Shown here: one piece after another, positions 1 through 64,000 of the stretch
Layout of the letters: each line of letters starts with the position of its first letter
How positions within the stretch are numbered: the first letter of the stretch is position 1
Assembly (NCBI GenBank): GCA_964016885.1
Contig: CAXHJY010001687.1
Coordinates: 1 to 64,000 of the forward strand
Source of the DNA: Eledone cirrhosa
Lineage: Eukaryota
Length of the DNA stretch: 64,000 nt
Direction of reading: 5' to 3'
The notes under the pieces: model-generated
The model's database searches: none
What the model was told of the DNA's origin: nothing
The model's input: only the letters and a program-made list of their open reading frames with translations
Translations under genes and position numbers: made by a program

Positions 1-1660
1 GCCATTCTGGGGAAAGTGGATAAGGTGAAGAGGGCCACCAATTCCTACATCAACAATATCTTGATAGATGAGACCATGGTATCGACAGCAGAGCTCTCAA
101 GCCACCTAGGAAGGTTTGGGTTAACCACGAAACTACCAGAGACAATGGAAGGAGAAGCCGTACTGGGACTCAAGCTGCGAAGAAACAAGAAAGGGAAACT
201 GGTATTTCAGAAAGGAAATGAAGTCCCAGAACTGGGTACAAACATGGACAAACGAGAACTTTTTTCAATAAGTGGGAAATTGATGGGCCACTATCCAATT
301 TCGGAGTGGCTCCGAACTGCATGCAGCTATATCAAGATATGAGCAGACAGGATGAGCTGGGGAGACAGGGTAGGAGAGAGGACGGTGGCCATGATACAGG
401 AGATCGTGTAGAGGGTAAAGGCCAATGACCCAGCAAGAGAAAGCTAGTATGTACCCAAACTGGAGAACAGTACTCTATGGTATGATACCAGCAGCATAGA
501 GCTAGGGCTCTCTCTGGAAATAGGGAGTGTTGAGGTCAAGAACGCAGGCTGGTTCAGGAAAAAGGAGAACTATAACCACATCATGTCCAAATTGGACGCC
601 TTGCTGAGGGGAGTGAATCTCGTCATGAGATGGGTGGGGGCTGCATACCATAGAGATTCATACTGATTTGGTCACTGTACTTGGATGGCTGAGATCAGTA
701 CTTACTAGTGAGAGGAGGGTGCAAATGAGAGGGGTGGCAGAAAAGTTAATAAAGTACTGCTTGGGAACTCTGAAAGAGTAGGCTGTTGAGTTCAGCCTGA
801 AATTGAGTGTGCTCTTTGTGCCCTCCGAGAAAAATAGGGTGGGCATCCTAACCAGGGTGAAGAAAGCATGGCTGGAAACGCCAGAGGATATAGAAAAGGG
901 GATAGCTGCAATGAGTCAGCTGAGTGACTCAGAGTTGAGGAAGTTGCATACCATGCATCATATGGGAGTGGACACGGCCCTGTTCCTAGCCAGGAAAGTC
1001 GACTCCAGCATTACCAAACAGAGTGTCCAGAAAGTGATTGGGAGTTGCGACAGATGTCAGTCTATCAACACCACCCCAAGCATGCACAAGACGGATAACA
1101 TTGCAGCGCAGCACAACTGGAAGCGATTAGCAGTGGAGGTGACTAACTGCTGACAGAGGATGTATCTCTCGATGATGGATTGTAGGCCTGAGTGGATTGA
1201 AATATGGAGGGAGATGAAAACAGGGGCTGCAGATGAAATTGCACTGACGCTGAAAGAGATATTCTTGGAGTGGGGCCCTGTCGATGAACTGTTAATAGAT
1301 AACAGCACAGCGTTTCGCTTGGCGGTACTAAAGGAGATGCTTGGCAGGTGGAATATGAGCTGCTTCTTCAGAGCAGTGTACAGGCTGAGTGGAAATGGGA
1401 TTTTGAAAAACACCATTGCACAATCAAGTCCATGGCGGAAAGGAAACCCATTTCACCAAAGGTGGTGTTCTGGTACGTCTCTTCGAGTGGGACAGGCCAA
1501 GGACAGGTCACATCGGGTCAAGTGGGACAGGCCACATCAGGTGATATATAAATATGAATGACAACATCCATGCTCATTATTGCTGGCCTTGTGCCTATAT
1601 AACCGTTATTACAACAACCTGTGGAAGAGAGAGAGAATGCGTTCATACAAGTGGGCGAAT
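1..1660 (+). mobile_element. Degenerate Gypsy/Ty3-like LTR retrotransposon pol remnant (RT end, RNase H region, integrase)
   Basis: ORF 803-1153 has an integrase HHCC zinc motif (HTMHHMG...CDRC). ORF 1160-1561 has integrase core-like YLSMMDC and FLEWGPVDELLIDNSTAF. The region is broken by stops and frameshifts; the right boundary is approximate. Confidence 0.8.
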
Positions 1661-1871
1661 GCACATTGCACATCTCAATTATGAAAGGGAATGGTAATAG
1701 CTGTAAATATCCGAAACAAGGCGTCTGTGGACAGAATGCCGTATCACGTTTTAGATGGACTTTAGCATCTGAAACTACTCGCATTTTCTTATTCTAAATA
1801 TACACCGTCATTCCAATGTGGATAAAGTGCGTAGAGTGTTTGATTTGAATTGCATCAATATTTACCTAAGA

Positions 1872-1872
<1 letters not shown>

Positions 1873-1958
<86 letters not shown>
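1873..1958. repeat. (TA)n-(GA)n compound microsatellite
   Basis: Directly visible. Confidence 0.95.
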
Positions 1959-2592
1959 CGCACACACAAAGCAGAACTACCTACAGTTTAGTACCCACTT
2001 TACTTTCCCATAACTTTCTTAATTAACTTTTTTTGTCATCTCAGTTGATGTTTGTAATTTATTTGTGATCTTAAAACGAAGGACTACTTTAAATTAATAT
2101 TATGTGTCATACTAGTTTTTTTTACAAGGCAGCATACTACTTCCAGGCATATACGAAAGTGGAAAAATAAAAATGTTTTATAAGCAATTACGTAATATCT
2201 TTGATTCATGCGCACATGCAATTTTTTTTAGTAAGGGTGATAACTCTTCTACTAATCACTCACTGATGTGAAGTTACTCCAACATAGGATGCGATATATC
2301 TGAATTTAAAGGTTAGTGGAAAATAATAACAATAGCTCTTATGATTGTTGTTTATATATATATATGTAAGTATATATATATATATGTATATAAATATATA
2401 TATATATAAATATATATATATAGTTTATTCCGGGTTCAATCGGGGGTAACCACAGCTTTTCCGAATTAAACAGTTCTAGTCCTGTAGAAGCCATTTCTAT
2501 ATTATATATATCAAACGAATCGAATATTATTATTAATATTCGAAAAACTCAGATTACATTTATTGTATGTAGAGCGATAAACTATTTGTTAG

Positions 2593-2648
<56 letters not shown>

Positions 2649-3633
2649 TTATCTTGGTGGAATATATGTTGCATTAGAAAGCATTTTTTAATGTGCTTAT
2701 ATATTTCGAAAACATCGAAGGTAGGTTTAAAATTCATAGCAAATGTAGGGACTTCAGACGCAGAAAATAACTGAAACCGCAATCGATTGCTATAAATAAT
2801 AGCTTAGAAAATCTCGTAAAAAAAAAAACCTATAGACGGAAAAAAGTAGTCAAGCAGCCGCTACGAAGTATCGAACTCCGTAGTGAATGCAGTAATTATT
2901 ATTCACCACGTTTATTTACAATTTAAATAAGTTGACAATACAATGTGACTTACTCATACTTAGAGTTTTTTTGTCAGTCGATTGGTTTGTTTTCTCTGAA
3001 ACAGAATCGATATAGAATTCTGTAGAGGCTCATTGACTACACTACAGAATAGAATATATTCGCGACACAATTTAGTTATAAATTCTGCAAGTCCGGAATT
3101 TCCGGGTTCTCTAAAATGGCGTCACTTTCTAATAGATGTTAGCAATATTTGTTGGCAAATTCTGACCTAAATAAATTTCATAATCATTAAAGGAAAATTT
3201 TAATTAATTAAATAATTCTGAAGAAATTCACTCCTGTTATCCTTGCTTAACTATATTTCAATCATCGATCTCATAAAGTTCATATTTCGATATCAACAAG
3301 AGATAGCTCCTCGAAAACTGTAAAGATAGACATACAATCCTACACGCACCTGCAAATATAAATTCTTGGGTTTGTTATTCAGTATTTCGCGGCTTGTTAA
3401 TTATTTGAGGGAAGTAATTTATAAATATACAATGTTTTTATTGTTTCTAAAAAATTTTGAACAGCATTCATACGACGGCATACGCCTAGTTTCTAGAAAA
3501 GAGCAATTCTCTACCGATTCAAGCCTTAGTGAATCTAGGATAGTGAAACTAATGGAATAGCTGAGAGAAAACATCACCGTCTTCAAAAACACAGATGTTA
3601 AAGAACTACACTATTAGTTATGGGTAAATACAT

Positions 3634-3682
<49 letters not shown>

Positions 3683-3700
3683 GTGTGTATATATATACGT

Positions 3701-3830
3701 AGGGTTTTATAAATATAGTTTAGATTTTTTAATATCGTATTTTTACTCCAATTATTTGTTGAGTGCTTTATATCAGTTATAAAAATATTTGCTTGTTGTA
3801 TCCCAACAATTTAAATAGAACTTTTACATA
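3701..3830 (+). mobile_element. Diverged 3' fragment of the hammerhead-bearing element family at 13291-13573
   Basis: ggttttataaatatagttt...gagtgctttatatcagttataaa...ttgtatcccaacaatttaaatagaactttt aligns with 13447-13572; flanked by TA arrays. Confidence 0.75.
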
Positions 3831-4112
3831 TACGTGTATATATATATATATATATGTGTGTATATATATATATATACGTGTATATATCTATATATATACG
3901 TGTATATATATATATGTGTGTGTATATATATATGTGTGTGTGTATATATATACGTGTGTATATATATAGATATACGTGTATATATATATATATACGTGTG
4001 TATATATATATATACGTGTGTGTATATATATATATACGTGTGTATATATATATATGCGTGTGTGTATATACGTGTATATATATATACTTGTATATATATA
4101 TATATATATACT

Positions 4113-4147
<35 letters not shown>

Positions 4148-4206
4148 GTGTATAGATATATATGTGTGTGTATATATATATATACGTGTGTATATATATA
4201 TATATA
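3829..4206. repeat. (TA)n/(TG)/(CG)-interrupted microsatellite
   Basis: Directly visible. Confidence 0.95.
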
Positions 4207-4815
4207 TGGTGGCTGCCAACTCGTTTTCGAGTACGGCCACTACTTTATATCCATGTAGGAGAACCCCTACCGATGCGCTGAACGAGTGTGACTTTTTAGT
4301 CCAGCTAGTGACTTGAAAACTCTGGTACAAACACTACACCTGTGACAATTATTGACACATAGTGCTGGGCCCATGGTACCATGTGACGACAAGTGCAGAG
4401 AGATCTCCAGATATAAAGCAATGCCTGTGCCGTGAAGCTTTTATAGTGAGCAAAGCCACTGCACAAAGCCAGTCCCTCTCTCTTAACCAAGATGATATTT
4501 ACCAAAAAGAAGAACAAGTCAACATCATTGGATACCATCAGAGTTGCAGGTGTTATATCACAGTTTTCCTTCTCCTAGAATTCTGCCTTGACAAAGGCTA
4601 AGGGGTCATCTCTCCCAGTGATTTTGGATGGCCATTGACTCTTAAGAGCTCCTTTGCCCTTTGACAGGTTTTGTTTTTAGTCCTGCAGGATGTCCAAAGT
4701 CACCCTCCTCACCAAGAAACCTTGGTGGGGTTGCCAGTTTAGTCGCCAACGACCCGACCATGTGACAGGTTGTACTGGGATACATGTTACCAGTAGCACC
4801 AACTGGTGACCTGAC
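4206..4815 (-). mobile_element. Non-autonomous ~600-bp element whose head is shared with the 5' leader of the RTE-like LINE at 22897
   Basis: Near-identical inverted copy at 49459-50024. Its first ~150 nt match 22900-23070. No ORF; TA-flanked. Confidence 0.8.
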
Positions 4816-4875
4816 ATATATATATATATATACACGTATATACATATACATACATGTGTATATATATATACACGT

Positions 4876-7433
4876 ATCATCATCTCCGTTTTACGTCCGT
4901 TCTTCCATGCTAGCATGGGTTAGACGGGTTGTCCTGTTGTGGGCAGTGTCTGGTCGGCTGACCATGCCTTGCTCATACAGGAACTGATTTGGCTTGATTT
5001 CTACAGCCGGATGCCCTTCCTAACACCAACCTCATTTACAGTGTGGGCTGGGTGCTTTTTTGCCGTGGCACCTCCACGACCACCTTGCAGTGGGGGTTGT
5101 GGGGGCATATTGTCTATATGCTTCAGCTTGTACCCATGAGAGGTCGGGTACTCTGTATTACTGCGTGACGCCAGAGGTCACGGTTGTGTGTCATCGCCTT
5201 TGAGAGGTGTAATTGGGTAAGGTCGGCTTTTATCACCTCATCCCAGGTCATCTTGGGTCTCCCCACTCCGCGATTTCCATCAACTTCTAGTGCTCTGCAC
5301 CTTTTTATGCAGCTGTCATCCTTCATACGCATCACATTTCCATACCAACGCAACCGCCTCTCCTGCACACAGCATTTGATTCCTCTTATGCTCAGTCTCT
5401 CTCTCAATTCATTTATGCTTTGTCGTTCGCGTATATTACTATTACACATCCATCGGAGCATGCAGGCTTCGTTTCTCTCTAATCTACGTAAGTCTTCCAC
5501 CTTCAGCGCCCAGGTCTCACTACCATGCAACATTGCTGTTCGGATACACGCATCATACAGTCTGCCTTTCATTCTGAGGGAGAAGCCTTTTGCAGCTAGC
5601 AGTGGTAGTAGTTCCCTAAACTTCTTCCATCCCGTTCTTACCCTAGTTATTGTACTTTCTGAACACCCACCTCCGCTGCTAATTCGGTCACCTAGGTAGC
5701 AGAAGCTGTCTACTGTTTCTACAGAGCCCTCCCAGAGATTGGTGGTACTTGTTTCCTGTGGCTGTTTGCTGCTTGCTGTATCAGCACAGCTGCTGCATGT
5801 GAAGCCTACATTCTTAATTAAGCTTCCTGAGATCCTGCTACATCTCTTGTGTACCCATTGTTTGCATTTGGGGCAGAGGATGAAGTCCTACCTACACCTT
5901 TCCTACATACTGGCTTCGTTTCTTTCTAATCTACGTAAGTCTTCCACCTTCAGCGCCCAGGTCTCACTACCATGTAACATTGCTGTTCGGATACACGCAT
6001 CATACAGTCTGCCTTTCATTTTGAGGGAGAAGCCTTTTGCAGCTAGCAGTGGTAGTAGCTTCTTCCATCCCGTTCTTACCCTAGTTATTGTCTACTGTTT
6101 CTACAGAACCCTCCCAGAGTTTGGTCGTGCTTGTTTCCTTTGATCGTTCACTGTTTGTTGTCTCAGCACAGCTGCTACATATGAAGCCTACATTTCTTAA
6201 TTATACTTCCTGAGATCCCACTACATCTCTTGTGTACCCATTGTTTGCATTTCGGGCAGAGGATGAAGTCCTACCTACACCTTTCCTACATACTGAGCAA
6301 GGCCATTTCCCTGACGGAATCTGGGTTCTGTTTTCTCGTCTACTTACAAGAACCTTAGTCTTTGTCAGGTTGACTCTGAGGCCCCTTCTTTCTAGTCCCT
6401 GTTTCCATGTTTAGAATTTCTTCTCTAGTTCCACCATGAATTCAGCTATAATTGCGAGATCATTCACATACAGGAGTTCTTATGGGCATCCGGTCTTAAA
6501 CTCCTCCGTTATTGCCTGAAAAACTATAATGAACAGGAGAGGGCTAAGAACAGAGCTCTGGTGGACACCGACCTGTATGCTAAATTCCTCGCTATAGTCA
6601 TTGCTAACCCTAACTTTGCTGACTGCTCCTCTATACATGGCTTGTACAGCTTTCACAAGCCATTCATCTACTCCTAATTTTCTAAGAGCGGTGGGCTCTT
6701 AGAAAATTAGGAGTAGATTATAGCACAGGGGACTCTGTTGAAGGCTTTTTACAGATCGACGAATGCCAGGTAGAGTGGCTTACTTTTAGCTAGGTACTTT
6801 TCCTGTAACTGCCTCACAAAAAAGAGAGCATCAGTGGTGCCTTTTCCTGGTACAAACCCAAATTGCATCTCATCTAGTTTCACCCGGTCCCTAATCAACT
6901 GTGCTATAACTCTTTCTGTTACTTTCATGACCTGGTCCATCAGCTTTATACCTCTCTAGTTTCCTCTATCTAGTGCATCACCTTTATCTTTGTAGCAGTT
7001 GACAATGATGCTGTTGCACCAATCCTTTGGTATGATACCCTCTAGTATTACCTGGTTAACAATTCGTGTGGTTATGGTGTGACCTACCAACCCAGATGCC
7101 TTCAGCATCTCAGCAGCTAAGCCCGATGGACCGGTTGCCTTCCCTGTCGTCATATCTTTGATTGCCTTACTTACTACGCTGTTGCTGACTTGTACTGCTG
7201 GCCCATCTATAGGGTCCACTTGGGGTAGGGTCTCTTTTCCCCATGTATTCTCCTCGTTTAGTAATCTTACATAATGGCTCTTCCACGCATCTTTCTTCTC
7301 AGCACTTGTGAGGGCAAGCTCACCTTTATCATGCCGGATACACTTCTCTCCAATGGTATCACAATTCTCTCTGACACACTGCCTCGCAATCTTGAACACC
7401 TCCTGTTTCTGGTCCTCACATTGCAAAACATGC
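4876..7433 (-). mobile_element. RTE-clade LINE, subfamily A, 5'-truncated and disrupted, with internal tandem duplication and a fold-back
   Basis: RT fragments (QFGFVPGKGTTDA, LAFVDL, RLRWYG, GRPKMTW) and a (GAT)n tail at 4876. Segment 5911-6270 re-copies 5465-5905. Confidence 0.92.
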
Positions 7434-7486
7434 TATGTATATATATATATGTGTGTATATATGTATATATATATATATATATATAT

Positions 7487-9056
7487 CGTCGACTTGGAGA
7501 AAGCCTTCGACAGAGTCCCCCGTTCCATTATCTGGTGGGCTCTTAGAAAACTAGGCTTCCGAGAGCTATACAAGCCTTGTATAAAGAAACAGTCAGCAAG
7601 GTTAGAATTAACAACGAATATAGTGAAGAGTTTAGTGTAAAAGTTGGTGTTCATCAGGGCTCTGTTCTTAGCCCCCTACTATTTATTATTGCCCTCCAGG
7701 CTATAACAGTGGAGTTCAAGACCGGCTGCCCATGGGAACTCCTATACGCAGATGATCTAACGCTCATAGCTGAATCAATGGCCGAGCTAGAGAAGAAATT
7801 CCAAACATGGAAGCACGGCCTAGAATCAAAAGGCCTTAAAATTAACCTGGCTAAGACTAAAGTTCTAGTTTGTAGGAAAGAAAATAAGGCGCTGGTCCCT
7901 TCTGGGAAATGGCCATGTTCAGTGTGTAGGAAAGGCGTAGGTAGAAACTCCATTTTATGTCCCAAATGCAAAGTATGGGTGCATAAAAGATGTAGTGGGA
8001 TCACAGATAAGCTAACTAAGAACATAGATTTTACATGTGGCCGGTGTTCTGGGGCAATAAGTAGCAGCAAGTGCCCAAAAAATACTAGCTCTTTCAACTG
8101 CGCAGAGGGTTCTATAGAAATAGTGGACAGCTTCCGTTACCTGGGTGACAAAATCAGCAGTGGGGGAGGGTGCTCTGAAAGTACAGTAGCTAGAGTCAGA
8201 ACTGGGTGGAAAAAGTTCAGAGAGCTTATACCACTATTAGCCGCGAAAGGGTTCTCCCTAAAAATGAAAGGCAGGTTGTACGATGCCTGCATACGAACAG
8301 CATTGTGTGCAGAGGATATACGCAGAATAGAGAGAAACGAAGCTTGCATGCTCCGCTGGATGTGTAATAGTAATATACGTGAACGACAAAGCATAAACGA
8401 ACTAAGGAAAAAATTAGAAATAAGAGGGATCAGATGTTGTTTACTCGAGAGAAGGCTACGTTGGTATGGTCACGTGATGCGCATGAAGGACGATAGCTGT
8501 ATAACAAAGTGCAGGGCAATAAAGATAGACGGTAGCCACGGAATAGGCAGACCCAGAAAAACCTGGGACGAGCTGATAAACTCCGACCTCACACACTTAC
8601 ACCTCACCAAGACGATGTCACTGGACCGACACCTTTGGCGGTTCTCAGTAATAGAGAAGACTCGCCTTACCTAAATACAAAGTAAAACCTACTACAGCCA
8701 GTAGGCATCTCTAACAAAATACACCCCCGTCCCACCACCCCCACCCCATCCACACCGCCCCCTTCTATGTAAAGTTATGTTGGTGCCACACCATCCAGGC
8801 CGAAACAAATGAGATCGTGTAGGTGTCACGACAAAAAAACACACAGTCCACGCTGTAATGTGGCCGTGTAGGCAACACAGTAAAAACCTCCCAGCCCCAC
8901 ACTGTAAATGTGGTTGGTGTTAGGAAGGGCATCCAACTGTAGAAAACCTGCCAGACAGTCCTATGCGAGCAAGACAATCACTCTTGCCTCAAGTGGGAAA
9001 AGCCCCGTCCAAACCCATGCAAGCGTGGAACACGGACGTTAAACGTTGATGATGAT
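7487..9056 (+). mobile_element. RTE-clade LINE, subfamily B, 5'-truncated
   Basis: ORF 7577-8674 has [17 protein letters not shown], a PHD-like finger and RLRWYGHV; the 3' UTR ends aaacgttgatgatgat. Confidence 0.93.
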
Positions 9057-9069
9057 CATATATATATAT

Positions 9070-9262
9070 GCAAGCAGGGAAAAGCGAACATAAAATGATG
9101 ATGATGTATATATATCATCATCATCATCATCATCACCGTTTTACGTCCGTTCTTCCACGCTAGCATGGGTTAGACGGGTTGTCCTGTTGTGGGCAGTGTC
9201 TGGTCGGCTGACCATGCCTTGCTCATACAGGAACTGATCTGGCTTGATTTCTACAGCTGGAT
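9070..9262. mobile_element. Two extreme 3'-end RTE stubs: subfamily C tail (+, 9070-9105) and subfamily A tail (-, 9114-9262)
   Basis: gcaagcagggaaaagcgaacataaaatgatgatgat matches the C 3' end; 9114-9262 matches 35063-35208. Confidence 0.8.
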
Positions 9263-9274
9263 GTATATATATAT

Positions 9275-12200
9275 ATCATCATCATCATCATTTTACGTCC
9301 GCTTTTCCCTGCTTGAAAGGGTGGGACGGCTCTTATTCAGCACAGCATCTCTCCACTCGTCACGGTCCCTCGTCATCTCCACCGTGAGCTTCAATGATCT
9401 GAGGTCTGTTCTCACCACCTCCGCCCATGTTTTTCGTGGTCTGCCTCTACCACGTCTTCCTTCAACTGGCATTTCCTGGCACTTCTTCACCCATCGGTCA
9501 TCCTCCATGCGCATCACATGTCCATACCACCTCAGTCTCCTCTCCCGTACACTACATTCTATCCCTCTCAGACACATTCTCTCTCTCAACACATTTATGC
9601 TGGGTCGTTCACGCACATTTACACTACACATCCAACGGAGCATGCTTGCCTCATTTCTCTCCAGCCGTCGCATATCCTCTGCAGTTGCTGCCCATGTCTC
9701 ACTACCATGCAGCATCGCGCTCCTCACACAGGCATCATACAACCGGCCTTTCGTACGCAGGGAGAAACCCTTCTTCGTCAACAGAGGAAGCAGCTCCCTA
9801 AACTTCTTCCAACCCGTCCTTATTCTAGATACTATGGCCTCGGAACACCCTCCTCCCATGCTAATCTGATCTCCTAGGTACCGGAAGCTATCCACCACTT
9901 CTATAGCGCCCTCTTGCATTTGAAAAATGTGTCTATCAGTGCGACTTCTACTGTCTAATTTCCCTGTACATCTACTGCATACATATTTCTCCCTACCTGT
10001 TAGTTTGCCTGCTATCCCGCTACATCTCTTGTGTACCCAGGATCTGCATTGTGTGCATTTTATAGAATTTATGCCAGTTCCTTTTCTGCATATCGAACAT
10101 GGCCATTTCCGTGACGGAATCAGGGTTTTGTCCTCTTTTCTACTCATCAACACTTTTGTCTTAGCTAGATTCACTCTCAGTCCTCTTGCTTCCAACTGCT
10201 GTTTCCATAGCCAGAATTTATTCTCTAGCTCCTCTACTGATTCTGCTATAAGAACCAGATCGTCAGTATAGAGAAGTTCCCATGGACAGCCAGTCTTAAA
10301 CTCCTCTGTTATGGCTTGGATGACTATAATGAACAAGAGCGGGCTGAGGACCGAACCCTGATGTACTCCTACTTGTATCTGGAATTCCTCACTAAACTCC
10401 ATTCCTACCCTGACTTTACTGAGAGTACCTCTGTACAAAGTTTGCACTGTCCTCACAAGCCATTCCTCAACACCTAGCTTCCTTAGGGACCACCAGATGA
10501 CAGATCGGGGTACCCTATCAAAGGCCTTCTCTAGGTCAACAAAGGCTAAGTATAGTGGTTTATTCTTCTCTAAGAACCTCTCTTGCATTTGTCTCACCAA
10601 GAAGAGGGCATCTGTTGTACTCTTCCCAGGCACAAAACCAAACTGCATCTCATCTAGTTTGACCCTTTCTCTAATTAGTTGTGCTAAAATCCTTTCTGCC
10701 ACTTTCATAACCTGATCTATCAGTTTTATACCCCTATAATTGCTCCTCTCCAAATCATCCCCTTTACCTTTGTAGCAATTTATGAGAATACTGCTGCACC
10801 AGTCTTTGGGTATGACACCACCATATATAGCCTGGTTGATGATGCGTGCAACCAGTTTAGTGCCTACGTCCCCTGATGCCTTCAGCATCTCAGCAACTAT
10901 TCCCGATGGTCCGGCAGCCTTACCATTTTTCATTTCCCTAATCGCCTCTTAGACCCTATATTCGTCAATCTCAATAGCTGGTCCCTCTGTCGGATCTACC
11001 AAGGGTAATTTCTCTCTCTCCCATTCGTTCTCCACATTCATCAGTCTCTCATAATGACATTTCCAGGCCTCCTTTTTCTGCTCATTCGTGACACTAAGTA
11101 CACCGGCATCATCCCGGACACATTTATCTCCAACAACATCCTGATTTGCATTGACACACTGCCTTGCAATGTGGAACACCGCACGCTTCTGATCTTCCCG
11201 TCGCAGAACATTGGCAAACCTCCTACTCTCTGCCTCCCTGCGTGCTAAGTACACCTGACGTCTAGCTTCTCTCTTAGTGGCTGTATATTCTTCCCTACTC
11301 CCACCCTTTTCCCAAGCCTTCCATGCTAGTCTTTTGTCTCTAATAGCCTTATCTACTGTGCTGTTCCACCACCAGGTCACTCCCTGTCTGGTTGGAGCTC
11401 TGCTCCAGCCACAGGTTTCATCAGTAGCCTGCAGAAAGTTGTCACGTAAGAACTTCCAGTTATTATCTATGTCATACGTCTCTAAATCGTCTTCTTTTTC
11501 GTCATATACATCTTGAAGGGCTTTCCTAAATTTGTATTTTAGTGAAAGGTCTTTTAGCTTCCAGACCTTTCTTCTCCACACCTTCCTATATGTCTCATTC
11601 CATCTCTTGCTTACTGAGATATCACTAACAACTAACCTATGCTGTGGGGTACATTCTTCCCCAGGGTATGCCTTGGTATTAGACACTATCTGCCTGTCCC
11701 GCTGCCTAACTAGCAGGAAGTCAATCTGGCTTATGTGCTCACCAGATTTGTAAGTTATTAGGTGATTGGCAGGTTTCTGGAAGTTTGTGTTGCATATAGT
11801 CAATGTACTCGCATCACAAAATTCAAGAAGTCTCACTCCTTCTTCATTTCTTGAACCGTAACCGTGCCCACCATGTACCCCAGTGTAACCATCCTGGAGC
11901 TGTCCAACATGACCATTGAAGTCTCCTGCTAGCATAACGATGTCTCCGTCCTCTGTCATTGTGGTTGTTTGCAAAAGTTGCTCATAAAAGCAGTCTTTCT
12001 CATCTTTGCCTAGGCCTGCTTGGGGAGCATAGAACGAGATGATTGTCAGTAGTCTCCTACCTACAACTAATCTAAGCTTAATTATTCGATTACTAACTCG
12101 AACTACCTCTATTGTCTTATTGATCCATTTCTCAGCCAGGAAAATGCCTACTCCCCCTAACCCATCATCCTTACCTACCCAGAATAGCTTATAGCTAAGA

Positions 12201-12552
12201 CGCTTGCCTACGACTAGTCTCGCAGAGGCACCTCTGCATCTCACCTCTTGCACGCAGCACACATCCACCTGCCTTCTCTCCAGCATCTCCGCAATTTCAG
12301 CAGATCTACCTCTGAGAGTGCCAACATTAAGTGTTGCAACTCTGAGATGCGACGTCTTCATATTTTTCTATGCTGTTTTGTTGCTGTGCTGATAAGCGTT
12401 TTGGCATTGATATACTGGTTGGATGCCCTTCCTAACACCAGGGCCACTTTACAGCATGGACTGGGTGCTTTTATTTGTGCCACCAGCACTAGAGAGGATG
12501 TCTCACTAGACTCAAGGGCCCTCTCTACCCCTCCATTTTACAGCATGGTCAT
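9275..12552 (-). mobile_element. Near full-length RTE-clade LINE, subfamily C (APE endonuclease + RT + PHD finger), with one nonsense mutation
   Basis: ORF 10949-12361 is an APE endonuclease (TLNVGTL, VQEVR, GDFNGHVG, QIDF, PQHR). In-frame ORF 9293-10933 is the RT. The TAA at 10949-10951 is CAA in sister copies, and the catalytic motif reads YTDD rather than YADD. (GAT)n tail. Confidence 0.95.
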
Positions 12553-12584
12553 TAAAAAAAAAAAAAAAAAAAACATTGACACAA

Positions 12585-12592
12585 CGTATATG

Positions 12593-12628
<36 letters not shown>

Positions 12629-12757
12629 TGTATATTTATTAAAATAACAGATTAAAGTTTGAGCAAAGAATACATATATATACATATATATATATATGTA
12701 TATACATATATATATATGTATATATATATATGTATATACATATATATATGTATATAC

Positions 12758-12791
<34 letters not shown>

Positions 12792-12852
12792 GTATATACA
12801 TATATATATGTATATACATATATATATGTATATACATATATATATGTATATA

Positions 12853-12887
<35 letters not shown>

Positions 12888-12950
12888 GTACATATATGTG
12901 TATATATATATATATATATATACATATATGTATATATATATATATATACA

Positions 12951-12982
<32 letters not shown>

Positions 12983-13010
12983 CATATATGTATATATATA
13001 TATATATACA

Positions 13011-13042
<32 letters not shown>

Positions 13043-13069
13043 CATATATGTATATATATATGTATATAC

Positions 13070-13102
<33 letters not shown>

Positions 13103-13113
13103 TATATACAATG

Positions 13114-13179
<66 letters not shown>

Positions 13180-13213
13180 TATATATACATATATATATAT
13201 ATGTATATATACA

Positions 13214-13290
<77 letters not shown>
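12585..13290. repeat. (TA)n/(TATG)n microsatellite array with a ~40-bp unique island (12632-12672)
   Basis: Directly visible; the island recurs at ~15921-15956. Confidence 0.9.
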
Positions 13291-13573
13291 GCCAGCTTAA
13301 ACCTCTTCAAATGGAAGTCGGTGTTATAACGGTATGTCGAATCTATTTATCTATAAAACTGTTTATATTGTATTTTGTCTGAGGAAAGCATAGCATAGCA
13401 TATTGTTAATATGATATCCCCGAAATATATATAATGAAATAAATATGGTTTTATAAATATAGTTTCCATTTATTTAATATTGTAAATATACTCCAAATAT
13501 TTGTCGAGTGCTTTTATATCAGTTATAAATATTTACTAGTTGTAACCCAACAATTTTAAATATAACTTTCCAT
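13291..13573 (+). mobile_element. ~280-bp non-coding element carrying a hammerhead fold (Penelope pLTR/retrozyme-like, family 1)
   Basis: Near-identical to 16158-16432; TA-flanked on both sides; contains the hammerhead at 13371-13441. Confidence 0.75.
13371..13441 (+). ncRNA. Type I hammerhead ribozyme fold (helix II partly decayed)
   Basis: tattttgt-CTGAGGA-helix II-GAAA-TATATA-TA-atgaaata; helix I is 8 bp including 2 G-U pairs. Confidence 0.6.
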
Positions 13574-13628
13574 ATATATGTATATATATATATATATATA
13601 TACATATATGTATATATATATATATATG

Positions 13629-13736
<108 letters not shown>

Positions 13737-13740
13737 CATA

Positions 13741-13996
13741 TGTTGATTCAAAACTGCACTATTCACAAGTGTTTTTTAACCTTCATATCACGTCTTCCTA
13801 TTTTATCTGATGAAAACACAAATATTATTGCATGATGATATTTGTTTTTGAAATGCGCATAATAAAATACATGGAACTCTTTTAACCATCTTTTGATCTT
13901 ATATATTATGTATACTCCAGTCCTACAAACTGTCGAGTGCTTCTTATCCGATATCTGCATTGCTTTATTGTACTACAACAAAACTCACCTCCTACA
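13741..13996 (+). mobile_element. ~255-bp non-coding hammerhead-bearing element (family 2)
   Basis: TA-flanked island. It shares tatactcca...tgtcgagtgctt...ttgta-caacaa motifs with family 1 and contains the hammerhead at 13799-13869. Confidence 0.7.
13799..13869 (+). ncRNA. Type I hammerhead ribozyme
   Basis: tattttat-CTGATGA-(16-position helix II, 1 mismatch, GCAT loop)-GAAA-TGCGCA-TA-ataaaata. Helix I is a perfect 8 bp and helix III is palindromic. Confidence 0.85.
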
Positions 13997-14025
13997 TATA
14001 TATATATATGTATATATATGTATAT

Positions 14026-14057
<32 letters not shown>

Positions 14058-14082
14058 GTATATATACGTATGTATATATATG

Positions 14083-14135
<53 letters not shown>

Positions 14136-14140
<5 letters not shown>

Positions 14141-15828
14141 GGGCCCAGCTATTGTGATTGACGAATATAGGGTCCAAGAGGCGATTAGGGAAATGAAAAA
14201 TGGTAAGGCTGCCGGACCATCGGGAATAGTTGCTGAGATGCTGAAGGCATCAGGGGACGTAGGCACTAAACTGGTTGCACGCATCATCAATCAGGCTATA
14301 TATGGTGGTGTCATACCCTAAGACTGGTGCAGCAGTATTCTCATAAATTGCTACTAAGGTAAAGGGGATGCTCTGGAGAGGAGCAATTATAGGGGTATAA
14401 AACTAATAGATCAGGTTATGAAAGTGGCAGAAAGGATTTTAGCACAACTAATTAGAGAAAGGGTCAAACTAGATGAGATGCAGTTTAGTTTTGTGCCTGG
14501 GAAGAGTACAACAGATGCCCTCTTGGTGAGACAATTGCAAGAGAGGTTCTTAGAGAAAAATAAGCCACTATACTTAGCCTTTGTTGACCTAGAGAAGGCC
14601 TTTGATAGGGTACCCCGATCTGTCATCTGGTGGTCCCTAAGGAAGCTAGGTGTTGAGGAATGGCTTGTGAGGACAGTGCAAACTTTGTACAGAGGTACTC
14701 TCAGTAAAGTCAGGGTAGGAATGGAGTTTAGTGAGGAATTCCAGATACAAGTAGGAGTACATCAGGGTTTGGTCCTCAGCCCGCTCTTGTTCATTATAGT
14801 CCTCCAAGCCATAACAGAGGAGTTTAAGACTGGCTGTCCATGGGAACTTCTCTATGCTGACGATCTGGTTCTTATAGCAGAATCAGTAGAGGAGCTAGAG
14901 AATAAATTCTGGCTATGGAAACAGCAGTTGGAAGCAAGAGGACTGAGAGTGAACCTAGCTAAGACAAAAGTGTTGATGCGTAGAAAAGAGGACAAAACCC
15001 TGATTCCGTCACGGAAATGGCCATGTTCGATATGCAGAAAAGGAACTGGCATAAATTCTATAAAATGCACACAATGCAGATCCTGGGTACACAAGAGATG
15101 TAGCGGGATAGCAGGCAAACTAACAGGTAGGGAGAAATATGTATGCAGTTGATGTACAGGGAAATTAGGCAATAGAAGTCGCATTGATAGACACATTTTT
15201 CAAATGCAGGAGGGCGCTATAGAAGTGGTGGATAGCTGCCGGTACCTAAGAGATCAGATTAGCATGGGAGGAGGGTGTTCCGAGGCCATAGTATCTAGAA
15301 TAAGGATGGGTTGGAAGAAGTTTAGGGAGCTGCTTCCTCTGTTGACGAAGAAGGGTTTCTCCCTGCATACAAAAGGCCGGTTGTATGATGCCTGTGTGAG
15401 GAGCACGATGCTGCATGGTAGTGAGACATAGGCAGCAACTGCAGAGGATATGCGACGGCTGGAGAGAAATGAGGCAAGCATGCTCCGTTGGATGTGCAGT
15501 GTAATTGTGCGTGAACGATCCAGCATAAATGTGTTGAGAGTGATAGAATGTAGTGTACGGGAGAGGAGACTGAGGTGGTATGGACATGTGATGCGCATGG
15601 AGGATGACCGATGGGTGAAGAAGTGCCAGGAAATGCCAGTTGAAGGAAGACGTGGTAGAGGTAAACCACGAAAAACATGGACGGAGGTGGTGAGAACAGA
15701 CCTCAGATCATTGAAGCTCACGGTGGAGATGACGAAGGACCGTGACGAGTGGAGAGATTCTGTGCTGAATAAGACCCGCCCTACCCTTGCAAGCAGGGAA
15801 AAGCGCACGGAAAATGATGATGATGATG
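14136..15828 (+). mobile_element. RTE subfamily C copy, 5'-truncated at TEGPA, several stops
   Basis: ORFs 14418-15152, 15204-15431 and 15450 onward match the 9293-10933 protein; (GAT)n tail. Confidence 0.93.
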
Positions 15829-15888
15829 TATATATATATATATGTTTATATATATATATGTATGTATATATATATATGTATATATATG

Positions 15889-15919
<31 letters not shown>

Positions 15920-16014
15920 GTATTTATTAAAATAACAGATTAAAGTTTAAGCAAATATATATGTATATATATACAATATTAAATAAATGGAAATTATATT
16001 TATAAAACCATATT

Positions 16015-16080
16015 TATTTCATTATATATATTTCGGGGATATCATATTAACAATATGCTATGCCTTCCTCAGACAAAATA
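16015..16080 (-). ncRNA. Type I hammerhead fold (left palindrome arm)
   Basis: Reverse complement of 16236-16301. Confidence 0.6.
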
Positions 16081-16235
16081 CAATATAAACAGTTTTATAG
16101 ATAAATAGATTCGACATACCGTTATAACACCGACTTGCATTTGAAGAGGTTAAACTGGCAGTTTAACCTCTTCAAATGCAAGTCGGTGTTATAACGGTAT
16201 GTCGAATCTATTTATCTATAAAACTGTTTATATTG

Positions 16236-16301
16236 TATTTTGTCTGAGGAAGGCATAGCATATTGTTAATATGATATCCCCGAAATATATATAATGAAAT
16301 A
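16236..16301 (+). ncRNA. Type I hammerhead fold (right palindrome arm)
   Basis: tattttgt-CTGAGGA-aggcatagcatattgttaatatgatatcccc-GAAA-TATATA-TA-atgaaata. Helix II has three mismatches, including A-C at the closing pair. Confidence 0.6.
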
Positions 16302-16484
16302 AATATGGTTTTATAAATATAGTTTCCATTTATTTAATATTGTAATTATACTCCAAATATTTGTCGAGTGCTTTTATATCAGTTATAAATATTTACTAGT
16401 TGTAACCCAACAATTTTAAATATAACTTTCCATGTATGTATATATATATGTATATATATATGTATATATGTATATATATATATA

Positions 16485-17573
16485 TCATCATCATCATCAT
16501 CATCATTTTACGTCCGCTTTTCCCTGCTTGCAAGGGTGGGACGGGTCTTATTCAGCACAGCATCTCTCCACTCGTCACGGTCCCTCGTCATCTCCACCGT
16601 GAGCTTCAATGATCTGAGGTCTGTTCTCACCACCTCCGCCCATGTTTTTCGTGGTCTACCTCTACCATGTCTTCCTTCAACTGGCATTTCCTGGCACTTA
16701 TTCACCCATCGGTCATCCTCCATGCGCATCACATGTCCATACCACCTCAGTCTCCTCTCCCGTACACTACATTCTATCCCTCTCAGACACAGTTTCTCTC
16801 TCAACACATTTATGCTGTGTCGTTCACACACATTTACACTGCACATCCAACGGAGCATGCTTGCCTCATTTCTCTCCAGCCGTCGCATATCCTCTGCAGT
16901 TGCTGCCCATGTCTCACTACCATGCAGCATCGCGCTCCTCACGCAGGCATCATACAACCGGCCTTTCGTACGCAGGGAGAAACCCTTCTTCGTCAACAGA
17001 GGAAGCAGCTCCCTAAACTTCTTCCAACCCGTCCTTATTCTAGATACTATCGCCTCGAAGCACCCTCCTCCCATGCTAATCTGATCTCCTAGGTACCGGA
17101 AGCTATCCACCACTTCTATAGCGCCCTCTTGCATTTGAAAAATGTGTCTATCAGTGCGACTTCTACTGTCTAATTTCCCTGTACATCTACTGCATACATA
17201 TTTCTCCCTACCTGTTAGTTTGCCTGCTATCCCGCTACATCTCTTGTGTACCCAGGATCTGCATTGTATGCATTTTATAGAATTTATGCCAGTTCCTTTT
17301 CTGCATATCGAACATGGCCATTTTCCTGACGGAATCAGGGTTTTGTCGCAATTTTGTAGCAATTTATGAGAATACTGCTGCACCAGTCTTAGGGTATGAC
17401 ACCACCATATATAGCCTGATTGATGATGCGTGCAACCAGTTTAGTGCCTACGTCCCCTGATGCTTTCAGCATCTCAGCAACTATTCCCGATGGTCCGTCC
17501 GCCTTACCATTTTTCATTTCCCTAATCGCCTCTTGGACCCTATATTCGTCAATCTCAATAGCTGGTCCCTCTG
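16485..17573 (-). mobile_element. RTE subfamily C copy, 5'-truncated at TEGPA, with a large internal RT deletion at ~17347
   Basis: ORF 16508-17383; the sequence jumps from the NCYK region to DKTLIPSG; (GAT)n tail. Confidence 0.93.
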
Positions 17574-21624
<4,051 letters not shown>

Positions 21625-21625
<1 letters not shown>

Positions 21626-21791
21626 ATCATCATCATCATTTTACGTCCGCTTTTCCCTGCTTGCAAGGGTGGGACGGGTCTTATTCAGCACAGCATCTCT
21701 CCACTCGTCACGGTCCCTCGTCATCTCCACCGTGAGCTTCAATGATCTGAGGTCTGTTCTCACCACCTCCGCCCATGTTTTTCGTGGTCTA
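21625..21791 (-). mobile_element. RTE subfamily C 3' stub
   Basis: RPRKTW...[13 protein letters not shown] plus (GAT)n tail. Confidence 0.9.
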
Positions 21792-21959
21792 TGTATATAT
21801 ATATATGTATATATATATATATACATATATGTATATATATATATATATACATATATGTATATGTATATATATATGTGTATATATATATGTATATATATAT
21901 GTATAAAAATGTGTATATATATATGTGTATATATATATGTATGTATATATGTATATATA

Positions 21960-22896
21960 TCATCATCATCATCATTCGTCGACTACTGTCGAGATGATGC
22001 ATCTCACTCTCATGCCCCAGAATTCCCTGTCGCCCATCGCTGCCCCCAGGTCCTGTCTACTGATTCCCGTATCCCTAGAGATAACGTCAGGGAATGACAG
22101 CCTCCTACTCCTAGTCAGGCTGGAGTCAGGGTTCCAGAGCAAGAGAGCGGATATGATTTCATTGCTGGCACAGTGACAGTGGCCAGCAAATTGAGCTCTC
22201 CGGGATTCTAGAAGGGCAGAGGCTCGAGGGAGTTTGCCATAGATTTTAGACAAGGTGGGATGTCGTTTCCAGGATAGGTTTTGCACTCTCACTAAGAGGC
22301 GGGTATATGTGCCTTCCAATCTCCTCTCAAGTTGTGATGTTAGTGTCCAAGTTTCGGATCCATAAAGTAATATGGGCTTAATGGTTGCTTGGAATATTTC
22401 CAGTTTTAGCTTGTTGGTAAGTTGAGATGTCCATATGGTGTGCATGTCATACCATGCCATACCCTTCCATACCCTTCCTGGTTAGAAAATCTTTTTTGGA
22501 GGAGGAGATATATGAGCTAAGATACTTGTAATCTTCCACCTGCTTAAGGGTGGTACCATTTAGGGTTCTGATGGGGTAGCTTGGGCTGTTTGCGCATCTG
22601 TTCACATACTCAGTCTTCGATTCGTTGAGGTACAGTCCAACACAGTTGGACGCTTGCTCTAATGACTTCAAAAGACTCTCAGCATTTTCCAGTGACCAAC
22701 TGATCAATGCGATGTCGTCAGCAAAGTCGGTGTCGGTCAAGTATTTTGCTGGGTAGCGTGAGCTTCTCCTAGGCTGTAGTTGATATCCCCTATCCTGAAT
22801 CCTATCCACAGACATGCGCAAAACATAATCCACAACAATGATAAATAGATACGGAGCATGTAAAATTCCAGCGAGGATTGAGAAAGGTGGTGAAAG
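21960..22896 (-). mobile_element. 3' half of a distinct RTE-like LINE (lineage D, no PHD insert)
   Basis: APYLFIIVVDY, DFADDIAL, LNESKTEY, YKYL, LLYGSETW; (GAT)n tail. Confidence 0.88.
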
Positions 22897-24929
22897 GTGG
22901 TATGTATCCCAGTACAACCTGTCTCATGGTCGGGTCGTCGGCGACTAAACTGGCAACCCCACCAAGGTTTCTTGGTGAGGAGGGTGACTTTGGACATCCT
23001 GCAGGACTAAAAATAAAACCTGTCAAAGGGCAAAGGAACTCCTGGGAGCTCTTGGAGTCAATGGCCACCCAAAACCAGCACGGCCTGCCGAAAGGCGCTG
23101 CAGTGCCTGAAAAGTCAACTTCCTGCTATTAGTATGCTGGTAAGCTAGTACAACGTATCTCCAGACGGATAGAGTGGGTCCGTAGCTTTGGTTAGCGACT
23201 ACTCTAGTGCTTGCAACACGAACAATTAGGGCGAGGGTATAAATGCCAGGTTGGTATCTGGCGCCAGGTAACCCACCACACGGAGGAGAAAGCACCTTCT
23301 TCAAGACTTAGCTGTCAAATTCTTTCACATGTGTGTAGTAGTGGCGCCCACACACATTATTAGCTATTTGAAAGGATGATGGATTTCGCAACTAATTGCA
23401 CCAGGGTTCCTGTTCCTCAGGGAACCACACTATATGGTATACCTGTTGATATAGGTCCAGCCCCTGCTTTCCCGGGTCCTGTTTCTGATCATAATGCACC
23501 TACAAAGGCATCGAATGATGATGAATCCTCAAATCTCAAGGGATGGGGTTCATCTGATGGAGAAGAAACAGGTCCTAACCAAACAACAAGCAAATCTCGC
23601 TTAGTTAGCTGTAAAAAGCAAATAATAGTTAGCTCCTTGAACACCAGAACCCTCCTTCCAACAGGTAGACTCCAGGAGCTGGCAGAGAATGCCAAACTTC
23701 AGAACATTGACATCCTTGCGGTCCAAGAACACCGCTTTTTCCACCCAAAGGATGATCTCAAGTATCACACCCTAGGATCCTACCAACTTGTCACCTCTTC
23801 AGCCACCAAGAACCCTGTCAATGCCTCCGTCGGAGGAGTCGGCTGCCTTCTCTCATCTAAAGCCAGCAATAATCTTCTGGGGATTGAAACAATCTCTCCC
23901 AGAATCTTGGTGCTTACACTAGAGGGCAATCCTAAAACCACTGCGATATGTGTATACAGTCCTCATAACGCCTCTCCTGAGGATGAGGTAAGAGAATTCT
24001 ACACGACCCTTCGCACAGTTGTTGAGCAAGTACCCTTACACAACTTTCTTATCATCGCTGGAGACCTCAATGCTCAACTTGGCCCGGATGAAGTAAAGTT
24101 TACATACAATAGGGTTACTAACCGAAACGGGGAATATCTCAAGGACTTCATGGAAGAATTCAGTCTATTCAGCTCAAACAACAGCTTCATGAAGACCAGA
24201 GGCCAGCTTTGGACCTTCGAATACCCAAACCAAAAACGAGCTCAGATTGACTATTTGATATTTCGCAAGAAATGGAGAAACTCAATCAAAGATTCTAGAT
24301 CTTATTCCTCCTTTAGCGCTGTTGGCTCAGATCATCGAGTAATCTCGGCAACAATCAAACTTAGTCTCAGGATATCCAAGAGGGCCGAATCTCTTCCCAT
24401 GAAAAGAATAGACTGAATAGCTTCACGCTTCAAGTCTATAACAGATTTCAATCTCTCTCAACTTCTGACATCAATGACGATAATATTGAGGATGTGTATA
24501 ACTGTCTTAAGCAATCAACAGAGGAACTTGCACTTGCCACCCTACCTAAAAAGAAAAGCCGAAGCCAAAAGAAACCTAGTGCCTCAGAGAAGGTAGTTGA
24601 GGCAAGGGCCCATCTTAGGTCAATATCCTAATCTCACCATCAATCACCATCTCAAGGGAAAAAGATACAGCTTATCATGGCCAAAAAATCACTAGACGAT
24701 GCTTATCTTAATGCTGAAGCCGCTATATCTCAGGTAGGATTGATCAGCTATCACATCAGCAAACACCATCATCTTGCTTGGAAAGTTGTCAAAGATCTTT
24801 CAGGCAAAAACTCAAACTCTGCAGTTAGAATCAAAGGAGGCTCTGATTTGGAAGGATGAGCATTTCCACATCCTTTTGCTCAACTTATGTAACCATACTT
24901 TCGAGACCAATAAACCACCTAGCGTCTGG
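22897..24929 (+). mobile_element. 5' half (leader + APE endonuclease) of an RTE-like LINE, inverted relative to the adjacent 3' half
   Basis: ORF 23376-24416 has SLNTRTL, AVQEHR, GDLNAQLG, QIDY and GSDHR; preceded by a ~480-nt leader. Confidence 0.88.
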
Positions 24930-25118
24930 TATATATATATATATGTATGAATATATATGTATATATGTATGTATATATGTGTATGTATATATGTATATAT
25001 ATATATGTATGAATATATATGTATATATGTATGTATATATGTATATTTATATGTATGTATATATGTATATATATATGTATGAATATATGTATATATATAT
25101 GTATGAATATATGTATAT

Positions 25119-25242
25119 GTATATAGGAACAAGTAAGACCCCGACAGCTGAGCTCAAGCCGTTTCGACGGCTAATTCTGTACAGAATTAGCCGTCGAAAC
25201 GGCTTGAGCTCAGCCGTCGGGGTCTTACTTGTTCCTATATAC
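25119..25242. repeat. 124-bp spacerless palindrome (1 mismatch)
   Basis: gtatataggaacaagtaagaccccg...ttctgt|acagaa...cggggtcttacttgttcctatatac; centre between 25180 and 25181. Confidence 0.95.
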
Positions 25243-25315
25243 CCACTCTACTACCCTAAGTATTGAGTACTTTGGTGCTTTATGGTCCACCTGGTTCCTT
25301 ACCACATTTCCTTTG

Positions 25316-26290
<975 letters not shown>

Positions 26291-26294
26291 TATG

Positions 26295-26659
26295 TACGTA
26301 TCAGTTTAGCGGACGCTTATTATAGCGCCCGCTTTGTTCGTTTGTAAATAAACTGAACAGCCTGTATTTATGCCGCACGGTGTTAAGGCAACCACGTCAC
26401 CTTTTTGTTCAACACTGGCACAGGAACGATGTACTAGTTTCAAGCTTGTTAGCTATCATCAGCACCGTATACCCATCTGCCAGATAGTTGAACGTTCGAA
26501 AGTATATACTTTCCTTATGAAAATTAACGGCTGAGCAGCCTAATTTGCATATCGAGTGAGTTAAATCGGTCAGGCGCAACGAAAACGATGAGTTGTAAAA
26601 AAAAATGAAAACGAAATTTCATTTCTCACTCTTAGTACGGCACTTACTTAAATGTTAAG

Positions 26660-26660
<1 letters not shown>
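26295..26660 (-). mobile_element. ~360-bp non-coding element with minimal hammerhead and octamer motif (family 3)
   Basis: Homologous blocks to 39675-39912 (tgtaaa-aaac, caggaa...ctagtttc, tcatcagca, tatgaaaat, gcag-ctaatttgcata, gtgagt); TA-flanked. Confidence 0.72.
26426..26468 (-). ncRNA. Minimal type I hammerhead ribozyme
   Basis: Minus strand: acggtg-CTGATGA-tagct aaca agctt-GAAA-CTAG-TA-catcgt. Helix I is 6 bp (1 G-U); GUA cleavage triplet; U-U at the base of helix II. Confidence 0.8.
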
Positions 26661-27212
<552 letters not shown>

Positions 27213-27213
<1 letters not shown>

Positions 27214-27873
27214 TCATCATCATCATCATCAACGTTTAACGTCCGTGTTCCATGCTTGCATGGATTTGGACGGGGGTTTTCCCACTTGAGGCAAGAGTGA
27301 TTGTCTTGCTCGCATAGGACTATCTGGCGGGTTTTCTACAGCTGGATGCTCTTCCTAACACCAACCACATTTACAGTGTGGGGCTGGGAGGTTTTTACTG
27401 TGTTGCCTACACGGCCACATTACAGCGTGGACTGTCTGGCAGGTTTTCTACAGCTGGATGCCCTTCCTAACACCAACCACATTTACAGTGTGGGGCTGGG
27501 AGGTTTTTACCGTGTTGCCTACACGGCCACATTACAGCGTGGACTGTGTCTAAACGATCTCATTTGTTTCGGACTGGATGTTGTGGCACCAACATAACTT
27601 TACATTGAAGGGGCGGTGTGGATGGGGGGGGGGGGGGGTATTTTGTTAGAGATGCCTACTGGCTGTAGTAGGTTTTACTTTGTATTTAGGTAAGGCGGGT
27701 CTTCTCTATTACTGAGTACCAAAGGTCTCGGTCCAGTGACATTGTCTTGGAGAGGTGTAAGTGTGTGAGGTCAGAATTTATCAGCTCGTCCCAGGTTTTT
27801 CTGGGTCTGCCTACTCCGTAGCTACCGTCTAGCTTTATTGGCCTGCACTTTGTTATACAGCTGTCGTCTTTCA
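27213..27873 (-). mobile_element. RTE subfamily B 3' fragment with a tandemly duplicated ~112-bp 3' UTR module
   Basis: ORF 27686-27874; the ggactgtctggc...cattacagcgt module occurs twice (27317-27540). Confidence 0.9.
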
Positions 27874-28958
<1,085 letters not shown>

Positions 28959-28960
<2 letters not shown>

Positions 28961-31331
28961 AACTTTGAATAACTTTGAAATGTTTTGGCCAGTATTGGCC
29001 CAGGCTATGTCTAACTTAATAGCACCACCTGGCGAAGTCTTTCAATTCAGGATTTGGGCACCATGGCCCATTCGAGAAGAGAATTACTGTTTGCGGAGAC
29101 ATATCCGGGTGTGGGTGGTTTGTCCGGGATTACTTGGAGGAATTTGTCCAAAGACTTCTTGAATTTTGTGTGGTCAGTTTCTGTTTTGACGTGTCCTGGT
29201 GTGATGTTGAAGAGAGCAGGGCCGATTGAGGTGAAATAATTGTGCCGTATTGTTGTTATGAGTTGCGATTTAGATTTTTGAATGGGACGGATAGCACGGG
29301 GCCCAAGCCTTGGGTGTATCTTGAAGGCGATGCCAACATCATTTGGGCAGTGATGATGGAACATTTTCCACATCATGCAGATAATATAACGCTCACGGCG
29401 ACGTTGGAGTGAGTAAAGTTTCAGGTTTTCTAATCGACCCCAGTAGTCAAGGTCTGACATGCCATCTATCTTTTTCGTGATTGCCCTTTGAGGAGCTTCA
29501 AGTTTCATGATACTTTGTTTCGTGTGGGGAGACCACAGTGGACAACAGTATTCAAGGTGTGGTCGGGCGAAAGTAGAGAAGAGAAGGATAATGGTGCGGG
29601 AATCTCTCGACTGGAAGGTTCTGAGGATCCAGGAACACATTCTGCGGGCCATGTCAACTTTGCTGCTTATATGCGTGGTCCAGCTTATGTTGCTGTCCAC
29701 GGTTACTCCCAAGTCTCTGATGTTGTTAGATGCCACGAGAGTTTCCCCGGAGGGAAGGGAGTACGGGAGTTTCAGAGCATCCTCTTTTCCAAAGTGGATC
29801 AGTTCGAATTTGTCTTCGTTCAGTAACATGTTGTTCTTTTCTGCCCATTGGGTAACAGCCAGTAGGTCTGACTGAAGGCTTATCCGGTCATCCACGCCAT
29901 TGATGACCTTTTGGAGCTTGGAATCATCAGCGAAAATTTTAATGTTGCTGTGTTTGATGATGTCAGTGATGTCCTTAATATAGATGATGAAGAGAAGTGG
30001 GCCCAACACAGTGCCTTGTGGGACCCCACTACTGACTTTGGCTGGGCTTGATTTGACTCCCTCAACTACAACATGTTGGGTTCTGTTTGACAGGAAGCTC
30101 TTGATCCACTGCAGCAGCTTTCCAGTGACACCAATATTGGACAGCTTTCTCAGTAGAATGTTATGATCAACCCTGTCAAAGGCCTTGCTGAAATCAAGGT
30201 AGATAACATCAGTGTTGGAACCCTCTCCCAAGGCTCTCAAAATGTCATCAAAGTGATGCAGTAGCTGCGTCAGGCAATCCCTTCCATTACGGAATCCATG
30301 CTGGTTGGAGTTCAGCATATTGTTACTCTCAAGGAAGTGGGTCATTCGCGATCTCACCACTCGCTCAAATACCTTAATGATATGAGAGGTGAGTGAGATT
30401 GGACGGTAATTCACGGCAAGGGATTTGTTTCCCTTTTTGAAAACTGGGACAACAGACTGGGATAGAAGGTTTTCTGGCACATATCCAGCATCCAGTGAGT
30501 TCCGCCACAGATTGGCAAGAGGAGATGCAAGTTGGTGTTGACACGCCTTCAAGACACAAGCAGGGAACCTATCGGGACCTACTGCTGAATTATGCTTGAT
30601 TTCCTTTATTGCCGCCAAGACATCAGGGGCGCCAAACGTTATGTCCGATAAGGTGTAATGGGGAGTAACATCGCCGATACAGCCCAGATCGGCCATATCA
30701 GGATTGCTGAAAACAGAGCAGTATTGTTTCTGCAGAATCTCACCCATAGTTTTAGCATTGTCTTGAAGAGTGCCATTTTCATCAATTAGAGGGCCAACAG
30801 TAGAGCCAGTGATTTTGTGTTTTTTTGCAAATGAAAAGAACACTTTGGGATTGAGTTTGATCTTCTCAATGGCCCAGGCCTCTTCAGCTCTTCTCTGATT
30901 GTTGATGAGGGACATTATGTTGTTTTGGAGGTTATGTTTTTTAATCTCTAGTGATGAAATGGCAGTCAAGTTGATGTGTTGCTGCTGACAGTATTTCAGC
31001 TTGTTGATTTTTTTTGTTCGTTCTCTTAATTTTTCTGATGAGCGTTTTTCTATTTCTAGGGATTCTGCTCTTAGATTTGTTTATAGTTCTTAATGGGGTG
31101 TGTTTAGCACATATGTTTGTAACAGTGTCCACAAATGTCTGCCAGGACTTTTTGATGTTAGTGGGTGTATGAGTGTGCGTGAAGGACCAGTCGACATGCA
31201 AGATCATGACTGATCGCTTCCCAGTTTGCATTGTGGAAATCCATAGCGTCAAACGGATGGACAGGAGAGATGACATTGGGTTTGTATATTGGACGGTGGA
31301 ATCTCAGATCACAGAGAACCATGTCATGATC
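28959..31331 (-). mobile_element. CR1-group LINE, 5'-truncated, with an uninterrupted 640-aa RT ORF (29047-30969)
   Basis: NYRPISLTS, YLDFSKAFD, SGVPQGTVLGPLLF, FADDSKL, RPHLEYCCPLWSP, SLQRRRER; 3' end has tandem ttcaaagtta repeats. Confidence 0.92.
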
Positions 31332-31418
<87 letters not shown>

Positions 31419-31458
31419 TATATATATATGTATATATGTATATATGTATGTATATATG

Positions 31459-31489
<31 letters not shown>

Positions 31490-31652
31490 GTATATATATA
31501 TGTATATATATATATATGTATATATATATGTATATATATATGTATATATGTATATATATATATATGTATATATGTATGTATATATATATATATGTATGTA
31601 TGTATATATATATATATGTATGTATATATGTATGTATATATATATATGTATG

Positions 31653-31685
<33 letters not shown>

Positions 31686-31748
31686 GTATGTATATATATA
31701 TATGTATGTATATATGTATGTATATATATATATATGTATGTATATATG

Positions 31749-31787
<39 letters not shown>

Positions 31788-31832
31788 ATATGTATGTATA
31801 TATATATATATATATGTATGTATATATGTATG

Positions 31833-31876
<44 letters not shown>

Positions 31877-32044
31877 TATATGTATGTATATATATATGTA
31901 TATATGTATGTATATATATATATATATGTATATATGTATATATATATATATGTATATATGTATGTATATATGTATATATATATATATATGTATGTATATA
32001 TGTATGTATATATATATGTATATATGTATGTATATATGTATATA

Positions 32045-32096
<52 letters not shown>

Positions 32097-32097
32097 T
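31332..32097. repeat. (TA)n/(TATG)n array
   Basis: Directly visible. Confidence 0.95.
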
Positions 32098-33019
32098 CAT
32101 CATCATCATCATCGTTTAATGTCCATATTTCACTCTTGCATGGGTTTGGACGGGAGTTTTCCCACTTGAGGCTAGAGTGGTTGTCTTGCTCGCATAGGAC
32201 TGTCTGGCGGGTTTTCTACAGTTGGATGCCCTTCCTAACACCAACCACATTTACAGTGTGGACCAGGAGGTTTTTACCGTGTTGCCTACACGGCCACACT
32301 ACAGCGTGGATGTGTTTTTTTTTTTTTTTGTCGTGACACCTACACGACCTCATTTGTTTCGGGCTGGATGTTGTGGTACCAACATAACTTTACATTGAAA
32401 GGAGTGGTGTGGATGGGGTGGGGGTAGTGGGACGGGGGTGTATTTTTTAGAGGTGCCTACTGACTGTAGTAGGTTTCACTTTGCACTTAGGTAAGGCAGG
32501 TCTTCTCTATTACTGTGTAGCGCCAAAGATCTCGGTCCAGTGACATTGTCTTGGAGAGGTGTAAGTGTGTGAGGTCGGAATTTATCAAGTCGTCCCAGGT
32601 TTTTCTAGGTCTGCTTACTCCGTGGCTACCGTCTATTTGTATCGCCCTGCACTTTTTTATACAGCTGTCGTCTTTCATGCGCATCACGTGACCGTACCAA
32701 CGTAGTCTTCTCTCGAGTAAAGAACATCTGATCCCTCTTATTCCTAATTTCACCCTTAGTTAGTTTATGCTTTGTTGTTCACGTATATTACTATTACACA
32801 TCCAACGGAGCATGCAAGCTTCGTACCTCTCTAGTCTGCGTATATCCTCTGCACACAATGCCCAGGTCTCACTGCCATGTAACATTGCTGTTCATATGCA
32901 GGCATCATACAGCCTGCATTTCATTTTTAGAGAGAACCCTTTAACGGCCAATAGTGGTATAAGCTCTCTGAACTTTTTCCATCCCGTTCTGACTCTACCT
33001 ACTGTACTTTCAGAGCACC

Positions 33020-33022
<3 letters not shown>
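32098..33022 (-). mobile_element. RTE subfamily B 3' fragment
   Basis: ORF 32487-32753, B-type 3' UTR, (GAT)n tail. Confidence 0.9.
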
Positions 33023-33079
<57 letters not shown>

Positions 33080-33138
33080 TTAAAAAATAATGAATAAAAC
33101 AATGAAACAGTTCCTTATATTAAACGAAAAAAGTTCAT

Positions 33139-33282
33139 TATTTAACGATCGTTTCTAGGATATATATGTGTTAGAATTGGCATGCATATTCAACAGATCT
33201 ATGTACAAAATTATACAAAATTATACAAACTATCAAAATTAAATATACATACCAACACATATATATGCCGTCTTCAGAAATA
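33139..33282 (-). ncRNA. Type I hammerhead fold with greatly extended helix II (family 4 island, 33072-33330)
   Basis: Minus strand: tattt-CTGAAGA-cggcatatatatgtgttgg...ctaacacatatatatccta-GAAA-CGATCG-TT-aaata. Helix II has 15 contiguous pairs; helix III is palindromic; C-A at the helix II closing pair. Confidence 0.7.
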
Positions 33283-33346
33283 TTCATACGGATTGGACAC
33301 TACCGTAAACTCTTGGTAGATTTATCTACATATATATATATATATA

Positions 33347-35049
33347 TCATCATCATCATCATCATCAACGTTTAACGTCCGTGTTCCACGCTTGCATGGG
33401 TTTGGACGGGGGTAGTCCCACTTGAGGCAAGAGTGATTGTCTTGCTCGCATAGGACTGTCTGGCAGGTTTTCTACAGTTGGATGCCCTTCCTAACACCAA
33501 CCACATTTACAGTGTGGGTCTGGGAGGTTTTTACCGTGTTGCCTACACGGCCACATTACAGCGTGGACTGTGTGTTTTTTTGTCGTGACACCTACACGAT
33601 CTCATTTGTTTCGGCCTCGATGGCGCGGCACCAACATAACTTTACATAGAACGGGGTGGTGTGGATCGGGTGGGGGTGGGGGTGGTGGGACGGGGTGTAT
33701 TTTGTTAGAGATGCCTACTGGCTGGAGTAGGTTTTACTATATATTTAGGTAAGGCGGGTCTTCTCTGTTACTGAGTACCGCCAAAGGTCTCGGTCCAGTG
33801 ACATTGTCTTGGAGAGGTGTAAGTGTGTGATGTCGGAGTTTATCAGCTCGTCCCAGGTTTTTCTAGGTCTGCCTATTCCGTGACTACCGTCTATCTTTAT
33901 TGCCCTGCACTTTGTTATACAGCTATCGACTTTCATGCGCATCACGTGTCCATACCAACGTAGCCTTCTCTCGAGTAAACAACATCTGATCCCTCTTATC
34001 TCTAATTTATTCCTTAGTTCGTTTATGCTTTGCCGTTCACGTATATTACTGTTACACATCCAGCGGAGCATGCAAGCTTCGTTCCTCTCTAGTCTGCGTA
34101 TATCCTCTGCACACAATGCCCAGGTCTCACTGCCATGCAGCATTGCTGTTCGTATGCAGGCATCGTACAACCTGCCTTTCATTTTTAGTGAGAACCCTTT
34201 AGCAGCTAATAGTGGTATAAGCTCTCTGAACTTTTTCCAACCAGTTCTGACTCTAGCTACAGTACTTTCAGAGCACCCTCCCCCACTGCTGATTTTATCG
34301 CCCAGGTAACGGAAGCTGTCCACTATTTCTATAGAACCCTCTGCGCAATTGAAAGAGCTAGTAGTTTGTGGGCACTTGCTGCTACTTATTGCACCAGAGC
34401 ACCGGCCACATGTAAAATCTATGTTCTTAGTTAGCTTACCTGTGATCCCACTACATCTTTTATGCACCCATACTTTGCATTTAGGACATAAAATGGAGTT
34501 TCTACCTACGCCTTTCCTACACACCGAGCACGACCATTTCCCAGAAGGGACCGCCGCCTTGTTTTCTTTCCTACAAACTAGTACTTTGGTCTTAGCCAGG
34601 TTAATTTTAAGTCCTTTTGACTCTAGGCCGTGCTTCCATGTTTGGAATTTCTTCTCTAGCTCGGCCATTGATTCCGCTATGAGTGTCAGGTCGTCTGCGT
34701 ATAGGAGTTCCCATGGGCAGCCTGTCTTGAACTCCTCTGTTATAGCCTGAAGGGCAATAATAAATAGTAGTGGACTGAGAACAGAGCCCTGATGGACGCC
34801 GACTTTTACGCTAAACTCTTCACTATATTCGTTGTTAATTCTAACCTTGCTGACTGTTTCTTTATACATGGCTTGTATAGCCCTCACAAGCCATTCGTCA
34901 ACGCCTAGTTTTCTAAGAGCCCACCAGATAATGGAGCGGGGGACTCTGTCGAAGGCTTTCTCCAAGTCGACAAAAGCTAAGTAGAGGGGTTTACCTTTAG
35001 CTAGGTACTTCTCCTGTAGTTGTCGTACTATGAAAAGAGCGTCTGTGGT
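33347..35049 (-). mobile_element. RTE subfamily B, 5'-truncated, open RT
   Basis: ORF 33745-35112 (RT from TTDALF onward, YADD, PHD finger); (GAT)n tail. Confidence 0.95.
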
Positions 35050-35062
35050 AATATATATATAT

Positions 35063-36759
35063 ATCATCATCATCATCATCACCGTTTTACGTCCGTTCTT
35101 CCACGCTAGCATGGGTTAGACGGGTTGTCCTGTTGTGGGCAGTGTCTGGTCGGCTGACCATGCCTTGCTCATACAGGAACTGATCTGGCTTGATTTCTAC
35201 AGCTGGATGCCCTTCCTAACACCAACCTCATTTACAGTGAGTGCTGGGTGCTTTTTCGTGGCGCCTACACGTCCACTTTACAGTGTGGGCTGGGTGCTTT
35301 TTTGCCGTGGCACCTCCACGACCACCTTGCGGTGGGGGGGGGGGGGCATATTGTTTATATGCTTCAGCATGTACCCATGGGAGGTCGGGTACCCTGTATT
35401 ACTGCGTGACGCCAGAAGTCACGGTCGTGTGTCATTGACTTTGAGAGGTGTAGTTGGGTAAGGTCGGCTTTTATCACCTCATCCCAAGTCATCTTGGGTC
35501 TCCCCACTCCGCGGTTTCCATCAACTTCTAGTGCTCTGCACCTTTTTATGCAGCTGTCATCCTTCATACGCATCACATGTCCATACCAGCGTAACCGCCT
35601 CTCCTGCACGCAGCATTTGATTCCTCTTATGCTCAGTCTCTCTCTCAATTCATTTATGCTTTGTCGTTCACGTATATTACTGTTACACATCCATCGGAGC
35701 ATGCAGGCTTCGTTTCTCTCTAATCTACGTAAGTCTTCCACCTTCAGCGCCCAGGTCTCACTACCATGCAACATCGCTGTTCGGATACACGCATCATACA
35801 GTCTGCCTTTCATTCTGAGGGAGAAGCCTTTTGCAGCTAGCAGTGGTAGTAGTTCCCTAAACTTCTTCCATCCCGTTCTTACCCTAGTTATTGTACTTTC
35901 TGAGCACCCACCTCCGTTGCTAATTCGGTCACCTAGGTAGCAGAAGCTGTCTACTGTTTCTACAGGGCCCTCCCAGAGATTGGTGGTACTTGTTTCCTGT
36001 GGCTGTTTGCTTGCTGTTTCAGCACAGCTGCTGCATGTGAATCCTACATTCTTAATTAAGCTTCCTGAGATCCCGCTACATCTCTTGTGTACCCATTGTT
36101 TGCATTTGGGGCAAAGAATGGAGTTCCTACCTACACCTTTCCTACATACTGAGCAAGGCCATTTCCCTGAGGGGATCTGGGTTCTGTTTTCTCGTCTACT
36201 TATAAGGACCTTAGTCTTTGTCATGTTGACTTTGAGGCCCTTTCTCTCTAGTCCCTGCTTCCAGGTTTGGAATTTATTCTCTAGTTCTACCATAGATTCA
36301 GCTATGAGTGCGAGGTCATCAGCATACAGGAGTTCCCATGGGCATCCGGTCTTAAACTCCTCCGTTATTGCCTGCAGGACTATGATGAACAGGAGAGGGC
36401 TAAGAACAGAGCCCTGGTGGACCCCAACCTGTACGCTAAATTCCTCGCTATACTCATTGCCAATCCTAACTTTGCTGACTGCTCCCCTATACATGGCTTG
36501 TACCGCTTTCACAAGCCATTCATCTACTCCTAGTTTTCTAAGAGCCCACCAGATTACTGCACGTGGAACTCTGTCAAAGGCTTTCTCAAGGTCGACAAAT
36601 GCCAAGTAGAGTGGCTTAAGTTTTAGCTAGGTACTTTTCCTGTAATTGCCTCACAAGGAAGAGCGCATCAGTGGTGCCTTTCCCTGGTACAAACCCAAAT
36701 TGCATCTCGTCTATATTCACCCGGTCCCTAATCAGCTGTGCTATAACTCTTTCTGTTAC
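35063..36759 (-). mobile_element. RTE subfamily A, 5'-truncated
   Basis: ORF 35364-36605 (YADD, PHD finger); A-type 3' UTR and (GAT)n tail. Confidence 0.95.
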
Positions 36760-36839
36760 TTATACATATATATATACATATATACATACCTACATACATA
36801 CATACCTACATACATACCTACATACATACATACATACAT

Positions 36840-37174
36840 GGAGGCACATGGCTTAGTGGTTAGAGCATTGGCCTTGCAATCGAAAGGTTGTGAGTTCAAT
36901 TCTCGGACCGGGTGATGTGTTGTTTCCTTGAGCAAGACACTTTATTTCACATTGCTCCAATTTACTCAGCTGTAAAAATGAGATGATAGGGACTGTGGTC
37001 CATATCATTCCACTGTAAAGTGGTCGTGGAGGGGCCACGGCAAAAAAGCACCCAGCACTCACTGTAAATGAGGTTGGTGTTAGGAAGGGCATCCAGCTGT
37101 AGAAATCAAGCCAGAATCAGTTCCCGTCCCACCCTTACAAGCAGGGAAAAGCGGACGTAAAATGAAATGATGAT
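36840..37174 (+). mobile_element. Full-length tRNA-derived SINE with an RTE subfamily C 3' tail
   Basis: Pol III A box tggcttagtgg, B box gagttcaattc, CORE/Meta-like ccttgagcaagacacttta, and tail ccacccttacaagcagggaaaagcggacgtaaaatg matching the RTE-C end. Confidence 0.9.
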
Positions 37175-37188
37175 ATGTATATATATAT

Positions 37189-39361
37189 ATCATCATCATC
37201 ATCATCATCAACGTTTAACGTCCGTGTTCCACGCTTGCATGGGTTTGGACGGGGGTAGTCCCACTTGAGGCAAGAGTGGTTGTCTTGCTCGCATAGGACT
37301 GTCTGGCGGGTTTTCTACAGTTGGATGCCCTTCCTAACACCAACCACATTTACAGTGTGGGGCTGGGAGGTTTTTACCGTGTTGCCTACACGGCCACATT
37401 ACAGCGTGGACTGTCTGGCGGGTTTTCTACAGCTGGATGCCCTTCCTAACACCAACCACATTTACAGTGTGGGGCTGGGAGGTTTTTACCGTGTTGCCTA
37501 CACGGCCACATTTACAGCGTGAACTGTGTGTTTTTTTTTGTCGTGACACCTACACGATCTCATTTGTTTCGGCCTGGATGTTGTGGGACCAACATAACTG
37601 TACATTGAAAGGGGCGGTGTGGATGGGGTGGAGGTGGTGGAACGGGGGGGTGTTTTGATAGAGATGCCTACTGACTGTAGTAGGTTTTTACTTTGTATTT
37701 AGGTAAGGCGGGTCTTCTCTGTTACTGAGTACCGCCAAAGGTCTCGGTCCAGTGACATTGTCTTGGAGAAGAGTAAGTGTGTGAGGTCGGAGTTTATCAG
37801 CTCGTCCCAGGTTTTTCTCGGTCTGCCTACTCCGTGGCTACCGTCTATCTTTATTGCCCTGCAATTTGTTATACAGCTATCGACTTTCATGCGCATCACG
37901 TGTCCATACCAACGTAGCCTTCTCTCGAGTAAACAACATCTGATCCTTTTTATTTTTAATTTTTTCCTTATTTTGTTTATGCTTTGCCGTTCACGTATAT
38001 TACTGTTACACATCCAGCGGAGCATGCAAGCTTCGTTCCTCTCTAGTCTGCGTATATCCTCTGTACACAATGCCCAGGTCTCACTGCCATGCAACATTGC
38101 TGTTCGTATGCAGGCATCGTACAACCTGCCTTTCATTTTTAGGGAGAACCCTTTAGCAGCTAATAGTGGTATAAGCTCTCTGAACTTTTTCCAACCAGTT
38201 CTGACTCTAGCTACTGTACTTTCAGAGCACCCTCCCCCACTGCTGATTTTATCACCCAGATAACGGAAACTGTCCACTATTTCTATAGAACCCTCTGCGC
38301 AATTGAAAGAGCTAGTATTTTGTGGGCACTTGCTGCTACTTATTGCACCGGAGCACCGGCCACATGTAAAATCTATGTTCTTAGTTAGCTTACCTGTGAT
38401 CCCACTACATCTTTTATGCACCCATACTTTGCATTTAGGACATAAAATGGAGTTTCTACCTACGCCTTTCCTACACGACCATTTCCCAGAAGGGACCGCC
38501 GCCTTATTTTCTTTCCTATAAACTAGAACTTTTGTCTTAGCCAGGTTAATTTTAAGGCCTTTTGATTCTAGGCCGTGCTTCCATGTTTGGAATTTCTTCT
38601 CTAGCTCGGCCATTGATTCCGCTATGAGTGTCAGGTCGTCTGCGTATAGGAGTTCCTATGGGCAGCCTGTCTTGAACTCCTCTGTTATAGCCTGAAGGGC
38701 AATAATAAATAGTAGGGGGCTGAGAACAGAGCCCTGATGGACGCCAACTTTTACGCTAAACTCTTCACTATATTCGTTGTTAATTCTAACCTTGCTGACT
38801 GTTTCTTTATACATGGCTTGTATAGCCCTCACAAGCCATTCGTCAACGCCTAGTTTTCTAAGAGCCCACCAGATAATGGAGCGGGGGACTCTGTCGAAGG
38901 CTTTCTCCAAGTCGACAAAAGCTAAGTAGAGGGGTTTACCTTTAGCTAGGTACTTCTCCTGTAGTTGTCGTACAATGAAAAGAGCGTCTGTGGTACTTTT
39001 GCCTGACACAAATCCGAACTGCATTTCATCTAGATCAATTCTCTCTCTGATTAGTTGCGCTATTACTTTTTCCGTGACCTTCATGACCTGGTCGATTAAT
39101 TTAATGCCTCTATAGTTACTCCTATCTAGGGCATCTCCTTTTCCCTTATAGCAGTTAACGATGATGCTGCTACGCCAGTCCTTCGGAACAACCCCATTCT
39201 GTACGACTTGGTTAACTATGCGGGTGACCATGGTGTGTCCCACCGTGCCAGATGCCTTCAGCATCTCAGCAACTATTTCCGAAGGCCCAGCCGCCTTACC
39301 CGTCTTCATATCCTTGATTGCCTTACTTATTATACTCCCCTCGACTAACACTGCTGGTCCA
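37189..39361 (-). mobile_element. RTE subfamily B, 5'-truncated, one stop, duplicated 3' UTR module
   Basis: ORFs 38656-39351 and 37699-38613; (GAT)n tail. Confidence 0.95.
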
Positions 39362-39483
39362 TATATATATGTATATATATATATATATATATGTATATGT
39401 ATATATATATGTATATGTATATATATATATGTATATATATATGTATATATATATATGTATATATATATGTATATATATATATG

Positions 39484-39514
<31 letters not shown>

Positions 39515-39649
39515 GTATATATATATGTATATATGTATAAACAATTAAGTTAAAGTGTACATCTATATATGTATACGGAAGTATTAGTATGCATATAAAT
39601 ACACATATGTATACATATGTACATGTACCGAGTTTTTCACTAGACACTT

Positions 39650-40110
39650 TACAGTGAGTGTCCAGCTAGTCTGTATGTAAACAAACAGACGAACCGGGTT
39701 TTAAAGTCATACGAGTTTTCAAGGAAACACACTTCCTCTATTCTGCAGAGAGCCAGACAGGAATATTGGACTAGTTTCGATGTTATTACATCTCATCAGC
39801 AATATATACCTATCTTTCCGGCTTCTCTGGAGAATTGTAAAAGCACATATCGTTATATGCTTTTTCTATGAAAATCAGTAGTGGGCAGACTAATTTGCAT
39901 AGAACGTGAGTCATTCTCTCTGGAGAATAGATGAAGTGTGTTTCCTTGAAAACTCGTATGACTTTAGCTATTTCATTGTAAAAGACTGCCTGAGATTTGA
40001 ACTCATTATTATTGATTTATCACTGCTCCTTCATTGAGCTGAATTTAGCCCCATACAAACGGCTGTTATTTCTAGCAGCACGTGTATGAGACTAGCTAGA
40101 CACTGGATAA
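39650..40110 (-). mobile_element. Family 3 hammerhead/octamer element enclosed in nested inverted repeats
   Basis: 51-bp inverted repeat 39702-39752/39916-39966 and an outer ~15-bp inverted repeat (gtgtccagctagtct/agactagctagacac); homologous to 26295-26660. Confidence 0.72.
39763..39805 (-). ncRNA. Minimal type I hammerhead ribozyme, fully canonical core
   Basis: Minus strand: atattg-CTGATGA-gatgt aata acatc-GAAA-CTAG-TC-caatat. Helices I and II are perfect, G-C closes helix II, GUC cleavage triplet. Confidence 0.9.
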
Positions 40111-40181
40111 CCGCGTGAAATTACCTCGTGCGCTAAACAGTCTTTCTAAATATTTTGAAGTGGAACATACCAATTTTTATA

Positions 40182-40308
40182 GTGCTTGCTGAGGAGATCA
40201 AAATGCGGTATTTCTTCCACTTTTTCATTATTCAAAACATTTGGATTTTAAGGTTTAAACCTGTCTACGGAACAGGTTTGATTTTGTAATTTAAATTTGT
40301 CCAAGCAC
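40182..40308 (+). ncRNA. Degenerate type I hammerhead with long helix III (GAAA appears as AAAA)
   Basis: gtgcttg-CTGAGGA-g...c-AAAA-c-(long hairpin incl. aaacctgt/acaggttt)-GTC-caagcac; perfect 7-bp helix I. Confidence 0.5.
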
Positions 40309-40535
40309 CACGGCCATTGCCAACACGATTTGTTTTTGTTGATTTATTATCATAAGTCAAGATAGGCAAACTGTAATATTATTATTAGTATATTTCAATC
40401 TAGCTAACTTGGTCATTTACAATACAAACATGAATATGTTGGTATTTGTGTTTATCAAATATATTAATTTATATTAACCTGTATATATATATATATATAG
40501 ACATGTATGTATATATATATATGTATATATATAAT

Positions 40536-41789
40536 TATTTAATACAATAAGAGATAGTTTAAAGCTAAACTCTGACTGGTAACCATCTCACTCAACAAAC
40601 ATTAGGTTATATTAAAATATAAACCCAATTTAAGTGTTTGGGGTGCTAACAATATGTATAATGTGGAAAAACCAGTTGTATTATTTTATGAGATATAATT
40701 AAAGTTAAAGTATATCTCTCTTTCCAAACAATTGTTTCATTATAAGTTTTCTACAAGTTTGGGAGAATGTTTCCAGTTTATGTAGAAGCCTAATATATAT
40801 TCATGTAAGAATATATTTAGGTGGGCACTTATAAATCATCAGTGGAAGCCCATTAAACATTGATATAAGAAAACAATTTCTTACCGCTGTCAAAAATCAT
40901 GTCCGTAAAGTTGCTCTCTCTCACCTCGAATGACCGCCAAATTTGAAATTCCAGCAGTTTTTGACTGAGGAAGTATCATAGCGACACGAAGCGGGAAGGG
41001 GAGACAACCCACGATCCACGAAATGAGGAAAAAAAATAATATACACGCGGGTTAATTAGTTTTTTTGAAAACATTATCGATCCAACGTGTTTAAGAACTC
41101 AATTGAAAATAAAAAAAATAAAAAAATAAATATATGCTTGTATAAATTACACATGCATATAGATATTTTCTTAGGCTAAAACAGAGGTTGTACCCGAATA
41201 AGAATCGCTTCTCATAACCGCAGTAAATGCAGAAAGTTATGCTATAAAGGGCAAATGGGAATATAATTCTCCGGCCGAATTATTAAGAGTAAAATATAAA
41301 ACACATGCGGGTTAATTAGTTATTTCAAAACCAATATTAATTCCTCGTGTATAGAACTCAATTAATAAAAGAAAATAAATACATATATGCATGTAATTAT
41401 ATACGTAGGCATATATATATATTTTCCTAGGCTAAAAAACAGAAGTTACAACCAAAAAAAGCCACAATATTTCACAACAGTAATAAATACGGAAAGTCAA
41501 ATTCATAAGGTACCTGGAAATAAACACCTCTGGCCAATCAAGAGTAAATATTTAATACAATAACAGAGATAGTTTAAAGCTAAACGCTGACTGGTAACCA
41601 TCTCACTCAACAAACATTAGGTTATATTAAAATATAAACCCAATTTAAGTGTTTGGGGTGCTAACAATATGTATAATGTGGAAAAACCAGTTGTATTATT
41701 TTATGAGATATAATTAAAGTTAAAGTATATCTCTCTTTCCAAACAATTGTTTCATTATAAGTTTTCTACAAGTTTGGGAGAATGTTTCC
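40536..41789. repeat. ~240-bp near-identical direct repeat (40536-40774 and 41549-41789) enclosing a diverged ~255-bp tandem dimer (41040-41548)
   Basis: Direct comparison; both dimer units begin with gcgggttaattagtt. Confidence 0.88.
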
Positions 41790-42009
41790 TAGAGAGGAAC
41801 GAAGCTTGCATGCTCCGCTGGATGTGTAACAGTAATATACGTGAACGGCAAAGCATAAACGAACTAAGGAAAAAATTAGAGATAAGAGGGATCAGATGTT
41901 GTTTACTCGAGAGAAGGCTACGTTGGTATGGACACGTGATGCGCATGAAAGTCGATAGCTGTATAACAAAGTGCAGGGCAATAAAGATAGACGGTAGTCA
42001 CGGAATAGG
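41789..42009 (+). mobile_element. Inverted duplicate of RTE-B segment 42469-42689
   Basis: ERNEACML...DGSHGIG on the + strand, fused to the tail-less 3' UTR of the adjacent minus-strand copy. Confidence 0.9.
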
Positions 42010-43623
42010 TAGTCCCACTTGAGGCAAGAGTGATTGTCTTGCTCGCATAGGACTGTCTGGCAGGTTTTCTACAGTTGGATGCCCTTTCTAACACCAACCA
42101 CATTTACAGTGTGGGTCTGGGAGGTTTTTACCGTGTTGCCTACACGGCCACATTACAGCGTGGACTGTGTGTTTTTTTGTCGTGACACCTACACGATCTC
42201 ATTTGTTTCGACCTCGATGGCGCGGCACCAACATAACTTTACATAGAACGGGGTGGTGTGGATCGGGTGGGGGTGGGGGTGGTGGGACGGGGTGTATTTT
42301 GTTAGAGATGCCTACTGGCTGGAGTAGGTTTTACTATATATTTAGGTAAGGCGGGTCTTCTCTGTTACTGAGTACCGCCAAAGGTCTCGGTCCAGTGACA
42401 TTGTCTTGGAGAGGTGTAAGTGTGTGATGTCGGAGTTTATCAGCTCGTCCCAGGTTTTTCTAGGTCTGCCTATTCCGTGACTACCGTCTATCTTTATTGC
42501 CCTGCACTTTGTTATACAGCTATCGACTTTCATGCGCATCACGTGTCCATACCAACGTAGCCTTCTCTCGAGTAAACAACATCTGATCCCTCTTATCTCT
42601 AATTTTTTCCTTAGTTCGTTTATGCTTTGCCGTTCACGTATATTACTGTTACACATCCAGCGGAGCATGCAAGCTTCGTTCCTCTCTAGTCTGCGTATAT
42701 CCTCTGCACACAATGCCCAGGTCTCACTGCCATGCAGCATTGCTGTTCGTATGCAGGCATCGTACAACCTGCCTTTCATTTTTAGTGAGAACCCTTTAGC
42801 AGCTAATAGTGGTATAAGCTCTCTGAACTTTTTCCAACCAGTTCTGACTCTAGCTACAGTACCTTCAGAGCACCCTCCCCCACTGCTGATTTTATCGCCC
42901 AGGTAACGGAAGCTGTCCACTATTTCTATAGAACCCTCTGCGCAATTGAAAGAGCTAGTATTTTGTGGGCACTTGCTGCTACTTATTGCACCAGAGCACC
43001 GGCCACATGTAAAATCTATGTTCTTAGTTAGCTTACCTGTGATCCCACTACATCTTTTATGCACCCATACTTTGCATTTAGGACATAAAATGGAGTTTCT
43101 ACCTACGCCTTTCCTACACACCGAGCACGACCATTTCCCAGAAGGGACCGCCGCCTTGTTTTCTTTCCTACAAACTAGTACTTTGGTCTTAGCCAGGTTA
43201 ATTTTAAGTCCTTTTGACTCTAGGCCGTGCTTCCATGTTTGAAATTTCTTCTCTAGCTCGGCCATTGATTCCGCTATGAGTGTCAGGTCGTCTGCGTATA
43301 GGAGTTCCCATGGGCAGCCTGTCTTGAACTCCTCTGTTATAGCCTGAAGGGCAATAATAAATAGTAGTGGGCTGAGAACAGAGCCCTGATGGACGCCAAC
43401 TTTTACGCTAAACTCTTCACTATATTCGTTGTTAATTCTAACCTTGCTGACTGTTTCTTTATACATGGCTTGTATAGCCCTCACAAGCCATTCGTCAACG
43501 CCTAGTTTTCTAAGAGCCCACCAGATAATGGAGCGGGGGACTCTGTCGAAGGCTTTCTCCAAGTCGACAAAAGCTAAGTAGAGGGGTTTACCTTTAGCTA
43601 GGTACTTCTCCTGTAGTTGTCGT
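42008..43623 (-). mobile_element. RTE subfamily B copy nearly identical to 33411-35026, lacking its 3' tail
   Basis: ORF 42342-43562; shares KWSCSV, MKVDS, SDITHL and 3' UTR variants with the 33.3-35.0 kb copy. Confidence 0.95.
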
Positions 43624-43652
43624 ACATATATATATGTATATATATGTATATG

Positions 43653-43697
<45 letters not shown>

Positions 43698-43899
43698 ATG
43701 TATATATATGTATATGTATATATATGTATATGTATATATATGTATATGTATATATATGTATATGTATATGTATATGTATATATATGTGTATATGTATATA
43801 TATGTATATATATGTATATATATATATATGTATATATATATATGTATATGTATATATATGTATATGTATATATATATATGTATATATATATATGTATAT

Positions 43900-43931
<32 letters not shown>

Positions 43932-43968
43932 GTATATGTATATATATGTATATGTATATATATATATG

Positions 43969-44314
43969 TCATCATCATCATCATCATTTCATTTTACGTC
44001 TGCTTTTCCTTGCTTGCAAGGGTGGGACGGGAACTGATTCTGGCTTGATTTCTACAGCTGGATGCCCTTCCTAACACCAACCTCATTTACAGTGAGTGCT
44101 GGGTGCTTTTTTGCCGTGGCACCTCCACGACCACTTTGCAGTGGAATGATATGGACCCCAGTCCCTATCATCTCATTTCTACAGCTGAGTAAACTGGAGC
44201 AATGTGAAATAAAGTGTCTTGCTCAAGGAAACAACACATCACCCGGTCTGAGAATTGAACTCACAACCTTTCGATTGCAAGGCCAATGCTCTAACCACTA
44301 AGCCATGTGCCTCC
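43969..44314 (-). mobile_element. tRNA-derived RTE-tailed SINE
   Basis: Reverse complement of 36840-37174. Confidence 0.9.
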
Positions 44315-44336
44315 ATGTATATATATATATGTATAT

Positions 44337-44368
<32 letters not shown>

Positions 44369-44380
44369 GTATATGTATAT

Positions 44381-44412
<32 letters not shown>

Positions 44413-44424
44413 GTATATGTATAT

Positions 44425-44458
<34 letters not shown>

Positions 44459-44463
44459 ATGTG

Positions 44464-44497
<34 letters not shown>

Positions 44498-44517
44498 TAT
44501 ATGTATATATATATGTG

Positions 44518-44554
<37 letters not shown>

Positions 44555-44740
44555 ATATGTATATATATATATATGTGTATATGTATATATATATATATAT
44601 ATATGTGTATATGTATATATATATATATATGTGTGTATATGTATATATATATGTATATTTATATGTATATTTATATGTATATATATATATGTATATGTAT
44701 ATATATATGTGTATATGTATATATATATATGTATTAATTT

Positions 44741-45079
44741 CATCATTCATTTCCTTTTACGTCCGCTTTTTCCCTGCTTGCAAGGGTCGGACGGGAACTG
44801 ATTCTGGCTTGATTTCTACAGCTGGATGCCCTTCCTAACACCAACCTCATTTTACAGTGAGTGGTGGGTGCTTTTTTGCCGTGGCACCTCCACGACCACT
44901 TTACAGTGGTATGATAGGGACCCCAGTCCCTATCATCTCATTTCTACAGCTGAGTAAACTGGAGCAATGTGAAATAAAGTGTCTTGTTCAAGGAAACAAC
45001 ACATCGCCCAGTCTCAGAATTGAACTCACAACCTTTCAATTGCAAGGCCAATGCTCTAACCACTAAGCCATGTGCCTCC
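44741..45079 (-). mobile_element. tRNA-derived RTE-tailed SINE
   Basis: Reverse complement of 36840-37174. Confidence 0.9.
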
Positions 45080-45094
45080 ATTATGTATATGTAT

Positions 45095-46327
45095 ATCATC
45101 ATCATCATCATCATCATCGTTTAACGTCCATGTTCCACGCTTGCATGGGTTTGGACGGGAGTTTTCCCACTTGAGGCAAGAGTGGTTGTCTTGCTCGCAT
45201 AGGACTGTCTGGCAGGTTTTCTACAGCTGGATGCCCTTCGTAACACCAACCACATTTACAGTGTGGGACTGGGAGGTTTTTACCGTGTTACCTACACGGC
45301 CACATTACAGCGTGGACTGTGTGTTTTTTTGTCGTGACACCTACACGATCTCATTTGTTTCGGCCTGGATGTTGTGGCACCAACGTAACTTTACATTGAA
45401 AGGGGCGGTGTGGATGGGGTTGGGGTGGTGTGACGGGGGCGTATTTTGTTAGAGATGCCTACTGACTGTAGTAGGTTTACTTTGTATTTAGGCAAGGCGG
45501 GTCTTCTCTATTACTGAGTACCGCCAAAGATCTCGGTCCAGTGACATTGTCTTGGAGAGGTGTAAGTGTGTGAGGTCGGAATTTATCAGGTCGTCCCAGG
45601 TTTTTCTGGGTCTGCCTACTTCGTGGCTACCGTCTATCTTTATTGCCCTGCACTTTTTTATACAGCTGTCTTTCATGCGCATCACGTGACCATACCAACG
45701 TAGCCTTCTCTCGAGTAAACAACATCTGATCTCTCTTATTTCTAATTTTTCCCTTAGTTCGTTTATGCTTTGCCATTCACGTATATTACTATTACACATC
45801 CAGCGGAGCATGCAAGCTTCGTTCCTCTCTAGTCTGCGTATATCCTCTGCACACAATGCCCAGGTCTCACTGCCATGCAACATTGCTGTTCGTATGCAGG
45901 CATCATACAACCTGCCTTTCATTTTTAGGGAGAACCCTTTAATGGCTAATAGTGGTATAAGCTCTCTGAACTTTTTCCATCCAGTTCTGACTCTAGCTAC
46001 TGAGCATGGCCATTTCCCGGAAGGGACCGGCGCCTTATTTTCTTTCCTACAAACTAGAACTTTAGTCTTAGCCAGGTTAATTTTAAGGCCTTTTGATTCT
46101 AGGCCGTGCTTCCATGTTTGGAATTTCTTCTCTAGCTCGGCCATTGATTCAGCTATGAGCGTTAGATCATCTGCGTATAGGAGTTCCCATGGGCAGCCGG
46201 TCTTAAACTCCACTGTTATAGCCTGAAGGGCAATAATAAATAGTAGGGGGCTAAGAACAGAACCCTGATGAACACCAACTTTTACGCTAAACTCTTCACT
46301 ATATTCGTTGTTAATTCTTACCTTGCT

Positions 46328-46328
<1 letters not shown>
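45095..46328 (-). mobile_element. RTE subfamily B with an in-frame deletion of the PHD finger region
   Basis: ORF 45488-46213 reads [13 protein letters not shown]. Confidence 0.92.
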
Positions 46329-48368
<2,040 letters not shown>

Positions 48369-48370
<2 letters not shown>

Positions 48371-48625
48371 CAGGGTGCGGACGATATTTGTTCGCAAGAT
48401 TACTGTCTAGGAAAGAATAACACAGTAGTTTTATTTTTTAAGGTATATTTATCAAACTTGGGTCAGTTTGTCTTCATGACTTGTTCATTCGATCTCATTC
48501 GATAAACCCGCCTTTGGCTTTGATGACGGCCTCAAGGTGGTCTCGGAACCGGCTACAGGCCACTGTCACCCTACTTAGGCCCCTAAAGGCACTTGTGATC
48601 CTGGCTTTCAGATCGTCTTTGGTAT
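48369..48625 (-). mobile_element. 3' end of a Tc1/mariner-superfamily DNA transposon
   Basis: TA|CAGGGTG terminus; the minus strand encodes [21 protein letters not shown], a typical Tc1/maT transposase C-terminus. Confidence 0.75.
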
Positions 48626-48629
48626 TGCC

Positions 48630-49082
48630 GCTATACTGCTTGTCAGGTGCGTTTCGGTTAGTCCCATGCATAATGCTTGATTGCTTATGGGTAAGTCTCC
48701 CAGGTAGGAAATTTTACTCATGTTACTGAGTTTCACCAGGCCACTGACATTCAGCAGCAGCACTGGTGTGACTTTTGGGGTGCCAGTAATGGCTGTCGGT
48801 ATGACACCTGGTCTGGTGTCAGCAGCGGCCACTCTGGGTCCCTTAATTGTGGTGGTCTCGAGTGCTGGAGTGGGTAACCCTGGCTCTGGAGACGATGCAG
48901 CCAGGTCAGCTGTCCCACAATCTTCTCTGCCATCACTAAAAAATTGTTCTGCTCTGCTGCTGCCATCTGTATCTCGTCGGCATGTGCATGCCTTCTTGTT
49001 GGCGCGGCACGTGCGACATCAGCATACTTCTGGAGCGGCTTGTTTTGGCTCTGGCTGGGGCATGTTGCGCAAGTAGGATGTT
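48630..49082 (-). mobile_element. LINE fragment: putative ORF1 end and start of an APE endonuclease (CR1-like)
   Basis: LLNVSGL...LCMGLTETHL endonuclease N-terminal motifs. Confidence 0.6.
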
Positions 49083-49090
49083 TATATATG

Positions 49091-49123
<33 letters not shown>

Positions 49124-49168
49124 GTATATATGTATATATATATAAATATATATGTGTATATATATATA

Positions 49169-49199
<31 letters not shown>

Positions 49200-49303
49200 G
49201 TGTATATGTATATATATATATATATGTGTATATATGTGTACATATATATATGTGTATATGTATATATATATATATATGTGTATATATGTGTACATATATA
49301 TAC

Positions 49304-49335
<32 letters not shown>

Positions 49336-49458
49336 GTGTATATATGTGTACATATATATACATATATATATATATATATGTATGTATATATATATATATG
49401 TGTGTGTATATATATATGTGTATATATATAGATGTGTGTATATGTATATGTGTATATA

Positions 49459-50024
49459 TACAACCTGTCTCATGGTCGGGTCGTTGGCGACTAAACTGGC
49501 AACCCCACCAAGGTTTCTTGGTGAGGAGGGTGACTTTCGACATCCTGCAGGACTAAAAACAAAACCTGTCAAAGGGCAAAGGAGCTCTTAAGAGTCAATG
49601 GCCATCCAAAATCACTGGGAGAGATGACCCCCTTAGCTTTTGTCAAAGCAGAATTCTAGAAGGAAAACTCTGATATAACACCTGCAACTCTGATGGTATC
49701 CAATGGTGTTGACTTGTTCTTCTTTTTGGTAAATATCATCTTGGTTAAGAGAGTGGGACTGGCTTTGTGCAGTGCCTTTGCTCACTATAAAAGCTTCACG
49801 GCACAGGCATTGCTTTATATCTGGAGATCTCTCCGCACTTGTCGTCACATGGTACCATGGGCCCAGCACTGTGTGTCAATAATTGTCACAAGTGTAGTGA
49901 TTCTACCAGAGTTTTCAAGTCACTGGCTGGACTAAAAAGCCACACTCGTTCAGCGCATCGGTAGGGGTTCTCCTACATGGATATAAAGTAGTGGCCGTAC
50001 TCGAAAACGAGTTGGCAGCCACCA
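49459..50024 (+). mobile_element. Second copy of the non-autonomous element at 4206-4815
   Basis: Reverse complement of ~4206-4774 with few substitutions; TA-flanked. Confidence 0.85.
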
Positions 50025-50137
50025 TGTATGTATATATTTATGTATGTATGTATGTATACATATATATATTTATGTATGTATGTATATATATATGTATGTA
50101 TGTATTTATATATATATGTATATGTGTATATATATAT

Positions 50138-50722
50138 ATCATCATCATCATCAACGTTTAACGTCCATCTTCCACGCTTGCATGGGTTTGGACGGGAGGT
50201 TTCCCACTTGAGGCAAGAGTGGTTGTCTTGCTCGCATAGGACTGTCTGGCAAGTTTTCTATGGCTGGATGCTCTTCCTAACAGCAACCACGTTTACAGTG
50301 TGGACTGGAAGGTTTTTACCGTGTTACCTACACGGCCACATTACAGCGTGGACTGTGTTTTTTTTGTCGTGACACCTACACAATATCATTTGTTTCGGAC
50401 TGGATGTTGTGCTACCAACATAACTTCACATTTAAGGGGGTAGTGGGACGGGGGGTAGGGGGTGTATTTTGTTAGAGGTGCCTACTGACTGTAGATTTCG
50501 CTTTGTACTTAGGCAAGGCGGGTCTTCTGTATGACTGTGTAGTGCCAAAGATCTCAGTCCAGTGACATTGTCTTGGAGAGGTGTAAGTGTGTGAGGTCGG
50601 AATTTATCAAGTCGTCCCAGGTTTTTCTGGGTCTGCCTACTCCGTGGCTACCGTCTATTTTTATCGCCCTGCACTTTTTTATACAGCTGTCGTCTTTCAT
50701 GCGCATCACGTGACCGTACCAA
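50138..50722 (-). mobile_element. RTE subfamily B 3' fragment
   Basis: [11 protein letters not shown]...GRPRKTW; B-type 3' UTR; (GAT)n tail. Confidence 0.9.
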
Positions 50723-50739
50723 CATAATATATGTATATA

Positions 50740-50781
<42 letters not shown>

Positions 50782-50799
50782 TATATACATATATATATA

Positions 50800-50995
50800 A
50801 TAATAATAATTGTTTCTACTTTTAGCACAAGGCCAGCAATTCAACAGTACATTACTGGTACTTTATTTTATCGACCCCGTAAGGATGAAAGGCAAAGTTA
50901 ACCTCGGCGGGATTTGAACCCAGATCATAAACGGCCGTAACTCTTTGCTGCAAAGCATGGCGTCCGACCCTCTACCTATACTGCCAATCTATCTA
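50800..50995 (-). mobile_element. Second tRNA-derived SINE family (related copies at ~55025-55180 and ~60600-60740)
   Basis: Shared gaaaggcaaagtt-acct-ggcgggatttgaac (B box ggttcaaatcc on the minus strand) and ctggtactt...tatc blocks. Confidence 0.7.
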
Positions 50996-51184
50996 GCCAT
51001 AATGAAACGTGTGTAGGAATGAAAGAATAAATAATAATTTCATACCATTGATTTTCTTATAATATTGAATATATATATCAATGTATTAGGACAATATGAC
51101 GGGCTTATATTGACGCTGGAGATAGCAGCCAAAACCGTCTAAATCATCTCAAAAGTGATGGAGCAATACATATATATATATATA

Positions 51185-52860
51185 ATCATCATTTAATATC
51201 TATTTTCTCTGTTAAGCATAGATTGGACAGGTTTTCACAGACGAAGTCAATACTCAAATAGTACTGACCTCTCTGATGGGCCAGTGGTTTGCATCTTGCT
51301 TATATACGATCCCAAGTCGTACCAAATGCTTTTAATCATGATACCACCACTAGGGTTGAAGCATACTTCTCATTTGTTTTTCGCCTTCTCTCTGAGAGAA
51401 AAGTCCTTTGTTGTCAGTAGAGGTACCAGCTCTCTAAACCTCTTCCAGCCCATTCTACCCCTGGCTATCACACTTTCATAGCATCATCTCTCATTGTTAA
51501 TTAGATCACCTAGGTAACACAAGCTGTCAACAACTTCTTGGGAGCCTTCCTGGTAACTGAAAGAATCAATTTCACATATGTTCTTAGTACTTACTTCTTC
51601 TGTGTATCTGTCTTCTGTAACCTACCTGTAATCTCAATACATCTCTTGTGCATTCATAGATTACACTGTGTACACCTTATGGAATTTCTGCCCAACCCTT
51701 TATCTGATATGTCAAATAGCCTCTTCTCTGATCATATCATCCTCATATTCTCTTTCCTACATAAAACTTTCATCTTTGCTAAGTTTACTTTTAGGCCTTT
51801 CATTTCTAGGTTTTTCATCCTTGATTGGAATTTTGCCTCTAACTCTCCTACATATTCAGCTACAGGGACTAGGTCATCAGCATATAAGAGCTTCCATGGA
51901 GTGCCAGTTTTAAAACTCCTCAGTGATGGCTTGAATGACAAAGATAAACAAGAGTGGACTGAGGACTTATCCCTAGTGAACCGCCACTTGCACTTCAAAT
52001 TCACTCATTTCCAACCCTCACCCTGCTAGTTGCTCTTTTATATGACCTGCATGGCCCTCACAAGTCATCTACACCTAGTCTCCTAAGTGCCCACCAAATT
52101 ACAGAATTACAAGTTATTTGTCTATACCTAGCTTCCTGAGTGCCCACCAGAATATTGAGCGTGGAGCCCTGTCAAAAGCATTCTCCAGATCTACAAAAGC
52201 CAGATACAGTGGCTTACTCTTAGCGAAGTACCTCTCCTATAGTTCTCTCACCAGAAAGAGGGTATCAGTAGTACTCCTACTAGGCAAAAAGCCAAACTGT
52301 ATTTCATCTAATTAGTTGTGCTATAACCCTTTCAGCAACTTCCATGACCTAGTCCATCAACTTGATGCCTCTCTAGTTACCTCAGTCTGGTGTGTCTCCC
52401 TTACCCTTGTTGATTAACAAAGCATCTGACTAGTGGATATCCTACCATGACAGATGCTTTTAGTGTCTCAGCAACTATATCAGTTGGTCCCGCTGCCTTT
52501 CCTACTTTCATGACTTTAATTGCTTTATCTATCACCCTCCTTTTGACTTTTATGACTAGTCACTGTTGGATCTGCATAGGGTAGGCCCTCTATATCCTAT
52601 TTATTCTCTTCATTCAGCAGCCTCTCATAGTAACTTCATCATCAGACAGGACAAATGCTCCACTATCGTTTCAAACACACTTTTCTCCAACCACATCACA
52701 ATTTTCTCTTGTACACTGCCTCGCAATCTAAAATACTTCACAGTGTAGAATATATGTACACTGCCTCGCAATCTAAAATACTTCACAGTGTAGAATATAT
52801 GTACACTTCTTCTTTTCTGCTTCTCTCCTTGCTAGTTATACCTGGCTTCTCTTCTAGCTT
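51185..52860 (-). mobile_element. Old, heavily decayed RTE LINE
   Basis: FKTGTPWKLLYADDLV, KVNLAKMKVL, AFVDLENAFDR remnants; 45-bp tandem duplication at ~52710-52806. Confidence 0.85.
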
Positions 52861-53287
52861 TCTGTTATTGCTCTCTAGGTTAGGGTTTTGGACTCACAAT
52901 CATAAAATTGTGGATTCAGTTCCTGAACTGAGCAGTATATTGTGTTCTTGAGCAAGTTGTTTCATTTTATGTTGCTTTTCGTGATAACATGGGGCTCCTA
53001 TAATTAAAAATCACAAGAAACCTCCTATGAGATAATCCCTGTAGGAGGTCAGCTAAACCTGCATAGGTGTGAACTGTAAAACATGATGGTACTAGGATCT
53101 TTATCATTAAAATACCTTCCATGGGGTACAGCTTTGTAGGAGGCCAGCTAAACCTCCCGTAGGTGTGAGTTGTTAACTATGCATTACTTTTTATTTTGTA
53201 GTTTATAGAATTTCTTACAGAAAACCAAATTCATTAAATTAATCTCATATTTTTGTATTTTTTAGTTTCAGTCACTGGATATAAGCA

Positions 53288-54296
53288 ATGACCACTATTA
53301 CTGAAAGAAAATTTTTAAAAAATCTTAGCACACCTGCTGGGGATTTACGTTATGAAATTGAAAGATTATTGACGTTTTTTGAAAATATTCATCCAAAGTT
53401 AACATCTGTACAACTCTCTGGAAATGGTTATTATTACGATACGACAGCAGAAAAAATAATGTGCTATTTCTGTAAAACTGTAGTTAAGTTTTCAGATTCC
53501 AGTTTCAAACATGATCATTCGTGTAGATATAAAGTTGAGAGTTTTCCAGTATATGTATATGATGAAGCAGATGATGAAAATGCTGCAGCTTTTAATGCTC
53601 AGAGCACTGAGATCCAAACTGATTCTGCAATGCCAACTAATACTGAAAAAGTTATTAATTCAAATAAGAATGAAATGCTTGATATGCAAAAAAGACTGGA
53701 TACCTATAAAAATTGGAACAAAAATGTGCCAGTAACACCCACAGATCTTGCCAAGAATGGATTTTATTACTTAGGTTATGGAGATGCTGTTAAATGTGCA
53801 TACTGCTCTGTCCAATTGCGCAACTGGAAAGAAAATGATGATGTCCATAAAGAACATACACGTTTTAGTCCGAAATGTCCAAATTTAGAATCTTTTATGA
53901 AAATGGATTTGAAATACGAACTGAATCGGATAAAAAGTTTTGTCAAATGGACGACATCTTACCCATTAAAAGCTAAAGATTTGGCAGCTAATGGTTTCTA
54001 CCACAAGGGGCCTGCAGATAATGTCTGTTGTATTTTTTGCAAATGTGAAATCAATAATTGGAAAGCAGGTGATAACATTAAAGAAAAACATAGGTCAGTT
54101 TCTCCGAACTGCCCTTTCTTGTGTGAGAAATTGGTAGGTAATGTACCAATACAAGCTCGGAGTAACATTCTATTTGACCGCCCTATACATCCAAATCTTG
54201 CTTTGTTAAGTGAACGCCTTAAAACATTTTCTTTGTGGCCAAAGGATAAAAAGCAAAAACCAGAAGTTTTAGCAGAAGCTGGTTTTTTCCATAATG
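53288..54296 (+). CDS. IAP (BIRC/cIAP/DIAP2-like) first coding exon: atypical BIR, two canonical BIRs, first half of a fourth BIR
   Basis: KRLDTY...GFYY...CAYC-x16-H-x6-C; NRIKSF...CIFC-x16-H-x6-C; ERLKTF...LAEAGFF. Polypyrimidine-AG acceptor at ~53265 upstream of the ATG; phase-1 donor G|gtaggt at 54296. Confidence 0.92.
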
Positions 54297-56014
54297 GTAG
54301 GTGAACACAATTTTTATGTTTTTGTCGTTGATTAATTTTTTTTATAATATTAATTCCAATTTGCTAAATTGTATAACATGGTTTTGAATATTTTGCATAT
54401 TGTTGATAAATATACATCTTCCCCATTGACACAATAACTAAAAGATTTGAGTAGATAATCAAATCATTAACCTTATCCTTATGTCTAGTGTGTTCCTGAA
54501 AATTTAGAATTACCCTTTATTTATTTTATTCACTTACAGGAAACAAAAATATTAATCAGATTAATGAGCTACAGAACAATCGGACTTTTATTTTTATCTT
54601 TTGAGTTTATATTTACTTTGCTGCAGTTGTTGTTGCTATTATTATTTAACTTCAGCTTAGACGTGATTGAGCAGCTCTATTATCATGGGCATTCAGATTA
54701 TACTGTCCTGTTTTGTTTTTTTTTCCATTTTGAAAGACAGTAGAACATAATTTAGCTGCTGTTTCTAGCAATGTGAATGACTACAGAGGCTATACTATGT
54801 TTTTAATCTTTAGAATTGCCATCTTCTGGTGCAATTTCTGATGAATTTGTACAACACATATTTATAAACCCGTAACTCCTGATGGAATTATAGGGGTGCA
54901 TATTGACATATGGCATTTTTTAACCTGGTAGAGCACATTTCCTCTTCGGTCTGAACACAGCAGATTCCTTCCAGAGAAGGATATAAAATGAAAGAAGGAA
55001 GTTAAAATGAGATACAGAGGAAGAATCGACCCCAGTACTAGACTGGTACTTTTTTATCAACTGCAAAAGGACGAAAGGCATGGTTGACCTTGGCGGGATT
55101 TGAATTCAGAGAACAGAAAGCTGGAACAAATACTGCAAAGCATTCTATCCAACCTTCTAATGACTCTGTCAATTCACCACATTTGTACATCATACATCAA
55201 GGTAAAATTAAAAGACTGAGCAATATTTGTTACTCTTTTACCTGTTCCAACCATCCAGCTGAGGCCATGCTGGGGTACCACCCTAGAGATTAGTATAATT
55301 GATGATGATTTATTGTCAGAAATGTAATGAGAAAAGATTCATTTTGAAAAACTGTAGAAGTCTCATATCAGTTAAGAAATGTAACACAAGTCTACAACAG
55401 TTTTTTCAGAACCATCACAACAAATAACTATAACCCTATGTTAGTTGAGAACCGATTTACATTTTCTGTAAATCAGAAATCATTCCAGTCTCATACATCA
55501 TTTGCTTCAACATTTTCAAAATTATTCCACTACCATTTGTCTTTAAATCATATTGTCATCTGACTCAGTGAGTAAAAGGTCTCAAAGCAATACATTTCAT
55601 TACTTTATAACTATCTACGCATGCTAGCTTCACAGTCTATAATATTATTATCATCTTTACATTAATTTTTCCATGTTTGCATAGGTCCTCTCTAACACAG
55701 CATTCAGTCAAGTAAAGGACGTGACAACCTCTTTACTGCTGGTATCACAATAGAATGCACCCAGTACACTCTGTAAAGTGACTGCCATTAGGAAGGATGC
55801 CCAGCTGTATAAACCATCATTTTATCATCTCCTTTGTGAGGTTCAATATCCTGAAATCACATTTCATCATTTGTTGTCATGTCTTTCTTGTTTTTTTTTC
55901 TTCCCGATTTCTTATTACTTCTCTGATCAATGGGCATCATCTATTTGCATTCCATGTCTGTACTAACACAGTTTTATCTCTTGCACATCATAATCATCAT
56001 TATTTAATATCCAC

Positions 56015-56572
56015 TTTCCAGAGAAGGTCCTAGAAAATAAGACTGTGAAACTCTTATGGGACTTTGCAATTGAGACAGATACAGTTCTTGAAAACACAGG
56101 GCCCAACATAACTCTGGTGGAGAAAGGTATTGAAAGGAGATGTTTGTTGATTGATGTAGCTTATCTAGGAGAACATTACATTAATGATAAAGAAAACGAG
56201 AGAAATCGTAAAGCATGCAGACTCGAAAATAGATGTTGAGAGAATATGGAATATGAAAACATGAGTGGTACCAATTGTGATTGGTGCACTTGGGGTGGTA
56301 AAAGAAAGCCTCCAGTAAAACCTTGATAGAATTGGAATCAGCTCCAGCTTTACAACATGGTAGAAAACAATATATTTGGGGCAGCAAACACCTTGCAGAG
56401 GTTCCTGTCTATCTGAGGTTACATAACTTTATAAGGAGTCAATTAAATGATCCAGTGTTAATAAGATCATCATCGTGTAAATGATTATGAATAATAATGA
56501 TAATAATAATAATCATGGTGGTATAATGATAATAATAATAATAATAGTAATTATAATAATATAACAATAATT
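56015..56572 (+). mobile_element. 3' relic of an R4/Dong-like (RLE endonuclease) non-LTR retrotransposon with a (TAA)n tail
   Basis: PEKVLEN...LLWDFAIETD...PNITLVEK...CLLIDVA...KE, followed by aataataat repeats. Confidence 0.75.
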
Positions 56573-56874
56573 AAGGTAAATATTTTCAAAGTAAGGAGTA
56601 ATGATAAGCTATTTGTTGTCGTACATAGGTATGCGCTTACAAACATAGATGCATGCATATATTACATGTGCAAAAGTATAGAATATAGAAAATATATATA
56701 TAAAAAAGTATAAAGTTTGGTTGTTCTTAATTACTGCATCATAGCATATATCATCTACATACTGTTGAGATATAAATTCATACTTTCCATAAGGATACAA
56801 TGTTGGGCTGTATTATAAGAAAGTTTTATATAGTTTATGTTTGCAAACCAGTTTCCACAGATCTTTGTTTAAAA

Positions 56875-56956
56875 TATTGGGTTGTAACATAAATTCTCGC
56901 CGTTGTTATAAAACTTCTTAATAAACAACGGCGGGAATTTATGTTACAACCCAATA
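56875..56956. mobile_element. 82-bp mariner-type MITE (33-bp inverted repeats including TA)
   Basis: tattgggttgtaacataaattctcgccgttgtt / aacaacggcgggaatttatgttacaacccaata; 1 mismatch, 16-nt spacer. Confidence 0.8.
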
Positions 56957-57149
56957 CATCCATTGGTATAAAGGATTTCTAAAGCTTCAGCAACATAAAG
57001 ATCGCAAGGTATTTTATTGCCATTATAGGATCTCCCAGTGGAACTTATATTGGCGGTTTTTGTCTTTTAAACTCCAGATATAGGCCAAAAGTGAAGTAAT
57101 ATTCCTGCTTAAAAGAATTTCAAAATGTCTTCAAAATTACTGCCTCTGA

Positions 57150-57560
57150 GGTTTTCCTTCAGTTTGGGTAACAACCAAAAGTCACAGGGAGCAAGGTCTG
57201 GAAAGTAGGGACAGTGAGAGACAGTTTTGATGCCCATCACTGTCAAGTAGGTGGTTACCAGGATGGAATTGTGGACTGGTGGATTTTGCTGGTGCCACTA
57301 ACCCAAGTGGAAAAGCTTTAGCCTTCCTGAACTCCCTCAACACCTCCAGAAAATACTCTTTGTTGACCATTTAACCAGAGGGAACCCAGTGAATCTTGAT
57401 AATTCTCTTACTATCGAAAAAGAGGATAGTCATGAGCTTCTCGGTCGACTGGCTTCCTCAGGTCTGGGGGAACCATGAGGCTTCCATTGGCACTCTGACT
57501 TTCGTCACTGGTCACCAGAAACTCAAATCCTCTTGTGATTGGCGGTAATGCATCTTTCCT
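57150..57560 (-). mobile_element. Decayed mariner transposase fragment
   Basis: LVTSDES, VNKEYFLEVL and HCPYFPDLAPCDFWLLPKLK (the YSPDLAP motif) across frameshifts. Confidence 0.85.
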
Positions 57561-59144
57561 GTTCATCACTGAACTTCCTCGGAAGAAATTTTGTACATAT
57601 TCAGATCTTGGTTGGTGTTGATAAAAGACAATCATCCACCTATAAATATACATACTTCAAAGTAGCTCTCTGGGCTGAAATAAATAAATGAATGTTCAAT
57701 TTTATTTTTTAATGAAATCTACAAATATTCCATAATATACCATAGTTAGAATTTTAGCTATCATAAGTCTCAGTGAAAAAAAAAAGACATTCTGCTTTTC
57801 TAAACTGTCTGAACAACTTATTTATTGCTCTTAAATTCTCTTTGGATTATATCAACTCAAAGGATTTGGTTGGGGAGTTTAGACTTGTTCCTTCAACTCA
57901 GCATTTACACTTAACTGTTCTGTTGTTACTAAATAAACACTAACTTGTTATCTTCAAAAGTGATGGCTGTTAGAATCAGTATTTACTGTATATACTAGAA
58001 TCAGTATTTACTGTATATACTCATATATAAGCAGAGAAATATGTGACCAAAAAATCTATGGTAAAATGGAGGGTCAGATTATATTCAAGGTTGATATTTT
58101 GCCATTTTTCACCAACTTCAAAATTCTATGTAAATGTACACAGGTTTCATTTTGGAGGTGAATATTACAAATTCGTATTTCATATTGTTTTTTTTTTAAT
58201 ATTTTGAATGAATATGGCCTTCAAATCAGTTGGAAATTGGTAAAAAAAAAAAATCATTATGCAAGGGAGTTGTGAAACAAAAACTGTTCTCTAATCCAGT
58301 GTTTCTCAACCTTTTGAGATGCTAAAATATTTGCGTTTTGGAGGTGAATATTAAACTAGTTTCACTTCCATCGTGAAATTCATATTTCCTATTGTTTTTT
58401 ATGTTTTATAAACAGTCAGAAATAGGAAAAAAATCATTATGTAATGGAGTTGTGAAACAACAACTATACTTTGAACAACACTTAAAGCATTTTAGATATC
58501 AAAATATTAAAACTTCATAAGTATATTCTCCACACATGAGAATTTCAAAACCAGACCATTTAAACATGTGTTGATTACCTGCCTCATCTTATAAACAGGG
58601 TTTGGATTTTTGCCTATTTCTTCGACATATATATATATACTAATAATAATAAAAAAGACAAAGTGTTAGATCTTCATTACGTTAATTGAAGTGTGACACG
58701 CGTTTCGCAATTGATCAGCTCAAGGCTCGATCTGGCCCAACTCTAGAATCAATAACTCATTGGATTTCTGTTATGGTAATGACTGAATCATTCTGACATT
58801 ACTATAACAGAAGTTCAATGTAATGAAGACCTAACACTTCATCCTTTTCATTGTTATTAGTATTACACTCTGCTTAGTACAACACCAATATATCTACTGG
58901 AAACTGCATCGAATGCTCACTCTGGTTACAATCCCTAAATTATATATATATATATATTCGAGTATATATGGTAGTTTTATTCTGAGCCCTAGTTACAGTG
59001 GGGCTTAGTTTTATTCTGAGTTCTAGTTCTACGAGGGCTTAATTTCATTCTAAGTTCTAGTCCCACCAGAGTTGTCTTTCTTGATTCTTAAGAAAAATCC
59101 TTCAATTTTAAATTGTTTACTTTTGTTTTTCTATTGGCCTACAG

Positions 59145-59326
59145 GAAAGTCTGATACAGTTATATGTTTTAGCTGTGATGGTGGTTTATGTAATTGGGAT
59201 GATGATGACCAACCATGGCACGAACATGCTCGGTGGTTTCCAAGGTGTACTTTTGTACAACAGATGAAAGATTCCAAGTACATCGCATCAGCAAGTATGA
59301 AAAATAAAGCATCTTCATATAACCAA
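59145..59326 (+). CDS. IAP coding exon 2 (second half of the fourth BIR)
   Basis: Acceptor cctacag|; (G)KSDTVICFSCDGGLCNWDDDDQPWHEHARWFPRC; donor |gtaagt; phases join exon 1. Confidence 0.93.
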
Positions 59327-59574
59327 GTAAGTAAAAATAATAAAATCATCATCATCATCACCATTTAACCCTTTAATATTCAAACTGGCCAAAACCGGCC
59401 AGAATTTTCTACCTCTTTCTGTTGAAACTGGCTGTAACTAGTCGCTCAAATTGATGTTAAGGTATTGTTCTCAAAATAAATACTTTCAAAATCTCATAGA
59501 TTTGATATTATGTGAGATAAAGCATTTAACATGAAAATATAATAGTATATATAGAGTAATGTGAATGCTAAAGT

Positions 59575-60195
59575 GTTAATGTACATTTTCCATGCTAGCA
59601 TGGGTTAGACGAATTGTCCACTTGTGAGACAAGCCAGGTCCAATGACTATATCTTGCTCATACAGAATTGATTTTGGCTTGTTTCTATGGTTGGATGCCC
59701 TTCCTAATGCCAACCACATTTACAGTGTGTACTAGGTACTTTTTGTCATGTCACCAAAACGACCACTTTACAGTGTTGGATGGGTGAGGTGCAAGGGGAT
59801 TGGTGCTTCATACTAGATGTATGTTTCAACCATGTAGACTGAGGACTTGATTGGGGGAAGTAGATCTAGGTATGTGGGTGAGGGAGGGGTGTTAAGACGT
59901 GGGTGATGAAGGTGCTGCATACTAAATGTATGCTTCAACACTTGCACAAGGGTTGGCAGGTCTTTTGTATTACTGCATAACACCAGAGATCTTGGTTTTG
60001 TGACATTGCCTTTGAGATGTGAAATTGTGCAAGGTTAGCTTTTATCACCTCATCTCAGGTCTTCCTACTCCACAGCTTCCATCAACTTGAGTGTTCTGCA
60101 CCTTTTTATAAAGCTGTCATCCTTCATATGCATCACATGTCCATACCAACACAATCTCCTCTCCTGCACACTGCATTTGATCCCTGTTATGCCTA
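59575..60195 (-). mobile_element. Decayed RTE subfamily A-like 3' end in an IAP intron
   Basis: ttccatgctagcatgggttagacg and ggatgcccttcctaa 3' UTR motifs; WYGHVM remnant. Confidence 0.8.
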
Positions 60196-61029
60196 ATTTC
60201 AGAAATCCAGATATGGGATAGAATTAAAGACAGCATAAATAAAAGTGTCCAGATGATATCAACACAACAAACATTGTCAATTAAATTAGTAGCATGTCTT
60301 AAGCATGGCTGACTGTAGCTTTCCAGAGTAATGTACCTGAATATCAAATGCATCAGTTTCTAGAGATTCTAAATCCATAGGGAACAAATGTTACATCCAT
60401 AGAGAAGACATGAACAATGAAATATCTGGAAGAAGTATTTAATGTTGATCTCGAGCAAGTTATATCAGTGAACCAGTGGATAAGACTATTATTATTTTAG
60501 TTTAGAAATAAAAATTCTTAGTTTGAAATCCAGTATATTACTGTGTTGACTTCTAGAAATATGATACTAGATGATCAAAGCAAAATGTAAATATAAATAA
60601 TTTAGGCAGAAGGCCACCAAATTTAGGGGAAAGGCAAAGTTGACTGTGGCAGGATTTGAACTCAGAATGTAAAGAGCCAGAACAAATATTGCAATGGCAT
60701 TTTATCTGATTCTCCACTAATTCTGCTAATCCCCCACCCTTTCTGTAAATATAAAATTTAAAAACTGTTTCATGTTGAAAGATGAGGTTAATAGTTTGGA
60801 AAATTATATCTTATTAACAATTACATTCAGACATTTAGAAAATAGGTGCTCAATAGTTTTTCATCAAGTTGTTACTTAATCTTCTAATAAAAGTTTAAAT
60901 TGATTCTTTAGCTGTTGAAAATGAGTGTATACATTAACAAGTTTAGCAATAAACTTCACACAGTATGAATTGTTTAGCTATTGGTAAATGTTATTTACCA
61001 GAGCTATTAATTATGAGTTATTCCTTTGT

Positions 61030-61400
61030 TGTTTAAACTTGTACTAAATAGACCAACCGTGACAATTATATCTGCATATGCACCTCAATCTGGACTGCCA
61101 GGCATACTAAAAAACGGGTTCTATGAGTCCCTAATGTTCACTACTTCCCAAATAACCAACAGTGACTTCATAATAATTGCAGGCAACTTTAATGGACATA
61201 ATGCAACACTGCGATGGCTTTGATGAGATCCGTGGAGGTTATGGGTTTGGTACTAGAAATGAGGAAGGTTTCAGGCTCCTGGAGTTCTGTGATGCTAATG
61301 ACATATCTATCTGTAACACAAACTTTAAAAAGCCAGACAATCACTTAATCACCAGTCAAATAGATTTTATCCTTGCCAGAAAATGAGATATTGGTAGAAT
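61030..61400 (+). mobile_element. Decayed RTE APE endonuclease fragment
   Basis: TIISAYAPQ, AGNFNGH, RNEEGFRLLEFCDAN, QIDFIL. Confidence 0.85.
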
Positions 61401-61685
61401 ACCAAATATTTTCAAATTGTATCTATCTTGGTCACCAACACATGACAGTTGTTGGGACAGGTTCATCTGCAAAAGTTGGAAAACCTGAAAGATAAAATAC
61501 TAATTACAAATACTACACAAGACTAATTGCAGGTTTTTAATTAGCTAGTTATCTAATAGCTTGACTTTTCCATATTTTTCCTGTAATTTCTACAAATTGA
61601 CAGTGAAAAGTATGTATCTGACCCTACCATTGAGGCATTACTGACAAGTATATTTGTTGAAATTATAACATTTTTTATCTTAAAG

Positions 61686-61788
61686 GTATTAGATAATGCT
61701 AGTTCAGTTCCAGATGGTTCTGCTGAGCCAACTGAAGGATCAACAACTATTGAAGATGTTACATCTTTCCCAAATACTCCAACTTCAG
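61686..61788 (+). CDS. IAP coding exon 3 (Ser/Thr/Pro-rich linker)
   Basis: Acceptor ttttttatcttaaag|; open frame VLDNASSVPDGSAEPTEG...TPTS; donor G|gtaaga; phases 0/1 fit both neighbours. Confidence 0.8.
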
Positions 61789-62289
61789 GTAAGAAAATAT
61801 ACAAAACAATGTCTGTAAATTCTAAAAATGTCTTATTTACTGTTTATAATTAAAATGTATACTGTTCATCAAAATGTTAATATTATTTCTGTGTTATTCT
61901 TGTTAACAACTAAAGAATTCTGTCCTTATTAAAATGAGAATCCGATAGCTCATCAAGAATTAAATTTTAATAGTGAAAGAATAAAAGATAGAATATAGAA
62001 AGTTTAGATGACCAAAACCCTCGAACAATCAAAATACAATACCTGTAAAACACAAGTAAAAACTTCTCAAAAGATCTTTTTATAAGTTTGTTCATGTTAG
62101 CATTGATGACCTGGGTAGACTCTGTCAGTGGATGTTAACAGGAAGTGACTGGTATACATTAATCTAGAGCTTAATCTTCAGTTTTCAAAACACTCTTTAG
62201 CACTCAAACTTCATTCAGACTAGATTGGGGTTTAGATTAACTTATCAATTTAATAGGAAACACATCTACATTGTCTTGATTACTATCTT

Positions 62290-63060
62290 GTAGACAGACT
62301 TCTCATGTCAGCACTCCTGTGCCATGTTGTTCATGCACACCAATACCACACAGTTATCGGGACATACTCACTCCACCTTCTTTGCAGATCCATGTCTCAC
62401 TATCATGCAGGTATCGCACATCCTACTTTTTACTCCAAGAAAGAAATCCTCCAGCTAATTCTCACTCTGGCTACCACACATTTAGAGCATCCCCCACAGC
62501 AGACTAGGTCACCCAGGTAACAAAAGTCATGAACAACTTCTAGGGAGCCTCCTTTGCAACTCTTGAGGGTATTTGTTTCATATGTTCTTTAATGCTTTCT
62601 TCTTTCAGGCATCTGCCACATACAAAGTCTATCTTCTCTGTTAACCTACCTGTAATTCCACTACATCTCTTGTGTGTCCATAGATTACACTGTATACATC
62701 TTGCAGAATTTCTGTCTACCCCTTTTTGATATATTGAACAAGAACACATCGCTGACAATATCAGGTTCCTGTCTGCCTTCCTACTTATTAAAACTTTAGT
62801 CTTTGCTAAGCTTACTTTTAAGCTTCTCAATTCTAGAATCCTCCTTCATGTCACAATTTTTGCCCCAAACTCCTACATCAATTCAGCTATAAAGACCAGC
62901 TCATTGGTATACAGGAGCTTTCATGGAGTGCCAGTCTCAAACTCTTCCATTATGGCTTGAAAAACAATAAACAGAAGTAGATTAAGGACTTCAACTTCAT
63001 CACCTTGCCCTTTGCCAACTCTCACTCTGTTGGTTGCACCTCCCCTCTGCATATTTTTGA
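62290..63060 (-). mobile_element. Decayed RTE RT/PHD fragment
   Basis: ORF 62540-62830: LAKTKVLI...CIQCNLWTHKRCSGI...CGRC. Confidence 0.85.
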
Positions 63061-63322
63061 CCTCCTGGTGTCAATTCTCAGTAGCAGCTATTTTCTGCTC
63101 TTAATACGAACAACCTCAACTTCCCATCTCTTAAAAACTTTATACTTCTTTGAGCAAGCAACAAGACACTTTTCCAGAACACCATCCTTGCGAGACTGTT
63201 ACTGCAAGCTATGTTCAGAAACAGATAAAAAAAACACTCAAAGAAATGGTCAAATGTCATCTTTATTTTATTAATTTAAATATGATTTTCTAATGAAGTT
63301 TTAATTCTATTTTAAATTTTAG

Positions 63323-63451
63323 GTATTCTCCCGAAATCTCGATATCTTAAATATTCCTGTCTGGATACACCTCCAGTTCTGGCTGTTTTATCTATGGGTT
63401 ATAAACGAAATGTAGTCAAAAGAGTAGTGAAAAATAAAATCAAAGAAACAG
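63323..63451 (+). CDS. IAP coding exon 4 (UBA domain N-terminal part); gene continues beyond the window
   Basis: Acceptor aaattttag|; LDTPPVLAVLSMGYKRNVVKRVVKNKIKETG resembles the cIAP/XIAP UBA (MGF/MGY loop); donor G|gtaaac. Confidence 0.88.
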
Positions 63452-64000
63452 GTAAACCTACTTACTGTTTTGTTTTCTTAATTATTTTCAATATACAAAA
63501 TGAAGCTATCCAATATGTGTTTAATTCATCACCATAACCATTAATGCTTTAACACATTTCTTCTATTCAGTGTGGATATTCTTTTATTGGTTCATTGGTT
63601 TCAGTCATTAGACTGTGGCCTTGCTGGGACAGTCTTGAATTGTCTACAAAATACAAAGGATTTTCTGTATATCTGCCCTTTATCATTTTATCTATGAAGT
63701 ACAAATTTATAAGATCTAATGTGATAACTTGGCTTAAATTCTTAAATTACGTAGATTTTTTTTCCCCTGGTATTTTTTTTATTTGTTATATTGTCATATC
63801 TTTCAAATTTTGTATATTTTTCAAATTTCTATCAGATATTTCGTAATTAATATATCAAAGTATATTTTCTCGTGGATATTTCATTGAAAACTTGCATTTG
63901 CTTTTTTAGTGGAAAATTCATTCAGTTATCTTTCTGCAAACTATCAAGTTAACCATCAATTTCTGGTTAATTTTGTCTTCTTTTAGTAAGTTTTTCAAGA

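Follow-up and report, generated by a model that had tools for sequence, protein, structure and literature searches.

The promoter of newt satellite 2 was reportedly found by Coats, Zhang and Epstein in 1994 to consist of an octamer and a PSE, the Pol III promoter of the schistosome satellite Sm-alpha has tRNA-like boxes, and the ribozyme of the trypanosomatid Pr77 is HDV-like. According to the available passages of PMC2220036, in which the original works are cited, the snRNA promoter of newt satellite 2 drives transcription by Pol II. The repeats of Eledone cirrhosa presented here resemble that satellite in design, as hammerhead repeats with a short helix III and a putative snRNA-type promoter upstream of the ribozyme. 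They differ from it in that the host is an invertebrate and that the octamer block copies the proximal element of the host Pol III genes, which is absent from the host Pol II snRNA promoters. With Sm-alpha (cited in the same passages of PMC2220036) they share an invertebrate host and, in their case as a putative feature, an internal promoter in a hammerhead repeat, but the Sm-alpha promoter is of the Pol III type, unlike the reading proposed here. Pr77 is likewise a promoter internal to retroelements, to which TBP and one subunit of SNAPc bind (PMC8190864, available in part); however, it is an unrelated 77-nt sequence of LINE-type elements and not a tandem hammerhead repeat.

In their organisation, the repeats correspond to the metazoan non-LTR retrozymes (Cervera and de la Pena 2020, PMC7229834; Li, Clavereau, Pollet, bioRxiv 10.64898/2026.07.22.740005), which in the available text of both works consist of tandemly arranged units that have no coding capacity, measure a few hundred bp and contain a type I hammerhead; they occur as monomers up to long arrays and share the genome with Penelope-like elements. 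Unlike those retrozymes, the units described here measure 466–520 bp and have a minimal hammerhead with a palindromic helix III. The accessible passages of the two works name no internal promoter for metazoan retrozymes, the promoter passages being concerned with T7. Retrozymes are reported, in the excerpts at our disposal, to be highly expressed in all tissues, which is unusual for retroelements. The pLTRs of Penelope-like elements (PMC11167929; PMC8557442, both available in part) agree with the repeats in forming partial tandems, in being truncated or inverted at the 5' end and in their AT-rich or (TA)n targets, and have a hammerhead in the repeat and an optional tail, which was traced in vitro to two internal reverse transcriptase (RT) start sites. 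In contrast to them, the repeat described here has no ORF, and its tail is ~60–70 nt long compared with their 30–40 nt. A literature search found no description of a hammerhead/Penelope repeat in octopus or of such a promoter in an invertebrate retrozyme, although supplements may bear on it. The promoter design is already known from newt satellite 2; what is new is the test matched to the host and the mixed origin of the parts.

The window, i.e., the whole stretch of 64,000 nucleotides that was analysed, carries two such repeats. The initial annotation had described hammerheads, exact octamers, a tatgaaaat block and a direct repeat, all of which were found, and had placed both elements in a single "family 3"; they belong instead to two families, A (the 26.3-kb copy) and B (the 39.7-kb copy), which are homologous, yet diverged. 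The first look at the 3.0-Gb genome gave 1996 candidates for family A and 1127 for family B, and the core common to both had 23,430 genomic matches (reversed control, 0). Among the matches listed, full-length copies of both families were mostly 97–99% alike and some arrays exceeded 30 units; the tandem period was ~466–520 bp, each unit contained a type I hammerhead, and dispersed copies were also present. No protein-like ORF of at least 120 aa was present in the repeat units, the listed ORFs being those of neighbours or TA read-through. We interpret A and B as young, related families of tandem hammerhead repeats, i.e., non-LTR retrozymes. Other hammerhead cores had 73,275 further matches genome-wide (control 456) from many families, most of the sampled ones without the octamer.

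Both window copies are monomers with one hammerhead each. The family A insertion (26172..26686, minus strand) comprises one unit and ~31 nt of the preceding unit within a (TA)n tract, while the family B copy (39538..39915, minus strand) is 5'-truncated 15 nt above its octamer and adjoins, at its 5' junction, a further 51 bp of family B sequence in inverted orientation (39916..39966, plus strand). Insertion sites of A and B copies were (TA)n tracts, and the 5' arm was often inverted; (TA)n also dominated the whole-window Rfam scan and the repeat-finder output. The small contig carrying the window may be a duplicate or an alternative haplotype, since the family B copy and its flanks (38140–41500) are nearly identical on a chromosome-scale contig (L032, G000:C5, 80.15 Mb). 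Elsewhere in the window, an open frame of 339 aa (53285–54301, plus strand) has three domains of the BIR type, as in inhibitors of apoptosis, and LINE fragments with RT or endonuclease domains lie at 9296–12367, 29050–31080 and 37702–39360 on the minus strand and at 23364–24413 on the plus strand; one RT frame among them also matches a PHD-finger.

The annotated minimal hammerheads with compensatory helix changes were recovered: helix I reads ACGGTG/CATCGT in family A and ATATTG/CAATAT in family B, and helix II changes as described. The CTGATGA motif lies at 26462 and 39799 on the minus strand, and these are the only two of five loose core matches in the window that combine the palindromic ACTAGT with a pairing helix I. 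The family A motif is a minimal type I hammerhead (26426..26468, minus strand) with the palindrome ACUAGU as helix III and a predicted cut after GUA, between 26432 and 26431; that of family B (39763..39805, minus strand) has its predicted cut after GUC, between 39769 and 39768. The Rfam model Hammerhead_HH9 matched them with 20 bits (E 0.016) and 34.9 bits (E 2e-7), respectively, both below the gathering score of 52. The extended hammerheads fold more stably than shuffled sequences (z −2.8 for A and −4.0 for B), and helix I covaries across families, with 85% of the cells pairing in 17 of the 21 representatives against 24–46% when slid. Minimal hammerheads with such a reduced helix III act as dimers (PMC6155905 and PMC7229834, in the parts available). 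The window copies, with their single hammerheads, would on this model be unable to release a monomer alone.

The exact octamer ATGCAAAT, annotated upstream of both ribozymes, is present at 26550–26543 and 39900–39893. The window contains four such octamers, two of them at the hammerheads, and the expectation by chance is ~0.001 per hammerhead (35-site window). It belongs to a longer block, TATGCAAATTAG, located at 26540..26551 in family A and 39890..39901 in family B, both on the minus strand. Searches for the block together with a hammerhead other than the A/B core returned 669 matches (control 0). From the fetched loci, 189 segments were grouped at 80% into 25 clusters with a mean identity of 0.61; these clusters, which were selected by requiring the octamer block and are related to one another, all read ATGCAAAT, with C and A at both pattern-free positions. 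The wider block TATGCAAAT(T/G)AG is kept across the 25 diverged clusters, whereas upstream columns beyond −1 are at most 72% alike. Between diverged families, the octamer is conserved much more strongly than the sequence flanking it, as the annotated promoter reading led one to expect.

Among cores not chosen on the octamer, its exact form occurs in 42 of 58 from family A and 46 of 53 from family B. It was found in 5 of 15 cores of other families (3 of 13 after subtraction of two already in the selected list), and most of those lacking it are truncated or inverted before the site. Only 3 of 67 unassigned hammerhead cores have it, or 1 of 65 without two selected ones, so the octamer marks one lineage and not all hammerhead repeats of the genome. 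Within families, the octamer varies less than the upstream flank (0.027 vs. 0.122 and 0.006 vs. 0.106), but this is weak evidence because other stretches vary as little. Contigs from four runs of unrecorded kind had no substitution at 26523–26552, a weak observation that is silent on expression. One sister family (L229, L243, L291 and L293) has extra octamer-like words upstream and a C right after the octamer.

Host genes for U1, U2, U5, U6, U6atac, RNase MRP and RNase P were fetched for comparison, and the promoter grammar was drawn from loci L118, L119, L120, L147, L148, L091–L117, L274–L282 and L309. Five host Pol III promoters have TATG(C/G)(A/T)AAT(T/G)AG at −76 to −78, three belonging to U6 loci, one to MRP and one to the best U6atac, and the TATA lies 46–48 nt beyond the block; the family A block matches this −77 element of the U6, U6atac and RNase MRP genes. 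The block is absent at −76 to −78 from 15 host U1/U2/U5 promoters. In this host, then, the octamer block appears as the proximal element of Pol III genes and not of U1/U2/U5. What the 15 U1/U2/U5 promoters have in common is YCART-NNN-TGT at −55 to −58, followed in most cases 26–28 nt later by a TATA-like word. The RNase P promoter is without the octamer and has the word TCAGT, which is Pol II-like, with a TATA 32 nt later, and its gene ends in a T run. No block was present at −77 of 14 further U6 and 5 further U6atac matches, which look like processed or displaced copies; it lies at −275 in one U6 and at −270, behind an insertion, in two U6 array copies.

Host Pol II promoters also have AATTAAA 33 nt upstream of YCART-NNN-TGT (~−57), and a TTACCTCCCTT-like distal word near −265 is shared among host snRNA promoters. 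The AATTAAA element is absent from the repeats. Likewise, the host 3' box, AAA..CAGA after U1/U2, has no counterpart seen by eye in the repeat units. In insects, both Pol II and Pol III snRNA promoters have been described as bipartite (PMC1761439, available in part). A search of the accessible literature returned no paper on the U6 snRNA promoter of cephalopods. As a by-product, the comparison defines the U6-type and U1/U2-type promoter elements of this animal. In flies, the spacing of Pol II and Pol III snRNA promoters differs by 4 bp.

Downstream of the octamer, the repeats resemble the host Pol II core YCART-NNN-TGT, with a TATA-like word 26–27 nt later. Conservation there that was not forced by the selection comprises CAGC at +17 to +20, TGT at +24 to +26, an A run and the TATA-like word at +41 to +43, counted from the octamer. 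In family A, the PSE-like stretch at +16 (TCAGCCGTTAAT, 26523..26534, minus strand) is a weak match to the host U1/U2/U5 core, the match being stronger in sister families, and TATATA at +42 (26503..26508, minus strand) follows 26 nt after its start, which is the host Pol II spacing. Host spacing would put the transcription start at 26477..26478 (minus strand), ~47 nt before the predicted cut. In family B, a poorly matching PSE-like stretch runs through CATATAA at +41 (39853..39884, minus strand).

To compare the two sets, an element profile was built over +11 to +49, the octamer excluded, from 21 representatives, after 4 of the 25 clusters had been dropped (three with an octamer-to-core distance below 85 and one judged a chance match). 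The profile was best at the implied −71 to −73 in 7 of 9 U1/U2 promoters and at the expected place in none of the five host Pol III promoters; the best match fell there in 3 of 9 held-out U5 promoters and in 5 of 210 control segments. Over the 15 U1/U2/U5 promoters, 9 lay in one 5-nt register, a number reached by none of 1000 column shuffles (best 8), while the summed z of 6.0 in this comparison leans towards the result because it is anchored on YCART. In the reverse test, +16 was the top-scoring position of the host profile in 11 of the 21 representatives. That position ranked 2 of 202 in family A (score −6.7) and 7 of 215 in family B (−12.0), compared with host leave-one-out scores of 2.2–30.3. 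The PSE match at host spacing is seen for the lineage as a whole; it is weak in both window families and, on the host side, partial in the held-out U5 promoters, and this counts against the reading, as does the absence of AATTAAA from the repeats, together with the lack of an octamer at the repeat's position in the host Pol II snRNA and RNase P promoters.

The octamer-to-ribozyme spacer, whose comparison with host snRNA promoters had been proposed, resembles them and has Pol II-type spacing. Together with the octamer conservation, this supports the annotated reading of an snRNA-type internal promoter. We consider it reasonably probable that the repeats are non-LTR retrozyme units whose snRNA-type signals just upstream of the ribozyme recruit the snRNA machinery and Pol II, so that the unit transcribes itself. 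That the repeat switches itself on is likely because these upstream signals match those before host snRNA genes. The promoter would be a composite of snRNA type, likely read by Pol II.

A plain U6-type promoter was the first idea, and it was lowered after the spacing comparison. Under that alternative, the octamer block and TATA would recruit Pol III and transcripts would end at T runs near the tail; the exact match to the host −77 block, the position of long 3' ends near T runs and the weak Pol II core in families A and B agree with it. However, the block-to-TATA distance in the repeats is 41–43 nt, ~5 nt shorter than the 46–48 nt of all five host Pol III promoters, and the spacer matches Pol II and not Pol III promoters. 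T4–T5 runs lie in the unit before the next promoter and disfavour read-through by Pol III, which is less likely on account of both the short distance and these runs. Also against it, the arrays were copied through T runs and promoter, as seen at 98 and 77 anchors, in which overlapping loci are each counted. We therefore regard transcription by Pol III as unlikely.

The octamer block could also act in RNA, as a hairpin arm recognised by a host protein or by the RT that mobilises the element, with an incidental likeness to promoters. Pairing of ATGCAAATTAG with the ATTTTCAT stretch is possible in both window families, and a local hairpin at the octamer region is folded by most family representatives. 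The annotated tatgaaaat block was located in the family A copy (26516..26524, plus strand) as an inverted near-octamer and would be the 3' arm of such a hairpin, but it is not kept in sister families. No conserved partner was found, the mean best-partner probability of octamer positions being 0.05–0.15; the octamer stays constant where the strand opposite it varies, and the same block occurs in untranscribed DNA upstream of host genes, which makes an RNA signal quite improbable. Very unlikely is a relic of the terminal repeat of an ancestral element, with copies transcribed only by read-through from neighbours, for although the 5' junctions are not enriched at the implied start and the octamer is missing from most other hammerhead families sampled (present in 1 of 65 cores collected without regard to it), a relic should decay with its flanks, yet the block is invariant across clusters only 0.61 alike, and the families are young and still spreading.

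The ends of the copies bear on how the unit is copied. The annotated 31-bp direct repeat at 26175 and 26656 is real, but its bracketing role did not hold: it is a fixed part of the unit at most of 30 other loci, on which ground it is a terminal overlap, and a target-site duplication was rejected. The window copy of family A is therefore a single unit to which the end of the unit before it is attached. The 5' copy of the overlap (26656..26686) is that previous unit's end, and the 3' copy (26175..26205) ends near the first preferred 3' end at ~26172, both on the minus strand. The 3' ends are bimodal, ~60–70 nt apart, with 30 and 34 of 66 in family A and 16 and 12 of 29 in family B. The "tail" between them (26590..26655, minus strand) may be the region where reverse transcription starts, following the model in the available part of PMC11167929. 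The 5' truncations, inverted 5' copies, tail and (TA)n targets expected of a Penelope-mobilised element are all present, and we read these scars as the marks of Penelope-type copying.

The 5' junctions are evenly spread (n = 40 for family A, n = 28 for family B) and do not cluster at the implied start (1 of 40 and 1 of 28) or at the cut site. Units differ less within an array than between arrays (medians 1 vs. 5 and 2 vs. 9.5). Even junctions and near-identical array units suggest that the template ran through promoter and ribozyme, as a circle or an uncut multimer, and would fit either. One family B array (L050, G000:C3, 77.33 Mb) alternates 470-bp units with deleted 432-bp units, which is not expected from a single monomer circle. 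No autonomous partner was found among 12 neighbouring Penelope-type ORF fragments, none of which is linked to the unit in the way an element is to its own repeat; RT frames of Penelope type and GIY-YIG-like frames do adjoin repeats (L233:846–2270, minus strand; L033, L006, L044, L214), apparently as separate insertions into the same (TA)n. Among 13 octamer-plus-TATA segments without an intact core, no foreign insertion at the implied start was found, all 13 being mutated hammerheads.

For the preferred reading of a self-transcribing unit, the following course can be proposed. The octamer block, as in host U6 and MRP genes, would bind an activator beside a SNAPc-type site, and the PSE-to-TATA spacing of 26–27 nt would select Pol II. 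Transcription would start ~72 nt after the octamer, 47 nt (A) or ~60 nt (B) before the cut, and read through tandem units to give multimers, which paired hammerheads, probably dimerising via the palindromic helix III, would cut into monomers. The released monomers may circularise, and a Penelope-type RT/endonuclease would copy the RNA into (TA)n, starting at two internal sites. Since copying would run through promoter and ribozyme, every new unit would regain its promoter.

A second tandem hammerhead family with units of 310/311 bp (L301:2470–2780 and L270; G000:C1, 5.39 Mb and 1.24 Mb) has no octamer and no BLAST homology to A or B. Its best sense-strand match to the host PSE lies 77 nt ahead of the core and is followed by TATAAG 27 nt further on; 88 of 143,120 background positions have a PSE score of at least 2 together with a TATA. 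A broader view is offered tentatively and is more doubtful than the promoter itself: one lineage may be a chimera of a host U6-type octamer block and a U1/U2-type core, the second, 310-bp lineage, with no homology detected, may have the same Pol II core with no octamer, and an internal snRNA-type promoter may be general in animal retrozymes from newts to molluscs, which would explain their high expression in all tissues.

A host-matched snRNA-type promoter in tens of thousands of units would give a specific and testable answer to the question of retrozyme expression. If true, it would add an invertebrate to the design known from the newt, and the snRNA machinery would have numerous binding sites scattered over the genome.

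What the first reader, a model, noticed from the sequence alone, without database searches (positions are those of the whole stretch)
39650..40110. Canonical minimal hammerhead caged in nested inverted repeats
Seen: 39763-39805 (-) has every core nucleotide, perfect helices I and II and a GUC site. It sits with an octamer (39893-39900) in the ~160-nt loop of a 51-bp inverted repeat (39702-39752/39916-39966), with a further outer inverted repeat. Inference: a rod-like, highly self-complementary RNA like retrozyme circRNAs; the best candidate for an active ribozyme here.
Basis: partly seen in the sequence, partly recalled or inferred. Interest (0 to 1): 0.75.

Follow-up and report, generated by a model that had tools for sequence, protein, structure and literature searches.

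The report
Hammerhead retrozyme fused to second repeat
This is one broken copy of an abundant, non-coding repeat that carries a hammerhead motif predicted to cut its own RNA and that is likely pasted around this animal genome by Penelope-type jumping genes; the nested inverted repeats are scars found at this one locus, where it is fused to a second repeat family, and not a conserved RNA cage.

Summary
The hammerhead, octamer and both inverted repeats are present as described. The rod-like "cage" reading is not supported.

The hammerhead belongs to a 470-nt tandem unit (family A; 1,463 exact core copies) that fits the metazoan non-LTR retrozymes. Its copies sit in (TA)n as head-to-head arms with two fixed 3' ends, the footprint of Penelope-like elements (PLEs).

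The window copy is one truncated arm (39538-39915, minus strand). The 51-bp repeat is the stump of its second arm. That stump is fused to a different family, B (39967-40484), and the junction occurs only here and in one duplicate locus. The outer repeat is a 15-nt motif that A and B share.

Stem III is a loopless palindrome, so a lone copy is predicted to cut poorly; tandem copies are better test objects. The octamer matches the upstream element of host U6 genes and recurs before hammerheads about 31,200 times.

The A-B fusion most likely came from two insertions joined by a deletion; a single two-template event is not excluded. This scan found the two-armed layout, the promoter block and hybrid copies before, on other DNA of this genome. 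No RNA data were available.

The parts
39538..39915 (-). Family A arm: unit positions 1-377 of the 470-nt retrozyme unit, 5'-truncated, 3' end at the family's 'short' end beside (TA)n
   Evidence: 98.4% to reference unit L030:1501-1970; 99.7% to L006
39756..39814 (-). Type I hammerhead with bulged, extended helix I; minimal motif 39763-39805; predicted cut 3' of the C opposite 39769; loopless palindromic stem III at 39770-39775
39890..39904 (-). Octamer block (octamer 39893-39900); 15 nt identical to the sequence about 80-66 nt upstream of a host U6 gene; inferred snRNA-type promoter element
39852..39860 (-). TATA-like box about 42 nt after the octamer start, similarly placed in families A, C, D, E (inferred promoter part)
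   Evidence: offsets counted by eye
39916..39966 (+). Inverted 51-nt piece of family A (unit positions 163-213): stump of the second arm; makes the inner inverted repeat with 39702-39752
39967..40484 (+). Family B arm: positions 1-518 of a different 547-nt tandem unit, 3' end at B's 'short' end beside (TA)n
   Evidence: 96.9% to reference unit L066:954-1500; 225 exact copies of a 35-mer
39657..39671 (-). 15-nt motif in A (unit 244-258) shared with B: left arm of the 'outer' inverted repeat
40090..40104 (+). Same 15-nt motif in B (unit 124-138): right arm of the 'outer' inverted repeat
40189..40244 (+). Degenerate hammerhead-like core of family B (weak helices); the GAAA is mutated in this copy
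39360..39537 (.). (TA)n-type tract, left target
40485..40530 (.). (TA)n-type tract, right target

Best explanation
The hammerhead lies in a 5'-truncated arm of a 470-nt non-coding tandem repeat family that is likely copied into (TA)n tracts by Penelope-like reverse transcriptases, and the 51-bp inverted repeat is the stump of this insertion's second, opposite arm, likely cut short by a deletion that fused it to an older copy of a second repeat family. Shown: the family, its tandem and head-to-head layout, two fixed 3' ends, the (TA)n targets, and that both junctions are unique to this locus. Inferred life cycle: tandem copies are transcribed from the internal octamer-TATA block; neighbouring hammerheads pair their palindromic stems and cut unit-length RNA; uncut multimers or circles are reverse-transcribed from both ends of a PLE-made break; the two cDNAs join head to head. 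Inferred for this locus: B inserted first, A inserted later in the adjacent (TA)n, and a deletion removed A214-446 and what lay between. The solitary window copy is predicted to be a weak ribozyme and probably a dead end.
For: Family: 1,463 exact copies of the 31-nt core, control 0; tandem period 470; core intact in 57 of 58 units; helices I and II kept with different sequences in 4 of 4 families examined. PLE footprint: in a position-ordered sample of 35 insertions, 22 of 22 two-armed insertions with both ends readable have one short (372-378) and one long (432-446) end; the two arms of one insertion differ at 45 of 4,642 sites (1.0%) against 2,310 of 62,112 (3.7%) between insertions (14 insertions); target duplications of 13, 16 and 9 nt at 3 non-microsatellite sites; the genome holds RT + GIY-YIG elements, some with hammerheads behind the ORF. 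Inverted truncated copies, a one-sided tail and microsatellite bias are described for PLEs (PMC8557442); nicking and extension of both strands with two RT start sites was shown in vitro (PMC11167929). Two events: the window has short + short ends; B's best copies have a median nearest-neighbour distance of 1.5% (0 of 13 identical) against 0.3% for A (10 of 21 identical); arms with non-canonical ends elsewhere are fused to various neighbours, including ordinary LINE fragments.
Against: No family A unit was found as the terminal repeat of an autonomous PLE among the GIY-YIG loci examined (its output was partly cut), so the enzyme donor is unidentified. 0 of 54 5' ends fall exactly at the ribozyme cut and 1 of 54 lies within 3 nt, so cleavage leaves no mark in these copies. 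The nearest-neighbour model puts the double hammerhead 13.5 kcal/mol above the minimum fold and helix I at only about 0.3 probability. In Xenopus only 1 of 9 predicted dimers cleaved (10.64898/2026.07.22.740005). The age gap between the two arms is weak: about 1 private change in 428 nt of A against 4-6 in 518 nt of B, with B sampled more thinly (21 rows against 114). A short + short pair also occurs in an A-only locus (L013), and L264 has the window's layout with an autonomous PLE as partner.
Confidence: 0.8

Rival explanations
1. Same family and enzyme, but the A-B fusion arose in one integration: one reverse transcriptase copied A from the left end of the break while the other started on B RNA and jumped to A (or the left cDNA snapped back for 51 nt) before the ends joined.
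For: A and B use the same targets and similar end sequences. Both outer ends are canonical and point outward into (TA)n. The junction has only about 1 nt of exact microhomology. L264 shows arm / 41-nt inverted piece / autonomous PLE in the same orientation. The lizard PLE protein is predicted to be a dimer (PMC11167929).
Against: Short + short ends break the 22 of 22 rule. Normal arms are more alike within an insertion than between insertions. B looks older than this A subfamily. No A-B fusion was seen in 35 A or 23 B insertions. Similar fusions join arms to LINE fragments, which use another enzyme.
Confidence: 0.25
2. One reading: the nested repeats form a conserved rod-like RNA that cages an active monomeric hammerhead.
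For: The minus strand folds far better than shuffles (z -13.1) and the 51-bp stem does close around the ribozyme in that fold.
Against: The repeat exists only at this locus and its duplicate. The outer repeat joins two families. The plain unit already folds at z -10.1 and is branched. A transcript starting behind the TATA-like box would not include the inverted piece (inference from the coordinates).
Confidence: 0.03
3. Family A is a satellite amplified at DNA level (unequal crossover) from a PLE terminal repeat, and the hammerhead is a passive relic.
For: Long arrays exist. The 2026 preprint discusses this route. 5' ends ignore the cut site.
Against: Most insertions are dispersed, short, head-to-head, with fixed 3' ends and target duplications. 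Helices and the octamer are kept across four diverged families.
Confidence: 0.1

Closest known systems
Metazoan non-LTR retrozymes (Cervera and de la Pena 2020, PMC7229834; Li, Clavereau and Pollet 2026, 10.64898/2026.07.22.740005)
   Same: Non-coding, low-GC tandem units with one type I hammerhead each; weak palindromic helix III as in axolotl HHR_Amex1; co-occurrence with PLEs.
   Different: The unit is 470 nt, longer than the 170-400 nt RNAs of the 2020 paper but inside the 51-972 bp range of the preprint. Two-armed insertions with fixed ends and an internal octamer-TATA block were not in the parts of these papers that I read. RNA circles and cleavage are untested here.
EN+ Penelope-like elements (PMC8557442; PMC11167929; PMC4209133)
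   Same: Partial tandems, inverted 5'-truncated copy, one-sided tail, AT/(TA)n targets, type I hammerhead.
   Different: No ORF. The two ends lie about 70 nt apart (about 80 in B) against the 30-40 bp tail described. The hammerhead has the canonical 6-bp helix I, not the minimal PLE form.
Newt satellite 2 (Coats, Zhang and Epstein 1994; paper not held, known here from a sentence and reference in PMC2220036)
   Same: Hammerhead tandem repeat reported to use an internal snRNA-type promoter.
   Different: Here the match is to the element about 77 nt upstream of host U6 genes plus a TATA-like box, with spacing 3-5 nt shorter than in U6. Transcription is untested.
Plant LTR retrozymes and viroid-like rods
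   Same: Hammerhead and a highly paired RNA.
   Different: Those carry type III hammerheads in LTRs; here type I, no LTR, branched fold.

Membership tests
Type I hammerhead ribozyme | Core CUGANGA, GAAA, NUH with helices I and II | tested here: met
   Rfam HH9 34.9 bits, below gathering 52
Type I hammerhead ribozyme | Stable helix III as a monomer | tested here: not met
   Loopless 6-nt palindrome; A15.1-U16.1 probability about 0 in 6 of 6 contexts. Such forms need dimers (PMC4209133, PMC7229834)
Type I hammerhead ribozyme | Self-cleavage | not testable with these tools
   needs a bench assay
Non-LTR retrozyme | Tandem non-coding units, one type I hammerhead in each | tested here: met
   (met by the family; the window copy alone is a truncated single unit)
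Non-LTR retrozyme | No LTR arrangement; target duplications longer than 4 bp when visible | tested here: met
   tandem and head-to-head layout; 9-16 nt duplications at 3 sites
Non-LTR retrozyme | Expressed as unit-length linear and circular RNA | not testable with these tools
Penelope-like element (autonomous) | ORF with RT and GIY-YIG between pseudo-LTRs | tested here: not met
   no coding ORF in the window copy; arrays consist of the 470-nt unit only
PLE-mobilised non-autonomous element | Inverted truncated arm, one-sided tail, (TA)n target | tested here: met
   22 of 22 two-armed insertions have one short and one long end
PLE-mobilised non-autonomous element | Sequence shared with the terminal repeat of an identified autonomous partner | tested here: inconclusive
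   none seen in the GIY-YIG loci examined (output partly cut); one fusion to a PLE does not prove partnership
Rod-like circRNA / plant LTR retrozyme | Type III hammerhead in LTRs; conserved rod-like fold | tested here: not met
   type I; branched, 10 hairpins; repeat is locus-specific
snRNA-type internal promoter | Match to host snRNA upstream elements at similar spacing | tested here: inconclusive
   octamer-like element at -76 to -78 in 4 of 7 U6 loci, in 0 of 5 U2 loci; spacing to TATA 42-44 against 46-47 in U6

The most novel reading that the evidence does not exclude
The locus records one Penelope-type integration that used two different non-coding RNAs, family A at one end of the break and family B at the other, with a template jump between them. 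That would show that a single PLE enzyme complex mobilises and recombines unrelated retrozyme families in trans, in a genome where about 31,000 hammerhead units carry a borrowed U6-type promoter element.
Probability: 0.25. Interest if true: 0.62.

Novelty: new member of a known kind. Interest (0 to 1): 0.36.

Why it matters
The family matters more. It is young and abundant, with fixed ends, arms that are alike within an insertion, and a promoter-like block. This makes the proposed but unshown route, PLE enzymes copying hammerhead RNA multimers or circles, testable. A proven two-template fusion would give direct evidence of mobilisation in trans. The same family-level picture has already been reported several times in this scan for this genome.

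Tried and rejected
Rfam at gathering threshold: 0 matches in the window.

RNA evidence: no RNA holder listed; five runs hold part of the unit, none on record as RNA, and none was laid, so they are not used as evidence.

Miniature DNA transposon with the outer repeat as terminal repeats: rejected, because both arms are internal to A and B.

5' ends at the ribozyme cut: an apparent cluster at 136-172 came from query bias; the position-ordered sample gave 0 of 54 exactly at the cut.

Folding support for the double hammerhead: none (+13.5 kcal/mol; the model has no tertiary contacts).

Canonical hammerhead in B: not found; only a conserved core with weak helices.

Autonomous partner: 20 GIY-YIG loci plus 18 longer stretches were scanned (output partly cut); no terminal repeat matching A was seen. 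The PLE fused in L264 has a different 3' end and no hammerhead by a strict pattern.

Spread of the A-B fusion as a new family: no, 2 matches only.

Target duplication at the window locus: unreadable inside (TA)n.

Coats et al. 1994: not held.

Paper searches listed no title on two-family retrozyme fusions or on hammerhead repeats in octopus; these were listings only and the library is partial. Supplements of the cited papers were not read and may describe inverted retrozyme insertions.

Full report
Observation. The window is G000:C1714 of a 3.0-Gb animal genome, rich in (TA)n tracts and LINE fragments. On the minus strand, 39805-39763 is a type I hammerhead: helix I of 6 bp, CUGAUGA, helix II of 5 bp with a tetraloop, GAA, a 6-nt palindrome and C17 opposite 39769. 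Helix I extends through a bulge (39809-39814 with 39756-39761). A strict descriptor found no such motif in 30 of 30 shuffles. Rfam HH9 matches at E 7.7e-6 but below its gathering score.

The element. A search of the genome gave 178 matches, mostly to the first 296 nt of the query. These belong to a 470-nt tandem unit, family A (reference L030:1501-1970). The 31-nt core occurs exactly 1,463 times, control 0, and is intact in 57 of 58 units examined. The window holds unit positions 1-377 at 39915-39538, ending at a (TA)n tract. Three further families (C, also at 26438-26462 in the window; D; E) keep helices I and II with different sequences; A, C and E have a 6-nt palindromic stem III and D a longer, non-palindromic one.

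Insertion layout. I fetched the insertions behind the first 100 listed core matches on C1, 35 insertions in 37 stretches. Twenty-two two-armed, head-to-head insertions (in 21 stretches; L233/L234 are a duplicated pair, L241 holds two) had both ends readable, and all 22 have one short end (372-378) and one long end (432-446). Left out of that count were 10 one-armed insertions, 2 with an inner arm fused to other sequence (L237, L264), 1 with a second arm too short for the search (L250) and 1 long array whose far end was not fetched. Inner junctions differ from locus to locus. Arms of one insertion differ by 1.0% against 3.7% between insertions (14 insertions). Three sites outside microsatellites show 13, 16 and 9-nt duplications. 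Of 54 5' ends, none lies exactly at the ribozyme cut, and arms run across it, so the templates were uncut multimers or circles (inference). PLE papers describe the same marks: inverted 5'-truncated copies, a one-sided tail and microsatellite bias (PMC8557442, passages), and nicking and extension of both strands with two RT start sites (PMC11167929, parts 1-2 of 4). The genome has many GIY-YIG hits (150 scored of 10,597 candidates) in RT-linked ORFs.

The inverted repeats. 39916-39966 is unit 163-213 in the opposite orientation, the stump of the second arm. It is followed directly by 39967-40484, positions 1-518 of a different 547-nt tandem unit, family B (225 exact copies of a 35-mer). B has the same layout: among 23 distinct insertions in 30 stretches, 10 of 12 two-armed ones have one short and one long end (read). 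The outer repeat is a 15-nt motif at A244-258 and B124-138 (E 0.031 between the units), brought face to face by the fusion; it was not found in family C loci. The stump-B junction occurs twice in the genome, here and at C5:80152770, a duplicate of the locus that is 98% identical over 4.4 kb.

Folding. The region folds at z -13.1, but the plain unit already reaches z -10.1 and as a circle has 10 hairpins. In all six contexts helix II is near 1.0, helix I near 0.3 and the helix III pair near 0; the minimum fold pairs the core with the palindrome. The inverted piece lowers the unit's own helix I extension from about 1.0 to 0.3-0.8. Hammerheads with such a helix III work poorly as monomers and better as dimers (PMC4209133, part 1 of 4; PMC7229834, passages and Discussion). 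Against this, the energy model puts the double hammerhead 13.5 kcal/mol above the minimum, and only 1 of 9 Xenopus dimers cleaved (10.64898/2026.07.22.740005, parts 1-3 of 5).

The octamer. It belongs to the unit, not to the cage. An octamer 78-100 nt before a hammerhead core occurs 31,200 times, control 7, in at least four families. Four of 7 U6 loci examined have an octamer-like element at -76 to -78, and one shares 15 identical nt with A; 0 of 5 U2 loci have it. A TATA-like box follows at offset 42-44 in the repeats and 46-47 in two U6 genes (counted by eye). This resembles the snRNA promoter reported for newt satellite 2 (seen only as a sentence in PMC2220036). Promoter function is inferred.

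How the fusion arose. For two insertions joined by a deletion (about 0.7): the window has short + short ends; B's best copies look older than A's (median nearest neighbour 1.5% against 0.3%); the B arm has 4-6 private changes against about 1 in the A parts (not significant alone, and B is sampled more thinly); other arms with non-canonical ends are fused to LINE fragments and unclassified DNA. For one event with two templates (about 0.25): both outer ends are canonical and face outward, the junction has about 1 nt of microhomology, L013 shows that short + short can occur in A alone, and L264 has the same layout with an autonomous PLE.

Comparison and verdict. The family meets the sequence criteria of metazoan non-LTR retrozymes and works like a non-autonomous PLE derivative. 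Expression, cleavage and the enzyme donor are untested. It is not an autonomous PLE and not a rod-like circRNA element. Earlier notes of this scan report two-armed retrozymes, the promoter block and hybrid copies elsewhere in this genome; none matched family B by sequence. I had reached the retrozyme and two-arm reading before the first look-up, and the U6 comparison was issued alongside it. Novelty: new member of a known kind. Interest 0.36.

Noticed in passing
window 26438-26462 (-): Intact type I hammerhead of family C (about 490-520-nt tandem unit, octamer 80 nt upstream, same palindromic stem III, GUA site).
   Followed up: partly
window 13807 (+), 16031-16072 (-), 16244-16285 (+): Hammerhead-like cores with long helix II and palindromic stem III; the two near 16 kb form a head-to-head pair. 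Related motifs recur in other loci.
   Followed up: no
L264 = G000:C1:41487900-41493000: Family A arm, a 41-nt inverted A piece, then the 3' part of an autonomous RT + GIY-YIG element: same layout as the window, with a PLE as partner.
   Followed up: partly
L018/L030 = G000:C3:77329600-77333500: Array in which 470-nt and 432-nt units alternate over the last five units, as if a dimeric template had been copied or locally duplicated.
   Followed up: no
L208, L209 (U6) and L188, L190 (U2) upstream regions: A shared CCTCCCTT-like motif about 260 nt upstream of both U6 and U2 genes, a candidate distal element; not seen in family A by eye.
   Followed up: no
L171/L117 (family D) versus U2 locus L189: Family D variants share a short ATCAGTCACT-like stretch with the region about 55 nt upstream of a U2 gene.
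   Followed up: no
window 53285-54304 (+): 339-aa open frame with several repeats that look like BIR domains of an inhibitor-of-apoptosis protein (label recalled, not scanned).
   Followed up: no
window 40532-40774 and 41545-41789: Near-identical 245-nt duplication just right of the B arm; also a 260-nt-period direct repeat at 41031/41291.
   Followed up: no
G000:C5:80146000-80160000: Second copy of the window's locus (98% over 4.4 kb): the window contig may be an alternative haplotype or a segmental duplicate.
   Followed up: partly
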